Of a DNA stretch of 64,000 bases, positions 1 to 64,000 are shown in pieces. The DNA is taken from IMG/VR virus record IMGVR_UViG_3300010403_000021, positions 1-64,000 of that record. The stretch is one strand, 5' to 3'. This DNA comes from a virus. Its lineage: Duplodnaviria; Heunggongvirae; Uroviricota; Caudoviricetes. Each line of letters starts with the position of its first letter. Position 1 is the first letter of the stretch. The position numbers and the translations under genes were made by a program. Under the pieces are notes generated by a model. That model did not search any database, was not told the DNA's origin, and saw nothing but the letters and a program-made list of their open reading frames with translations.

Positions 1-9076: not shown

Positions 9077-9215
9077 ATCATTGGAAAATCTTGAATCAGA
9101 AGTAAGCAGAAAAGTAAAAGTATTAGCCAATACCACTGATCCTACTAAAATCAAACAGCTCAATAAAGAAATTGATGCTTTAAATGTAAAAATCAAAGCA
9201 ATGAGAGGGAAATAA
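9069..9215 (+). CDS. small coiled-coil protein (48 aa)
   Basis: ATG overlaps previous stop; not in track. Confidence 0.3.
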   Translation: MNKSLENLESEVSRKVKVLANTTDPTKIKQLNKEIDALNVKIKAMRGK

Positions 9216-9216
9216 A

Positions 9217-9375
9217 ATGGCTATTGGCGATAAAGCATGGTTGGAAAATGAAAAACGTAAACTTATCAATCAAAGAACTGTAGCAATTGTTGCAGGTAAA
9301 CGTTTGAAGGTTTATCGCCTTAACAATCAGATTGCCAAGATCGAACAGCAGATTAAAGACATGCGAGGAAATTAA
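9217..9375 (+). CDS. small coiled-coil protein (52 aa)
   Basis: abutting ORFs; ends ...MRGN like its neighbour ...MRGK (paralogues). Confidence 0.3.
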   Translation: MAIGDKAWLENEKRKLINQRTVAIVAGKRLKVYRLNNQIAKIEQQIKDMRGN

Positions 9376-9377
9376 AC

Positions 9378-10199
9378 ATGTCTAAAATACTAGTAATGGG
9401 CGATATTCATGGAAACTGGACTTGGACAAAAAAGATTATCGATGTAGCTGTTGCTGAAGACATCGATAAAATTATTCAAGTTGGTGACTTTGGAGTTTGG
9501 CCAGGTCCGGAAGGTAGAGAATATCTTTTGATTCTATCCAGATATCTAGTAAAGAAAAGCAAAAAGCTGGGTAGACAAGTTAATCTATATTTTCTGCCGG
9601 GAAATCACGAAGACTACAATCAAATCGATCAGTGGATGCTGAACATCAAACCAAATGAATATGGACACCGAGAGATCGAACCTAATCTTTTCTATACCGG
9701 TAAAGTAAATAGTTGGATTTGGGAAGGTAAAAAGTTCGGTGTGGTTGGTGGTGCAGTATCCATTGATAGACGTAGTCGTAAACTCAATGAATCATGGTGG
9801 CCGCAGGAGGTTCTTACTTCTGAAGAAATTCATCAGGCAAAAGAACTAGGCAAAGTCGATTATCTATTCACACATGATTGTCCAACACAACATCCATTCA
9901 ACTTTCTGATTGATCACCTTGACTCCACTATTCATCGTCAGTTCATGACTGACATTGCCAGAGTACTGAAGCCAGAAGCATGGTTCCACGGTCACTATCA
10001 TCACTATGCGGAGTATTTATTTCATCATGGTACCGGAGTGACCCCAGTTTATTCTCTGGATGCTGACGTACGTGCTACACACTCTCCAAGTCTTCAGCGT
10101 CATACGGTTGTGCTGGACGTAGAGACTGGTGTAGTATCCAGCATAGACAAGCAGTTCGAGTGGTTCGGTCAGAGATTCTATTTTGATAGGGAGCGTTAA
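9378..10199 (+). CDS. calcineurin-like metallophosphoesterase (lambda-PPase-type Ser/Thr phosphatase fold)
   Basis: GDIHGN, GDFG, GNHE motifs. Confidence 0.65.
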   Translation: MSKILVMGDIHGNWTWTKKIIDVAVAEDIDKIIQVGDFGVWPGPEGREYLLILSRYLVKKSKKLGRQVNLYFLPGNHEDYNQIDQWMLNIKPNEYGHREIEPNLFYTGKVNSWIWEGKKFGVVGGAVSIDRRSRKLNESWWPQEVLTSEEIHQAKELGKVDYLFTHDCPTQHPFNFLIDHLDSTIHRQFMTDIARVLKPEAWFHGHYHHYAEYLFHHGTGVTPVYSLDADVRATHSPSLQRHTVVLDVETGVVSSIDKQFEWFGQRFYFDRER

Positions 10200-10200
10200 G

Positions 10201-10938
10201 ATGATGCATTCCAGTCTTGGTATGCGTATGAAAGAATATGAAAAGAATCTGGCTACAGATAATGGTGTCAATATCATTCGTCTTGACGGAAAGGCTTTTC
10301 ATACATGGACCAAAAAGATTACTGGAAACAAGAATCCTTTTAGTTCAGTGATTCATGAATGTATGGTTACGGCAACAATAGAATTAGCCAAGGAAGTGCA
10401 AGGATTTAAGCTTGCATATACACAATCAGATGAAACTACGCTACTTATGGAAAATATTAATGAAAAAACTGAAGCGTGGTTCGGTGGCAAGACGCACAAA
10501 ATTACTAGTGTTGCCGCGTCTATTTTTACTTATGCTTTTAATAATCGTTTTAAGTATTACATTGGTACTTTTGGCTATCCAGATATTCCTGCCTACTTTG
10601 ATGCTCGTGTTCATTCTATTCCAGTAGAAGACGCACCGAATAATTTTGTATGGCGTCAGAAAGACTGGAATCGTAATTCAATTCAAATGCTTGGCCAGTA
10701 CTATCTTCCTCGTAATGAGATGCAAAATCTTTCTAACACTCAAGTTCTTGAGTATCTTAGAGAATTAAGAGATATTGATTGGAATGATCTTGATGATTGG
10801 AAGAAGTATGGGACTTTCATTGCTAAGAATCATCTAGATTCAGAATCATATGGTCCTTATGTTGCATTTTCAGATTATCTAGATTATAAAGATATCGCAA
10901 TTCATGCAGGCATTCACAATTATATTGATTGGGATTAA
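10201..10938 (+). CDS. Thg1-like protein (tRNA-His guanylyltransferase family 3'-5' nucleotidyl transferase)
   Basis: KEYEK..IIRLDGKAFH and AYTQSDETTLL match Thg1 N-terminal and catalytic SDE motifs; SD AGGGAG before ATG 10201. Confidence 0.75.
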   Translation: MMHSSLGMRMKEYEKNLATDNGVNIIRLDGKAFHTWTKKITGNKNPFSSVIHECMVTATIELAKEVQGFKLAYTQSDETTLLMENINEKTEAWFGGKTHKITSVAASIFTYAFNNRFKYYIGTFGYPDIPAYFDARVHSIPVEDAPNNFVWRQKDWNRNSIQMLGQYYLPRNEMQNLSNTQVLEYLRELRDIDWNDLDDWKKYGTFIAKNHLDSESYGPYVAFSDYLDYKDIAIHAGIHNYIDWD

Positions 10939-10941
10939 TAA

Positions 10942-12852
10942 ATGCTACCTACTAAAACAGATATTCATGTAAGTGGTGATTTGGGCGGGGAAAGAGTACA
11001 GATGCGCCTTGATGCTGATAGTACAGCGCATCTTATGTCACTATTGACAGATCTATATTCTGACCCGCTTCTAGCAGTAATCAGAGAATATAGTACAAAT
11101 GCGTGGGATTCTCATGTAGCTGCTGGTGTAAATAAGCCAATTGAGGTAACCACACCAAATTATTTAACATCAACATTCCGTGTTAAAGATTATGGTCTTG
11201 GTATGGATGCGAATGATATTCGTGAAATCTATTCAAGTTATGGTGCTTCTACCAAGCGATCAAGCAATGATCAGGTTGGTATGCTCGGTCTTGGTAGTAA
11301 GAGTGGTTTGACTTATACCGATCAGTTTAATGTCATTGGTATTAAGAATGGTGTCAAGACCAGTGTTGCCGTTTCACGTTCTGGTGATGGTGGCGGTGTC
11401 ATGGAAATCATCGATGCTTCTCCCACCAATGAACCTAATGGTGTTGAGATTATTATTCCTATTAAAAAGAACAGCAATATTTTGAGTAAAGCTGAACAGT
11501 TCTTCAGATTTTGGGAACCGGGCAGAGTTTTGCTTAATGGTAAAGAGCCGCACTATATCTGGGAAGATTCAACCAAGGTCGGTAGATTTTACATCATCAA
11601 TGATGTAACAGACTATGTTGTCATGGGTAATGTCGCTTATCCGGTAAAGAATGAGATTACCGGCCAAGAGGGTTATAATCGTGAACGTGCTGTCGTAAAA
11701 GTTGATATCGGTGATGTTACCTTTACTCCTTCACGTGAATCATTGCAGATGACTCTTACCACTAAGAAAATGCTTTCAAGTTTACGTGAGGAATTCGCAG
11801 CAGAAGTAGTCAAGGAAATTGAAGTAAAGCTTTCTGCCTGTAATACTTATAAAGAAGCCTATAAAATGTTCAAGTCTTTAAGAAGCATGAATACTTTTAC
11901 AAGGCACATGAATAATGCAACCTACAAGGGAGCAAAGTACATTGAGTCTTATAAATTTGATTGGCATGTCAGCGGATTTCATCGTGATCAAATCAGCGCG
12001 GTGGAAGCGAGAAATTCCAGTCTCGGTTATGGTCTTGATAATATAGTTATTATTCATGGCTTCGATTGTGCTAGATTGAATGCTCCACAGAAAAAGAAGA
12101 TCAAGCTATATCTTGAGGACAATGGTATTCTTACCGGACAAGCTGTAGTATTTGTTAATAGAGATAAGCCTGATTCAGTATGGTTCAGTGAATGTCATCA
12201 GGTTGAATGGAAGACAATCAAGGCTATCAAGCTGGAATCTGCGAGGGTGGTAAGAACACAAGATACTTGGGATGTTCTTTGTTCACGTGGTAATAGGGAT
12301 TACAATCAGACTGTAGATAATACAAAGAAGCTTATTTATGGTTCCGGCGCTGAAATCAATGCCGATGCTGATCCTATTCTTGACATTCTTATCAATAACG
12401 ATACTCAGTTTCTTTTGGTTGGTAAAAATCGTCAAGATAAGTTTGTCAAGGCTAATCCAAAAGCAGTATATTGGCTTGACGAGGCTAAGGCCAGAGTGCT
12501 ACACTATATTGATAACGTAGCAAAAGATGACGTTAAACTGATCGACCAAGATATGAATCACATTGATATTCTATCAAGACTGGATATGTCTAAAATTGAT
12601 GATCCGGAAGTTAGTAGTATTGTATTCAGTGGTTCAGTAAATTCTCAGCACGCGGCACAACAACGATACAGCAATTATCGTAGATTGGCATCAAGACTAA
12701 AAGTTCCGGGTATGCCAGAACGTGTGGGTCGTGGCAATACAGATCTACTTGATAATTATCCTATGCTTACTCAGCTTGGATATAATTGTAGGTATGTTCC
12801 GGAAGAGCACATCTATGCTTACATGAATGCCATTTATGATTTAGGTCTATAA
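10942..12852 (+). CDS. rIIA: rIIA-like GHKL (Bergerat-fold) ATPase
   Basis: REYSTNAWDS (ExxxNAxD), DYGLGMD (DxGxG), GMLGLGSKSG; immediately upstream of rIIB homologue. Confidence 0.65.
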   Translation: MLPTKTDIHVSGDLGGERVQMRLDADSTAHLMSLLTDLYSDPLLAVIREYSTNAWDSHVAAGVNKPIEVTTPNYLTSTFRVKDYGLGMDANDIREIYSSYGASTKRSSNDQVGMLGLGSKSGLTYTDQFNVIGIKNGVKTSVAVSRSGDGGGVMEIIDASPTNEPNGVEIIIPIKKNSNILSKAEQFFRFWEPGRVLLNGKEPHYIWEDSTKVGRFYIINDVTDYVVMGNVAYPVKNEITGQEGYNRERAVVKVDIGDVTFTPSRESLQMTLTTKKMLSSLREEFAAEVVKEIEVKLSACNTYKEAYKMFKSLRSMNTFTRHMNNATYKGAKYIESYKFDWHVSGFHRDQISAVEARNSSLGYGLDNIVIIHGFDCARLNAPQKKKIKLYLEDNGILTGQAVVFVNRDKPDSVWFSECHQVEWKTIKAIKLESARVVRTQDTWDVLCSRGNRDYNQTVDNTKKLIYGSGAEINADADPILDILINNDTQFLLVGKNRQDKFVKANPKAVYWLDEAKARVLHYIDNVAKDDVKLIDQDMNHIDILSRLDMSKIDDPEVSSIVFSGSVNSQHAAQQRYSNYRRLASRLKVPGMPERVGRGNTDLLDNYPMLTQLGYNCRYVPEEHIYAYMNAIYDLGL

Positions 12853-12880
12853 AATAAACCAACCCGAAAGGTAAATAAAC

Positions 12881-13729
12881 ATGTCAAGAGCAGTAAAATA
12901 TAATCTAGTATGTAATGAATCAGATAATATTACAGTTTTCGTGGACGGTGAAATGTATGTCGCGGATTCAGATCACAATCCTAACTTTTCAGAGATCGTA
13001 GAAAAAGTACTTGCTGATGATGTTTCAGTAGTAGAACTATTTGATCTAGAAAAGACAGTCAGTAAGAAGTTTGAAAGACTATCAGAGCGAGTTGTTGTTC
13101 GTAATGGCAATATCTACTTTGATGGATCACCTGTTAACGATGTTCTTGGTAAGCAAGTTCTAAGATTCGTTGAAGATGACGTAGAAGATTGGCAGCCTCT
13201 TGTTCTATTCTGGGAGAATCTAGCCCAGAATCCCAATGAGCATTCACGTGAACAACTTTACAGTTGGCTTAATGATCGTAAATTCCAGATTTCTAAGAAT
13301 GGTAACATTGTTGGATTTAAGGGTGTCAAGATTGTTAATGGTGAATATCGTTCAATTCACGCCGGTCCAGCAATTGTGGATGACGTCGAAATGAATGGAT
13401 ATATTCCTAATGCCATTGGTTCAGTAATTGAAATGCCTCGTGCAGATGTTCAATCTAATTCAGCCGTAGGTTGTTCAACTGGTCTACATGTTGGTACATA
13501 TGATTATGCCAAGGATTTTGCTCAAGGCGCGGTGCTAACTGTTTCAGTTAATCCTCGTGATGTTGTGTCAGTTCCCTCTGATTGCAATGCAGCCAAGCTT
13601 AGAGTATGTCGTTATCGTGTAGTTAATGCAACAGCGGTAGAATGGTCAAGTGCTGTCTCTGACGTTGAAGATGACGAGGATAATGAAGACTATTGGTATG
13701 AAGACACCAATGACTATTGGACTTCCTAA
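12881..13729 (+). CDS. rIIB: rIIB-like protein
   Basis: VIEMPRADV...CSTGLHV...VNPRDVVSVPSDCNAAKLRVCRYRVV closely parallels T4 rIIB C-terminal conserved block. Confidence 0.75.
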   Translation: MSRAVKYNLVCNESDNITVFVDGEMYVADSDHNPNFSEIVEKVLADDVSVVELFDLEKTVSKKFERLSERVVVRNGNIYFDGSPVNDVLGKQVLRFVEDDVEDWQPLVLFWENLAQNPNEHSREQLYSWLNDRKFQISKNGNIVGFKGVKIVNGEYRSIHAGPAIVDDVEMNGYIPNAIGSVIEMPRADVQSNSAVGCSTGLHVGTYDYAKDFAQGAVLTVSVNPRDVVSVPSDCNAAKLRVCRYRVVNATAVEWSSAVSDVEDDEDNEDYWYEDTNDYWTS

Positions 13730-13744
13730 TGCTATAATTGGTTT

Positions 13745-14254
13745 ATGATTAAAAACCCTAAACCTGGAGATTATGGATTAACGACTATTGGTGGCGTCCT
13801 AGGTTTCTTTGTGAGCCTAGGACAACATCTAGCCGGTGACTCAAGTAAATACACACATGCCTTCATTGTATTAGATGATAATACAGTCTTGGCAGCACAA
13901 CCCGGTGGTGCTAGAATAGATAAGCTTAGTGACTACACCAACCGTGCAATCTACTCAGGCATGGACTTGACAGACACACAGCGACAGGCTATAGTAGAGC
14001 AAGCAAGAGCGCTTGAAGGCACTCCATACAGTTTCTTGGATTATTTAGCAATTGCCTTGGCAAGATTTGGTATTAAGCCAAAATGGTTAACTAATTTTAT
14101 AGCCAATAAGAAACATATGATCTGTTCACAGCTTGTTGACGAAGTTTATCGACATGCTGGAATACAACTTTTTAATGATGGAAGATTACCTCAAGAAGTT
14201 ACACCAGGCGATTTATTATATATTTTAGCCGGGGAACAAGACTGGATTGAATAG
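13745..14254 (+). CDS. putative papain-fold (NlpC/P60- or YiiX-like) cysteine peptidase
   Basis: Cys...His pattern (MICSQLVDEVYRHAG); weak. Confidence 0.3.
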   Translation: MIKNPKPGDYGLTTIGGVLGFFVSLGQHLAGDSSKYTHAFIVLDDNTVLAAQPGGARIDKLSDYTNRAIYSGMDLTDTQRQAIVEQARALEGTPYSFLDYLAIALARFGIKPKWLTNFIANKKHMICSQLVDEVYRHAGIQLFNDGRLPQEVTPGDLLYILAGEQDWIE

Positions 14255-14420
14255 TGTCCTTTACACAGAAGTGTAGATATTGTAATGAAAAGCTAACTTC
14301 AGTTAGTAGAAATACTTTTAATATGACAATGAAAAATCATGTTATGAATAGATGTAAGAAAGCTACATCGGCTATTAAAAGAGTATGGATAGATCAATAA
14401 AATAAGCCCACTTGGGCTAT

Positions 14421-14494
14421 ACCCCGTTAGCTCATGCGGACAGAGCGACAGCCTTCTAAGCTGTAGGTAATTGGTTCAAATCCAATACGGGGTG
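14421..14494 (+). tRNA. tRNA-Arg (anticodon TCT)
   Basis: acceptor ACCCCGT/ACGGGGT, D-arm GCTC..GAGC, anticodon stem ACAGC/GCTGT loop CTTCTAA, T-arm ATTGGTTCAAATCCAAT. Confidence 0.7.
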
Positions 14495-14513
14495 CAAGTA
14501 GAATTCTAGATAT

Positions 14514-14560
14514 CTACGAGTCAATATGGCGGTTCGAATCCGTAAGGGAAACATATTGAT
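14514..14560 (+). other. 8-bp hairpin TCAATATG/CATATTGA whose loop contains a tRNA T-loop-like GGTTCGAATCC
   Basis: perfect inverted repeat; no acceptor/anticodon arms; sits between two tRNAs. Confidence 0.3.
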
Positions 14561-14635
14561 GCCAGAGTAAGCACTTTCCAGCGATGTTATGCGTAGTGAA
14601 CGTGTAATATATCGAGTGGCTGTGTTGCTCTTTAA

Positions 14636-14707
14636 CTGCCTATGTCCGAGTGGTTTAGGAAATCGTCTGCAAAACGATTCACGCCGGTTCAATTCCGGCT
14701 AGGCAGT
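14636..14707 (+). tRNA. tRNA-Cys (anticodon GCA)
   Basis: perfect acceptor CTGCCTA/TAGGCAG, anticodon stem ATCGT/ACGAT loop CTGCAAA, T-arm GCCGGTTCAATTCCGGC. Confidence 0.7.
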
Positions 14708-14722
14708 CTTTTGAGGTGAAGA

Positions 14723-15025
14723 ATGACAAGAGAACAAATACTAGCTGATATACTTACTATGATAGAAGCAATGCCAGATTATTATAGTCTATCAGCATTA
14801 CAAACTATGGCAGCTAATAAACAATATACAATATTACAACTGGCAGAACACCCGCTAGGTGAAGGTAAATTCAGACTGGATTATGTAGTAAACAAAGCTA
14901 GCACCCCGGATAGATTTATGGTACAGATATTCGCTGATGGTGTTGGTGGAGATTTCTTTAATACATATTCAGATATAACAGATGTTGTTATTGTAGAATA
15001 CAATAGTTCACAGTATGACGTATAA
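14723..15025 (+). CDS. hypothetical protein
   Basis: ORF with SD GAGGTGAAG. Confidence 0.4.
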   Translation: MTREQILADILTMIEAMPDYYSLSALQTMAANKQYTILQLAEHPLGEGKFRLDYVVNKASTPDRFMVQIFADGVGGDFFNTYSDITDVVIVEYNSSQYDV

Positions 15026-15159
15026 TATTTATATATAATACACTGTTCATGGAGTTAGCTTTCCGAAAGGATAGGTGATAACATGGACCCGATATTCTGG
15101 TTACTAATCATTCTGGTAATTCTAGCTATTATATTTGTTGCAAGACGAGTATAATAGAA

Positions 15160-15177
15160 GCTAGCCGAAAGGCTAGC
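15160..15177 (+). terminator. GCTAGCCGAAAGGCTAGC hairpin (second copy)
   Basis: identical to 8812-8829. Confidence 0.5.
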
Positions 15178-15180
15178 GAG

Positions 15181-15249
15181 GCCCTTTAGTTTAATAGCAA
15201 AACCACGGTGTTACATACCGTAGTAGAGGGGGCAGAACCTTCAAGGGCT
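15181..15249 (+). tRNA. putative tRNA-Val (anticodon TAC) with atypical T-loop (GGCAGAA, no TTCGA)
   Basis: acceptor GCCCTT/AAGGGC, perfect anticodon stem ACGGT/ACCGT loop GTTACAT; T-arm non-canonical. Confidence 0.35.
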
Positions 15250-15265
15250 ACTCATATTACTGAAA

Positions 15266-15487
15266 ATGAGGATAAAAATGTCATATCATTTAAGTAGTGA
15301 TGCTAAGAAGTTATGTTTGCTAAAGTTTACACTTGCAAATTTGGATTCAAAAGATCCAAATAAAGATGCAGTTGCTAAAGAATTAGCATACATGGAGAAA
15401 AAGGTTAGAAAGAGTGTCGGTCGAAAAGACTGGCCTTTATTAAAAGCGGCAATTGATGGTTACTACAGCATGACTTACAGAAAGTAG
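15266..15487 (+). CDS. hypothetical protein
   Basis: ORF. Confidence 0.35.
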   Translation: MRIKMSYHLSSDAKKLCLLKFTLANLDSKDPNKDAVAKELAYMEKKVRKSVGRKDWPLLKAAIDGYYSMTYRK

Positions 15488-15636
15488 TTTAAAATGAATA
15501 ATAGCTTTAGATTTGCAATCTTGGTTGGCCTACAAAGACTTCCAAACTTATACGAGGGTACTGTGTTTGGTGCTGAAAAGGCCAAACGGAGAGCCAAAGG
15601 CAAGCTAGCACGTAAGGCCCGTAGGCTAAACAGAGC

Positions 15637-15665
15637 TTGACAAGTCACCGGAGACTTGCTAGACT
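15637..15665 (+). promoter_or_regulatory. promoter copy 4: TTGACA-N17-TAGACT
   Basis: exact consensus. Confidence 0.5.
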
Positions 15666-15805
15666 ACTAACTACAAGGTGGACGAAAGCCACTAGGCCAC
15701 TGGCCTGGCAGGCCCGATGGGAAGTCTTAAATGGTGTGCAGCATTTATTAAACTGAAAGCTGCTGTATCCTCGGCACCAGCCTTGTTTCTAACTTAAGGA
15801 GAGAA

Positions 15806-15964
15806 ATGCGCGAGAGAAGAGAATGTTTTCTTTGTGGTGATGTTGGAACTGTAGCCAAGAGACAAGATGATCATACCGGTAAATGGTTTTGTGCATCTAA
15901 AAAGCCTGGCGACAAGAAAACCTGTCTAGCTATTGCTAGAGAAACCATGCAAAGAAAGAAATAA
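15806..15964 (+). CDS. small Zn-ribbon protein (52 aa, CxxC...C)
   Basis: strong SD TAAGGAGAG 6 nt upstream; not in track (<60 aa). Confidence 0.45.
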   Translation: MRERRECFLCGDVGTVAKRQDDHTGKWFCASKKPGDKKTCLAIARETMQRKK

Positions 15965-16124
15965 TAACTTAATGGTACTGTAGCCCAAAGAAAGAGGCGT
16001 GTAGCCTAAAGCTACATACAGTGTGAAAACTAGTCAGGTGTGAAATGACCTCACCAGTACCATTAGCAAGAGAAAATTGTATAATATAAATTGGCATGAT
16101 ATAATCATGCCAGGTGAATATAAT

Positions 16125-17231
16125 ATGGAAACAAGAGCTGAGCGCTTTGAACGAGATGTACCGGTAATCAATGAAATTATTGATGCTAGGATAGTAGAAT
16201 CCGGCGGTGGAGATGGTGCAGCATTAGCAGGGCCATCAGATTATCCAGGTACTGATACAACAAATAATACTGTTGGCGTATCAATTAAAGCAGCAAGATC
16301 TGATCATTCACATAGTGGTGCTTCATTAACTGACTTAACTAATGGATTGGCTACTAAGGCAAATACCAATCACACTCATGATGATAGATATTATACTGAA
16401 TCAGAAATAGATACAGCTTTAGCAGGCAAAGCCTCAAGCAGTCATACGCATACAATAGCCAATGTTACTGGATTGCAGACAGCAATCGACGGTAAGCAAG
16501 CGACCGACCAAGATCTAACAGATATAGCAGCTTTGACAGCATCAAATAATGATTTTCTACAGCGTAAATCAGGTGCATGGACTAATAGAACAATAGCACA
16601 GGTAAAAACAGATCTAGCTTATGCTACGGTAGCAACAAGTGGATCATTTGATGATTTAACAAATAAACCAGATCCTTCATTTATGGTAGAGAAGTATTAT
16701 CAAGATGAATATGGTATTTATAGTATAACTGGATCTCCAATACATTTTCTATCTTCATCACCTTGGGGAGCAACTGATCATAATATATCAGCATTATTTG
16801 TTCCCGCCGGGAAAGCAATAACAGCGGTACGTGTAGCTATTAGAGTATCAGCATCATTTTCTGCTACATCAGCAGCATCACAAGTTAAGATATATGATGT
16901 TACTGGTGCCCTGATTGGATCATCACCAGACGATAATACAATGGCTCTAGCAAGAGGTTGGAGTCTACAAACATTATCAACACCAATTGCATCATCTGGT
17001 TCAAATAGATATGTATTTGTTGGTGTTTCATTAGGTGGTTTTGCCGGTGCATCATTGGCTTGGCCTACGGGCATTTCAACTGATGTACCTGAGATTACAA
17101 GCGTTGGTTCATTTACTGGATTAAGAAGAGGTTTTTATGCCTCTAATGCGTCTGGTTTGCCTGGTTCATTTAATCCGGCGTCGTATGGAACGGCTACATC
17201 ATATCTACCGTTGCTTGGTCTTGTAGCTTGA
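16125..17231 (+). CDS. tail fibre protein (start uncertain; track ORF begins 16077 with TTG)
   Basis: repeated xHTHxxxYYTxSEIDT and S/T/G-rich repeats typical of phage fibres. Confidence 0.55.
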   Translation: METRAERFERDVPVINEIIDARIVESGGGDGAALAGPSDYPGTDTTNNTVGVSIKAARSDHSHSGASLTDLTNGLATKANTNHTHDDRYYTESEIDTALAGKASSSHTHTIANVTGLQTAIDGKQATDQDLTDIAALTASNNDFLQRKSGAWTNRTIAQVKTDLAYATVATSGSFDDLTNKPDPSFMVEKYYQDEYGIYSITGSPIHFLSSSPWGATDHNISALFVPAGKAITAVRVAIRVSASFSATSAASQVKIYDVTGALIGSSPDDNTMALARGWSLQTLSTPIASSGSNRYVFVGVSLGGFAGASLAWPTGISTDVPEITSVGSFTGLRRGFYASNASGLPGSFNPASYGTATSYLPLLGLVA

Positions 17232-17272
17232 CATGCAGGCTGATCTAGGCTAAGATCGTATCAACAACACAA

Positions 17273-17356
17273 GCCCCCTTGGCTGGAATGGCAGACGCGC
17301 TGCACTCAAAATGCAGTCCTCGAAAGAGGGTATCGGTTCGAATCCGATAGGGGGTA
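17273..17356 (+). tRNA. tRNA-Leu (anticodon CAA), type II
   Basis: acceptor GCCCCCT/AGGGGGT, anticodon stem CTGCA/TGCAG loop CTCAAAA, variable-arm hairpin CCTC-GAAA-GAGG, T-arm ATCGGTTCGAATCCGAT. Confidence 0.75.
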
Positions 17357-17369
17357 CGCTTTAAATAAT

Positions 17370-17451
17370 GCCCGTGTGGCTGGAATGGCAGACGCGCCGT
17401 GCTTAGAACGCGGTCCAGAAATGGGTGCAGGTTCGACTCCTGTCACGGGTA
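17370..17451 (+). tRNA. tRNA-Leu (anticodon TAG), type II
   Basis: acceptor GCCCGTG/CACGGGT (G1-U72), anticodon stem CCGTG/CGCGG loop CTTAGAA, variable arm, T-arm with TTCGACT. Confidence 0.7.
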
Positions 17452-17478
17452 CTTTATTAATAAAACATTGGAGTTAAT

Positions 17479-17676
17479 GTGAAATTATCACAATGTCTTG
17501 GTAAAAGAGTAAAGCATACAAGAAAGCCACCAAATAATCATATTATTGCTAACGGTGTTCTAGAAAGAACAAAACACGGTATATATGAGATTGCTCGTGA
17601 CGACGGTGGCTATTCTGCAATATTCAATGGTGATACATTGGAATGCAATGGCAAAAGTTTTATTGTTAAACAATGA
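17479..17676 (+). CDS. hypothetical protein
   Basis: ORF with SD GGAG. Confidence 0.35.
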   Translation: MKLSQCLGKRVKHTRKPPNNHIIANGVLERTKHGIYEIARDDGGYSAIFNGDTLECNGKSFIVKQ

Positions 17677-17695
17677 CAAACTTAGTTTGTTCATA

Positions 17696-17766
17696 CCTCT
17701 CGTAGCTCAATGGTAGAGCGTTGGGTTGTGATCCCAAATACGCGGGTTCGATTCTCGTCGGGGGGA
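17696..17766 (+). tRNA. tRNA-His (anticodon GTG); several G-U pairs in acceptor and T-stem
   Basis: D-arm TAGCTCAATGGTAGAGC, perfect anticodon stem TTGGG/CCCAA loop TTGTGAT; acceptor CCTCTCG/CGGGGGG with two G-U. Confidence 0.55.
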
Positions 17767-17802
17767 CTTTATAGGTTATCACGTAATCTCCGGAGGTTGA
17801 TA

Positions 17803-18006
17803 ATGAGTTGGTCAACAGGTGACAAATCAAATAGAAGTCTTAAAAAGACGGAAAAACATCCTTGCGATGTATGTGGTTTGTCTGTAGATCATTATATTGA
17901 TGGAACAATTAGTAAACACAAGGTCTTTCTTTATAAGAGACTAAAAAATGGTTCTTATCAGAAGACTAGTAATTGGGCTTATTGCGATAATAAGAAGTGG
18001 CGATAA
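17803..18006 (+). CDS. hypothetical protein (first ATG after tRNA-His in track ORF 17710)
   Basis: track ORF start overlaps tRNA. Confidence 0.35.
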   Translation: MSWSTGDKSNRSLKKTEKHPCDVCGLSVDHYIDGTISKHKVFLYKRLKNGSYQKTSNWAYCDNKKWR

Positions 18007-18305
18007 TGGCGTCGAAACAAAAATGTGCAAAGTGTGGCAAGAACGTCATGCATTATGATGACCGTTCAATAGAAGTACATAAACCACCTGGTAAGACATT
18101 TTATTGTGATAGAAAGACTTATTAATGAGCAGACCTGGATATGGAATTATTGTTTACTACAAGAATGGTAAGACTTTAAAGCAAATTGTAGCCAATAATC
18201 CACGTACTAGAAACAATGTTATTAAACTCTGGCTTAAGAAACCAGATGTTGATAAAGTAGAAAAATATACTGAAAAAGATTATTTACCATAAGCCGAAAG
18301 GCTAT

Positions 18306-18386
18306 GCTAGTGTTGAACAGGTGGTGTGTTCCGCAGACTGTAAATCTGCCGCTTCGGCATTGGGGGTTCGATTCCCTTCACTAGTA
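18306..18386 (+). tRNA. tRNA-Tyr (anticodon GTA), long variable arm
   Basis: acceptor GCTAGTG/CACTAGT (G1-U72), D-stem GAAC/GTTC, perfect anticodon stem GCAGA/TCTGC loop CTGTAAA, T-arm GGGGGTTCGATTCCCTT. Confidence 0.7.
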
Positions 18387-18492
18387 CTTAAATTTATTGA
18401 CTGATTAAGTTAGGACAATTGGCTTATGAGCTGGGTCAAAAGTCAGGGCTTAGGCTATATAAGGGCGAAATGCAGTCATTAATAGGCTCAAT

Positions 18493-18589
18493 GGAAGAAT
18501 GGCAACTGAGGGAATGTTGCACCCTGCCGGTAAGTCAGGGATTGATTGGACGCAATCATAAAACGTAGGTTCGAGTCCTCCTTCTTCCA
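18493..18589 (+). tRNA. type II tRNA-like gene (97 nt) with an apparent 9-nt anticodon loop CCGGTAAGT; isotype unassigned
   Basis: perfect acceptor GGAAGAA/TTCTTCC, D-stem GCAA/TTGC, anticodon stem CCCTG/CAGGG, variable-arm hairpin GATTG-GACG-CAATC, T-arm GTAGGTTCGAGTCCTCC. Confidence 0.4.
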
Positions 18590-18612
18590 CTTCATATAAT
18601 GAAAGGTATAAA

Positions 18613-18840
18613 ATGATTACTGTCAGAGAACTAATTGAACAGCTTCAGGTTCTACCGCCGGAAACAACAGTATGGGTTGCAACTGATAATGAAGGTAATG
18701 ATTACAGTGCTCTTCATCAGGTGGCAATGATGGATACATTTGAAACAGAAGAATACGACGATGTTATTGAAAAGTGGTACAAAGATGTATTCAAACGTCT
18801 AGGTGACGAAGAAGTCGTAATGCTTTGGCCGGTGAACTGA
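18613..18840 (+). CDS. hypothetical protein
   Basis: ORF. Confidence 0.35.
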   Translation: MITVRELIEQLQVLPPETTVWVATDNEGNDYSALHQVAMMDTFETEEYDDVIEKWYKDVFKRLGDEEVVMLWPVN

Positions 18841-19127
18841 TGCTTGATCCCAATGATAATATGATTTTTACGGTTGAAGATTTTCGAGGTATTACCGTAA
18901 AGATTGGTGATTTGATCGCTCGTGGTTTTGTTGTGGGTCGTAGTGCACATACCAGAATTGGTAAAGTATTACAGTTCAAGCGAATTCCGCAGGATTATGG
19001 GAAACCAAATTACTATGTCCAAGTTGATTGGATTATGGGAGAAGGATGGGGAATGCCAGCTAAACCAACACTTATTTTTGTACACCCATCAAAAAATAAT
19101 GATTTCTTTATCGTAGACCTACCTTGA
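18825..19127 (+). CDS. hypothetical protein
   Basis: ORF overlapping previous stop. Confidence 0.35.
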   Translation: MAGELMLDPNDNMIFTVEDFRGITVKIGDLIARGFVVGRSAHTRIGKVLQFKRIPQDYGKPNYYVQVDWIMGEGWGMPAKPTLIFVHPSKNNDFFIVDLP

Positions 19128-19131
19128 GGTA

Positions 19132-19641
19132 ATGATGACTGATTATATTGATATGTACTATAAGCCCAGCCCAGGTGATAAAACAACCAAACGTCAATAT
19201 GTTGAAGTGAGACGTAGTCGTGCTAGATATGGACTACACTATACTGATACATGGTCACTTGATCATTATTTAGCTATTGTCATTTCTAATTCATTGAAGA
19301 TGCTTGCTGAACATTCTATTTCTTTTCCCGGCGTTGAACCGTTTGAAGATCCTGACGATTGGGTATCAGCACTACTGTATCACTCTGAAAGCTTCAAACT
19401 TTATGCTGAACGTGGCAAGTTTGAGACTGAATCTCATGGTGATTATGAATGGCCTGAACATGATTGGGATGATTATTTTCGAGAAGAAGATGGTCATACA
19501 TATTGGAATCTTCCTGAAGATGAAGAAGAACCAATGCGTTTATGGTCTGAAAAATGCCGGGAGAATGAAGTAGTCACCAAAGAACGTATCGATGAATCCC
19601 TTGACTTTCTAAAAGAATGGTGGGAGGCACTATGGGACTAG
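19132..19641 (+). CDS. acidic hypothetical protein
   Basis: ORF, D/E/W-rich. Confidence 0.4.
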   Translation: MMTDYIDMYYKPSPGDKTTKRQYVEVRRSRARYGLHYTDTWSLDHYLAIVISNSLKMLAEHSISFPGVEPFEDPDDWVSALLYHSESFKLYAERGKFETESHGDYEWPEHDWDDYFREEDGHTYWNLPEDEEEPMRLWSEKCRENEVVTKERIDESLDFLKEWWEALWD

Positions 19642-19868
19642 ATCATACAAGATATATTGTCTTTCTTAAGAGTGCTATTTTTTATCAAAACGCTAATCCA
19701 GGCCAAAGAATTGGTCAAGCATACTATAACTGTTTTAGGATTATGTGGCCTGGATTTGAACGTGAAGTTGTGAACACAGAATTTGATTGTTTTAATGATG
19801 ATAATAAGCTACCAGGCTTCCTCACATGGGTACAAGCCAAGCTTGACATACTTGATGCTGGACTGTAG
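19617..19868 (+). CDS. hypothetical protein
   Basis: ORF. Confidence 0.35.
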   Translation: MVGGTMGLDHTRYIVFLKSAIFYQNANPGQRIGQAYYNCFRIMWPGFEREVVNTEFDCFNDDNKLPGFLTWVQAKLDILDAGL

Positions 19869-20002
19869 AATTAAGTCATCGCCAGGAGGTGACTTAAATG
19901 GTTCTTAAGCTAAAAGCTTTAGTTGCCAAGATTAAAGCTAATCTCCCATTGATTAAAATTCTTTGGCAAAATCGTAAACGTAAGTCGTAATAAATAGCCC
20001 GA

Positions 20003-20073
20003 AAGGGCCTTAGGAGCGAGCCAACGGATAGGCATTTTCTCTCCAAAAGAAAACGAAATACGGTTCGACTCCG
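20003..20073 (+). tRNA. tRNA-Trp (anticodon CCA)
   Basis: perfect acceptor AGGAGCG/CGCTCCT, perfect anticodon stem TTTCT/AGAAA loop CTCCAAA, T-arm TACGGTTCGACTCCGTA. Confidence 0.75.
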
Positions 20074-20111
20074 TACGCTCCTGCTCTAATAAAACAACAG
20101 AATGGGTTACA

Positions 20112-20363
20112 ATGAATAAGCGTCCACTTGCTGTTATTGGTGTCTGTGTCGCAGCTCTACTTATTGGTCTAATGCTTAGTGCATGTTCGGCAGTTGCACC
20201 TCGTTCAAGGGCTATGTGCGCGGTAGAAGAAGTAGAAACTGAAGTAAAGAATGGCGTAAGGCGTTTTGAAGTAGATTTCAAGAATGGTAAAGAGCAGGTC
20301 ATTAGTGAAATTCAATACAACGTATGGAAGCGCAATCTTCCTGCGACTCTACCATGTCCTTGA
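20112..20363 (+). CDS. putative lipoprotein (signal peptide + lipobox LSAC)
   Basis: MNKRPLAVIGVCVAALLIGLMLSAC. Confidence 0.4.
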   Translation: MNKRPLAVIGVCVAALLIGLMLSACSAVAPRSRAMCAVEEVETEVKNGVRRFEVDFKNGKEQVISEIQYNVWKRNLPATLPCP

Positions 20364-20388
20364 CAGTCAGATCGTCACATGCTAGACT
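20360..20388 (+). promoter_or_regulatory. promoter copy 5: TTGACA-N17-TAGACT, just upstream of tRNA-Ala/Pro
   Basis: exact consensus. Confidence 0.5.
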
Positions 20389-20413
20389 AGCTGTACCGCC
20401 CGAAAGGGTATTG

Positions 20414-20484
20414 GGGTTAAGGTGTTAAGGGTTGCACAATTCTTTTGCAAGGAATAGGATAGGGTTCGACTCCCTATAGCTCCA
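20414..20484 (+). tRNA. tRNA-Ala (anticodon TGC) with G3:U70
   Basis: acceptor GGGGTTA/TAGCTCC including the Ala identity G3-U70; anticodon loop TTTGCAA; T-arm TAGGGTTCGACTCCCTA. Confidence 0.65.
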
Positions 20485-20549
20485 CTTTAAGGTATTAGTC
20501 CTCATCTAATACATCGATTGGCTTACTGTTAGAGTAGACCTTTAAGCGT

Positions 20550-20620
20550 GAATCGAAATCTGGGTGTAGTGAAATGGTATAATGCTAGTTTTGGGAACTA
20601 GTGACGGGAGTTCGATTCTC
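20550..20620 (+). tRNA. tRNA-Pro (anticodon TGG)
   Basis: perfect anticodon stem CTAGT/ACTAG loop TTTGGGA, T-arm GGGAGTTCGATTCTCCC; acceptor with two wobbles, weak D-stem. Confidence 0.5.
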
Positions 20621-20649
20621 CCCATCCGGACTCACAAAAGGAGTTTATA

Positions 20650-20865
20650 ATGTTTGATAAACTTTTAGGTCGTAAGACGCGTTGGAACTGGGGTAAAAAC
20701 TCCAAAAATGAACTTCGACTAATTGAAAAACGTCAATTTATAAGAGACACATTTGAAGAGCTTGCTCAAGATAAAGACGAACAATTAGCCGATGAACAGG
20801 ATAGAATATATCAAGAATGGCTGTCTAATCACTGGGCATTCAAAATGTTAAATGATAGTAACTAG
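20650..20865 (+). CDS. hypothetical protein
   Basis: ORF with SD AAGGAG. Confidence 0.4.
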   Translation: MFDKLLGRKTRWNWGKNSKNELRLIEKRQFIRDTFEELAQDKDEQLADEQDRIYQEWLSNHWAFKMLNDSN

Positions 20866-20938
20866 CTGTAGGGAAGCTTGGTCATCCCACTACATTTGGA
20901 TTGTAGAAAGCGCAAGTTCGAATCTTGCCAGCTAGACG
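20865..20938 (+). tRNA. tRNA-Pro (anticodon TGG), second copy
   Basis: perfect acceptor CTAGCTG/CAGCTAG, D-stem GGGA/TCCC, anticodon stem CTACA/TGTAG loop TTTGGAT, T-arm GCAAGTTCGAATCTTGC. Confidence 0.6.
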
Positions 20939-21126
20939 TGTCAACCAAACATAAAGGTAATGGACCATTTGGTATAAAAATAGTATATCAAAATGGGGAT
21001 ATTGTGTATATGTGGAATAAAGATGAATCAAAAAGAGATTCTGAATATGCATATGCATTGAAATCGAAAGCTACTAGAGTAGCCGCCGGGGTGCAAAATC
21101 ATCAAGTGACAAAAGTAAACAGATAA
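20936..21126 (+). CDS. small protein with GNGPFGIKI motif (paralogue of 4380-4541); start uncertain (possible GTG overlapping tRNA end)
   Basis: shared G.G.FGIKI..Q motif; track ORF start lies inside tRNA. Confidence 0.3.
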
Positions 21127-21160
21127 AACTAATATATCCAATAGCAACCAAAGGACAGAA

Positions 21161-21343
21161 ATGGAAAACGTCAAGGCTTATGCAATCAAGGGAGCCATCT
21201 GGGTCGGCGTGATTGCATTAGGTTTATTAGTTTTTGTGGGGCAGCAAGAGGCGACAGATTTTCTTATGTGGGTAGTTACTACAATCAAGGAACTATTCAT
21301 TGGAATTAAGACAGTCATCATCAATGTAAAGAATGGTGTTTAG
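21161..21343 (+). CDS. small membrane protein (60 aa)
   Basis: two hydrophobic helices. Confidence 0.4.
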   Translation: MENVKAYAIKGAIWVGVIALGLLVFVGQQEATDFLMWVVTTIKELFIGIKTVIINVKNGV

Positions 21344-21385
21344 AATTGACATCCCTTGATCTAGGATGTAAAATAAAAGATCAAG

Positions 21386-21456
21386 GCTGGCTTAGTTTAG
21401 AGGTAAAATAATTGGCTTCCACCCAATAGTCAAGGGTTCAATTCCCTTAGCCCGCA
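21386..21456 (+). tRNA. tRNA-Gly (anticodon TCC)
   Basis: perfect anticodon stem ATTGG/CCAAT loop CTTCCAC, T-arm AAGGGTTCAATTCCCTT; acceptor 6/7 with one mismatch. Confidence 0.5.
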
Positions 21457-21493
21457 CTACCCTTGGTGTTCGTAATTGTCCACCTTGGGCCAA

Positions 21494-21564
21494 GCGAATA
21501 TGATGTAGTGGTAGCCTTTAACCTTGCCAAGGTTGGTGTGCGGGTTCGATTCCCGCTATTCGCT
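21494..21564 (+). tRNA. tRNA-Gly (anticodon GCC)
   Basis: perfect acceptor GCGAATA/TATTCGC, T-arm GCGGGTTCGATTCCCGC, anticodon loop TTGCCAA. Confidence 0.65.
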
Positions 21565-21580
21565 CATAAGGAGTTAAATA

Positions 21581-21799
21581 ATGCGTAAAACGCATAGGTT
21601 TGAATCAATAAAAAGTGCTATTTGTAAGAAGTGTAGAAGAAAAGATTTTATAGAAGAGAAATGCAAGGATGATGGATGCGTTTTTGTTCAGACTAGAAGT
21701 ATTCCATGTAAATGTGCAGAGAAACATCGTAGACAATTAATCAAGGATGCCAATAAGGCAGATAGCTACAAGAGGTCGACGTGGCGCGGTATGAAGTAA
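21581..21799 (+). CDS. Cys-rich (Zn-finger-like) small basic protein
   Basis: CKKC...C.DDGC...CKC pattern; SD AAGGAG. Confidence 0.4.
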   Translation: MRKTHRFESIKSAICKKCRRKDFIEEKCKDDGCVFVQTRSIPCKCAEKHRRQLIKDANKADSYKRSTWRGMK

Positions 21800-22023
21800 A
21801 GAAAAGATCAAATGAAGACTTTGTAAAAAGTAAATACAGAAATAAACCATATGCTGAACATTGTTTTGGTGTGTGGGATCGTGTTAATAACCATTGGATC
21901 ATTGGTTATGATTTCAGATCAAAATCGGCTTGTAATGCAATGTGTGACATTCTTAATTTAAGAGAGAGTTCTCTACGGCCGGGTAGAAAACGCGTAAATG
22001 GTAAAGGATCTGATTTTCAATGA
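21781..22023 (+). CDS. small protein, RYxVKKR...FGVWD family (paralogues at 23319 and 24067)
   Basis: shared RY.VK.R...FG(V/I)WD motif in three ORFs. Confidence 0.4.
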   Translation: MARYEVKKRSNEDFVKSKYRNKPYAEHCFGVWDRVNNHWIIGYDFRSKSACNAMCDILNLRESSLRPGRKRVNGKGSDFQ

Positions 22024-22175
22024 GACCATATCAAGTATTGCCTTGTCAGCTAGATAAGATAGCAATTTATAACTTCAAAAGTAAGAAATTTGTAACACCG
22101 CCGATTAGAAATACAGTCTCGAATAGAGAAATTCTTAGACAGCAATGTGATAAAATGAATAAAGCCTCTAAATGA
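22020..22175 (+). CDS. small hypothetical protein (51 aa)
   Basis: ATG overlaps previous stop; not in track. Confidence 0.3.
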   Translation: MRPYQVLPCQLDKIAIYNFKSKKFVTPPIRNTVSNREILRQQCDKMNKASK

Positions 22176-22181
22176 GGTCAA

Positions 22182-22250
22182 GGCGGAGGGATTGGTATCC
22201 AACTAAGATTCATATCCTTGGTTTTGTGAGTTCGACTCTCACCTTCGCTA
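22182..22250 (+). ncRNA. tRNA-like element (T-arm GTGAGTTCGACTCTCAC, acceptor-like GGCGGAG/CTTCGCT with two G-U); anticodon arm not canonical
   Basis: T-loop consensus and acceptor pairing present, D/anticodon arms could not be folded canonically. Confidence 0.3.
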
Positions 22251-22355
22251 CGTACGGTTTGCTAGGTTGACAGTAAAACCGCTGATTGATAAGCTTACAT
22301 CACTGCCCTAGGGCGGCAATCAAAATCCTAGCACTAAAACTACAATGGAGTTGAT

Positions 22356-22529
22356 ATGGATCAACGATCTAGAAATCGTATTCGTGAACATGGCTCACAT
22401 TGGATTGAAATAGAAGAAAGAAATAATGTATTGTGTCTTGGTGGTCCTGCTATTCTGATGAAATGCCAAGGCAAATGTAATTGGTTTGGTTGGATTAAAA
22501 CTGAGGCACTGAGGAGTACTAATGTCTAA
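22356..22529 (+). CDS. small Cys-containing hypothetical protein (57 aa)
   Basis: SD GGAG; not in track. Confidence 0.3.
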   Translation: MDQRSRNRIREHGSHWIEIEERNNVLCLGGPAILMKCQGKCNWFGWIKTEALRSTNV

Positions 22530-22725
22530 ATGGCATGAAAAGATTGCTAAAGAGCTTGGTTCTCATCATAGTGATACACAGGCTGTTGTTCGTTCAGGAA
22601 AACGCGGTGCGAAGAAACGTACTAATAGACTTGAACGTAGGATATCAAAGCTACAAGCAAGAGCTATGGAGTCTTTGACTGAAGAACGAAAGAAGCAAGC
22701 TTTTATGCTATTGGATGATATGTAA
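22522..22725 (+). CDS. small basic hypothetical protein
   Basis: ORF. Confidence 0.35.
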   Translation: MSKWHEKIAKELGSHHSDTQAVVRSGKRGAKKRTNRLERRISKLQARAMESLTEERKKQAFMLLDDM

Positions 22726-22865
22726 TGGCAAGAATGATTAATAGAATTCAATGCGCTAACAACGAATGCATCAAGCGTTGTGGTCATTGCTTTTCTTACA
22801 GAAACAAAAGAGTAAAGAGTGGTATTAGGTCACTCGAAAAGAAGCAATGGCTTAGAGAAATCTAA
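22725..22865 (+). CDS. small Cys-rich hypothetical protein (46 aa)
   Basis: abutting ATG; not in track. Confidence 0.25.
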   Translation: MARMINRIQCANNECIKRCGHCFSYRNKRVKSGIRSLEKKQWLREI

Positions 22866-22890
22866 GCTTTGGCCACTTAAATGTTAATGG

Positions 22891-23220
22891 ATGCATAGAA
22901 GACTGAAAATCTTCAAGTCAGGGATCGTTACCCTGGGGTGGCACGTGAAATATTATTTGTTTAATTATAGTCAAGGTGTTATAACCGGGATATATACTTC
23001 AAGTGAATTACCCTCAAATGTACCAGATTCAAACTGCTATCAAAAAGATTTTGATATAGAATTTAAATATTTTGATATGAACATTTTTAATGCATATGTT
23101 TGGCTAGGAAAAGATGGAACACCAAGCATTGTATGGGTAACAGAATATGAAATGAAAAGACGTGAAGCCGACAGAGATGAACGGTTGGCTAAACATAAAG
23201 ATAATGAAGATGCTTGGTAA
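22891..23220 (+). CDS. hypothetical protein
   Basis: ORF. Confidence 0.4.
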   Translation: MHRRLKIFKSGIVTLGWHVKYYLFNYSQGVITGIYTSSELPSNVPDSNCYQKDFDIEFKYFDMNIFNAYVWLGKDGTPSIVWVTEYEMKRREADRDERLAKHKDNEDAW

Positions 23221-23318
23221 GCTAGGCTGGTTTGGTCAATGCTCTTGTTGTAATGGTCCTAGATCAAAACATCAAATGAAACGTCTTGAGAAGCGTTTGT
23301 GGAAAAGAGAATATAATG

Positions 23319-23492
23319 TCAGATAATTTTTCAGGCAATCTTGCAATTGGTAAAGATCGTTATGTAGCAAGACCCCATGAAGACAAATGGGGAGTATATG
23401 ATAATGTAAATAAGTGTTTTACCAAAACTGGTCTTACAAAAGCTTCAGCTTTAGCAGAAGTAGATAGACTAAAGACCAGACATAGAAAATAG
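23319..23492 (+). CDS. small protein, RYV...WGVYD family paralogue
   Basis: internal ATG of track ORF 23286; family motif. Confidence 0.35.
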   Translation, partial: SDNFSGNLAIGKDRYVARPHEDKWGVYDNVNKCFTKTGLTKASALAEVDRLKTRHRK

Positions 23493-23498
23493 TTTTGG

Positions 23499-23572
23499 AG
23501 CGGGGTGGTGCAGTTTGGTAGCTCAGCGGGTTCATATCCCGAAGGTCGAAGGTTCAAATCCTTCCCCCGCTA
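23499..23572 (+). tRNA. tRNA-Met/Ile2 (anticodon CAT)
   Basis: perfect acceptor AGCGGGG/CCCCGCT, T-arm GAAGGTTCAAATCCTTC, anticodon loop TTCATAT. Confidence 0.6.
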
Positions 23573-23587
23573 TTTTAAGGAGTTAAA

Positions 23588-23875
23588 ATGCATAGACCAA
23601 TTTATCATAATGATCAGCCATATATGGCTAAAGCAGAAATATGTAAAGAATGTAGTCACGATGATGTTTTAGTTCCAGTAAGTTTTTGCCCGGAAGCAAT
23701 GAGATATCTAGAGGCTGATGAAAGACTAGATGATCTAATCGCTGCTTGGCACGCCGGTGCAGAACCAATGAAGCAATTACATGAGTATTTAGGTTGGACC
23801 ATACTGGAATATACATATTGGGTTGTGACTTCGGAACTTCCACAACATTTTATAGATGAACGATTTAAGGATTAA
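23588..23875 (+). CDS. hypothetical protein
   Basis: ORF with SD AAGGAG. Confidence 0.4.
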   Translation: MHRPIYHNDQPYMAKAEICKECSHDDVLVPVSFCPEAMRYLEADERLDDLIAAWHAGAEPMKQLHEYLGWTILEYTYWVVTSELPQHFIDERFKD

Positions 23876-24065
23876 AATGATTTATACAGTAGAGCTTCGT
23901 GATGTAAAAGATAAATCTCTAATTTATGCTGATGAACTAGAGACAGAAATTGCTCTGAATGAACAACAAATTGCTGACTTCGCTCACCGAGTGATCACGG
24001 ACTATGACCTTGACACACACGGGCCTGACGACTACACTGTAACTCTACGGCTTGATAAGGACTAA
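23856..24065 (+). CDS. hypothetical protein
   Basis: ORF. Confidence 0.35.
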   Translation: MNDLRIKMIYTVELRDVKDKSLIYADELETEIALNEQQIADFAHRVITDYDLDTHGPDDYTVTLRLDKD

Positions 24066-24066
24066 G

Positions 24067-24246
24067 ATGTCTGATAGATATATAGTCAAGCGCCGCAGTG
24101 GTAAAACAAATTCCGGCGGAAATATTTATGGCTTTGGTATCTGGGACAGTCATAAAAAGAAGTGGGCAGTTTCAGATGTTGTTTCCACTACAAGACAAGC
24201 ACAAGCCAAAGCCGATGATATGAATGAACTAGCTAGATATGTTTAG
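24067..24246 (+). CDS. small protein, RYIVKRR...FGIWD family paralogue
   Basis: internal ATG of track ORF 24052; family motif. Confidence 0.35.
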   Translation: MSDRYIVKRRSGKTNSGGNIYGFGIWDSHKKKWAVSDVVSTTRQAQAKADDMNELARYV

Positions 24247-24282
24247 CCCAAAATAGAAGAATTATAACGAGGGGATTTTATA

Positions 24283-24588
24283 ATGGGTTTGTTTAAGGAT
24301 AAGGCAGCAGCATCACTAACGTGGTCAGTGTCTAAGATCAAAGACAAGAGTATGCAGCAGTACTATAAGCAAAAGGGCAAAATCCGTAAGGGTGTATGTC
24401 CTGAATGTGGAAATCCTATTAGTAAGGATGGCTATATTCATGATAAGTGTATTAGGGCGGCTAAGAGTGCTGTTGCTAGTATGACTTCTTCGCATAATAT
24501 TCGTAACACAGTACACTGTCAAACTTGTGGTACTAATATCAATACTACGCATTCATGGAACCGCCCTAATTGCTGCAAGAACGAGTAA
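24283..24588 (+). CDS. Cys-rich Zn-finger-like protein
   Basis: CPECGNPI...CQTCGTNI. Confidence 0.4.
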   Translation: MGLFKDKAAASLTWSVSKIKDKSMQQYYKQKGKIRKGVCPECGNPISKDGYIHDKCIRAAKSAVASMTSSHNIRNTVHCQTCGTNINTTHSWNRPNCCKNE

Positions 24589-24611
24589 TTAATTTATAGT
24601 ATAATGGTTGT

Positions 24612-24760
24612 GGGTGACTGAAGTGGAACCCTCACATAAACTTATGGACCGATAAAAATTGTTTATCCTACACAACCTGCGGGTTATGGGTTCGAATCCC
24701 ATCTTGTAGCTCAAGTGGCAGAGCAGCAGTCAAAACAAACGATTTTAACCCACATGTCCA
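24612..24760 (+). other. degenerate tRNA-like region: canonical T-arm ATGGGTTCGAATCCCAT (24686-24702) and a D-arm-like TAGCTCAAGTGGCAGAGC (24707-24724) without completable cloverleaves
   Basis: motifs seen; acceptor/anticodon stems could not be paired; ORF-free. Confidence 0.25.
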
Positions 24761-24766
24761 TATTAA

Positions 24767-24838
24767 TGCCCAATGGTGTAACTGGCAGCACGACGGTCTC
24801 TGAAATCGTTAGTCCAGATTCGAATTCTGGTTGGGCAG
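24767..24838 (+). tRNA. tRNA-Gln (anticodon CTG)
   Basis: perfect acceptor TGCCCAA/TTGGGCA, anticodon stem ACGGT/ATCGT loop CTCTGAA, T-arm CCAGATTCGAATTCTGG. Confidence 0.65.
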
Positions 24839-24865
24839 CAAGTTTAATTATAGGATAAGATATAA

Positions 24866-25027
24866 TGAGCGAAAAAGAACTTCGTAAAATTAATAAAATT
24901 ATAGCTGCTATTAAAATTTCTTTACGTAATAGTAAGGATGAAGAAGCTAATAAAAGAAATAATAAAAGACTTGCTGAGCTTGAAGCTCAGAAGGCCAGGA
25001 TTATACAAAACCGACATCCTGATTAGC
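24866..25027 (+). CDS. small coiled-coil protein (53 aa)
   Basis: not in track. Confidence 0.25.
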
Positions 25028-25044
25028 TTAAAAATGGAGACTTT

Positions 25045-25338
25045 ATGAATAATAAACAAAGAGTTGAAAACATTGAATACAGAATAACACAGACGAAAAA
25101 GCTCTTAAACAGTAGCGATAAGAAATCAGAAGCATATAAGGCTGTTAAGAAAGATTTACAAGGACTTGATGCCAGTTTGAGGGTAGCAAAGAGTAGTCTA
25201 AAGAAAGAAATCGATAATCTTAAGAAAACAATCAAGTTGGTTAAAATGCAGTTGAGAACTAGTCCTCATCCAGAACTAAAGCTTAAATGTCAAAAAGAAA
25301 TTGAACGTCTTCAGAATCAATTGAACAAACTACAATAA
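25045..25338 (+). CDS. coiled-coil K/E-rich protein
   Basis: ORF. Confidence 0.4.
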   Translation: MNNKQRVENIEYRITQTKKLLNSSDKKSEAYKAVKKDLQGLDASLRVAKSSLKKEIDNLKKTIKLVKMQLRTSPHPELKLKCQKEIERLQNQLNKLQ

Positions 25339-25355
25339 TAGCCCGAAAGGGTTAA

Positions 25356-25428
25356 TTCCGGATGTACGTTGGCGTGCAACCCATACTTTGAATATGGGCC
25401 ATCAAAGGTTCGATTCCTTTTCCGGAAG
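25356..25428 (+). tRNA. tRNA-Gln (anticodon TTG)
   Basis: perfect acceptor TTCCGGA/TCCGGAA, 6-bp anticodon stem CCCATA/TATGGG loop CTTTGAA, T-arm AAAGGTTCGATTCCTTT. Confidence 0.65.
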
Positions 25429-25484
25429 CTTAATGGATTATTCATTAACACTATGTTATAATCTAACGTAGGTGAATATGAATA

Positions 25485-27158
25485 ATGGCAACTAAATACG
25501 AAAGATTTCTTAGATATCACGATATTGATATCCAGGCTATAGAACAAGCAACTATAGATCACGCAAATCTGGCCGGGTTGGAAGATGTCAATGCTGTAGG
25601 TGCTACAACAGGTCAAGTATTGACAAAGTTAATAGGTGGAACATATGGTTTCGCTACTCCTGCTGCTGGTGATGCTTATACTAAAGCAGAAACAGATGAT
25701 CTATTAGATCTTAAAGTTGATTCAACACTTTTAGGTGCTAATTCCGGTGTTGCTCAATTGGATTCCGGCGGCCAACTGCCATCGGCTCAATTAACAACAC
25801 ACAATCATGATACGCTTTACTATACAAAGTCACAGGTTGACACATCTTTAAGTGGTAAATCCAATACTGGACATACACACGCTATTTCAGATGTCACTGG
25901 TTTGACAACGGCATTAGCCGATAAACTTGATGATTCACAATTAGGTGCGGCAAGCGGTGTTGCCAGTCTTGATGGATCTGGTAAGATTCCTTTTGGTCAA
26001 ATACCAGTCGGTTCTACATCAAGCACTGTGACCGTAGGAAATGACTCTAGACTGTCAGATAGTCGTACCCCAACCGCTCACGCTAGCTCACATTTTACGG
26101 GCGGAGGCGACGCTCTTACGGCCGCTAATATAGGTGCTGTTGCTACATCAGCCGTAGCCGCTGCCAGTGGTGTTGCCAGTCTTGACGCCGGTACAAAGAT
26201 ACCAATTGCACAGGTTCCAACAGGAACATCAGGTTCAACAGTAGCATTAGGTAACCACACACATTCAATTTATCAGTTAACATCAGAAAAAGCAGCGGCA
26301 TCAGGTTATGCAAGCCTTGATTCTGGTGTAAAAGTTCCTATTGCACAATTACCTACAGGAACATCTTCAACAACTGTCGCCATTGGTAATGATTCACGTT
26401 TATCAGATGCCAGAACTCCAACAGCTCACGCATCATCACATTTATATACTGGCTCTGATGCCATTACTTTAACTGTTGCTGTTGCATCCGCTGCTGCAAG
26501 ACCAGTATCAGGTTTATACAATGGTTTTAGAATTTATAGAACAGATCGTAAATGGGTTGAAGTATATGATGGTTCATTATGGCGTGTTCAGGGTGTTGCT
26601 GTAGCTTCAGGTGCATCAGACTTGACAACTGCCGTTGACTCACCGTATGCTGGTCAACTAGCGTTTAGAACAGACGCCGGACAAGTCTATGAATATGATG
26701 GCTCTGTATGGTTGCCAGAGGGTCAAATTGCTGGTAGGATAGCAACTGGCGCAGGTTTTATTAACTCAGCCATCGCCGGTACAGAAACTAATATAGCCAA
26801 GATTGCCATAGAAAACTATCGTGTTACATCTGGTAGATTTTATGTACTTAATGTTAATATGTATGCAAACTTCTCAATTGTTGATGATTCATTCATAGTA
26901 AGAGTAAGAAAAGATACTGCTGTTTCCGGTACTATTGTTGCCGAATGGCCTTGGATTGTTGACGTAGCTGGTTATGATGATGCAAGATCATTCAGTCAGC
27001 CATATAAAGCAACAGCCAATGATACTGATGCTGATTATTATGTCAGCGTTCAAAGAGCAGCCGGTTCGGGAACATGTTCTGTTAATGGTGATAAGCGTAC
27101 ATCATTCTGGATTGATGATCGTGGTGCTGACACGGCAGTATGGTCTGAAGTCGCGTAG
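25485..27158 (+). CDS. tail fibre protein
   Basis: repeats HDTLYYTKSQVDT, GHTHAISDVTGL, multiple SGVASLD...KIP..Q(I/L)P repeats. Confidence 0.6.
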   Translation: MATKYERFLRYHDIDIQAIEQATIDHANLAGLEDVNAVGATTGQVLTKLIGGTYGFATPAAGDAYTKAETDDLLDLKVDSTLLGANSGVAQLDSGGQLPSAQLTTHNHDTLYYTKSQVDTSLSGKSNTGHTHAISDVTGLTTALADKLDDSQLGAASGVASLDGSGKIPFGQIPVGSTSSTVTVGNDSRLSDSRTPTAHASSHFTGGGDALTAANIGAVATSAVAAASGVASLDAGTKIPIAQVPTGTSGSTVALGNHTHSIYQLTSEKAAASGYASLDSGVKVPIAQLPTGTSSTTVAIGNDSRLSDARTPTAHASSHLYTGSDAITLTVAVASAAARPVSGLYNGFRIYRTDRKWVEVYDGSLWRVQGVAVASGASDLTTAVDSPYAGQLAFRTDAGQVYEYDGSVWLPEGQIAGRIATGAGFINSAIAGTETNIAKIAIENYRVTSGRFYVLNVNMYANFSIVDDSFIVRVRKDTAVSGTIVAEWPWIVDVAGYDDARSFSQPYKATANDTDADYYVSVQRAAGSGTCSVNGDKRTSFWIDDRGADTAVWSEVA

Positions 27159-27188
27159 TTGACATCGCTGCTAGCTACATGCTAGACT
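27159..27188 (+). promoter_or_regulatory. promoter copy 6: TTGACA-N18-TAGACT upstream of tRNA-Ile
   Basis: consensus with 18-nt spacer. Confidence 0.45.
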
Positions 27189-27199
27189 AGCAGCAACAA

Positions 27200-27271
27200 G
27201 CCTAGTTGGTCCAAGGGTTAAGACGGTTTTCTGATAAGAAACAAAAAGAGGTTCAACTCCTCTACTAGGTA
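27200..27271 (+). tRNA. tRNA-Ile (anticodon GAT)
   Basis: acceptor GCCTAGT/ACTAGGT (G1-U72), anticodon loop CTGATAA, T-arm AGAGGTTCAACTCCTCT. Confidence 0.65.
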
Positions 27272-27387
27272 CGATCTTTTCTTAACGTTGATAAAATGTT
27301 AAGAGGCTTTTAACAATGGCGAAAGTGTAGTCTAGAATGCATTTGATTGTTAACGGCTGGGGTTGGGAAAACTTCATTGATCGCCAA

Positions 27388-27459
27388 GCTCGGTTAGTTA
27401 AGAGGATATAATAACAGACTACGAATCTGTCGTCGGGGGTTCGATTCCCCCACTGAGCA
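27388..27459 (+). tRNA. tRNA-Arg (anticodon ACG)
   Basis: acceptor GCTCGGT/ACTGAGC, T-arm GGGGGTTCGATTCCCCC, anticodon loop CTACGAA. Confidence 0.65.
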
Positions 27460-27588
27460 CTTTATAATTGAAACAACCATCTTACGGTGGTTGTTTTTAC
27501 TTTAAGGAATATCTAGGTTTTTGCGAAAAGCGCGCAAAGATCCGCTGGATTAACTTTGGTTACCACATGATGAAGATTGGTAAATAAA

Positions 27589-27750
27589 ATGAATAAAAAT
27601 GAATGTTCCAAATACGGATGTAAGAACATACCAGAATATTTGGTATGTCCAACCAGATCCAAGAGAACAAAGAAACAAAATTGGCTTCCTTATTGTAAGC
27701 CACATGCAGAAGGATGGCAGCGTCAAGGCTTCACCATCGAAAAGTCTTGA
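27589..27750 (+). CDS. small Cys-rich protein (53 aa), paralogue of 27793-27966
   Basis: shared C..C...PYCK.HA motif. Confidence 0.35.
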   Translation: MNKNECSKYGCKNIPEYLVCPTRSKRTKKQNWLPYCKPHAEGWQRQGFTIEKS

Positions 27751-27774
27751 CATCAACCATTGAGCTTGATAGAG
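27746..27774 (+). promoter_or_regulatory. promoter variant: TTGACA-N17-TAGAGT
   Basis: near-consensus, followed by SD GGAGG and ATG 27793. Confidence 0.4.
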
Positions 27775-27792
27775 TCTCACCAGGAGGTAGTG

Positions 27793-27966
27793 ATGACAGC
27801 ACCTAAATGTACAAAAAGCAGTTGTAGCGCGAAATCTACACATATAATTGCTCCATTTACCACCGGTTATTATCCAACAGAAGAGTATTTTCCGTATTGT
27901 AAAAAGCACGCCAAAGAGCTACATATACGTGGATATAACATGTTGAAGGAGCCAAGATTCAAATGA
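27793..27966 (+). CDS. small Cys-rich protein, paralogue of 27589-27750
   Basis: SD CAGGAGG; internal ATG of track ORF 27760. Confidence 0.4.
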   Translation: MTAPKCTKSSCSAKSTHIIAPFTTGYYPTEEYFPYCKKHAKELHIRGYNMLKEPRFK

Positions 27967-28544
27967 GTTTTACCATTAAGAGTAAATATACTGACGAAGG
28001 CGCTATTTACAAGAATCTAAACATTTCTACAAAAGCGACTACTGGAGCAAAGGTAGTATCGTGTGTTATCACAGCGTTGGTAATTACACCAATTGTACTT
28101 GCTAGTATCTTCGGTCCTATTGCTTTTCTGTCATATATTGGCAGCATGATTATTAGCATAATCGTCATTGGTATTTCGGTTGAAATGGGCGTGGATAATT
28201 CAATAGAAGTACGTAAGCATGATGGTATGGCTGAATATTATGATACTTTGTCAAAATCTGTAGCTTTTACTCTTAAAGATCTCAGTGAGTATGAAGAAGA
28301 AATTAGAAATAGTGTAGACCCAAATACTTTATATAGTGAAGTACTAGAAAAGCTTACGAAATATCGTAATCTGGTTCAGCTTGGCAAGGGAACCGTAGCA
28401 GAAAAAGATCTAGGTCTCTATCATAAAAACATGAAATTACTATTGGAGACTTGTCGGAAGATTCGTCAGGATGACCTTTTGATTACAGATCAAGTGCTAT
28501 ATTCTACTTTGAATGGTCTGGGCGAACTACAAAAGGATAAATAA
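27963..28544 (+). CDS. membrane protein (2 TM) with C-terminal soluble domain
   Basis: hydrophobic helices VVSCVITALVITPIVLASIFGPIAFL / MIISIIVIGI. Confidence 0.45.
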   Translation: MSFTIKSKYTDEGAIYKNLNISTKATTGAKVVSCVITALVITPIVLASIFGPIAFLSYIGSMIISIIVIGISVEMGVDNSIEVRKHDGMAEYYDTLSKSVAFTLKDLSEYEEEIRNSVDPNTLYSEVLEKLTKYRNLVQLGKGTVAEKDLGLYHKNMKLLLETCRKIRQDDLLITDQVLYSTLNGLGELQKDK

Positions 28545-28855
28545 TGTTTTTTTGCGATTCATGTAGGGCTAAGAACAAATGGCCTGGAATTGTTGCTAAA
28601 TCTTATGGTAGATGTGAGGTATGCTTCCGACACACTTCATGCTATGATGTGCCCAGCAAATACTTACCAAAGGCCATTAAGCGGCAATGGTCTACACACG
28701 ATGTAGCGCTTTTGGCAAGTCAAATTGCAGAACTAGTAGAACAATATGATCTTAAAACAGAATTTCAGACAGCCAACTTAGCGGTTGATTTTGTATTCAG
28801 CCTGCTAGCATATAATGACAAAGAACATTACGATACGGATGTGATGGGAAACTAA
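28544..28855 (+). CDS. Zn-ribbon-containing hypothetical protein
   Basis: CDSC...CEVC. Confidence 0.4.
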   Translation: MFFCDSCRAKNKWPGIVAKSYGRCEVCFRHTSCYDVPSKYLPKAIKRQWSTHDVALLASQIAELVEQYDLKTEFQTANLAVDFVFSLLAYNDKEHYDTDVMGN

Positions 28856-29035
28856 TGGCAACGATCAAAGTTGATTATGATAAGAATACTGGTAATTATT
28901 TTGCTTATGCGGGAACCCACTACATTAAGGGTCCGGACTATGGTCCTGTTTGCCGAGAAGTAAATCGTTTGAAAATGACAGCTAAGCCTACTGCAAGAGC
29001 ACGTAAAGCTCATAAAGAAGCTACCGGAAACTAAA
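28856..29035 (+). CDS. small hypothetical protein (59 aa)
   Basis: ATG overlaps previous stop; not in track. Confidence 0.3.
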
Positions 29036-29047
29036 AAGGATAATAAG

Positions 29048-29272
29048 ATGCAGCTAGATAATCCAGTAATCATGAAACTTAAGGATAAGTACACCAAGGG
29101 TGGCAAGGGTCAGCTTGGTTTTAAGCCGCCCGCCGGTGGTGGAAATAGTACTAAGAAGCGTGCCAATAAGCATAAGGCTTCTGAAGCACAACGTAAGGCT
29201 ATTCTGCTGACTCAACGTAAGCGTGTTCTAGTACTCCAAGCCAATGGTAAGCTAGTAATGCGGGATGCATAA
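29048..29272 (+). CDS. basic K/G-rich small protein
   Basis: ORF with SD AAAGGA. Confidence 0.35.
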   Translation: MQLDNPVIMKLKDKYTKGGKGQLGFKPPAGGGNSTKKRANKHKASEAQRKAILLTQRKRVLVLQANGKLVMRDA

Positions 29273-29433
29273 TGCCATCAACAGATTTTAAATCAATCAA
29301 TCGGAAGTTCAAGAATGATTTAGTTAGATTTGCTAAATCACGAGGTATTAAGATTCATGTTGTCAAGCAACAGTCAGGCTTTGATGTAACGATTATGTGC
29401 GGCTCTGACGTACTTGGTACAACTGGATTCTGA
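29272..29433 (+). CDS. small hypothetical protein (53 aa)
   Basis: abutting ATG; not in track. Confidence 0.25.
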   Translation: MPSTDFKSINRKFKNDLVRFAKSRGIKIHVVKQQSGFDVTIMCGSDVLGTTGF

Positions 29434-29438
29434 AAGTA

Positions 29439-29506
29439 ATCCGTTTAGTATAATGGTATTGCACCGGTACCCATCGGTAATACGGGTTCGATTCCCGTAG
29501 CGGATT
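29439..29506 (+). tRNA. tRNA, anticodon ambiguous (loop region GTACCCAT; Gly-like ACC/CCC possible)
   Basis: acceptor ATCCGTT/AGCGGAT, T-arm ACGGGTTCGATTCCCGT; anticodon stem ACCG(G)/(T)CGGT gives a 6- or 8-nt loop. Confidence 0.45.
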
Positions 29507-29528
29507 ATTCAACAAGAGGAGTAATGTA

Positions 29529-29771
29529 ATGACTAGTTTTTCATCAATGTTTGAATCTGCTCTAATCAAATTAGTTGAAGATAGAACTGATGAATCAATT
29601 GCCAGGATTATGAAATTTGAGGAAAGTAGTTATACTGACGGATACTGTGAATCATGTTGGTACGAAGAAGCTTGTGTTGATATTAAATACGAGTTAACTG
29701 ATGGCAGTATCAAAGAGTTTACTTATATTGGTGAATTCAGTGATCTTATCAGAGAATTGACGGAGGAATGA
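29529..29771 (+). CDS. acidic hypothetical protein
   Basis: ORF with SD AGAGGAG. Confidence 0.4.
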   Translation: MTSFSSMFESALIKLVEDRTDESIARIMKFEESSYTDGYCESCWYEEACVDIKYELTDGSIKEFTYIGEFSDLIRELTEE

Positions 29772-30001
29772 TGACAGAAATTAGATTAGAAGGCTCTTTT
29801 GATGAAGATGGAACAACGTGGGGCCTTGATGTTTGGGAAGTAAATGGTAAGTTTCATGTGGTTGCCACTTCTGAAGACGAAGAGACAGGATACGGCGGTG
29901 CAGAATTGGATGCTGAACAAGTAAGTCTATTAGTAGCGGCCGGTCTTGAATATCTAGCAAAGTATCGACATGGCGAATACCAGACTGCTTCTAAAGACTA
30001 A
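29768..30001 (+). CDS. acidic hypothetical protein
   Basis: ORF overlapping previous stop. Confidence 0.4.
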   Translation: MMTEIRLEGSFDEDGTTWGLDVWEVNGKFHVVATSEDEETGYGGAELDAEQVSLLVAAGLEYLAKYRHGEYQTASKD

Positions 30002-30026
30002 TCACGGAGTATGATATACTGTCTCT

Positions 30027-30620
30027 ATGGAAGAGACATGGAAAGAATTTTATAAAGGATATTTTATATCTAATCTAGGCAGAGTCAGAAGAAATTACGG
30101 TCCTAGACTTAATAACGAAGGGTTTTGTTATTTAAAACCTTTTCTAACAAAAAGTAGAAAAGCCATGAGCTTTGTTATAAAGCCTAAACATGACCCTTTT
30201 AAGGCCTATCAGGTTCATAACTTAGTGTCTAAGTATTTTATGACTCCCCCTAAACGTGGGGAGTTTATTAGACATAAAGATGGCGATGCCCGAAATAATA
30301 GAGTAGATAATTTAGAATATTATAGAAGATCTAGAAAGCCTTATATCAGTAATGATGGTTATAGAAGAATTCATGATTTTGACCATCCCAATTCTGATTC
30401 AGAAGGATGGTTGGCTGAACATAGGTATGTTATGTCAAAATCCCTCAATAGACCATTGAGACCTAGTGAAAATGTCCACCATATTAATGGCATAAGATCC
30501 GATAATAGATTAGAGAATCTGGAATTATGGGTTTCTCATCAACCAAGAGGACAACGCCCAATTGATTTAGTTGAATGGGCTAAAGAAATCTTAGATATAT
30601 ATGGCGATGAAGTTGGCTAA
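30027..30620 (+). CDS. HNH homing endonuclease (NUMOD4-like N-terminus + HNH)
   Basis: YFISNLGRVRR NUMOD4-type motif; HHINGIRSDNRLENLELW..HQ HNH motif. Confidence 0.65.
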   Translation: MEETWKEFYKGYFISNLGRVRRNYGPRLNNEGFCYLKPFLTKSRKAMSFVIKPKHDPFKAYQVHNLVSKYFMTPPKRGEFIRHKDGDARNNRVDNLEYYRRSRKPYISNDGYRRIHDFDHPNSDSEGWLAEHRYVMSKSLNRPLRPSENVHHINGIRSDNRLENLELWVSHQPRGQRPIDLVEWAKEILDIYGDEVG

Positions 30621-31173
30621 CACAAGAGTTCTTTTAAAATGCCATCACGGCTCTCATCTTTATGGGCTTTCGACCCCAACATCCGACCTTGATTACTATG
30701 AGATATTTGAATATCCTTGGCAAAAATATAGACCAAGAAAACAAGTATCTCAGGTAATCAAGGACGATGTTGATTTAACTGAAACATCGTTGGATAGATT
30801 CCAAGACATGTGTTTTAAAGGTATCCCTCAATCATTGGAAGCATTATTTGCCGGTGAGCAACACTGGGTGAAATATCATACTTCATGGTATGATAAACGT
30901 GAATCAATTGAGAACAATCTTCATATTTATCATATGGATATTATTGAAACATATAAAAGAACAGCCTTGAACTTCTTTTTGAAAGATGATTTCAAAAAGA
31001 ATAGACATGCTTTCAGACTTATGCATAATATCAATGAATTCAAACAGTGTGGCAGATTTGACCCAACATTAAATATAAATACGCGCGAGTCCATTACTCG
31101 AACTGCCGTGTTGCCCCGACAACGGCGTGAAGAAATCTTTTTGGATCTCTTTTATAATACTTTCTATCAATAA
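30601..31173 (+). CDS. minimal nucleotidyltransferase (pol-beta superfamily) domain protein
   Basis: HGSHLYGLSTPTSDLDY = hG[GS]x9-13 D h D NTase signature. Confidence 0.5.
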   Translation: MAMKLANTRVLLKCHHGSHLYGLSTPTSDLDYYEIFEYPWQKYRPRKQVSQVIKDDVDLTETSLDRFQDMCFKGIPQSLEALFAGEQHWVKYHTSWYDKRESIENNLHIYHMDIIETYKRTALNFFLKDDFKKNRHAFRLMHNINEFKQCGRFDPTLNINTRESITRTAVLPRQRREEIFLDLFYNTFYQ

Positions 31174-31192
31174 ACAATCTTATGGGGATTTA

Positions 31193-32260
31193 ATGTATAT
31201 CAGCAATTTACTAGATGCGGAGCTACTTGGTAGTCACATCCGCAATGGATATGTCACGGCAAGGCGACACCCACATTTGCCGTTGACTATTCTTAACTAC
31301 ACGCCTAAAGCTCAGTATGAGCAAATGTGGGACGAAGTGACTACACGATGCCGTGGTCTCGTTGTTGATAATAAAGGTGAAATCGCGGCAAACTGTATGT
31401 ATAAGTTTTTTAACTATGGTGAGCCTAATGCCAAAGACATTGATTTATCAGGCCCGGTACAAGTTACCGACAAGCTTGATGGATCTATGGGCCTGGTAGC
31501 TTTTTATGAGGATGTTTTATTTACCGCAACTCGTGGTTCCTTTGAGTCCGAACAGGCTCAATTTGCCTACGATCATATTATGAAGACTCCAGGTTATGCT
31601 GATGCTTTTCATACTATTTGTGGTAATTCTGTTACCGCTGTCGTAGAGATCATCTATCCGGAAAACCGTATTGTGGTTGATTATGGTGAAATGCGCGATG
31701 TTGTTTTAATCGGTGCTATTGCCAACAATGAACTATCAAATGGTCGTCAATTATGGATTCCTGCGGATAAGTTTTATTCTTGGCCTGGTCCACGTGTTGA
31801 GAAGTTCAATGCAAAGACTTTTGAAGATGCTTTACGTATTCCTCCTAGAATCAATAAGGAAGGTATCGTAGTATACTTTGAAAACACCGGGGATAGACTA
31901 AAGTTAAAGCAGCAGGATTATCTAATTGCCCATAAGTTTGTGTCTAATTTAACACCAAAGAATGTATGGCAGCAATTACATGATGGCAATACTTTAGAGA
32001 ATTTGCTTGAAATGGCACCGGATGAATTTCACGATACAGTTAGAGAATATGTAGCAAGTATACAGAAGAGTTTTGACCATCTGTTAAGGTTGGTCAATAT
32101 TGAGTTTGATAAAATAGACAGATCATTAACTCCAGGCTATTCACGTAAGGACTTTGCGTTAGCAGTAGCAAAGAATCCTTACAGAGGTCATCTGTTCCAT
32201 GTGCTTGACCAACGTAGTGACTTGCTGGTAGAGTCTGTCTGGAAGGCCATCCAACCTTAA
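31193..32260 (+). CDS. rnlA: RNA ligase 1 (T4 RnlA-like tRNA repair ligase)
   Basis: CRGLVVD...KFFNYGE parallels T4 Rnl1 CRGIMFE...KFFNLNE; adenylation motif I TDKLDGS (KxDG). Confidence 0.7.
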   Translation: MYISNLLDAELLGSHIRNGYVTARRHPHLPLTILNYTPKAQYEQMWDEVTTRCRGLVVDNKGEIAANCMYKFFNYGEPNAKDIDLSGPVQVTDKLDGSMGLVAFYEDVLFTATRGSFESEQAQFAYDHIMKTPGYADAFHTICGNSVTAVVEIIYPENRIVVDYGEMRDVVLIGAIANNELSNGRQLWIPADKFYSWPGPRVEKFNAKTFEDALRIPPRINKEGIVVYFENTGDRLKLKQQDYLIAHKFVSNLTPKNVWQQLHDGNTLENLLEMAPDEFHDTVREYVASIQKSFDHLLRLVNIEFDKIDRSLTPGYSRKDFALAVAKNPYRGHLFHVLDQRSDLLVESVWKAIQP

Positions 32261-32269
32261 GGAAGTAAA

Positions 32270-32650
32270 ATGGTTTTAACCAGATTAACCGTTATAATTA
32301 TGATCGTACTAAGTATCTTCAATCCGTCATTATGGCTTTGGACGATTATTGCTTTAGTTATTGTAGAGCTTGACTGGATCTCAGTACGATCTTATTATAA
32401 GAATAAAGTTAAGATAGTAGAAAAACCAGTAGAAACTATTAAGTTTAAAGATTCTCCAATTCAGCAAAATAAAATTAATGAACTTGAAAGCAAGCTGGTC
32501 ATTTCTAAAACTTCGGTTGAAGGTCAGCTTGCTTATCAAACCAAAGAAATTAATAGATTAATCAAAGAAAACGCTAGCTTATCCATACTGGTCGAAAAGC
32601 AAGCTATTCAAATCGATGAACTAAAGGAACAAAATGTTTCCGATTCTTGA
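32270..32650 (+). CDS. membrane-anchored coiled-coil protein
   Basis: two N-terminal TM helices then coiled coil. Confidence 0.4.
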   Translation: MVLTRLTVIIMIVLSIFNPSLWLWTIIALVIVELDWISVRSYYKNKVKIVEKPVETIKFKDSPIQQNKINELESKLVISKTSVEGQLAYQTKEINRLIKENASLSILVEKQAIQIDELKEQNVSDS

Positions 32651-33581
32651 GATTTACCAGGGGCTACCCGCTTCTGGTAAGTCCACTCAAGCTAAGCTAG
32701 AAGTAGAAAAAGATCTAGGTAATACAATCAGAGTGAATCGTGATCTGATTCGTGTTATGCTTCATAACAATATCTTTGATCGTAAGCTAACTGAACCACG
32801 CACTATTGCCGCCAGAAATACCTTGATTCGTGATGGACTAAAGCGCGGCGTTCGTGTAATTTGCGACGATACCAATCTTGATCCAAGAGTTGTCAAGGAT
32901 CTTATCAATATTGCTGAATTCTTCGGGGCTGAGGTTCGTATTACTCAGTTTGATGTTGATGTAAACGAATGTATTCGACGTGACAAGGCAAGAGCAGATC
33001 TGCCGGGTGAAGTTTCGGTAGGTGAAAAGGTTATTCGTGGAATGGTGAAGAACTATTTCGTTGACGGAAAGTTTCCTGAAAAGGCTGCTGAAGTCAAGGG
33101 AATTAGTTTTGCACCAGCGGTTAAATCATATGATAATTGGCTAGCGGTAATTTTCGATATTGATGGAACACTGGCTGACCATAAGGGAATTCGTTCACCG
33201 TATGACTATACAAAGGTCATCAAGGACCGGCCACGAGTAGCTGTTATCAAGGCCCTTCGCATGTATGCAAAGGCTGGTTATAAAATTATTATTTGTTCCG
33301 GCCGGGAAGATTTCTGTCGGGAAGATACAATTAAGTGGCTTGATCACCACCTTAGTTCTGTTGATGGCAATGGTGATATTGTCAAGGTTTCATATGATCT
33401 ATACATGCGTCCAACTGGAGATAAGCGTCAGGATCGCATTATCAAGGGTGAAATCTTTGATAAGCATATTCGTGATCATTGGGACATTGAAATGGTTTAC
33501 GACGATCGTGATCAAGTTATTGGGCTTTGGCGTGACGAATTGAAGCTTGATACTTGTCAAGTTAATTGGGGTGATTTCTAA
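32634..33581 (+). CDS. pnkp: polynucleotide 5'-kinase/3'-phosphatase (T4 Pnkp-like)
   Basis: N-terminal Walker A GLPASGKST; C-terminal HAD motif I IFDIDGTLA; same domain order as T4 Pnkp. Confidence 0.75.
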   Translation: MFPILEIYQGLPASGKSTQAKLEVEKDLGNTIRVNRDLIRVMLHNNIFDRKLTEPRTIAARNTLIRDGLKRGVRVICDDTNLDPRVVKDLINIAEFFGAEVRITQFDVDVNECIRRDKARADLPGEVSVGEKVIRGMVKNYFVDGKFPEKAAEVKGISFAPAVKSYDNWLAVIFDIDGTLADHKGIRSPYDYTKVIKDRPRVAVIKALRMYAKAGYKIIICSGREDFCREDTIKWLDHHLSSVDGNGDIVKVSYDLYMRPTGDKRQDRIIKGEIFDKHIRDHWDIEMVYDDRDQVIGLWRDELKLDTCQVNWGDF

Positions 33582-33601
33582 TTACTCCATTAACAGATGA
33601 A

Positions 33602-33775
33602 ATGAAAGCCGATCTAGTTGCTTCTCTGGTTAGCATATTGCAAGATATGTACATCACAATAAGCATTGTTCACAAGAATGAAATCTTCCCAGAAGATGTA
33701 TCAAATAAGCTTATCGAAGAAGTCGAAAGTTTTACCAATAACATGTATGAACTACTAACAAAGGATATGAAATGA
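33602..33775 (+). CDS. small hypothetical protein (57 aa)
   Basis: not in track. Confidence 0.25.
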   Translation: MKADLVASLVSILQDMYITISIVHKNEIFPEDVSNKLIEEVESFTNNMYELLTKDMK

Positions 33776-34038
33776 CAAATGATGTAGATCTAGCAGACAG
33801 TCTTATTAATAATATCCTGGAAGGCATTACTCCAGAACAAAAGACAGTTCTTATTGCTAAAGGCCTGGGTAAGGTAGATAGTCTACTGAACGGAATTCGC
33901 ATTGTAGCGCAGACTCCAAATGTAATGTCTGAGGAAGGTCAAAAGCGTCTTCTTGTTGCCATTGCTGATTTTCGTTCGGAATCAGATGCTATTGCTGAAC
34001 TAGAGGCTAGCAGACTTATTGAGAAGCTTCTCTATTGA
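33772..34038 (+). CDS. hypothetical protein
   Basis: ORF. Confidence 0.4.
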   Translation: MTNDVDLADSLINNILEGITPEQKTVLIAKGLGKVDSLLNGIRIVAQTPNVMSEEGQKRLLVAIADFRSESDAIAELEASRLIEKLLY

Positions 34039-34068
34039 TTTATATGGCTCTGGTGATATACTAGAGTC

Positions 34069-34227
34069 ATGAACGAGTATGAAATAGAGATAAAAGCAAA
34101 ACTAAGAGTCTTTGCTTTTAGTCCATCGGATGCCAGCGATGCCGTTGAAGAAGCTATTAGAGAAGCTGAATCATTCGGGGCTGAAATCAAAGACCTTAGT
34201 TTTGTCTCTATCAATGAAATAATCTAG
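34069..34227 (+). CDS. small acidic protein (52 aa)
   Basis: not in track. Confidence 0.25.
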   Translation: MNEYEIEIKAKLRVFAFSPSDASDAVEEAIREAESFGAEIKDLSFVSINEII

Positions 34228-34241
34228 AGGAGTGGTTAATA

Positions 34242-34457
34242 ATGACAGTTACAGAAACCGTTGAAAGAGAAGAGTATGAATTAAACCTAATGCATAGGTG
34301 TGATCGATGTTCAGCTCAAGCTTTTGCCAGGGCGGTAAAGATTATTGATGATAAACCTCTAGAACTATTATTCTGTGGACATCATTTCAAAAAGACAGCA
34401 TATGAATTAGGTCTTAACGGTTGGGATGTTCAGAACAACACAGATAAAATTCAATAA
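34242..34457 (+). CDS. Zn-ribbon-like small protein
   Basis: CDRC...CGHH; SD GGAG. Confidence 0.4.
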   Translation: MTVTETVEREEYELNLMHRCDRCSAQAFARAVKIIDDKPLELLFCGHHFKKTAYELGLNGWDVQNNTDKIQ

Positions 34458-34470
34458 ACTGAGGAGTGTT

Positions 34471-34746
34471 ATGGATATCAGAGTTATGTGGGGTTATATC
34501 GATAAAGATAATACATCAAAAGGTTGGTTTATCAAGGTTTGTGATTCTCTGACCGGCGAACTTTGGGCAGAGAAACTTATGGATTCCACTTCAATGCTTA
34601 TTGAAGTTCGTGGCACTGATATCAATTATGTTCATTATATGATTGATAGGCTGCCAGAATTGGAAGATCTTTGTCGTCTTGAAAAGTATGATTATGAAAA
34701 AGGTATTGAAGAAATTCAGAACCTCTCACCTAGCGATTTTGGATAA
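34471..34746 (+). CDS. hypothetical protein (internal ATG of track ORF 34426)
   Basis: SD GAGGAG before ATG 34471. Confidence 0.4.
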   Translation: MDIRVMWGYIDKDNTSKGWFIKVCDSLTGELWAEKLMDSTSMLIEVRGTDINYVHYMIDRLPELEDLCRLEKYDYEKGIEEIQNLSPSDFG

Positions 34747-34750
34747 TTAA

Positions 34751-35335
34751 ATGGAACAATATACTCACGACCAGCGCAAAGCACTACGTGAAATCGACTG
34801 GACACGCAACGTACGCCCAGAGTTCAAAGGCTTGACTAACGACCAGATCAGGGCTAAGCTGGCACCGGTACGAAACAACCTAGTGTTTGCCTTTAATAAT
34901 GCTCTGAGAGATTTCAATTTCGGTGGCATTATTAGAGTGTCAAATGCTTTTGCGTGTAGATCAGTTATCTATTCAGGCTTTAGAAAATATGATCCACGTG
35001 GTGCAGTTGGTACTCTTAATTATGAAGATATTTATCATTTTCCTTCAATTGAAGACTTCAAGGCAATTATCATGAATTATCAAAACTTGGGTTATAGCTT
35101 TGTTGTAGCCGAATCAGACATGTATGATAAGTCAGTGCTTCTACCTCATTTTCGCTGGGATGATAAGACTGTTCTTATGCTAGGTGAGGAAGGTACTGGA
35201 GTACCTGAAGAGTTTATTGATATGGCTGATGTTGTTGTTACTATTCCTCAAGTAGGAAGTGTCAATAGCATGAACGTTGCCAGCACCGCCCATATTCTAG
35301 CCTATGATTATATGAAATCTACAGGAAGGTTCTAA
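34751..35335 (+). CDS. SpoU/TrmH-class (SPOUT) RNA 2'-O-methyltransferase
   Basis: LMLGEEGTGVPEEF and VVTIPQVGSVNSMNVASTAHILAYDY match SpoU motifs 2 and 3. Confidence 0.65.
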   Translation: MEQYTHDQRKALREIDWTRNVRPEFKGLTNDQIRAKLAPVRNNLVFAFNNALRDFNFGGIIRVSNAFACRSVIYSGFRKYDPRGAVGTLNYEDIYHFPSIEDFKAIIMNYQNLGYSFVVAESDMYDKSVLLPHFRWDDKTVLMLGEEGTGVPEEFIDMADVVVTIPQVGSVNSMNVASTAHILAYDYMKSTGRF

Positions 35336-35463
35336 TGTTTACGGTTGCTTTTGTTGTTAATTCCATTGCTTTCATTGGCTATCTCATGCTATGTTTCTAT
35401 GTCACTAGTGACAAGTTCTATAGCATGTTCATTGAATACTTGAGGCGTCATCGTGGACTATGA
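35335..35463 (+). CDS. small membrane peptide (42 aa)
   Basis: hydrophobic; not in track. Confidence 0.2.
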   Translation: MFTVAFVVNSIAFIGYLMLCFYVTSDKFYSMFIEYLRRHRGL

Positions 35464-35704
35464 AGATAAATTAGATATCATCGATAAAGATATCGCACCC
35501 AAGAATGCAGATGAACTATTTCTTGGAATGTATCTAGCGTTTTTTGTGGATTTTTATCGTGACGATCCAGACGTAGAAGTTATGCACGGCGGTGCTGAAA
35601 AAGTGCTAGAATACTGGCGCAATAAGTATCATGAAGAGATTATGACATTAGGTGGTAAATATGAAGAAAATAATGATGACCACGGGCAGCCGGGGTTGGG
35701 ATAG
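35453..35704 (+). CDS. hypothetical protein
   Basis: ORF. Confidence 0.35.
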   Translation: MDYEDKLDIIDKDIAPKNADELFLGMYLAFFVDFYRDDPDVEVMHGGAEKVLEYWRNKYHEEIMTLGGKYEENNDDHGQPGLG

Positions 35705-36107
35705 AAATAAAGAACAAGACTATAATCAAGTAACACGGGCTCTGATCATTGAAATCAAGAATCTAATCGATCTTGGTGTTACAGAAATTGAAGTATGGCA
35801 CGGTGATGCCAAAGGTTCTGATAAGATGACAGAAGAGTTCATCAATAAAATTGAACGTTCTCTCAAGGAACGTATGAACGTCATTATTAAAACTAAGGTA
35901 TTTCCACCGGATATCAATAAATACGGGTCTCCTGTGGCCTTCCATGTACGCAATCAGACTATGGTAGATGGGGCTGATGTCTGCGTAGCCTTCCTCAAGG
36001 CTGGTGAGGCCAACAAGGGCACATTGAGTACTATCAAGCGTGCTAGAGACACTGGCGTCAAAGTCGCTGTCTACGGTGCCAGAGAGCTTGACATCAGACG
36101 TAGCTGA
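35661..36107 (+). CDS. putative SLOG/DprA-LOG-like Rossmann-fold protein
   Basis: TGSRGW N-terminal and GADVCVAF...KGT..TI pattern; weak. Confidence 0.3.
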   Translation: MKKIMMTTGSRGWDRNKEQDYNQVTRALIIEIKNLIDLGVTEIEVWHGDAKGSDKMTEEFINKIERSLKERMNVIIKTKVFPPDINKYGSPVAFHVRNQTMVDGADVCVAFLKAGEANKGTLSTIKRARDTGVKVAVYGARELDIRRS

Positions 36108-36116
36108 CTGTAGGCT
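36088..36116 (+). promoter_or_regulatory. promoter copy: TTGACA-N17-TAGGCT (inside 3' end of upstream CDS)
   Basis: consensus; followed by 7-bp hairpin AGGTGCA...TGCACCT and ATG at predicted TSS. Confidence 0.45.
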
Positions 36117-36122
36117 AGGTGC

Positions 36123-36266
36123 ATGAACAAAGTGCACCTAGTTTTTACGGGCTTTACAGTCTTCGCGGCAGTGTTGAGTCCCTATGCTGCTCTATGGGTT
36201 ATTGGTTGTTGGTTGGTAGTTACTTATTTGGAGGGTAAATGTTCAATGAATTCAGGCAAGATCTAA
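36123..36266 (+). CDS. possible leaderless small hydrophobic peptide (47 aa); overlaps next gene out of frame
   Basis: ATG exactly +7 from -10; hydrophobic; speculative. Confidence 0.2.
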   Translation: MNKVHLVFTGFTVFAAVLSPYAALWVIGCWLVVTYLEGKCSMNSGKI

Positions 36267-36457
36267 TAGCAAACCAAAAGCATATCTGGATGGCTATTTT
36301 CACGGGTGCGTTTTTCTATGGTCATTTGTTTTTTGCATTGCTCACTTTCACTATACTGTATGTTTACCTTGATAGTAAGAATGTAGCTTTTGATTCTCCC
36401 ATGCTGGATCATCCAGACAATCTGATTAAAATTACACCTTTGGAAAGAGGATATTAA
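36239..36457 (+). CDS. small membrane protein
   Basis: strong SD GGAGGG; TM helices. Confidence 0.45.
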   Translation: MFNEFRQDLIANQKHIWMAIFTGAFFYGHLFFALLTFTILYVYLDSKNVAFDSPMLDHPDNLIKITPLERGY

Positions 36458-36684
36458 TGGTTGGCAATATTTTTATCGCACTGGTTGCTTCAGCACCGGT
36501 GACTTTTATTTTATCGTGGCTTACATCATTATTCACAGCATTTATGTTAATGTGGCTTGAAAGCACAGTCAATTTCTGGATGTATTTCGGATATTGGGAT
36601 AATGTTGCAATTCTAACAGCAGCTATGACTATTCTTTCTTACCCAGCAGTTTTTAGTAAGCTATTCGGTGAACTTGAGAACTAA
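36457..36684 (+). CDS. small membrane protein
   Basis: abutting ORF, TM helices. Confidence 0.4.
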   Translation: MVGNIFIALVASAPVTFILSWLTSLFTAFMLMWLESTVNFWMYFGYWDNVAILTAAMTILSYPAVFSKLFGELEN

Positions 36685-36751
36685 TAAAAGGAGTTGATTT
36701 TGATGATTAAAGGAGATCGTCTCTTCGCTTAGCAAGACCGAACGACGCTGG

Positions 36752-37084
36752 TTGGATATTGCAAAGAAGCTTGCTGAAACCTCCCAAGAGAATATGCGTC
36801 ACGGAGCTATTATTACTTTGGGAGGTTCGGTTCAGGCTATGGGAATCAATAAGCGTACCAATGATCCGTTCTTCAACAAGGATTCCCATTGGTTGTCAGA
36901 ACATGCTGAAATGGCTGCTTTGCGTCGTTGTACTCGAACTAAGGGTTCAACTATCTATGTGGCCCGTGTGAATAAGACCGGGGAAGAACGCATGAGCAGG
37001 CCTTGCGACAAGTGCATGAGTCTGCTACGCTCTGCTGGTGTGAAGAAAATTGTGTACACCGTTGATTCTACCCAATACCTTTAA
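36752..37084 (+). CDS. CDA-fold zinc deaminase (dCMP deaminase or TadA-like tRNA adenosine deaminase)
   Basis: HAEMAAL (H[AC]E) and PCDKC (PCxxC) zinc-binding motifs. Confidence 0.55.
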   Translation: MDIAKKLAETSQENMRHGAIITLGGSVQAMGINKRTNDPFFNKDSHWLSEHAEMAALRRCTRTKGSTIYVARVNKTGEERMSRPCDKCMSLLRSAGVKKIVYTVDSTQYL

Positions 37085-37092
37085 GGATTAAA

Positions 37093-37326
37093 ATGATTAA
37101 GTCATTTGTTACTATTAATTATGTGGCCGGAACGTCTGCTAGAGTGGCTACTCATGAGCTGCATCCTGCTGGATGTCTTACTGATGCTTTTAATTCATTT
37201 TGGAATTCATATTATGATTGTGGCAATTACTATAACTTTGCCACCTCAGATCCACTAAAGCCATCTCAGTTTATTTCGATCGCCAAGTCTACTATTGTTG
37301 ATATTATTATTGAGGAGATCCAGTGA
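37093..37326 (+). CDS. hypothetical protein
   Basis: ORF. Confidence 0.35.
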   Translation: MIKSFVTINYVAGTSARVATHELHPAGCLTDAFNSFWNSYYDCGNYYNFATSDPLKPSQFISIAKSTIVDIIIEEIQ

Positions 37327-38122
37327 CAACTAAGAAAAGACTATCAATCACTGACGGTATGAGAGTCACAGTCTTTTGGCTTTCTATGTTTTTAGTCTGT
37401 TTAATCTGTGTTGGTGTACTGACTTTTGTATTTAAGCTGGTGCTGTGGATTTCAATTATTCTTGGTCTGATTGTAGGCTTTGTGCTATTTATTTACGCCG
37501 GGCTGATTCTACTAATGAGTGGGCGATAATGGCTAAATTCATTGTTGCAATTGTTTGTTCGATCCTATTCTATCTTGCATACTTCTATCTACTTGGCTTT
37601 ATAGTGGTGGCAGCAGTAATACTAGGAATTGTATCAGGCTTTGCTCTAGTATATTTAGGAGTGTTTGCTCTTGACGAGTTTATTTAAGCGTATCGGAATC
37701 ACATTCGGTGTTATCGGTGTGTCCACCTTGACTGTCTGGCTACTTAATATGATTCTTCCACTATGGTTGTCAATTATCATTGGTGTGTTTGTCATTCCAG
37801 TAACTGTAGTAGTGGTTTTTACCATTGCTATGTGTGTCTCTTACCCTCTATTATTAATGTGGGGTCTTCTTCTATGGGGACTTTATTCAGAAGGGAATAG
37901 CAAGTGAATAAGATTAAGAGTTTCTTTAAGTCAGAAAGAGTCAAGAGCGAACTAAGTGCTTGGAGCTTGATGCTCTTTACCGGCGCTGTATTTGGTATTG
38001 GCGCATTCATTCTTGGTGCGCCTTGGTGGATCATTGTTCTTATTGCTCTATTTGGTGGTGTTGCATTCTGGACTGCAATTCTAGTTGCTTTCTTTATTTA
38101 TTGGGGAATCGTAGGCGACTGA
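37323..38122 (+). other. cluster of four overlapping small hydrophobic membrane-protein ORFs (37323-37529, 37445-37687, 37665-37907, 37904-38122)
   Basis: each 68-80 aa with 2 TM helices; partially different frames so not all may be real. Confidence 0.35.
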
Positions 38123-38123
38123 T

Positions 38124-38768
38124 ATGACATTTCTGTTCTTGGTATGTTCAGTCGCTTTTCTGATAGGGTTTATATCAGTGATTGTAGGTATTACACGTGA
38201 TACTATAAATAAAAAGAGTTTAGAGAATCACTGGAAGCAAGTAATGAAGCAGTCATTGGTGCAGTCTCATAGAACAATCATATTGCCCAATCACGAAAAT
38301 ACATTTGATCATGTAAAGCCGTTGCGTCAAAAGTCTCTTTCAATGAAAGAAGCTATTGAAAAGGCATTACCTAGTACTCCAATTGGATGTATGTGGTCTG
38401 TAAAACGAGTTAAGGTAGAATGGTGGGAGGGCTGGATGGAGGTACCTCTACCATACAAAACGACATTCGACGCCTCAAAGATTAATCAAATTGACTCAAA
38501 GAGAGAATGGGTTAGACGCACTCCCAAAGATAAGATATGGGAAGATCTTCCTAGTAAAGGTAAACAACGCAAGGATAATCTAGAGATTGAATTCATCACC
38601 CCCGATAGTTCATCTAAAATATTACTATCTATAGATAATAATATGTCAAGACAAGATATAATAGACTGTCTTGTAAGTGAAATCGAACACCAGTGTCCGG
38701 CATTAGTTAATGAATATATAAACAGTAATGATGATTGGGATGGTGTTTATATCAAGAATGGAGAATAA
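38124..38768 (+). CDS. membrane-anchored hypothetical protein
   Basis: N-terminal TM helix. Confidence 0.4.
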   Translation: MTFLFLVCSVAFLIGFISVIVGITRDTINKKSLENHWKQVMKQSLVQSHRTIILPNHENTFDHVKPLRQKSLSMKEAIEKALPSTPIGCMWSVKRVKVEWWEGWMEVPLPYKTTFDASKINQIDSKREWVRRTPKDKIWEDLPSKGKQRKDNLEIEFITPDSSSKILLSIDNNMSRQDIIDCLVSEIEHQCPALVNEYINSNDDWDGVYIKNGE

Positions 38769-39016
38769 TGATTAAAACAGATGGATCTATATTAACAGTA
38801 GAGATATGGCTTAAAAATGGACGCATTAAAGAAGTAAACTTCCTAGACGAAAATGAACAAGGCGAGAAAATAGGTTGGTCCGGATGGAGTGATATATTTA
38901 CCAGTATAATTTTAGCTGGAGATATATTACATATAGACGATCGCCACGACCACCCGCATATATTTGATGCAAACTCTATTCAGTATCTTACTATTAGGGA
39001 TTACTACATACTATGA
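38768..39016 (+). CDS. hypothetical protein (internal ATG with SD GGAG)
   Basis: ORF. Confidence 0.35.
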   Translation: MIKTDGSILTVEIWLKNGRIKEVNFLDENEQGEKIGWSGWSDIFTSIILAGDILHIDDRHDHPHIFDANSIQYLTIRDYYIL

Positions 39017-39324
39017 TTCCTACATTATTTGAACGTGGTAAAGATGGCTTTGTTGTTCCCCGCGTAAATCCTGATGCAGCATGGGTATTGGAAGAAACAA
39101 CGCTAGCGGTATCACCAGCTAATCATAAGATTCAGTTATCCGATATCCAAGTCCTTGATTTGCATGAGCTTGATGCGGTAGATGCTTTCAGATTGTTACG
39201 TGATGTGCTAGAGTGGCTACCAGAGAGTGTCATTTTCATCAGTCTAGGCGACGACACACGTTCTGCTAGACTAAGTCGTGAGGATTTTAATTATGGCGAT
39301 CCAACAGAACAAACCAGGCAATAA
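39013..39324 (+). CDS. hypothetical protein
   Basis: ORF. Confidence 0.4.
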   Translation: MIPTLFERGKDGFVVPRVNPDAAWVLEETTLAVSPANHKIQLSDIQVLDLHELDAVDAFRLLRDVLEWLPESVIFISLGDDTRSARLSREDFNYGDPTEQTRQ

Positions 39325-39547
39325 TTTCTTTGCTTTTAATAAGATTTGTATCACCAAGGAATATGGTTTTTATGGCGGGCAATGGCGTCATGGTTATTTC
39401 ATGCGTTATTGGCGTTATGGTCCAATCTTTAATGTGTATAAAACAAAAGGTCAGGCTCTGCGTAGTCTGAAGCATTGTGTCAAGATTAGAGAGCGTACTT
39501 ATACTCTGGCTGGAAAAAGAATTCATCTAAAGGCGGATTTTGTATGA
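39278..39547 (+). CDS. hypothetical basic protein
   Basis: ORF. Confidence 0.3.
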   Translation: MRILIMAIQQNKPGNNFFAFNKICITKEYGFYGGQWRHGYFMRYWRYGPIFNVYKTKGQALRSLKHCVKIRERTYTLAGKRIHLKADFV

Positions 39548-39711
39548 GGGCGAACAAACTAACTGAACCTACAAAGAAAAAGTGTGAATGTGGTGGAGAT
39601 TTACCAAACACCATGTTTGCACCGCCGTTGAAATCTATTACAACCAAAAAGGAAATTTGTCCGGATTGTAAATTGGCTGAGATTGTTGACGTGTATTTGA
39701 ATGGTTTATAA
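39544..39711 (+). CDS. small Zn-ribbon protein (55 aa)
   Basis: CECGG...CPDC; not in track. Confidence 0.3.
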   Translation: MRANKLTEPTKKKCECGGDLPNTMFAPPLKSITTKKEICPDCKLAEIVDVYLNGL

Positions 39712-40087
39712 GCATACACCTGGTCACGCAGTATGGAAGTTTGTCTTTGATGGAATCCCATACTATAGAAACAGCAATATATCTGCTGTTAAATATTTTT
39801 ACGATACAGATCATAAATCTTTTTCTATTTATGTAAGATTGAACGATGGATGGAAATGGGTTGTTGACCACAATCTATCTGATAGATGTCGTTGTGGTCG
39901 TCTTTATACAGACAGTTTTAACGGTAGAGAATTTAAGTGGCAAGACTCTTTGCTTAAACCAGCAAAAACAATAGAAGACTGTATTGCAATTTTTCAGACG
40001 CCTGTGTTATGTCAAATATGTCATTATACCAATGAATATAATGCTGGTAGATGGTGCCCTAAATGGGTCAAGGCTCAAATAAGTTGA
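39701..40087 (+). CDS. Cys-rich hypothetical protein
   Basis: ORF. Confidence 0.4.
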   Translation: MVYKHTPGHAVWKFVFDGIPYYRNSNISAVKYFYDTDHKSFSIYVRLNDGWKWVVDHNLSDRCRCGRLYTDSFNGREFKWQDSLLKPAKTIEDCIAIFQTPVLCQICHYTNEYNAGRWCPKWVKAQIS

Positions 40088-40135
40088 TTAATAAAAGCTG
40101 ACTGTGTTATAATTGCAGTCAGGAGGTTATGAAAA

Positions 40136-40315
40136 ATGGCAGGAGAAGAAACAGCAGCACAGCGTTTTACTCGCGACTGGGATTCAAGTCTTGATACTGA
40201 CCGTAAAGTTCGTGGTCTAGATAATCAGACAGAGGAACGTGCTAGCAGAATCTATGTAAACGCAGCAGACGGAACAACACCGGCTGATGACGATTTGGTC
40301 AATCCAAATCCTTGA
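40136..40315 (+). CDS. small acidic protein (59 aa)
   Basis: strong SD AGGAGG; not in track. Confidence 0.35.
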   Translation: MAGEETAAQRFTRDWDSSLDTDRKVRGLDNQTEERASRIYVNAADGTTPADDDLVNPNP

Positions 40316-40403
40316 TAACACAGTAGACTTATAAAATGAATAGGGTGCCTTTGGTGCCCTATTTGTTATTAATCATTGACAGATCAACAGTTAGGAAGAT
40401 ACA

Positions 40404-40610
40404 ATGAACCTTACATTGCAGCAAGCGGAAAAGTTTGTTGAATTATGCGACGATGCCGAATGGTTCGGTTGGGAAATTGGTTTGATCACTCGTACCCCTC
40501 AAGGCACTTATCGCAGATTCATTGCTGCTGAAAAGGGGTTTTATAGTGTCATCGGCAGAGAGTATGCAGATCTTTTTAAGATCGTTAGGAATCGATCCCG
40601 ACAATCTTAA
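40404..40610 (+). CDS. hypothetical protein
   Basis: ORF. Confidence 0.35.
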   Translation: MNLTLQQAEKFVELCDDAEWFGWEIGLITRTPQGTYRRFIAAEKGFYSVIGREYADLFKIVRNRSRQS

Positions 40611-40875
40611 ATGGCAAGATTTAGCATCATGCAAGAAGTTGAACACCAATCTATTCTTTGATGAATATGAATCTTCAACGGTAATAGCTAAACAAATAGA
40701 TTCCATCTGTGCATCATGTCCCGTTATTAAAGAATGTTATGACTTCGGTAAAAATAAAAGGGAGACTGGTGTATTTGGTGGATTCTATTTTATTAATGGT
40801 CAAGTAGATCGTAAACGTAATGAACATAAGACACAGGAAGTAATATTGGATTTGGCGGCGAGAATATATGATTAA
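40564..40875 (+). CDS. whiB: WhiB-like (Wbl) Fe-S transcription factor
   Basis: WQDLASC...FF...AK.IDSICASCPVIKEC (C-x27-C-x2-C-x5-C) and GVFGG turn (WhiB GVWGG). Confidence 0.7.
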   Translation: MQIFLRSLGIDPDNLKWQDLASCKKLNTNLFFDEYESSTVIAKQIDSICASCPVIKECYDFGKNKRETGVFGGFYFINGQVDRKRNEHKTQEVILDLAARIYD

Positions 40876-41125
40876 ATCATTTTATGATGATTATGCTGCT
40901 AAGATTATACGTGACGTTCCAGCACCTTATCCCGGCATTAAATTTGATGTTGTGGAATATCCAGATAAACCAGGAATTGTTATTTTAAGATTCTATGCAG
41001 ATAATCTATATAGTTTCAGTGATAATCAACTGGAATCAATAGCACCTTGGATGAATACTCTGCTCAATAAATTAAATGGTTCACCACTAATGTTGGCCAA
41101 ATATACCTGGGAGTGTGTAGAATGA
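40868..41125 (+). CDS. hypothetical protein
   Basis: ORF. Confidence 0.4.
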   Translation: MIKSFYDDYAAKIIRDVPAPYPGIKFDVVEYPDKPGIVILRFYADNLYSFSDNQLESIAPWMNTLLNKLNGSPLMLAKYTWECVE

Positions 41126-41283
41126 ATGAATTAGTGCATGTAAAAGAAGCGGGAGTCCTAGGCCTTGTGGTTCATTCATATCCTGATGGCGCGAAGCGTG
41201 TTTATTATCTATTAGATGGCTTGAGCTTCGAGACTGATTTGGATGAAGAAGATTTTGATGTAAAGATTGGTGAGATTAAGTGA
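41122..41283 (+). CDS. small acidic protein (53 aa)
   Basis: not in track. Confidence 0.25.
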   Translation: MNELVHVKEAGVLGLVVHSYPDGAKRVYYLLDGLSFETDLDEEDFDVKIGEIK

Positions 41284-41528
41284 TTGAATTCAGATGTCAG
41301 AGTTGTAACAAACCGAAAGAAACTTTGCTTAACGTTGAGTCCTCTCTAATCAGAGGCGTTAAGCTTGTCATGTGTAAAACATGTATTGATAACAAGTTTG
41401 AACCAAGGGCTTTTGTTATTATTTCCATTGATCAGTATGGAATGACAAAGACAGCAAAAAGGATTATTATGGAACGAAGATATTATGGTGAAACAATTGA
41501 AGCCACGGATATAATTGTTAACCTTTGA
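41280..41528 (+). CDS. Zn-ribbon-like small protein
   Basis: CQSC...CKTC. Confidence 0.4.
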   Translation: MIEFRCQSCNKPKETLLNVESSLIRGVKLVMCKTCIDNKFEPRAFVIISIDQYGMTKTAKRIIMERRYYGETIEATDIIVNL

Positions 41529-41559
41529 CAAATAAACCTGGCTAAATTACAATTAGCTA

Positions 41560-42003
41560 ATGAACAAAGTAAAGAAATTAGGTCAGAAGGTAGCTCAATA
41601 TAGTATCGATATGCTTTCTTCCATTCGTAAACATCCGATGGAAGCTATCGAACTAATTTCCGGCACCGGTCTTTTATTGTTCGCCATATATATCATAACA
41701 CCGCTGGAATGGTTGGGTATTACTTCACCAACATATAAACTTAGTTGGTTAAGAAGTTTATTCGGTATTCTCACAGCAGCTCCAGCGGTTAGATTGCTTT
41801 ATATTAGATTAACTTCATCTTCTGATGAATTTATCTACTATAGACAAAATAATCGTAGAAAAGCATTGTTTTGGATAAGCTTTGCTTGGTTTTATATGTT
41901 TTTCTTAAGGCTGCTTGCGGCAGCTTTTCTACCACCATTGTCTTTACTTTTCCTCCTGCTAAGTCTTATAACTATAGTATGTTATATAAGATTGGGAGGT
42001 TAA
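41560..42003 (+). CDS. multi-pass membrane protein
   Basis: several TM helices. Confidence 0.45.
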   Translation: MNKVKKLGQKVAQYSIDMLSSIRKHPMEAIELISGTGLLLFAIYIITPLEWLGITSPTYKLSWLRSLFGILTAAPAVRLLYIRLTSSSDEFIYYRQNNRRKALFWISFAWFYMFFLRLLAAAFLPPLSLLFLLLSLITIVCYIRLGG

Positions 42004-42004
42004 G

Positions 42005-42355
42005 ATGCTTAGTTCAACAATGGATATAATTATTGCCCTTTCGGCCGCTGGTGTGGGTGGTGGTATCATCAGGCTGATTGAGATTTGGCTAGGAAAGTCA
42101 AGAGCAAAGAATACACAAGATAGAGAGTTACGCGATGAGTTAAGAACAAACGCCATCGCGTTGCGTCTCGAAATAGATGCTTTAAAAGCAGAATTAAAAG
42201 AAACAGAAAAAATGCTGGATCATTGGCGTGAACAATATTGGGATATCTTCATGCGCTTTCGTGTATTTCAGCTTGAAGTTAGAGCCATTCTGATCAAGAA
42301 TGGTATCGATCCTGATGATGTATTATCTCAGGATTCCAAAAAAGAAATGGGGTAA
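42005..42355 (+). CDS. membrane-anchored coiled-coil protein
   Basis: TM helix + coiled coil. Confidence 0.4.
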   Translation: MLSSTMDIIIALSAAGVGGGIIRLIEIWLGKSRAKNTQDRELRDELRTNAIALRLEIDALKAELKETEKMLDHWREQYWDIFMRFRVFQLEVRAILIKNGIDPDDVLSQDSKKEMG

Positions 42356-42356
42356 A

Positions 42357-42515
42357 ATGCATAAGCATATTTATTCCGCCGGTTCGATTAGAGACGAAGT
42401 CATTCGTAGATATTGTGAATGTGGCCACGTTTTCGCTAAGCGTGGTCCTTTTTCAGCAATAGGTACATCCGATGACATACCCTATTATAAAGCAATGGCG
42501 GAAAGATACAAATGA
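42357..42515 (+). CDS. small hypothetical protein
   Basis: SD GGGG before ATG. Confidence 0.3.
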   Translation: MHKHIYSAGSIRDEVIRRYCECGHVFAKRGPFSAIGTSDDIPYYKAMAERYK

Positions 42516-42766
42516 GTCAAATAGACAATATATTCAATGTGCTGATTCAGAATAATCGCAAATGGAAAATCGACGGTAGAAATACAGAACCGACCTTTGA
42601 CGATGTAACCAGATTAGTAACACAGATGGAAGAAAGTATAAGTAATTTAGAAGGTAATGCCAGTATTCAATGTGGTGGTATTATGCTTATCAAAGATGGT
42701 AATCATATTGATGTTTATGTACATTTAGGAGAATTAAATGAAGATTCAAGTAATAGAACAGAATAA
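42512..42766 (+). CDS. hypothetical protein
   Basis: ORF. Confidence 0.4.
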   Translation: MSQIDNIFNVLIQNNRKWKIDGRNTEPTFDDVTRLVTQMEESISNLEGNASIQCGGIMLIKDGNHIDVYVHLGELNEDSSNRTE

Positions 42767-43007
42767 TTGTGGGTGGTGTACACGACTACACCCGCACATC
42801 GACAGGCTTGCCCAGGAGCTTGGCACTGTGGTAGAGTATGTCAACATCAGCAATGATTACGAACTATCTCAAAGCTGGATGATCAAGACTACACCTACTG
42901 TTTGCATTATGGACGATGAAATGGAAGGCGAACAGGCCAGATTCATTATTGGTCCAGATGGTATCCCCGGTATTATCAAGGGCGTTAAAGAGTATTTCAG
43001 TGAATGA
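42738..43007 (+). CDS. glutaredoxin/NrdH-like thiol-disulfide oxidoreductase
   Basis: CGWC active-site motif and TTPTV cis-Pro region. Confidence 0.45.
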   Translation: MKIQVIEQNNCGWCTRLHPHIDRLAQELGTVVEYVNISNDYELSQSWMIKTTPTVCIMDDEMEGEQARFIIGPDGIPGIIKGVKEYFSE

Positions 43008-43138
43008 TACTGGATTTATACCAGAAGATAACATTGCTGGTTTAGCCGCAGTACTTTCATCGGCTTGGCCGCCGGAATATAGAAAAGAAGCAGAAGAATC
43101 CATCAAAGATCTCATTCTAGAACAAGCAAAGGAATATC

Positions 43139-43366
43139 ATGAGTATTACTCTGACTTGCGGCGGATGCACTAACACTTGGAGCGGTTCAGGTAGATGTCA
43201 TTGTGCTGGATGTCACAGGACTTTCAGTGGTCGTGTGAGCTTCGGCGCTCACCGTGACCAGTACGGACCACGGGGCAGATGTCTAGACCCTGCTACGCTT
43301 GATCTAGAACTGTTTGACGGCTACTGGCGGCGTGCTGGTCAAGCCGAACAGTCAGAAGACGAATAA
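43139..43366 (+). CDS. Cys-rich small protein with locally elevated GC
   Basis: CGGC...CHCAGCH; codon composition unlike neighbours. Confidence 0.4.
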   Translation: MSITLTCGGCTNTWSGSGRCHCAGCHRTFSGRVSFGAHRDQYGPRGRCLDPATLDLELFDGYWRRAGQAEQSEDE

Positions 43367-43375
43367 CCAACAGGC

Positions 43376-43389
43376 CCCGAAAGGGGCTT
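43376..43389 (+). terminator. GCCCCGAAAGGGGC hairpin
   Basis: GAAA tetraloop stem after stop. Confidence 0.4.
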
Positions 43390-43415
43390 GACTGGTCTCT
43401 AGGGTGTGCTAGACT
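43388..43415 (+). promoter_or_regulatory. promoter copy: TTGACT-N16-TAGACT
   Basis: consensus; ATG 43422 is +7 from -10. Confidence 0.45.
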
Positions 43416-43421
43416 TCTAGC

Positions 43422-43613
43422 ATGTACGAAGGAGAGCAAGCAATGAATCGCCTCATTGCCCAATATGACGCCTTTAGGTGTGAATGCTGTCTCGATGTCA
43501 AGGACAATGACGAGAAAGCATCATGCGAATCAATGGATATTGATGTTTGTATCGATTGCCATAGATCAGAATGTCCTAATATTCGATTGTGTGAGATTGC
43601 GGAGAGATTTTAA
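43422..43613 (+). CDS. Cys-rich small protein, leaderless
   Basis: ORF start coincides with predicted TSS. Confidence 0.45.
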   Translation: MYEGEQAMNRLIAQYDAFRCECCLDVKDNDEKASCESMDIDVCIDCHRSECPNIRLCEIAERF

Positions 43614-43771
43614 TGGCTAAGCACAAACGTTCACCGCAACGCGCTAAGCGTAGCAATGAGCATCAGCGCTGGGTTGATGAACTACGTCGTTCAAATGCCG
43701 CCGGTACTCATGGAAGCACTCGATACAATCGTCGTGAAAAGTATAAGACCGATTATAGAAACGAGGATTAA
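43613..43771 (+). CDS. small basic protein (52 aa)
   Basis: ATG overlaps stop; not in track. Confidence 0.3.
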   Translation: MAKHKRSPQRAKRSNEHQRWVDELRRSNAAGTHGSTRYNRREKYKTDYRNED

Positions 43772-43772
43772 A

Positions 43773-43937
43773 ATGGATATGCAAGATATGATGGCCTTTG
43801 CTGAAGAACTTAGAGAAATCGTTTGGTCTATTAAATATTTGATGGAACCGGGTGATCTCGCAGGTAATTATAATTCTCAATGTGCAATTGATCGTATTAA
43901 GCAGAGTGAGTATTGGATTGATGAAGATGACTGCTGA
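43773..43937 (+). CDS. small acidic protein
   Basis: internal ATG of track ORF 43656. Confidence 0.3.
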   Translation: MDMQDMMAFAEELREIVWSIKYLMEPGDLAGNYNSQCAIDRIKQSEYWIDEDDC

Positions 43938-44112
43938 TATAATGTCAATTATTTATGATATTCTTACAGAAAGCGAATTGACTAAAGGTCAAGATTTTAT
44001 TTATCGTTTTGGATTTGATAGAAAAGATGGCTCCAAAGTACATATCACGGTTGAAGATGTAGGCGAACAGACTCTAGAGGTCTACACGCTGTCGTTGGTT
44101 CGGGTGGCTTGA
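43927..44112 (+). CDS. small hypothetical protein
   Basis: internal ATG of track ORF 43852. Confidence 0.3.
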   Translation: MTADIMSIIYDILTESELTKGQDFIYRFGFDRKDGSKVHITVEDVGEQTLEVYTLSLVRVA

Positions 44113-44137
44113 CCCGTAGATCCACTCATGCTAGGCT
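44109..44137 (+). promoter_or_regulatory. promoter variant: TTGACC-N17-TAGGCT
   Basis: near-consensus, followed by SD AAGGAG and ATG 44165. Confidence 0.4.
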
Positions 44138-44164
44138 AGTGTCACAACCAAAGGAGCTTACATC

Positions 44165-44413
44165 ATGGCTATTGACTTTGACACCACCCCGATTCCTTGC
44201 AAGCATTGTGAAAACGGACTCGTTCATAACAACTTCACCGGTAATCTTGATCTTTGTAAGAAATGTGATGGTGACGCTACAATCTTTGTTTGTCATTCAT
44301 TCACTACTACCAAGCCAACTACATGGATGGCTACTGAGTGTGATCAGTGCGCAGCCACCAAGTCTCAGCACATGATGGTTGGTCAGTATGAGGAGCTTGT
44401 CAAGGCTGAGTGA
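44165..44413 (+). CDS. Cys-rich small protein
   Basis: CKHC...CKKC...C..C. Confidence 0.45.
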   Translation: MAIDFDTTPIPCKHCENGLVHNNFTGNLDLCKKCDGDATIFVCHSFTTTKPTTWMATECDQCAATKSQHMMVGQYEELVKAE

Positions 44414-44461
44414 TAACGACAATACTAATATTAGCAGCATTATATATAATTATATGCTGGT

Positions 44462-44662
44462 ATGTGGAAGGAGGTAATGATGGCGGCTCTGAAAACTAAT
44501 AAAGGACAATATACTTTTGTCTGGTATGCCGATAATCCTTTTATTGAAGTATTCCGACCGGGTGATTCGGTAAGTACACCCTTTGAGGCCTTTGAGGCTA
44601 AAGTAAACTATAATCAATCAAGTTTTAAGAATCTCGTAAACTCTCATCCAGATTATAAGTGA
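44462..44662 (+). CDS. hypothetical protein
   Basis: SD GGAGG. Confidence 0.4.
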   Translation: MWKEVMMAALKTNKGQYTFVWYADNPFIEVFRPGDSVSTPFEAFEAKVNYNQSSFKNLVNSHPDYK

Positions 44663-44669
44663 GGTTATT

Positions 44670-45233
44670 ATGGCTGCTCCTATGAAAGAATATGTCTACG
44701 ATCCTACTCGTAGATTTCATAGAATTTATGATCACGATCTAGGTCTTGTGCTGATGATCAGTGGGTCTGTTCTTACAATTGTCATGACAATTGTTACCCT
44801 CGGAATGATCCTTGATGATCAAAACTATGCCGTTGGCATAACAACTGGACTTATTACCCTATTCGGAATCTTTATTGCTAGCCCCATGCTTCACTGTTCC
44901 GGCGACCGAGTTCGCGAAAAGCGTGCCGTATATAAGGAATATCTAGGCATGAATAAGAAAGATCGTCGTACTTACAGAAGTGACATCAGGCTTATTCATA
45001 AGGATGGACGTTGGACTGAATCTCTTGATTATAATGACATGATTAATCTTTTCAAATCCAAGTCTCTCGGTAATCCAGATAGTATTAATTCTCGACGAGC
45101 CAGCCTCAAGCAGGAATTGAAGGATCTTAAGGCAATTCAAGAACTTAACATAAAGGATCTCAAAGAAATGCAAGAACTTAAAATAACTGTTCAAAATGAG
45201 ATTGACAAAATTAACAAGACCTTTGATCTGTAA
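44670..45233 (+). CDS. membrane protein with C-terminal coiled coil
   Basis: 2 TM helices. Confidence 0.4.
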   Translation: MAAPMKEYVYDPTRRFHRIYDHDLGLVLMISGSVLTIVMTIVTLGMILDDQNYAVGITTGLITLFGIFIASPMLHCSGDRVREKRAVYKEYLGMNKKDRRTYRSDIRLIHKDGRWTESLDYNDMINLFKSKSLGNPDSINSRRASLKQELKDLKAIQELNIKDLKEMQELKITVQNEIDKINKTFDL

Positions 45234-45253
45234 ACTGTAAACTGTGAGGTTTA

Positions 45254-45751
45254 ATGAGTAACTCCAAGAATTCAATCAAAGGTTCAATGAAGGGCTGGCC
45301 ATTGTGGCGTGCTATGACCCGTTGGTTGATGAATAATGGTTTTGAAATATGTCAGCTTTGTGGCACAAGAGAAAATCTTAGTTTTGATCATATCATTCCA
45401 ATTTCACAAGGTGGGACTACGGTTCGTCATAATCTGGCGATTCTATGCAAGCCGTGTAATGAATCAAAAGCCAATACGTTCATGGAACTTGAGCCTATCC
45501 AATGGCCTAGGCCAAGTCTTGAACAGATCATGATTCAGGACTTGACACCAGGCGTTCATACGGTGTATGGTCGTGTTCTACAACAGCCCAGCGTACATGG
45601 TGTTTTCGCCGGGGAAAGAGTGTGGGAGTTTCCCACTGATCTTGATGGAATTATGACACGTATTCGTAAACGTACTAATTCAGACGGTATTGTTGTAAGG
45701 CCAGAAGATACAGTAATTCTTCTTCATCCAGAATTGGTAGGCGTAAAATGA
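45254..45751 (+). CDS. HNH endonuclease
   Basis: CQLCG...DHIIPISQGGTTVRHNLAILCKPCNESK. Confidence 0.6.
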   Translation: MSNSKNSIKGSMKGWPLWRAMTRWLMNNGFEICQLCGTRENLSFDHIIPISQGGTTVRHNLAILCKPCNESKANTFMELEPIQWPRPSLEQIMIQDLTPGVHTVYGRVLQQPSVHGVFAGERVWEFPTDLDGIMTRIRKRTNSDGIVVRPEDTVILLHPELVGVK

Positions 45752-46134
45752 AAGAGCGTGAATGGCTTGTTCAAAAGGGCTTGGCAATCCCCGGTGCACG
45801 TGGTAGATTCTCTTATGAGGCCAAAGCTGCCCTAGCCAAAGCTCGTGCAGATGGTATCGATATCGAATCACTGACATATACTCCAACTGAAGTCACACCG
45901 ATTAAACGTAAGACTGCTACAATTATCAAGAGTGTCATTCAGCGAACCGAAACTATTGCTTGGGCTTTGGATAAGGGCGCTAAGCCCGGTATGACTGATT
46001 TGATCATTGCTATCAGTTCTTGTGCTTCATGTAATAAATCAATTAGTCGTTGTACTCATGATAATCCCTTGCTGCCTTCATGGCTTGGCGGTGGTGAGGC
46101 TCTACTAGTCAAGCCTGAAAGGTCGAATAAGTAA
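45748..46134 (+). CDS. hypothetical protein
   Basis: ORF. Confidence 0.4.
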   Translation: MKEREWLVQKGLAIPGARGRFSYEAKAALAKARADGIDIESLTYTPTEVTPIKRKTATIIKSVIQRTETIAWALDKGAKPGMTDLIIAISSCASCNKSISRCTHDNPLLPSWLGGGEALLVKPERSNK

Positions 46135-47453
46135 TGTTCAGATCAATTGGTGTAGTGCTGGCATTGTTGGCTACTACACTAGTGCCAGTTAGTGCAAGCG
46201 CACAGAAAAATGTTACACCCAATATTACCATAAGTCGCGCGCAGCTTACTGCGGATGGTAAGCCCTTTACTCCGCGTGGAACGAATTATATTCGTCTAAC
46301 TTCTGATGGTGCTGCAACACCTTATTGGTATATCAGCACATTTGAGCCGGGCCTATATAATCCAACAGCAGTACGAAATATGCTAGGTCAACTTAGCTAT
46401 GATAAGTACAATACAGTTCGTACTTTTATTGATATTGGTAACGAACGAAATGATGGTCAAGGATCTGTACATGGTATGGGTCGTGGCATGTCCGACAACC
46501 GTCCGGTTAATCCGGAGTATATGGATAATGTCGCTGATTTCGTAAGAGCAGCAAAAGAACGTAATATCTATGTAATTCCAGTTCTTTATCGTTTTCCACA
46601 GAATTGTTATTATTACACTATTGTACAAAATGGTGGGGTATGTGGAACAAATGCTCTTACGGTTAATGTTGCTGGTCGTAATGCTCTGTATATTGATAAG
46701 GGGCATGTAAATGCCAAGGCTGAATATCTTAAGCAGTTCAGCAGTGCTCTTATCAGTCGTCTAGGCAGTAGTAATGGTATTTTTGGATATGCTTCTGATA
46801 ATGAAGGTTATTTTGAAGCTAATAAAGCACCGTTTGCCACCATGGCTGGCACTGTGGTAGGGTCTGACAACAGAACTTACTCAATGAGTGTACCGGCTGA
46901 ACGTCAAGCGGTGGCTGATAATTCATTTGCTAATTACACAACTAAGGTAAAAGCTGGCCTCAGAGCCGGTGATCCTAATGGTAAGCTTATTGTTGGTCTT
47001 TATTCTTTGTTTGCGGTAAATAAGACCAGCTTTGATGGTTTTGCCACTTATTGCTCGAATGATTGTAATCCGGCAATTGATTATAGGTATCCAGTACGTG
47101 GTAAGGTTGCTGATGTGGATATCATTGATGTTCACTTCTATCCGCGAAATGCCAATACTGGTTACACAGTTCAAAATGATTTCAATACGGTAGAATACAA
47201 GCAGTTTGTTAAGCCTTGGTTTGTTGGTGAAATGGGTGCTCATAGAAGTTTCTATGGCAACGATATTACTTCAGCAGCTTATGCAATGCGTGATGCACAA
47301 ACAGCAGCTTGTAAGCTAGGTTCCAAGGGTTCATTGTTCTGGACTTTTGATACTCAAGATAATGATGACCAACGGTATTTGTTCTCTTTGAGCGAATCCG
47401 GTGGTGCAATCAATGGTGTTCTAGCACCAATCGCTAATCCTACCTTTTGCTAA
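46134..47453 (+). CDS. secreted glycoside hydrolase, GH5-like (cellulase/mannanase fold)
   Basis: signal peptide; FIDIGNE (acid/base NE) and FVGEMG (nucleophile GE) spaced as in GH5. Confidence 0.45.
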   Translation: MFRSIGVVLALLATTLVPVSASAQKNVTPNITISRAQLTADGKPFTPRGTNYIRLTSDGAATPYWYISTFEPGLYNPTAVRNMLGQLSYDKYNTVRTFIDIGNERNDGQGSVHGMGRGMSDNRPVNPEYMDNVADFVRAAKERNIYVIPVLYRFPQNCYYYTIVQNGGVCGTNALTVNVAGRNALYIDKGHVNAKAEYLKQFSSALISRLGSSNGIFGYASDNEGYFEANKAPFATMAGTVVGSDNRTYSMSVPAERQAVADNSFANYTTKVKAGLRAGDPNGKLIVGLYSLFAVNKTSFDGFATYCSNDCNPAIDYRYPVRGKVADVDIIDVHFYPRNANTGYTVQNDFNTVEYKQFVKPWFVGEMGAHRSFYGNDITSAAYAMRDAQTAACKLGSKGSLFWTFDTQDNDDQRYLFSLSESGGAINGVLAPIANPTFC

Positions 47454-47475
47454 TCAACTAATCGGAGGGGTTTAC

Positions 47476-47700
47476 ATGTTTAATGTACTGGAGATTGAAA
47501 TGGCGCTTATCAAGAACGGTTTCACCAAGATCATTCAGGGCGTTGAGTTTGTTCTGATTGGTGACACGATGGAAGTTATCAAGGATTACGTTCTTGTTGA
47601 CACTATTGATTGCACTGAGGATGGACTTCCGACTGTAAACACCGAATACGATTTCGATATGACTGCCATGTGGTGGCTGTACGAATACAACATGATTTAA
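47476..47700 (+). CDS. hypothetical protein
   Basis: SD GGAGGGG. Confidence 0.4.
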   Translation: MFNVLEIEMALIKNGFTKIIQGVEFVLIGDTMEVIKDYVLVDTIDCTEDGLPTVNTEYDFDMTAMWWLYEYNMI

Positions 47701-47708
47701 GGATAAAA

Positions 47709-48308
47709 ATGGATCTATTCGAGGCCTGGCCCAAAACTGCACGTGGTTTTGGGCCAGCTCTTTACACAGAAAAGCTTGATGGCTCAAATGTGGCTGTTAT
47801 CTTTGAACGTCGTTATGGTACTGAAGCATTTGCCGATATGAATAACGTTGTCATTAAAGATACAAACACCGGTGAATTGTTTATTATTCATGTGGCAGCC
47901 CAGACACGTACTCAAATGGCCTTTATTGAAGATGATCAAGTTGGTATTGCACAATGGGTTGCAGATCGTAAGTATAGTTTGGTTCGCGATCTATATAATT
48001 TCAACCGTGGTGCTGATCTTGAACGTCATTATGGTGAGTATGTCAAGGGCAAAGGTCTCAAAGTTCCACATGTCTTTCTGTTCAATGCTTACCGTTGGCG
48101 TGAGGCTGAGTTTGCCACTGAGGGGCTATCGGTTGTGCCGGTACTCTATGAGGGCGAACACTCTTACGAACAGCTTACAGACACGCTGAGAGACCTTGAG
48201 CTTAACGGCTCACGAGTGCTTGACTCACCAGCGGAAGGCGTGATAGTCTTCCACAAGAACGACAAGACATCCAAAAAGTACTTCTGCCAAGGACAAGGAC
48301 GAAAATAA
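47709..48308 (+). CDS. putative nucleotidyltransferase/ligase-like protein with KxDG motif
   Basis: YTEKLDGSNVAV resembles ligase/capping-enzyme motif I; short (199 aa). Confidence 0.3.
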   Translation: MDLFEAWPKTARGFGPALYTEKLDGSNVAVIFERRYGTEAFADMNNVVIKDTNTGELFIIHVAAQTRTQMAFIEDDQVGIAQWVADRKYSLVRDLYNFNRGADLERHYGEYVKGKGLKVPHVFLFNAYRWREAEFATEGLSVVPVLYEGEHSYEQLTDTLRDLELNGSRVLDSPAEGVIVFHKNDKTSKKYFCQGQGRK

Positions 48309-48309
48309 T

Positions 48310-48570
48310 ATGAAGGTCTGTGATTTTTGCAATAGTTACTGCAATTCCGGAAACCTCAACAAGACTCAGTACAATTTTTACTACGGTGGCAATCTTGTAG
48401 GATCATCTTACCTTCGTGATCGGGAATTCACTAATAGTGAATTCATTGTCATTGGGGATGGTGTTTACAGAGTCGCCAGTGTGAAGGATATCAATGATGT
48501 TAGGGGCAGTAAGATTGCCATTGGTGTGATTCTGGATTGGTTGGGCCGCTATGAGAATCCTCAGTCATGA
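48310..48570 (+). CDS. hypothetical protein
   Basis: ORF. Confidence 0.35.
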   Translation: MKVCDFCNSYCNSGNLNKTQYNFYYGGNLVGSSYLRDREFTNSEFIVIGDGVYRVASVKDINDVRGSKIAIGVILDWLGRYENPQS

Positions 48571-48829
48571 CTTTAAAGTATCGGACAAACTGAGCACTTC
48601 TCTTTGTGCTCATACCGCCCGTGTTGGTGAAATCAAATTGGTGCTGATTGTCAGTTATGGTGAGCCATTTAGTTGTACCGCAGAACGTAGAATCTATAGC
48701 AAGAGTTATAAGTGGAGTGGTACAACTAAGCATCTAATGCAAAACATCAGAAAAATGGTATACAAAACACCTGAAACTGATGATCCAATTATTTTGGAAG
48801 CACTATCAGCATTAAGTGATGTATATTAA
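48551..48829 (+). CDS. hypothetical protein
   Basis: ORF. Confidence 0.3.
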   Translation: MRILSHDFKVSDKLSTSLCAHTARVGEIKLVLIVSYGEPFSCTAERRIYSKSYKWSGTTKHLMQNIRKMVYKTPETDDPIILEALSALSDVY

Positions 48830-48903
48830 TTTGCATAATATGTCTTTTCCACATAGAATATATCTAGCTCCTTAGATATATCTAGGAAAGGAGGAGACAG
48901 AAT

Positions 48904-49095
48904 ATGGCAACAACATCAATTAATGATGCCAATCTACAACCTGTGGAAACAGCAGAGGTTATCAATCTCAAAAGACGTGAAGTTTATGAAACAGCCGTTC
49001 GTGCTCAGACAATGGGTTTGAATGATGCTAACTTCACAGATAGAGATAGAGGTCTCTATGCGGATACTCACCGCTCACAGAGTGCTAATCTCTGA
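48904..49095 (+). CDS. hypothetical protein
   Basis: SD AGGAGGAG. Confidence 0.4.
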   Translation: MATTSINDANLQPVETAEVINLKRREVYETAVRAQTMGLNDANFTDRDRGLYADTHRSQSANL

Positions 49096-49114
49096 GTAAA
49101 ATAGTAATTGAGCT

Positions 49115-49140
49115 AAGGCCACCCTTAACGGGGTGGCCTT
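49115..49140 (+). terminator. 10-bp hairpin AAGGCCACCC-TTAACG-GGGTGGCCTT
   Basis: perfect inverted repeat after stop, followed by T-containing tract. Confidence 0.5.
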
Positions 49141-49153
49141 AGTGCTTTAAGAC

Positions 49154-49182
49154 TTGTGTTGATCTTGACGACATGCTAGGCT
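49154..49182 (+). promoter_or_regulatory. promoter variant: TTGTGT-N17-TAGGCT
   Basis: weaker -35; followed by SD GGAGG and ATG 49211. Confidence 0.3.
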
Positions 49183-49210
49183 AGCCGTACACACAACAGC
49201 GGAGGTTAAG

Positions 49211-49774
49211 ATGAGGGTTTATGTAGGTCTTGATGGTGGATGTAGTTGTTATGAAGTTAATGTAGTTGGTATTTCTATTGATCGTAATAGCGGCGGTGAA
49301 GAAGTTGACATCAGCCTAGCTGATCTTCTAGGAGTTACCTCAGAAACTAGCATTATTTCCATGATTGATGAGCTTATTACCAAGCATCAGTATTATGTTG
49401 AAGCTTCAGAAGATATTGTGAAGCGACTGGACCGTAGGATTAGTGAACTTAAGACAGAACTTAGTTATAAGGCTCAAGAGGCGCGGGTAGAAGCATCCAA
49501 GGATGAAAAGTTTAATAACTTCAGGGAAGCACTTAAGCTGGCGGATCGGCATACCATCGCATTGCAAAATGAAATTGATGAACTAAAGCGCCAACTTAAG
49601 GATTCTCAGCGGGGATATCGATTTGCTGGGTTCATGGATAAGCATAATCAACTCTGGACTCCAGTTGCAGGTCGTTATGGTCTATTTGAATTCCGCAGTG
49701 AAAAGCTCAGTGCTGCTGTATTGAAGAATAATGAAGAATACCTGGCAGTTCCCTATCATGAAGAGGTAAAGTGA
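49211..49774 (+). CDS. coiled-coil protein
   Basis: ORF. Confidence 0.4.
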   Translation: MRVYVGLDGGCSCYEVNVVGISIDRNSGGEEVDISLADLLGVTSETSIISMIDELITKHQYYVEASEDIVKRLDRRISELKTELSYKAQEARVEASKDEKFNNFREALKLADRHTIALQNEIDELKRQLKDSQRGYRFAGFMDKHNQLWTPVAGRYGLFEFRSEKLSAAVLKNNEEYLAVPYHEEVK

Positions 49775-49941
49775 ATCATAAACAACTATCAAACATTCTT
49801 TTTGGTTGTTCTGTCGGAGTTGGCCTAGAAGCAATTTATCAGATTGCACGACATGATTATCCAGATGTAATGGTGCTCGGTATTATCTCATGTGCCATTA
49901 TGTATGTTAGTTGGGTGATCTTCAAGCATAGGGAGCGATAA
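49771..49941 (+). CDS. small membrane protein (GTG start, 56 aa)
   Basis: speculative; not in track. Confidence 0.2.
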   Translation: MNHKQLSNILFGCSVGVGLEAIYQIARHDYPDVMVLGIISCAIMYVSWVIFKHRER

Positions 49942-50337
49942 ATGTATGAAGAAGAAGATGTTGTTGCTTTCGGTCTAGTGGCAGCAGTTGCGACTGTTCT
50001 TGTTGTTGGTGCATTGATTGCTACCGCATCGGATAGTCCAGAAAATGATTTTGCCACAATGTGTCAGAATTCGGATTACATTCGTGTTGATGACAGTGAA
50101 TGTGATCGTGGTGTCTCTGGTACTAGCATTATGTATATTTCAACCGGTTCTAATTACAACGCACCCGTTGTTGGATCAAAGATTGATCAAGGGCAGGTTA
50201 TTCGTAATCTACCTAATGGTAAAAGTTTTCAAAAGGGTGGTATTAGTGCCACAGGTGGTACAGTTAAAAGTAGTCCTGGAATTACGCGGGGTGGATTTGG
50301 TTCCACCGGCGGATCAAAAGGAAGTAGTTCATCATGA
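49942..50337 (+). CDS. membrane-anchored Gly/Ser-rich protein
   Basis: N-terminal TM, G-rich C-terminus. Confidence 0.4.
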   Translation: MYEEEDVVAFGLVAAVATVLVVGALIATASDSPENDFATMCQNSDYIRVDDSECDRGVSGTSIMYISTGSNYNAPVVGSKIDQGQVIRNLPNGKSFQKGGISATGGTVKSSPGITRGGFGSTGGSKGSSSS

Positions 50338-50573
50338 GCGATACATTTGAACATTATGATGCTCAAACACAAGCAGTTCTCACAAAGATGGCTAATGGAA
50401 TTCGACAGATCATTAGAATGAATGATCCAGAACTTTGTGCATTGGTCGCCTATATGGCCATGCATGATGCCTTGATTACACCTTATGTTGATGAAGAACA
50501 TAAAGGTGGTAATTTGATTGATTTGGTTATGACTCTAGCCGCCGAAAACCACCGATTGAAGAATAGGCTATGA
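50334..50573 (+). CDS. hypothetical protein
   Basis: ORF. Confidence 0.4.
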   Translation: MSDTFEHYDAQTQAVLTKMANGIRQIIRMNDPELCALVAYMAMHDALITPYVDEEHKGGNLIDLVMTLAAENHRLKNRL

Positions 50574-50776
50574 ATACTTGGAATAGAATGCATCGACTTA
50601 TTAAAATTGGTCTTATTCTCGATGGTATTAGTATGTTTGTGTTTATTATCGGGCTGGTACTTGGTGGATATTCTATTACCAATTTCATTGGGTTCGGTTT
50701 ACTTGGTGCTGCAATTGTCCTGATTGTAGCAGGAGCGATCAAAATGAGAAAGACTTACCATGAATATAATTCATAA
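50570..50776 (+). CDS. small membrane protein
   Basis: 2 TM helices. Confidence 0.4.
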   Translation: MNTWNRMHRLIKIGLILDGISMFVFIIGLVLGGYSITNFIGFGLLGAAIVLIVAGAIKMRKTYHEYNS

Positions 50777-50942
50777 TCTAAGCGATAGAGCATATCCACG
50801 CGTTATGGTATATTTCTTTGCCATGATGATCACTGTCAGTGCTTGGGCTAATCAAGGATGGACTACAGTAGTGTTCGGTGTACTGACTGTGGCCTGGTTC
50901 TGGATTTTAAGCTTGACTTACCTCGGTGAGAGTGTAGACTAG
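50760..50942 (+). CDS. small membrane protein
   Basis: 2 TM helices. Confidence 0.4.
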   Translation: MNIIHNLSDRAYPRVMVYFFAMMITVSAWANQGWTTVVFGVLTVAWFWILSLTYLGESVD

Positions 50943-50943
50943 C

Positions 50944-51204
50944 ATGAGAGCAGAGCGAGAAGAAGATATCGTCTGGCGTTCTCCACCACCAAAAGAACTA
51001 AAAGAAATTGATTTTTGGGCTATTGGTGTTGGTTATGCACTTCAAGAAAATAAAGGTAGATGGGGTATCGTCTATCATGGCAATGAGGCATATATTCATT
51101 ATATGGCATTGCATAGAAATAATAAACATGTGTGGTCTGAAATAGTCAATATCAGAGGTATTGACTACCTGTACTCAATTTATAGTATTGACGATCCTGG
51201 GTGA
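50944..51204 (+). CDS. hypothetical protein
   Basis: ORF. Confidence 0.4.
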   Translation: MRAEREEDIVWRSPPPKELKEIDFWAIGVGYALQENKGRWGIVYHGNEAYIHYMALHRNNKHVWSEIVNIRGIDYLYSIYSIDDPG

Positions 51205-51386
51205 ATATGAGAACTTTTATTGTAATTGGTTTGATTTTGACTCTTGGGGCCTGTGCTCATCCAGATGACAAAACACCGAAACAGATAAACATTCCCATTA
51301 TTCAGATGGATAAGCAAGTGGCCACGATTCCTAACATTCCAATTCAAACTCCGTCGGTAAAAATGCCAACAATTGTACAAAATTAG
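51201..51386 (+). CDS. putative small lipoprotein (lipobox LGAC)
   Basis: MRTFIVIGLILTLGAC. Confidence 0.4.
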   Translation: MNMRTFIVIGLILTLGACAHPDDKTPKQINIPIIQMDKQVATIPNIPIQTPSVKMPTIVQN

Positions 51387-51464
51387 CATTTTCCGAAAAA
51401 CCAGCATTTTCTAGCATTTTCGTAAACTAGCATTTTTACAGAAATCAGCATTTTACCAATAATT
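51385..51464. repeat. five direct copies of AGCATTTT spaced 10-18 nt (iteron-like array) followed by hairpin TTGCCCAC..GTGGGGCAA
   Basis: AGCATTTTCC / AGCATTTTCT / AGCATTTTCG / AGCATTTTTA / AGCATTTTAC read directly. Confidence 0.6.
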
Positions 51465-51525
51465 AGATTGCCCACTGGTGGGGCAAAATATTACCTATCA
51501 GTGGACTTTAAGAAAGTGAAGTATA

Positions 51526-51933
51526 ATGTCTATTATAGAAGATGAACATACTGATTTTGTAGACGCAATGCGCAGCATTGTTGAAGCGCATCCAGACGTG
51601 ATCTACAAGCCAATGAGGAATTTCTATTTCTATAGTGATGGTAGTCCTGCTTGTTTGTTTGGTCACATATTCTTTCAACTAGGCATTACTCTTGATGACA
51701 TTGCTTATGCAACCAGCAATAACGTTAAGCTTATTGATGAAAGTATGCGTCTTGATCCAAACAGCGCTCGAATTCGTTTCGTTCTCAAGAGTCTTGGTTA
51801 TACTGAAAACTTCTATTCCGTTGCTGAAGTTGCTCAGATCTACCAGGATGAAAAGAAGAAATGGTCAGAAGTTCTAGAGGAATTTCGACTTGGACTTGTT
51901 CAGCGTGGGATTGCCAATATGTATTGGAGGTGA
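51526..51933 (+). CDS. hypothetical protein
   Basis: ORF. Confidence 0.4.
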   Translation: MSIIEDEHTDFVDAMRSIVEAHPDVIYKPMRNFYFYSDGSPACLFGHIFFQLGITLDDIAYATSNNVKLIDESMRLDPNSARIRFVLKSLGYTENFYSVAEVAQIYQDEKKKWSEVLEEFRLGLVQRGIANMYWR

Positions 51934-51937
51934 TCAC

Positions 51938-52168
51938 ATGCTAACACAACCAGAAATGCGTCTTAGTGATGATGGAATGATAGCCCATAAAGTCTCTGAG
52001 GATGAAGAGGATATATCCGGGGAGCAAAGAAATTGGGTTATCGCCTATGTTCCTTTACCGGAACGACTCTATGACGCTTGGATAGGTTTTCCATTGTACG
52101 ATTATGAAGTTGAGGATTGGATGATTCTTCCCAACTTCCCCGCATTGGTTGATTGTATTGAAAGCTGA
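51938..52168 (+). CDS. acidic hypothetical protein
   Basis: internal ATG of track ORF 51890. Confidence 0.35.
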   Translation: MLTQPEMRLSDDGMIAHKVSEDEEDISGEQRNWVIAYVPLPERLYDAWIGFPLYDYEVEDWMILPNFPALVDCIES

Positions 52169-52177
52169 CATACTAGC

Positions 52178-52213
52178 ACCGGCCTTGATTTAAACATCAA
52201 TCAAGGCCGGTGC
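52178..52213 (+). terminator. 14-bp hairpin CACCGGCCTTGATT...AATCAAGGCCGGTG
   Basis: perfect inverted repeat after stop. Confidence 0.5.
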
Positions 52214-52234
52214 GGTATTAAAAGGAGATAATTA

Positions 52235-52411
52235 ATGGACGTCGTATTTATTGCCACTCACTCACGTGTTGAAATTATGGGATCACAAGCTCTTATTCAA
52301 AGATATGTTGATGCCATCAAGGGGCAACATGATCCTAGTTCTTACATGGAGAATTACTCACTAGCATCATCAAATAGTTCATATGATCCGATTATTTACT
52401 ACTGTAAATAA
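52235..52411 (+). CDS. small hypothetical protein (58 aa)
   Basis: strong SD AAAGGAG; not in track. Confidence 0.4.
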   Translation: MDVVFIATHSRVEIMGSQALIQRYVDAIKGQHDPSSYMENYSLASSNSSYDPIIYYCK

Positions 52412-52446
52412 TATTTAAATAATTATTTTGATGGTGGAATAAATAT

Positions 52447-52531
52447 ATATTGCTGTGATTTTTCATTTTCTTTCGTAATACTTATATAAATATATAATAT
52501 TGTGGCGATTTTTGGCTTTTCTTCGTAATGT
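52447..52531. repeat. imperfect direct repeat (~34 bp, ~80% identity) ATATTGCTGTGATTTTTCATTTTCTTTCGTAAT / ATATTGTGGCGATTTTTGGCTTTTCTTCGTAAT at the AT-rich/GC-rich junction
   Basis: aligned by eye; second copy abuts the composition switch. Confidence 0.5.
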
Positions 52532-52616
52532 CAATTCCATACAAAGGCTGGTCGCTGGCCACCACCGGGCACCGAGCACGCGCGCACGTGCAAATGATCA
52601 ACTTCGCGATTTGCAT

Positions 52617-53609
52617 ATGCTAAGAGATCAAACCGTGACCTTAGGGTTACCATTACGTGATCTAAAACATCGTTTTGTGGTTAGACTTGCGTTGCAAGCG
52701 CAGGCACACGGAGGAGATACGGACATGGTCAAGCTCTCGACTGTTCAGTTGGACCGGTTGCGGTTTCTGGGGTACTCGGAACGTGGCGCATTGGGTGGCA
52801 CCCGAAAGGCGACCATTGCCAAGCTCATGACGCTTGGTTTCATCCGTGACAACGGCAGGCTGTTCCGGTCATACGAGATCACTCCGGAAGGCATTGACCA
52901 CCTGCTGTCTGTTGTGCCGAACGCACCGATTCACACCAGCCACATGGGACCGGTTGTCATCGGTGCCTATGTGATCCACAACGGTCGGACTGGTGTCGTT
53001 CGCAAGATGCACGTCACTGAAAACAACACCATTTTTGGCGGAGTTGTCGGTGTTGAATTCGATGACTCTGTTATCAAGTGCGAAATGATTTCTTTCCGTG
53101 AATTGGAAACGACTGCGGCACGTTCAGCGGTTCACTTTCGCGAGGGTAGAGAAGGTCACGGGGATTCCCGTAGTTGGACCCGTTTGCTCAATGGCAAGCT
53201 GTACAGCTTCAACGTGGTGAACATGCCCAATGGTGAGGTGCGTTGGTTTGTTTCCATTTACAACGGTTACATTGGCGGGCCAAAATTCGCGTGTGCATGG
53301 TCGCGTGTTCGGCAGTGGACTTTCACTGCTGTTCAGCCCGTGCCTACCAAGTGGGTTGCCGAGCGCAACGGGCTGAACCTTTGGCGTGACGAGGATAAGG
53401 CAATGGCCTATCAGTCAACGCCAGTGTTTGACACTCGATTCGGTGCGTTGGGTGCATTGACTGCCATGCTCACCGATGAAATCAGCGGATGGAAGCGTAT
53501 GGGTAAGGACGCCACGCGCGATGAATTGATCTTGTCCGATGTCATCGGACATCCGAACCGTAACGAGTGGTCCGCTGGAAACGTTCAGTGGTCGATTCGC
53601 GGTTGGTGA
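52617..53609 (+). CDS. hypothetical protein, GC-rich (start uncertain; track ORF starts at TTG 52500 inside the repeat)
   Basis: long ORF with GC-rich codon usage. Confidence 0.45.
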   Translation: MLRDQTVTLGLPLRDLKHRFVVRLALQAQAHGGDTDMVKLSTVQLDRLRFLGYSERGALGGTRKATIAKLMTLGFIRDNGRLFRSYEITPEGIDHLLSVVPNAPIHTSHMGPVVIGAYVIHNGRTGVVRKMHVTENNTIFGGVVGVEFDDSVIKCEMISFRELETTAARSAVHFREGREGHGDSRSWTRLLNGKLYSFNVVNMPNGEVRWFVSIYNGYIGGPKFACAWSRVRQWTFTAVQPVPTKWVAERNGLNLWRDEDKAMAYQSTPVFDTRFGALGALTAMLTDEISGWKRMGKDATRDELILSDVIGHPNRNEWSAGNVQWSIRGW

Positions 53610-53631
53610 TCATTACATAGATAGACAATGG

Positions 53632-53658
53632 ATCTAAGCGGCCCCAACGTCAACGGCG
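53632..53658 (+). terminator. 10-bp hairpin GGCCCCAACG-TCAACGG-CGTTGGGGCC
   Basis: perfect inverted repeat 23 nt after stop. Confidence 0.5.
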
Positions 53659-53659
53659 T

Positions 53660-54850
53660 TGGGGCCTAGCTTTGCCTTAGAGCGTTTGCACATGCAAAAC
53701 AGGCTGCTATTCGCCCTCTAAGGCGTTGGGGTGGTCCTACCCATACAAAGACCCTAGGAAGCTATAAAAGTCGCTCTATGGCGAACATACAGGCCTTTAA
53801 GGGGCATTGTGGAGCACCTCGGCTCACACGCGTGCACAGGTGCATGATTGGACGTACTGATCAGTAACATGCGCACGCCATGTGCAGTAGCAAATCTGAC
53901 CAATTTCTAAGCCTGTGACCAGCGGAAACTCCGTCAGCGGCCTAACGCCGTTGGGGTGGTATGGATGTACCGGGGAAGGCTTTAAAGCGCTTAGCGTGGC
54001 TCTGAGAGGCCTTTACGGCGATATGGCCAGTCGACGCCTAGAGCATCAAATATGGTAACAACGCGGTAACTTATACATCAGTGGTCTATGCATCAAATGT
54101 TGATCAAGCTCTGACCTGCACAAACACCGTTAGCAAAAGAAAATCCTTGACTCAATGGGGGCCTGTGGTGCGTACTTGTGGAGCACCACGAACACCACAA
54201 CTCAAAACGCCAGACACGGGAACCCTTAGACGTCAAGGGTTTGAGAGCTAGTAGCAACACTACGTGTCACGGATACCGAGTTGACAGCCTAAACTGAATT
54301 TGCTACCTTTAAGGCCCCGCAAGGGGACGCACCACCCGCTAGCTCCCCAAAAGGGAACTTGGAAGCCTCACGACACGGCTTAGGGACGATTGAACTTTGA
54401 GAACTCAATAGCGAGCAAAGCCTAGTGAACAGGTGCGCTGATTACACGGACAGTCCCCGTGTACACCATTACCCTTGCGGGATGCAAGCGTGGCAGCAAT
54501 AGACCGAAGCGACTAGGGAGGCAATCCGACATATATTGTCCAAGCGTTCCGAGTATGCGAGTGCCGGACCAATCATGAGTCCCCCGCATAAATCCGCTTG
54601 GATAAAGATTATGAGGAATGTCTGACATAAGGTAAATCGCTTAGGGGCCGGTGATCCGCCCAATGCGCTTAAGACATATAGCGATTACCTGGCAGTATGG
54701 GATACCAGGTTTGGGGAATCAAATAAAGGTTTCCGGTGGTTCGATTCCACTCACTCTCACTAGCCCATTGGTGTATAAGCCTGACATTAAATCGGGAAAG
54801 CACAGTCATTCCCTAAAAAGGAGTGAGAGACCGGAATTAACCGGATGGGT
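53660..54850. other. ~1.2-kb GC-rich region without credible ORFs; contains repeated CGTTGGGG(TGG) motifs and a tRNA T-arm-like GGTGGTTCGATTCCACT (54735-54751)
   Basis: six-frame track shows only short or low-complexity ORFs; repeats at ~53649, 53722, 53947. Confidence 0.5.
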
Positions 54851-55015
54851 GTTAACTAAACGAAAAGAGAGTCAATTGCTCACCGTTGCTTTGCTGCTGA
54901 TTGTTCCGGTGATCGGTAAGGCTGTTTACGACACTCGCCTTACCGCAGACGAAAACGCGAACAATGACACCACCATTTTCGGTGAGTCGATTTACAACCC
55001 GGAAGGGTAATCGAA

Positions 55016-55249
55016 ATGAACTTTAGGCACATGGCCGATTTCATCGCTCACAACGGCACTGACGACGTTGACCTTTACCGCCGACACGTCAAGGCATGTG
55101 TCATTGCGGATGACAGCGGAGCGTTTCCGTTGTTTCCCGAATGGTTCGGCATCTACTACGCCGAAATGAACGTCGACTACGGTTTCAAGACGCGTCTTAT
55201 CCGGCGTCTCAAGTTCATCAAAGCTGCTTTCACGGGAAAGGTTGCCTGA
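55016..55249 (+). CDS. hypothetical protein
   Basis: ORF, GC-rich codon usage. Confidence 0.45.
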   Translation: MNFRHMADFIAHNGTDDVDLYRRHVKACVIADDSGAFPLFPEWFGIYYAEMNVDYGFKTRLIRRLKFIKAAFTGKVA

Positions 55250-55250
55250 C

Positions 55251-55520
55251 ATGCGCGTTGTCATTAAGGAATACAAGGGTCCGGGTGGGGAAATTCTGGA
55301 CTTGCTCAACGTGCTGGTGTTTCCGGATCGGGCAAACAACGTCGGTCGTATGGCCGATGTGCGGGGTGCGGACAACCGTAAGCCGCGTTCGTGGCAGATC
55401 ATGTGTGCAATCGGAGAGACGGAAACGTTCAACTCTACCGAAATGCTCTACATGGTTCGGAACGTTCACACCGGGCAGTGGACGATTGCGTTTCTGTCCG
55501 AACTCGGAAACCTCTACTAG
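55251..55520 (+). CDS. hypothetical protein
   Basis: ATG one nt after upstream TGA. Confidence 0.45.
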   Translation: MRVVIKEYKGPGGEILDLLNVLVFPDRANNVGRMADVRGADNRKPRSWQIMCAIGETETFNSTEMLYMVRNVHTGQWTIAFLSELGNLY

Positions 55521-55602
55521 CTAGGATTCCCTACGGTATTTATTGGTCCGTGCATTCGATTGCGAATAGGGAGCGCATTAACAATCGATGAAAGGTTGTC
55601 TA

Positions 55603-55872
55603 ATGACCATTCTCATGACTCCCGGTAAAACCCTTGACGAGTGCAAGGTCGAACAGATCAGCAAGACGCCTGCACTTCAGTGGGTCATTGACCACGTGGT
55701 GCACGGTGCAGTGGTGACCACTCACGGCATGTGCGGTTTGGTCGCTGCTGAACCGCGTACGGCCAGCAATGGCGCTTCGATGTTCCACTGCTACGGTTGC
55801 AACCTGACCCGCGTGGCAATGGAATTCCGTCCACAACCGTACAAGATCACCCGTTACGACTTTCTTTACTAG
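55603..55872 (+). CDS. hypothetical protein
   Basis: SD AAAGG. Confidence 0.4.
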   Translation: MTILMTPGKTLDECKVEQISKTPALQWVIDHVVHGAVVTTHGMCGLVAAEPRTASNGASMFHCYGCNLTRVAMEFRPQPYKITRYDFLY

Positions 55873-55880
55873 GGGTCACA

Positions 55881-56240
55881 ATGTACGAAGACGCGCATTT
55901 GGATGCCTCTTATGAGGATCGTTTCGCTGATGAGGTCTACTTTGGTAACGGACCTGATTGGGACCTACGCGATTTTGACGATTTTGATAACGACGAAAAC
56001 GAATGTGAGGGGCACGAAAGTCTGAACGGTGGCGACATGGGAGTTACCCGCTACTGTGACGGCTCTTGTGTGGTTTCAGCCGCTCCATTGCATTCGGATT
56101 CCACACAGATTCACCGCGCTGCCAATGGTCACACCATGAGCTATCGAGTCAAGCCCAATGGTGACCTCAGTCAGCATGATGCGACATGCGTTTACGATTG
56201 TCGTGCGTGTCAGAATGGTGATCAGCGTCCGGATTGGTAA
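55881..56240 (+). CDS. acidic Cys-rich hypothetical protein
   Basis: internal ATG of track ORF 55797. Confidence 0.4.
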   Translation: MYEDAHLDASYEDRFADEVYFGNGPDWDLRDFDDFDNDENECEGHESLNGGDMGVTRYCDGSCVVSAAPLHSDSTQIHRAANGHTMSYRVKPNGDLSQHDATCVYDCRACQNGDQRPDW

Positions 56241-56312
56241 AGCTTTTAATTCCCTCGGTTTAGCCGTGGCATTCAATTGCAAGGGAATTGTTTCCAATGA
56301 AAGGTGACAACA

Positions 56313-56690
56313 ATGGGAACTCCTAAGATCAATAGCACCGACGCCGCGTTCATTTACACTTTGGGCATGGTGGTCGGTGCTAACCCTGACAAGATCTACA
56401 CCATGCCCAATGAAATTGGGTGTGCCTACGTGCACCATGTCGACGGTGGTGGCCTGTGTGACGGCTGTCTGATCGGGACGGTACTCGTCAAGATGGGTGT
56501 GCCACGTGAGTGGTTCATTGAGGTAGACGCCAACACTGGCAAGGGTGCTGGTCTGGTGTTGGCGCAGTTCGGTTTCAGTCGTGAAATCGGCATCGCTGCT
56601 GATCGAGCGCAGAACGTGCAAGATGGCGGATCACCGTGGTGGCGAGCCGGTGAGGAATTCCTTTACACCTACGCTCAAATCAAGGCCTAG
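56313..56690 (+). CDS. hypothetical protein
   Basis: ORF. Confidence 0.45.
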   Translation: MGTPKINSTDAAFIYTLGMVVGANPDKIYTMPNEIGCAYVHHVDGGGLCDGCLIGTVLVKMGVPREWFIEVDANTGKGAGLVLAQFGFSREIGIAADRAQNVQDGGSPWWRAGEEFLYTYAQIKA

Positions 56691-56813
56691 CAACAAAGTC
56701 GGGCGCGACTTTAAACACGCCGGACGGATAATGGTTAATAGGGTTCATGGCCTATTCAAAGGTTCGATTCCTTTGGTCCGTACTCATGTAAAAGCTAAAT
56801 TGGAGGAAAGTAA

Positions 56814-57296
56814 ATGGCTCTTAGGTCCATTACCTCTTACATGTCAGGGGCTTTCAAGAGTCCTGGTGACCTTTTCAATGATGCTTTCGAATTCCTGGCA
56901 GATAAGGAATTCGATACGATGATCGGGACCGGTCTTTCCGGATCACTGATCATTCCGGTTTTGGCCAGGGAATTCGGTTCAGATTTCAATTGGGCCATCA
57001 TTCGCAAAGATCCTGGCAGCTCTCATGCCTCTACCGAATTGGAAGGGTATATCGGTAAGCGTTGGATTTTTGTAGATGATCTGATCGATTCCGGCGCAAC
57101 TTTGAAGCGTGTTAAGCAGGTGGTTGCTGATCGCTGCAAGGCTAATTCCTACTGGGACGGACATAAGACCGAATATGTGGGTACGTACCTTTACCACACA
57201 CGGCGTTGGTATCCCGCTGATCACCAGGTGGGCTATTACGTGAATTGCCGTTGTTTGACGTGTGATGCCTTAGAATCACGTCGTTACTCCTACTGA
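56814..57296 (+). CDS. type I phosphoribosyltransferase-domain protein
   Basis: RWIFVDDLIDSGATL PRPP-binding motif; GTGLSGSLIIPVLA flexible-loop region. Confidence 0.6.
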   Translation: MALRSITSYMSGAFKSPGDLFNDAFEFLADKEFDTMIGTGLSGSLIIPVLAREFGSDFNWAIIRKDPGSSHASTELEGYIGKRWIFVDDLIDSGATLKRVKQVVADRCKANSYWDGHKTEYVGTYLYHTRRWYPADHQVGYYVNCRCLTCDALESRRYSY

Positions 57297-57310
57297 ACAA
57301 AAAGTAAATA

Positions 57311-57423
57311 GAGGATATAGTTCAATTGGATTAGAATAACTAGCATAAGATACATCCCCACACATTGAATTGGGATGAATAGCTTATGTTAGATAGATGA
57401 GGGTTCGAGTCCCTCTATCCTCG
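57311..57423 (+). ncRNA. AT-rich extended tRNA-like gene (113 nt): perfect acceptor GAGGATA/TATCCTC, D-arm, T-arm GAGGGTTCGAGTCCCTC; anticodon position replaced by a 10-bp stem plus inner hairpin
   Basis: folded by eye; 10-bp helix CTAGCATAAG/CTTATGTTAG encloses ATCCC-13nt-GGGAT. Confidence 0.4.
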
Positions 57424-57879
57424 CTACCCTTAATGGGTATTGTTAAATAGTTCGGCTTCCCGCGCTTTTGCCCGGAAAACAAGTGTAAGCCCGAATGCGA
57501 ATAGCATTGGTCACTAGGTTGGCTACTACGGTCCCAATCGACACGGCTGTATGCGTGATTCGAGCCGTCAATTACCTTGCTCATGTGCATATACTCTATG
57601 ACGGTAAAGAGTTGGAAAGTGTGCACCGTAGGCGTTATCGATTGCGCGACAATATAAATGTCGGTGTGGAGACGCAAAGTCCAATGCGCTATCAATATGG
57701 TCATTGACCTGACAGTTAGCACTAGGGCGATACCACTTGAGTGGGAGTCAGAGAAACATAAGCAATTGATAAGCGACCTTTAGGAGATAATAAAAACAAG
57801 CGGCGGTTATATCATTATATTATGGTATCGCTAAGTGCGGGACAAATAAACAAAACCCGCTTTAACGAAAGGCGTAACA

Positions 57880-58107
57880 ATGGATCTTGCTAAAGTGCAA
57901 AAGCTAAATGCCGCTGCACATTCTCTTGATTCTTGGGTAGAGACGCTAGCGTTTTACGTTGAAAATCCTACGGCGGTTCCGAATAGAGCGGCTACCACGT
58001 TTGCAACACGTGAGGAATTCATTGAGCACATCGGTTGCATGATTGGACACTATCAAGACGAATTCAATGCCGCGTACAACGATATTCCGGAATGGGTGAG
58101 TAAATGA
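57880..58107 (+). CDS. hypothetical protein
   Basis: ORF. Confidence 0.45.
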   Translation: MDLAKVQKLNAAAHSLDSWVETLAFYVENPTAVPNRAATTFATREEFIEHIGCMIGHYQDEFNAAYNDIPEWVSK

Positions 58108-58589
58108 CTAAGCTGACTCCCGCTGCCAAGCGTTATGCGCTGGAATTGGTCAAGCGCCGGAAGATTCAAGATGAGCACGCAAATTGCGTTCAGCCTGGTT
58201 TTGTCGTCAGATACGGCGTGCGGCTCAATGACAATGATGAATTTGTCGAGCGTCCTTACAGCGTGCCAACGTATGAAACCGACCATCACAATAACTGCCA
58301 ACTGGCACGCATCATTCCCCGGAACTACTGCCGACACGGAAATTTTGTTGGCGACCCGTGGGGACCTGATTACATGTGCGGGTTTTGTGAGAATGGAGAC
58401 GATCTCTCACTGTATGAAATCGCATTGGACGATGCGAGAGAACATCAGCGGCGTCTCACCGAACACGTGGTTGAACGCGCACAAAAGGCAGTGCTAGAGG
58501 AACTAGTTTCGATCTATAAAGCCGATGCCAATATGGCCGAATGGATTGACCCTGATGTAATCGCAAAGTTGGTCCGCGCTGGTGACTGA
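58104..58589 (+). CDS. Cys/His-rich hypothetical protein
   Basis: ATGA overlap. Confidence 0.45.
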   Translation: MTKLTPAAKRYALELVKRRKIQDEHANCVQPGFVVRYGVRLNDNDEFVERPYSVPTYETDHHNNCQLARIIPRNYCRHGNFVGDPWGPDYMCGFCENGDDLSLYEIALDDAREHQRRLTEHVVERAQKAVLEELVSIYKADANMAEWIDPDVIAKLVRAGD

Positions 58590-58913
58590 CGTGTATGGCT
58601 TAAGGTGCCCTAGAGACTCCACACAGCCTCTAGACGCGCCTAGGGTGCACGTACCCTACCCGAGACCATTTGATCTTGTTACAGACGAAATGAGCGGCCA
58701 ATGTTCATCTTGATTGCGAACGTCGTGAGCAATGATGGAATCGTCGAAACAAAGGAATACGCGGACTTTCCTTTTGTTCCCGCCATGCACACTAACTTTT
58801 TGGTGCGCAACACGTTGATTGCCATTGATCGAGTTGATATCGATCCGATTGGTCTGGCCGGAACTCCCATTGTGACCATTAGTGGCAGGGTCACCCGATA
58901 GCAAAGGATTGTC

Positions 58914-59279
58914 ATGTATCTGTTGGTGATCACTGCTCCCGAGACTGGTCACACTAAGTCCATTCGGGTGGCTGACACGGAAAACATTCCCCTTTGGGCT
59001 GAATTCGATAAGGTTTGTGAGGCTGAAAAGGAATATCGAACGATCACCGTGTGGGATGTCGAAAAGAACGGCAGTCTCTATTCTTACACGGTGAATCGCC
59101 CCTCACGAACGCCTGAGCCCATCGATATGCAAAAGGTTGACGAGTGGGTTAAGGAATATCTGATGAACGAACGGGGTGAAATCAGTAAGATTCAAATGAT
59201 CAAGCTGACCCGTGAGCGATTCAACGGCCTGGGGCTTAGGGAAGCATTGGCCATTGTTCAGCCTTATTTCGTCTGTTAG
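58914..59279 (+). CDS. hypothetical protein (possible partner of downstream Fic)
   Basis: ORF; 8 nt upstream of fic start. Confidence 0.45.
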   Translation: MYLLVITAPETGHTKSIRVADTENIPLWAEFDKVCEAEKEYRTITVWDVEKNGSLYSYTVNRPSRTPEPIDMQKVDEWVKEYLMNERGEISKIQMIKLTRERFNGLGLREALAIVQPYFVC

Positions 59280-59287
59280 GGGAGATA

Positions 59288-59758
59288 ATGAATCTGGCAC
59301 GTGTTGCGGCCATCGCGGCAGATGAGGCAATCAGGCAAAAGGTTGGCATCAAGGGGTTCGCTGACTTGCTTAAGGCTTATGAGTTGGCGTCTCACATGTC
59401 CGCATATGGCACGTTGCAAGAATTGGACGTGTTGGCCATTGCTGCCCGTGTGAATGGCCTTGATCTGATTGACTACCGTCATACTCCAGTCACGTTTCCG
59501 AACATGACGGTTGCTCCGCATCACAGCATTATCCCAAACGCAATGCGTTCTATGTTCGCATTGGTCAAATTCATTGGGTCTAGCCATCCCGATGACGCAA
59601 ACGTTATTGACTCGACTGTAGACGGATGGATTAAGAACTTTCTTGACATTCATCCTTTCATTGATGGCAATGGCAGAACGGCATGGATTCTGCGAACGTG
59701 GTTGCTGAATCAGTGGGATTACCCATTCCCATTGCCCAATTACTACGGTGAGGCTTAA
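59288..59758 (+). CDS. Fic/Doc-family protein
   Basis: HPFIDGNGRTAWIL = Fic motif HPFx[DE]GNGR. Confidence 0.75.
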   Translation: MNLARVAAIAADEAIRQKVGIKGFADLLKAYELASHMSAYGTLQELDVLAIAARVNGLDLIDYRHTPVTFPNMTVAPHHSIIPNAMRSMFALVKFIGSSHPDDANVIDSTVDGWIKNFLDIHPFIDGNGRTAWILRTWLLNQWDYPFPLPNYYGEA

Positions 59759-59911
59759 ATGAATATCAACCCGCGTGCGTTGGTTCTGTTGTCAACCATG
59801 ATGTTCACTACGGCAATGTTCGCTTGGAAGCTTGCCGGACCATATTGGGTGACCATGCTCATTCTCACCATTGTTTACGGTCTGTTTCTTTCCCTGGTGA
59901 CTGTGAACTGA
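59759..59911 (+). CDS. small membrane protein (50 aa)
   Basis: ATG overlaps fic stop (TAAATGA); 2 TM; not in track. Confidence 0.35.
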   Translation: MNINPRALVLLSTMMFTTAMFAWKLAGPYWVTMLILTIVYGLFLSLVTVN

Positions 59912-60045
59912 TGACATGATTTATCGAATAGGGAGGCACATTCGAAAGTATTCACTAGTATATTTCCTTTTCTTTGTGCTTATTGCAATGTGCACTCTGA
60001 TTACGCTCAAGCAATATTCTATTCTTTCTACCTAAGGGGTTTCAA

Positions 60046-60210
60046 ATGTCGGTGCTCAACGTCACTGCCGGTAAGTTCATCACCGTTGCCGGTATCCGAC
60101 GCAAGGTGTTCGCGGTCTACCCCGTCAAGGGCGCCCGTTGGTTCCTGGTGAACGACGTCAACGGCAACCGCAAGCCCGTGATCTACAGCAACTCCCACGT
60201 TTTCGCCTGA
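60046..60210 (+). CDS. small hypothetical protein (54 aa)
   Basis: SD AAGGGG; followed by terminator hairpin. Confidence 0.4.
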   Translation: MSVLNVTAGKFITVAGIRRKVFAVYPVKGARWFLVNDVNGNRKPVIYSNSHVFA

Positions 60211-60239
60211 TAGTCGCTTTAAACCAAACCAATAGATAG

Positions 60240-60268
60240 GGGCACCGATCAAAACAAATCGGTGCCCC
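60240..60268 (+). terminator. 11-bp hairpin GGGGCACCGAT-CAAAACAA-ATCGGTGCCCC
   Basis: perfect inverted repeat. Confidence 0.5.
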
Positions 60269-60292
60269 CTTAACCCAAAAGGGGTAAAGAAA

Positions 60293-61009
60293 ATGACCGA
60301 TATCGTTAACACTGAGACTGCCACCGTTGTCAAGCCGCTTGTTTATGACAAGGATGCGCGCTCCGTGCGTATCGAGAATGCGGACGATTTCCGTGTGGCT
60401 GCGAAGTTCTTTGGCATTCCCGTTAAGGCTGCTGGTCGCCTGCCGTTCAAGGCCCTTGCTCAGCACGTTCTGCGGCTGAATTGGGCCATTGTGCCCACTG
60501 ACCTTTTCAACAATTCGGTTGCGCTGGGCGGCACGACTAGTGTTCCCAAGGATAAGAGCGTAGAGACCGTGTGGAACGTGAGCTACCGCAAGGTGCACGC
60601 CAACGGCGGAACGGGTCCGATTCAGACGGCTACGGTCACGCTGGCCGATGTCCGTAAGCACACGGGCGAAAAGGCAGGGCGAATTGGTCCCAAGCGCGTC
60701 ATGGTGGCGCTTGCTGCCAAGCTTGAGACGACGTTGGACAAGCTGACCACGGCGGGGCACACGTTCGCCAATGCGCAGTCTGAGGACATCACTACGGCCA
60801 TGCTGGCTGGCACGGTGAGCGAGGTAGACCAGACTCCCGTTCCGGTGGTTGAGGTCAAGTCCGATGAATCCGCCGATTCGACCGGATGCTTGGTTGGCGC
60901 GGTACTGGCCGAGGGTGAGCACGCTACCGACGAGCAGATCACTGCGGCCATCGCTGCTGGTGAGTCTGAGACTGACGACAGTGAGACCCGCGCTGCTGTT
61001 CTGGTCTGA
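60293..61009 (+). CDS. hypothetical protein with acidic C-terminus
   Basis: strong SD AAAGGGGTAAAG; preferred over antisense ORF 60158-60922. Confidence 0.5.
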   Translation: MTDIVNTETATVVKPLVYDKDARSVRIENADDFRVAAKFFGIPVKAAGRLPFKALAQHVLRLNWAIVPTDLFNNSVALGGTTSVPKDKSVETVWNVSYRKVHANGGTGPIQTATVTLADVRKHTGEKAGRIGPKRVMVALAAKLETTLDKLTTAGHTFANAQSEDITTAMLAGTVSEVDQTPVPVVEVKSDESADSTGCLVGAVLAEGEHATDEQITAAIAAGESETDDSETRAAVLV

Positions 61010-61115
61010 CGTCTGCTAGACCGTTTTAATTAGAGGTTAGTTAGCTTGGCATTAGTGCTGCGCGATGCGTACTAATGCCTTGCTAGATATCCGACTGATT
61101 AGCGGAGGTAATTCA

Positions 61116-61367
61116 ATGTTCATGGACATGCCGGTTTTTAGCATGGATAATTTCACACCCGAATCCTATTATGAACATGATGGAATTCGGGTGGAAATCG
61201 AAAAGGTCGGCGGGGGAACTATTGGTAGGAAGTATATCGGCAATTGGTTTTACCGGGTGATTGTGCATGGTGTATGGACGACTAGTGGTAGTGACTATGT
61301 CACCAATACAGCCAAGTCACATCACCAGGTGGCTTTTGATCTTTGGGAATACTTTACTAGGGAGTAA
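61116..61367 (+). CDS. hypothetical protein
   Basis: SD GGAGG before internal ATG. Confidence 0.4.
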   Translation: MFMDMPVFSMDNFTPESYYEHDGIRVEIEKVGGGTIGRKYIGNWFYRVIVHGVWTTSGSDYVTNTAKSHHQVAFDLWEYFTRE

Positions 61368-61368
61368 A

Positions 61369-61638
61369 ATGCATAACGGATATTACTTTCACTTTTACAA
61401 TGGTGAAACGGATATTAGCGGTAGTATTCATGCGGAAGGTGATGCCGATTGTGCAATCATTTGGCATGAAATTGATGGTCACATCATGTCTTTTATTCCC
61501 GCCGGTTTTGGTTGGTGGCAAGCCGATGACATTACCGAATCATTCGGTTACGGCTATGACCACTGGCGAAACCAGGAATTCGATTCAATGGAATCAGCCC
61601 TGGCGGCTATTATTGAAGCCGCTTTGATGTGCGTTTAG
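61369..61638 (+). CDS. hypothetical protein
   Basis: ORF. Confidence 0.4.
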   Translation: MHNGYYFHFYNGETDISGSIHAEGDADCAIIWHEIDGHIMSFIPAGFGWWQADDITESFGYGYDHWRNQEFDSMESALAAIIEAALMCV

Positions 61639-61646
61639 GGGATTGA

Positions 61647-61973
61647 ATGACCACTAAAGTCAAGGTGGAAAAGCGCACGCTTAAGCCCGGTGATTTGATC
61701 ACGCTTGAGTTTGCCTTTCACTCACTGATGAAAGCAAAGGTGATTGGTAAGGGTTGTCAGTATTTTGATGAGCGTAGAGATAGTGTGCGTGTTGTCATGA
61801 CTGCTGGTTACCCTGATTATTGGAAGGGTCGCATTATTGAGGTGCCGCGCTCTACCATTCGATTCCGTGATTTGGTGAATGAAAGGCGTATGCGTGCCGT
61901 TGCGTGGCCTTTCAATTGTGAATGGGATACTGAACCCGTTTCATGCGGTATCAGCGACGGCTATTACGATTAG
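61647..61973 (+). CDS. hypothetical protein
   Basis: ORF. Confidence 0.45.
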   Translation: MTTKVKVEKRTLKPGDLITLEFAFHSLMKAKVIGKGCQYFDERRDSVRVVMTAGYPDYWKGRIIEVPRSTIRFRDLVNERRMRAVAWPFNCEWDTEPVSCGISDGYYD

Positions 61974-61981
61974 GGGATTCA

Positions 61982-62230
61982 ATGCTTGACATTGCTGAAA
62001 TTGAAAAGCTTTTGGAACCGGTTGGCGATAAGCCGTATCAGCGGTTTGTGTGGGATTACATTGGTAACGAAACGCGTACCGTTGTTTATGATATGCATCA
62101 TGGGGGAAGGGAAGTAGCAACCTTTCTCAATGGCATCGCTGCGCAAATGGTGTGTAGTGATTGGAACGCCAGGCATGACAACGGTGAACGGCTTTACACC
62201 TTGGGTACCGGTGTGGATGGGGAGGACTAG
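61982..62230 (+). CDS. hypothetical protein
   Basis: ORF. Confidence 0.4.
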   Translation: MLDIAEIEKLLEPVGDKPYQRFVWDYIGNETRTVVYDMHHGGREVATFLNGIAAQMVCSDWNARHDNGERLYTLGTGVDGED

Positions 62231-62664
62231 TGCACATTTTCGGCGTCGGCGCTCAAACGGCCCGTGAGCAACTGATTCGGGTTGGTAATGCCCACTATGA
62301 CCGGAACCTGTACGTCAAGGCAGCGACCAGTCTGGACACCCGCAACGGTGAACGGTGCCGTATCACGTTGGGTGTTCATAGCTCACGTGCCAAGGGTGCC
62401 AGGCGTGCGGCTAGTGGTCGGTTGTGCGCTGCGCCATGCTGGCACGCCCATTACGATGTCATGTACGCCATTTTGAAGACCAACCCAGATGCGCGTATTA
62501 CCACTAGCCGTATTGGTGACATTGTTTACAACGGGTTGAGTGATTTCCTGTTGAGTGCACCCAATACCGCATATATCAATGTGGGCAATTACATGCAAAT
62601 TGCTTATCTGTGTGAATGCGACCATGACAACTGGGTATCGGCAATTGGACTGGTGAACGCATGA
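62230..62664 (+). CDS. hypothetical protein (GTG start)
   Basis: SD GGAGGA before GTG. Confidence 0.4.
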   Translation: MHIFGVGAQTAREQLIRVGNAHYDRNLYVKAATSLDTRNGERCRITLGVHSSRAKGARRAASGRLCAAPCWHAHYDVMYAILKTNPDARITTSRIGDIVYNGLSDFLLSAPNTAYINVGNYMQIAYLCECDHDNWVSAIGLVNA

Positions 62665-63038
62665 ATTCCAAGCAACTCGGTAAGTGGTTGGCCTGCAATA
62701 TCGCTTTTCAGGATGACCACTTGCAACACTTGGGTAGTCAAGGGCTTGATCGGGCTGACATCTCAACGATTCTGCGCGCGTTGGTGGATGGTAACTATAT
62801 CAATCCCGAAAGCTACGATCATTGGGACCTGGATAAGGTTCTAAAGGATATGAATGTGGTGTGCTGGGCTGATCGCGAGAGCTACGCACGCAATTTCGCC
62901 GATGTCGACGATGAATTCAATCCTTTCCATATGCCCAGTTGGGTGGAAATTGATTGGAAGTCGAGTGCCGACAATCTTTTGCAAGACATTCCGGTAATCG
63001 AATTGGGCGACCAATTTGTAACCTTTTACGAGGGGTGA
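62661..63038 (+). CDS. hypothetical protein
   Basis: ORF. Confidence 0.45.
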   Translation: MNSKQLGKWLACNIAFQDDHLQHLGSQGLDRADISTILRALVDGNYINPESYDHWDLDKVLKDMNVVCWADRESYARNFADVDDEFNPFHMPSWVEIDWKSSADNLLQDIPVIELGDQFVTFYEG

Positions 63039-63040
63039 CA

Positions 63041-63154
63041 ATGTGCACCTATTGTGTTCACTGTAGTTGCATCATTGAATTTTACCGGGGGCTTTGGTGG
63101 GATGTTACTGACGATTTCATGTGTCCCAATGGTGAAAACGAACATAAGCCTTAA
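63041..63154 (+). CDS. tiny Cys-rich protein (37 aa)
   Basis: CTYCVHCSC...C. Confidence 0.25.
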   Translation: MCTYCVHCSCIIEFYRGLWWDVTDDFMCPNGENEHKP

Positions 63155-63162
63155 GGATCAAT

Positions 63163-63558
63163 ATGAACCTGACGCGTGAATCAATCGGTGATGCTTTGGA
63201 CGTCTATGCTAAGCATCATGGCTCTACGGTCTATGAAATGCCGGGGTCAGAGTGCAAGTATGTCGAATGGGATTTTGACACTTGCACTTTGGTTGGTGGT
63301 TGTCTCTACGGGCATGTCATGACGGATCTAGGGATGTCTCTGGAGACGCTGGCAGACAACTGGGAAGGCAAAGAAATTAATGCCATTCTCAAGTCATACG
63401 GTGTCGATGACGCACGACTGATCAATGCAGCCTTGTGCAGTCAAAGGGTGCAAGACACGTGCGAATTGAGTTGGGCACATGCCGTACAGACGTTTCACGC
63501 AATTCTAGAACTCGGTACGCGTGACATCGATGCAAATGCCATCTATGGCAATGATTGA
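63163..63558 (+). CDS. hypothetical protein
   Basis: ORF. Confidence 0.45.
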   Translation: MNLTRESIGDALDVYAKHHGSTVYEMPGSECKYVEWDFDTCTLVGGCLYGHVMTDLGMSLETLADNWEGKEINAILKSYGVDDARLINAALCSQRVQDTCELSWAHAVQTFHAILELGTRDIDANAIYGND

Positions 63559-63579
63559 GTAGTTAGCGCGTATGCATCA

Positions 63580-63651
63580 CATTTAGCGCCGGTAAACGCC
63601 AAAAACGCTAAAAGTGCCGGGTAGATAAATGTGATGCATAGGCATAAACAC
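63580..63651. repeat. 15-bp perfect inverted repeat TATGCATCACATTTA ... TAAATGTGATGCATA separated by ~42 nt, at the right edge of the GC-rich island
   Basis: read directly; composition returns to AT-rich downstream. Confidence 0.55.
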
Positions 63652-63674
63652 TCAAACTTAAGGGGATAAATGCA

Positions 63675-63833
63675 ATGCTGGATGTTATCTATCTATTGGT
63701 GGGTTGGTGTTTTGTATCCATTTCCACAGTTGGCGTAGTAGCACTACCCGTAGGTTTTATTTGCTGTGTCATCAGTGATGCCAAACAAGCAAGGGGTAAT
63801 AATGCGAGCAGTAAGCATCGAATCATTTATTGA
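63675..63833 (+). CDS. small membrane protein (52 aa)
   Basis: not in track. Confidence 0.25.
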   Translation: MLDVIYLLVGWCFVSISTVGVVALPVGFICCVISDAKQARGNNASSKHRIIY

Positions 63834-63987
63834 GATTAAGTATGGTGATCCAATCAAGGATTACAATGGAAATAAATGGATTTTCGCCGGGGTGAGTGGA
63901 AAAGAGGTAGTAGTTCTAAAGAAAGGTAGTGATGTATTGCAAGTAATGTATCCAAGTATCTTTGATTTGATGCTGCTGGAGGTTTAA
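63802..63987 (+). CDS. hypothetical protein
   Basis: SD AAGGGG before ATG. Confidence 0.35.
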   Translation: MRAVSIESFIEIKYGDPIKDYNGNKWIFAGVSGKEVVVLKKGSDVLQVMYPSIFDLMLLEV

Positions 63988-64000
63988 TAATAGTCTGCCT

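Follow-up and report, generated by a model that had tools for sequence, protein, structure and literature searches.

Interrupted tRNA genes and tRNA-like RNAs

Interrupted tRNA genes are already known in other large phages, and the element described here, at nucleotides 57311 to 57423 of the window (the whole 64-kb stretch of DNA that was analyzed, from a genome of roughly 139 kb), belongs to that kind. Similar genes of Vibrio phage KVP40 are annotated as "tRNA-Pseudo." Together with related genes on phage contigs, they are about 105 to 125 nt long (some are 113 nt, the same length as the element), and they combine normal acceptor, D, and T arms, as the element does, with an anticodon-loop insert of 15 to 68 nt. 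They occur in large tRNA-rich phages and, like the element, they give a full tRNA alignment in Rfam and are detected by ARAGORN only in intron mode. However, the KVP40-type genes are found several per genome inside tRNA arrays, whereas the element is solitary, lies outside the array, and carries another insert. Nineteen KVP40-type genes share a 32-nt module consisting of a covarying hairpin followed by an invariant C-N-G-C. A covariance model built from these 19 modules (R1) gave no match to 57311–57423 at E ≤ 10 with filters off, and the position of the element that aligns with the hairpin plus C-N-G-C-A module reads UAGCU, not CAGCA.

Pattern scans recovered about 30 distinct insert-bearing tRNA genes elsewhere, mostly on phage-like contigs. 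Some of those from other phages have a sensible anticodon when the insert is placed at position 37/38 and also encode CCA, which suggests that such inserts can be removed. The element falls within the descriptive class of insert-bearing tRNA genes of large phages, namely those with a full tRNA body and an anticodon-loop insert of tens of nucleotides. Lak megaphages carry "enigmatic" tRNA introns, located in Phe, Gly, Thr, and Tyr tRNAs, that are reported to be identical across cohorts (Devoto et al., bioRxiv 10.1101/356790). Like the element, the Lak tRNAs are too long for bacterial tRNA finders, and they resolve into tRNA and insert only when intron-aware settings are used; the Lak phages are an unrelated lineage, and their inserts were compared by description only.

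The element also resembles archaeal and eukaryal pre-tRNAs, in which a short anticodon-loop insert base-pairs with the anticodon, and the likeness extends to a heal-and-seal pair (PNKP and Rnl1-type ligase) encoded in this phage genome. The splice sites of such introns are exposed by a bulge-helix-bulge, in which two 3-nt bulges on opposite strands are separated by 4 bp. Unlike these pre-tRNAs, the element has no bulge-helix-bulge and no splicing endonuclease was found in the scanned ORFs, and the canonical 37/38 intron position would give it an unlikely AAG anticodon on a class-I body. In bacterial tRNA genes with group I introns, too, the anticodon loop of a bacterial-type tRNA is the site of the insert. 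These introns are catalytic and longer than 200 nt; the insert here is 36 to 38 nt, and no intron family was matched in Rfam at E ≤ 10 over 56000–58500.

YrlA Y RNAs, which are tRNA mimics bound by Ro60, share with the element a tRNA shape, an inability to decode, and an anticodon stem prolonged as a long helix. Published descriptions show YrlA as a circular permutation in which the acceptor end is closed and the 5′ and 3′ ends lie in the long helix (PMC4201824; 10.1101/312249). In contrast, the element is unpermuted, its acceptor ends are open, and its arm is closed; it gave no match to Rfam YrlA (RF02553) at E ≤ 10. The same phage encodes Ro60, and a weak Rfam YrlA match is located at 24658–24746. 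T4 rnaC and rnaD were considered as analogues and rejected, as neither matches Rfam tRNA.

A tRNA body with an extended anticodon arm

The initial annotation placed a tRNA-like element 14 nt after the stop codon of a phosphoribosyltransferase (PRTase) gene, and the element and a PRTase-like ORF were confirmed from the sequence (Table 1). With the Rfam tRNA model RF00005 (gathering score 29 bits), 57311–57423 scored 43.9 bits over model positions 1 to 71 (E = 4.9e-6 for the whole window), and the alignment accommodates 47 nt in the element where the model expects 9. The perfect 7-bp acceptor stem, D-arm, and canonical T-arm noted previously are evident both in the sequence and in this full-length alignment. 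By direct reading, the acceptor stem pairs at 7 of 7 positions (GAGGAUA/UAUCCUC), the D stem is GUUC/GAAU and is accompanied by G18G19, and the bases for the tertiary pairs U8-A14, A15-U48, U54-A58, and G53-C61 are present. The element therefore has a canonical tRNA body, as judged by acceptor stem, D arm, T arm, and a score above gathering.

Table 1. Features of the locus (positions in the window)
Feature	Coordinates	Strand	Basis or remark
Degenerate tRNA-like piece in spacer before PRTase gene	56724–56782	+	Sequence, fold, T-loop motif match
PRTase-like gene, 160 aa, contains RWIFVDDLIDSGATL	56814–57296	+	ORF; phrog_2068
Interrupted tRNA gene, 113 nt, discriminator G at 57423	57311–57423	+	Rfam RF00005, MFE fold, ARAGORN intron mode
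Acceptor 5′ strand (57311–57317), U8 A9, D arm GUUC-AAUUGGAUUA-GAAU (57320–57337)	57311–57337	+	Sequence, Rfam alignment, MFE fold
Extended anticodon arm: 10-bp helix (57340–57349/57383–57392), 3x5 internal loop, 6-bp hairpin with 13-nt loop (57353–57377)	57340–57392	+	Folds
36-nt insertion per ARAGORN, between positions 33 and 34 of CUU anticodon loop	57347–57382	+	Boundary ambiguous
Alternative insert placement, position 37/38, anticodon AAG	57351–57386	+	ARAGORN forced placement
5-nt variable loop, T arm GAGGG-UUCGAGU-CCCUC (57399–57415), acceptor 3′ strand (57416–57422), discriminator G	57394–57423	+	Sequence, Rfam alignment, MFE fold
Trailer hairpin UACCC-UUAAU-GGGUA, directly after element	57425–57439	+	Fold

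Thermodynamic prediction also supports the cloverleaf. The MFE of the whole element is −37.7 kcal/mol (z = −4.83), none of 200 shuffled sequences folded equally well, and in the transcript of this strand the acceptor stem, the D and T arms, and the elbow are all predicted to be able to form normally. None of the 21 pairs in the tRNA stems or the 16 pairs in the arm has been lost, which would not be expected of an old relic undergoing decay. The element sequence is identical across the three assemblies that carry it, including ENA and Logan assemblies. Its GC content (0.39) equals that of the genome backbone (0.39) and is lower than that of every one of the 27 array tRNAs (0.42 to 0.63, mean 0.50), so its composition does not match the backbone tRNAs as had been proposed.

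The MFE fold reproduced the 10-bp helix that was thought to replace the anticodon arm and the inner hairpin with its 13-nt loop, and extended the stem of this hairpin from the 5 bp originally assigned to 6 bp. The arm alone is strongly ordered (−18.6 kcal/mol, z = −4.93). In the Rfam alignment, 45 nt separate the strands of the anticodon stem, where a 7-nt loop belongs. The AAG at 57347–57349, within the insert, pairs with the CUU triplet at 57383–57385, thereby extending the anticodon stem into the 10-bp helix, and because this helix is capped by the 6-bp hairpin, no anticodon is exposed. Thus, there is no canonical 5-bp stem and 7-nt loop with U33 and an exposed anticodon, and the fold instead buries the candidate anticodon in the helix. 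With a hairpin inside its anticodon loop, the tRNA-shaped gene as transcribed cannot read a codon.

On the basis of its sequence, the element is best read as an interrupted tRNA gene, wherein a complete class-I tRNA body carries a 36- to 38-nt self-folding insert in the anticodon loop. Among the three options offered by the initial annotation, the interrupted tRNA is thus the one favored by Rfam and by ARAGORN in intron mode, and the regulatory RNA and the attachment site are disfavored by the genomic context presented below. 

No homologue was found when phage records, viral contigs, metagenome contigs, and GTDB genomes were searched for relatives of the element. Searches by blastn with the locus and with the element against 50,697 phage records returned no match or T-arm-only matches. 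By exact scans of viral contigs, the 3′ half of the element and the inner hairpin were not found and the 5′ half was found only in coding sequence, and a search for the insert-free allele (AACTAGCATNNNATGTTAGA) matched coding sequence only. The acceptor/T-arm 21-mer was present in GTDB genomes only in Lachnospiraceae tRNA-His, which we rejected as a chance match because of its different D arm and C73.

Possible excision of the insert

ARAGORN did not call the element when run without introns. The intron-mode run that had been suggested as a check did call it, as tRNA-Lys(ctt) i(37,36), which represents tRNA-Lys(CUU) with a 36-nt insert before the anticodon; the same mode gave no false positives across 1.92 Mb of shuffled window sequence. 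When the insert was forced to position 37/38, the call became Leu(AAG). Excision of 36 nt leaves AU-CUU-AU (or AU-AAG-AU), with U33 and A37, plus two surplus bases, and the AU-CUU-AU loop clears the ARAGORN default threshold, so a decoding product is possible. In the 36-nt solutions, the surplus bases appear either as a six-layer stem or as a doubled position 26 together with a 6-nt variable loop. To obtain canonical geometry, with a 5-bp stem, a 5-nt variable loop, and only one base at position 26, 38 nt must be excised, and enumeration from the sequence revealed that position 33 is then A or C whichever junction is chosen. A fully canonical anticodon arm cannot be obtained by any single excision, and the removal of 57350–57383, as suggested initially, does not restore a normal anticodon loop.

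Other routes to a functional tRNA were evaluated and rejected. Alternative anticodon arms within the insert never combined a stem, U33, and a variable loop; RNase III-type staggered cuts could not yield a 7-nt loop; and a tRNA built from a "second D-arm copy" would lose its variable loop. The insert sequence is not repeated elsewhere in the 64-kb window.

These findings bear on the main rival to our reading, which is that the element encodes a true intron-containing pre-tRNA. Nuclease cuts, made by candidates such as a host anticodon nuclease or some phage enzyme, would flank the 36-nt insert, and phage PNKP and RNA ligase would rejoin the halves to form tRNA-Lys(CUU). We take this explanation seriously in view of the PNKP and the two RNA ligases of this phage, and consider it possible while judging it rather unlikely. 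It draws on the default-threshold ARAGORN solution with U33 and A37, and on pairing between insert and anticodon as seen with archaeal and eukaryal tRNA introns. Furthermore, the 3′ junction is immediately 5′ of the wobble base, the position at which PrrC cuts tRNA-Lys and T4 Rnl1 reseals it. The window encodes PNKP (32634–33581) and two RNA ligases (31127–32260 and 47670–48308), one of them of the Rnl1 family, as well as a SpoU methylase, a Thg1-like enzyme, and an RlaP nucleotidyltransferase. Other phages carry several insert-bearing tRNA genes with canonical anticodon positions and encoded CCA, and conservation has been reported for the tRNA "introns" of Lak megaphages (10.1101/356790).

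However, the structural evidence runs against splicing. The bulge-helix-bulge is absent from both MFE and centroid folds, which instead contain the unbroken 10-bp helix followed by a 3x5 internal loop with facing unpaired stretches. Rather than being placed in bulges, the putative splice sites are part of a continuous helix or sit at its end, one junction being inside it, and the spliced product would have two bases above canonical geometry. The discriminator of the element is G73, which does not fit Lys given that A73 is a major LysRS identity element (PMC3014915). The product would also be redundant, because the phage already has two standard tRNA-Lys(CUU) genes and one tRNA-Lys(UUU) gene. 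A splicing endonuclease family was not found in any of the 41 window ORFs scanned with Pfam (ten of them near the element), which cover part of the genome only, and no enzyme system that acts on short tRNA introns is known from bacteria or phages.

Assignment of the body to His, Asp, or Asn identity by similarity was rejected, given a biased comparison set and no clear isotype. The hallmarks of tmRNA are an alanine-type acceptor (G3:U70) and a tag reading frame. Position 3:70 of the element is G-C, there is no Rfam tmRNA match, and an ARAGORN tmRNA search at the 80% threshold produced only one nonsensical permuted call.

Genomic context and fate of the transcript

The window holds 27 standard tRNA genes, comprising 25 identified by ARAGORN and two (489–559 and 15180–15250) identified by Rfam alone, and the element is located 28 kb from the tRNA array. 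Eight T-loop motifs occur outside these 27 genes, compared with about two motifs expected in the whole window, and this excess of orphans indicates that tRNA-derived non-tRNAs are common in the genome. One such candidate is the degenerate tRNA-like piece upstream of the PRTase gene. The D arm is missing from this piece, which consists of an acceptor-like stem of 6 bp, a hairpin whose loop reads GUUCAUGG, and a T arm of 6 bp closed by a canonical UUCGAUU loop. Its fold is barely above chance (z = −1.84), ARAGORN calls it only at the 80% threshold, and it has no Rfam tRNA match at E ≤ 10.

These observations raise the prospect that the element is simply a tRNA gene knocked out by a 36-nt insertion (for example, by local duplication or slippage) that is functionless and has not yet decayed or been deleted. 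Its solitary position far from the array is consistent with a dead gene, as are the degenerate piece 530 nt upstream, the several other orphan T arms, the 456-nt stretch 3′ of the element without a called gene, the failure of our phage, viral, metagenome, and GTDB searches to find a homologue that would demonstrate conservation, and the label chosen by the KVP40 annotators for similar genes. In addition, the 3′ part of the insert resembles the D-arm region of the element itself, but the similarity is weak and of marginal significance (69 of 2000 shuffles; p about 0.03). Several features are difficult to reconcile with this scenario. All stems and tertiary-pair bases of the element are intact, whereas the nearby remnant lacks a D arm; pairing is perfect despite a GC content of 0.39; and the insert is structured far beyond chance (z = −4.9), when a simple duplication would make no hairpin. 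We therefore regard a functionless dead gene as unlikely. Ordered structure in the 456 nt downstream was sought and rejected (z only −1.47), and no relatives of the 161-aa protein encoded downstream were found in viral contigs.

The PRTase-like ORF matches phrog_2068 "phosphoribosyl transferase" (E = 5e-30), and its product includes the PRPP-loop motif VDDLIDSGATL. Its score with Pfam PF00156 is 23.4 bits (cut-off 26.3), its PDB matches are limited to the PRPP-loop region of solved HPRTs with E-values of 0.4 or worse, and its NCBIfam matches cover only the PRPP-loop region with scores far under the cut-offs. In 12 loci with PRTase homologues (37 to 51% identity), none carries an adjacent tRNA-like element. 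The link between the PRTase gene and the element is not conserved among these 12 loci, and the proposal of a tRNA-like regulatory RNA tied to the PRTase gene finds no support. Note that any co-transcribed tRNA shape would still act as an RNase P site.

A related idea is that the upstream piece and the element punctuate the message, serving as RNase P and RNase Z signals that release a defined PRTase mRNA, such that the acceptor/T-arm half alone matters. The spacing is suggestive, with the upstream piece 31 nt before the start codon and the element 14 nt after the stop codon. Both retain a 12-bp acceptor-plus-T minihelix and canonical T loops while their anticodon parts are aberrant, and across this genome tRNAs are interspersed with protein genes on a single strand. 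Nevertheless, we consider punctuation improbable, given the 12 homologous loci without a flanking tRNA-like element, the marginal fold of the upstream piece, and the presence in the element of a full D arm and a highly ordered insert that a mere cleavage signal would not need.

A role as attP, or an origin as the scar left by integration at a tRNA gene, was also considered. tRNA genes are common integration targets, and the GC content shifts near 52 kb. However, the element is a complete tRNA body rather than a 3′ portion, no flanking direct repeats of it were found, and its acceptor/T-arm 21-mer occurs in GTDB genomes only in unrelated tRNA-His genes. No integrase or recombinase family was found by Pfam in the 41 window ORFs scanned, and the genes called over about 9.6 kb beyond the window likewise carry no precomputed Pfam mark of such a family. 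The genome looks like that of a large lytic phage, and its rIIA-like protein is nearest to those of Streptomyces phages (39% identity). We consequently assign the attachment site almost no weight.

Our preferred reading of the interrupted gene concerns the fate of its transcript. In a search for a promoter before the element, the only promoter-like hexamers overlapped the element itself, and with its position 14 nt after the PRTase stop codon on the same strand, the RNA is probably made within the PRTase message. From established tRNA-processing biology, RNase P would be expected to cut at the 5′ end of the element, which would also sever the PRTase mRNA at this point, and the 3′ end would be trimmed and receive CCA as for any tRNA. 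The trailer hairpin might mark 3′ processing; a terminator scan at this site returned nothing, and the hairpin is not a consensus terminator. The 113-nt product would then stay unspliced and non-decoding, persisting as a tRNA shape in which a rod replaces the anticodon arm. Such an RNA could be a mimic that is bound by tRNA-binding enzymes but cannot be cut by anticodon-directed nucleases, or alternatively the product of a recently disabled gene, and we weigh these two about equally. Overall, we give roughly even chances to an unspliced, end-processed, tRNA-shaped RNA that does not decode, whether it serves as a mimic or represents a young relic. For annotation, we recommend that the element be designated an interrupted tRNA-like gene; the labels functional tRNA-Lys, regulator of the PRTase, and att site should be avoided.

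Insert-bearing tRNA genes are missed or labelled "pseudo" by standard bacterial tRNA finders, yet they recur in many large phages. More speculatively, the insert may be functional in a phage–host fight over tRNA, either as an intron that is cut by a nuclease and resealed by PNKP and ligase or as a "plug" that turns a Lys-like tRNA into a decoy which anticodon nucleases are unable to cleave, although we view this as a doubtful prospect at present. If the insert were functional, the about 30 distinct insert-bearing tRNA genes would constitute a functional class rather than pseudogenes, and a resealed intron would be the first case of heal-and-seal tRNA splicing found beyond archaea and eukaryotes. 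Removal of the inserts would mean that phages possess an undescribed route of tRNA splicing, for which the PNKP and two RNA ligases of this phage are candidate parts. If the inserts are retained, large phages would produce tRNA-shaped RNAs that are unable to decode, which would bear on how these phages answer host defences that cut tRNA.

An interrupted tRNA gene beside a phosphoribosyltransferase-like gene

The 113-nt element at 57311-57423 is genuinely an interrupted tRNA gene, and a well-formed one; its match to the Rfam tRNA model, its fold z-scores and the zero ARAGORN calls in shuffled sequence place it beyond chance. The Rfam model is matched from first to last position (43.9 bits against a gathering score of 29; E 4.9e-6 when the entire window is searched), with 47 nt in place of the model's 9. 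The perfect 7-bp acceptor stem, D arm and canonical T arm described in the initial annotation can all be read in the sequence, and the same cloverleaf is given by an unconstrained fold of the element (-37.7 kcal/mol, z -4.83; anticodon arm folded alone, z -4.93). ARAGORN skips the element under bacterial settings; with introns allowed, a mode that had been suggested as a check, it reports a tRNA-Lys(CUU) carrying an insert of 36 nt, and on 1.92 Mb of shuffled window it reports nothing. Within the prolonged anticodon arm, the annotated 10-bp helix and 13-nt loop stand, and the enclosed hairpin has 6 bp rather than 5. The element's AT-rich composition had been said to match that of the backbone tRNAs, which is not the case: its GC content (0.39) equals that of the genome backbone and is exceeded by all 27 array tRNAs, the window's standard tRNA genes (0.42-0.63). 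Identity to these genes reaches at best 66% (Ala), with 56% for the Lys genes and a mean of 52%, and the element is a copy of none of them.

Coordinates of the element's parts and of associated features
Feature	Positions	Strand	Basis or detail
Acceptor stem GAGGAUA/UAUCCUC, 7/7 pairs	within 57311-57423	+	read from sequence
U8 and A14	within 57311-57423	+	read from sequence
D stem GUUC/GAAU with G18G19	within 57311-57423	+	read from sequence
A15-U48	within 57311-57423	+	read from sequence
Variable loop UAGAU	within 57311-57423	+	read from sequence
T arm GAGGG-UUCGAGU-CCCUC	within 57311-57423	+	read from sequence
Discriminator G	within 57311-57423	+	read from sequence
10-bp helix prolonging the anticodon stem	57340-57349 with 57383-57392	+	unconstrained fold
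3x5 internal loop, then 6-bp hairpin with 13-nt loop	hairpin 57353-57377	+	unconstrained fold
PRTase-like ORF, 160 aa	56814-57296	+	PRPP-loop motif RWIFVDDLIDSGATL; end at 57296
Degenerate tRNA-like piece, in the spacer immediately preceding the PRTase start codon	56724-56782	+	sequence; fold z -1.84
Orphan T-arm motifs (GGTTCGANTCC and flanking stems), no called tRNA	422-432, 1370-1380, 7720-7730, 14531-14541, 54738-54748		
RNA-repair/tRNA-handling gene set (without Ro60)	10183-10938, 30601-31173, 31127-32260, 32634-33581, 34751-35335, 47670-48308		
Ro60 gene	5180-6784		
Pistol ribozymes near PRTase homologues	L005 1754-1819; L006 and L009 1499-1564 and 2370-2435		

As annotated, the PRTase gene ends at 57296 and the element begins 14 bases further on. 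The encoded protein matches the phage PRTase-like family phrog_2068 (E 5e-30), falls under the cut-off for Pfam PF00156 (23.4 bits vs 26.3) and resembles solved HPRTs and NCBIfam models in the loop region only. At 12 loci with PRTase homologues (37-51% identity), taken from viral contigs and public assemblies, the gene has no tRNA or tRNA-like element next to it. The adjacency looks incidental, and a tRNA-like regulatory RNA tied to the PRTase is not supported. The element is neither a PRTase-specific regulator nor an attachment site; we regard a role as 'punctuation' of the PRTase mRNA as very unlikely and an attachment site as extremely improbable. The only promoter-like match at the element overlaps the tRNA itself, so that the element is most simply read as co-transcribed with the PRTase gene; the element and all neighbouring genes lie on one strand. 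On three viral contigs from soil, the PRTase homologue is preceded by Pistol ribozymes (65.8 and 56.6 bits) at a distance of 0.6-1.5 kb.

Excision of the insert

ARAGORN's best solution excises 57347-57382, which places the insert between positions 33 and 34 and leaves the loop AU-CUU-AU, and when the insert is forced to the usual 37/38, 57351-57386 is excised to leave AU-AAG-AU. Owing to the pairing of AAG with CUU across the two strands, the solutions are equivalent, and the insert boundary therefore cannot be fixed from sequence. After either 36-nt excision, two surplus bases remain between the D stem and the T stem, amounting to a six-layer anticodon stem or to a doubled position 26 with a six-base variable loop. 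The canonical Rfam register needs a 38-nt excision, and when all junctions were enumerated none gave U at position 33. Removal of 57350-57383, proposed as a way to restore a normal anticodon loop, yields a loop of 11 nt or else a 7-bp stem with no U33. The window already encodes two tRNA-Lys(CUU) and one tRNA-Lys(UUU). The discriminator G would be at odds with A73, a major LysRS identity element (PMC3014915), and a class-I body with G73 does not fit Leu either.

The main rival reading, conceivable if somewhat unlikely, is a real intron removed by nuclease cuts and then resealed by the phage PNKP and ligase. Its putative splice sites fall within an unbroken helix or at its end; the fold lacks a bulge-helix-bulge, and no Rfam intron family matches the element. 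Suggestive of an intron, the ARAGORN 3' junction falls exactly 5' of the wobble base, the point of the PrrC break in tRNA-Lys and the site of T4 Rnl1 repair.

Relatives among insert-bearing tRNA genes

No homologue of the element was found by blastn against phage records or by scanning viral contigs (exact and degenerate patterns) and GTDB, and an insert-free allele was looked for with no success; two more assemblies of the same phage (one ENA, one Logan) are identical to it base for base. A scan for its architecture (the element's D-arm type, 45-75 nt and a T loop) returned 14 viral and 60 metagenome loci, many of them two adjacent normal tRNAs. Single tRNA genes with 15-68-nt anticodon-loop inserts amounted to about 30 distinct sequences, mostly on phage-like contigs, including the annotated 'tRNA-Pseudo-5' of Vibrio phage KVP40 (91-100% identical in 20 KVP40-like phage records). 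In the KVP40 locus, at least five of the insert-bearing tRNA genes have a module in common, and other contigs have two to four insert-bearing genes each. Some such genes combine a sensible anticodon, an insert at 37/38 and an encoded CCA (e.g. Asn-GUU and Ile-UAU in L027), and in four metagenome contigs (L044, L049, L060 and L073) the excised form would have a UUA anticodon of the ochre-suppressor type.

The module, common to 19 inserts, consists of a hairpin with compensatory changes at 6/6 pairs and then an invariant C-N-G-C. It spans 32 nt, with a hairpin loop of about CUGAYAAG and the invariant part extending to C-N-G-C(A), and it recurs in several copies per genome, across different tRNA isotypes, in unrelated large-phage contigs (L025, which is KVP40, L027, L028, L033, L034, L040, L042, L047 and L068); we found no description of it in the literature searched. 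Because its covariance model gives no match on the element at E<=10 with filters off, the element belongs to the descriptive insert-bearing class, outside the KVP40-type module family. The literature searched yielded one report of such inserts, a preprint on Lak megaphages that calls them enigmatic (10.1101/356790), and no described mechanism for short phage tRNA inserts. The element is a new, sequence-unrelated addition to a class noticed earlier and never explained.

Genomic setting and proposed working

The window comes from a large phage, whose rIIA-like protein is closest to those of Streptomyces phages (39% identity). ARAGORN called 25 of the 27 standard tRNA genes (0.5-29.5 kb), and Rfam alone called two (489-559 and 15180-15250), which have odd T loops and the probable anticodons UGU and UAC; for the tRNA at 29438-29507, which has a 6-nt anticodon loop, ARAGORN gives '???' with anticodon 'cc'. 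The RNA-repair set is unusually full, comprising Ro60/TROVE, a Thg1-like enzyme, an RlaP nucleotidyltransferase, an Rnl1-family ligase, PNKP, a SpoU methylase and a second RNA ligase. Inside the tRNA array, directly before tRNA-Gln, 24658-24746 (+) weakly matches the Rfam YrlA family (28.5 bits vs a cut-off of 69, E 0.05) and looks like a permuted tRNA, its T arm (AUGGG-UUCGAAU-CCCAU) coming before its D arm (GCUC-AAGUGGCA-GAGC); together with the phage Ro60/TROVE gene, it is a candidate phage Y RNA.

Small genes of higher GC (0.49 vs 0.39) surround the element, at a distance of 28 kb from the array. GC rises from 0.39 to 0.49 at about 52000 and stays high to the window end, and since three phrog_572 paralogues (51526-51933, 56304-56690 and 63163-63558) span the change, the region is not obviously a foreign island. 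Independent ENA (83.6 kb) and Logan (6.5 kb) contigs both begin exactly at 55893 and are identical to the window downstream of it, with the ENA and Logan strains differing from each other beyond the window; at 55892/55893 there may be a junction that varies between strains or a repeat that breaks assemblies. After the element, 57424-57879 (456 nt) holds no called gene, only a 70-aa ORF (57495-57707), and its RNA structure is not significant (z -1.47).

Pieces derived from tRNAs are common in this phage genome: the window has 29 copies of the T-loop motif GGTTCGANTCC where about 2 would be expected, and 8 of the 29 lie outside the standard tRNA genes. The orphan T-arm motifs may be tRNA remnants or minihelix elements; at a relaxed threshold, ARAGORN interprets 54506-54758 and 7651-7741 as tRNAs with inserts of 167 nt and 11 nt, respectively. 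The piece at 56724-56782 lacks a D arm; its acceptor-like stem and its T arm, which ends in a canonical loop, are of 6 bp each and together form a 12-bp minihelix, and the PRTase gene is therefore bracketed by two tRNA-like structures.

The strand with the element folds as a tRNA body, with the anticodon hidden inside a rod-like arm. By established tRNA-processing biology, RNase P would cut at 57310/57311, 3' trimming and CCA addition would follow, and a roughly 113-nt tRNA-shaped RNA would be freed, the PRTase message ending there. The most likely reading, to which we give about an even chance, is that this RNA remains unspliced and non-decoding, as a mimic or a recently disabled gene. A mimic would be bound by tRNA-binding proteins, and anticodon nucleases would be unable to cut it. 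An accidental origin fits the solitary element with tRNA debris nearby and an insert that marginally resembles the D-arm region of the element itself (69 of 2000 shuffles), and an old relic is countered by the intact stems and highly ordered insert; as a separate reading, a purely dead gene is unlikely. The readings were judged singly and overlap, the dead gene being also half of the best one, and their probabilities do not sum to one. At stake is whether short inserts in phage tRNAs are spliced out or serve to make mimics that do not decode, a question for which the element alone is not decisive and for which the genome around it carries the right enzymes for a test.
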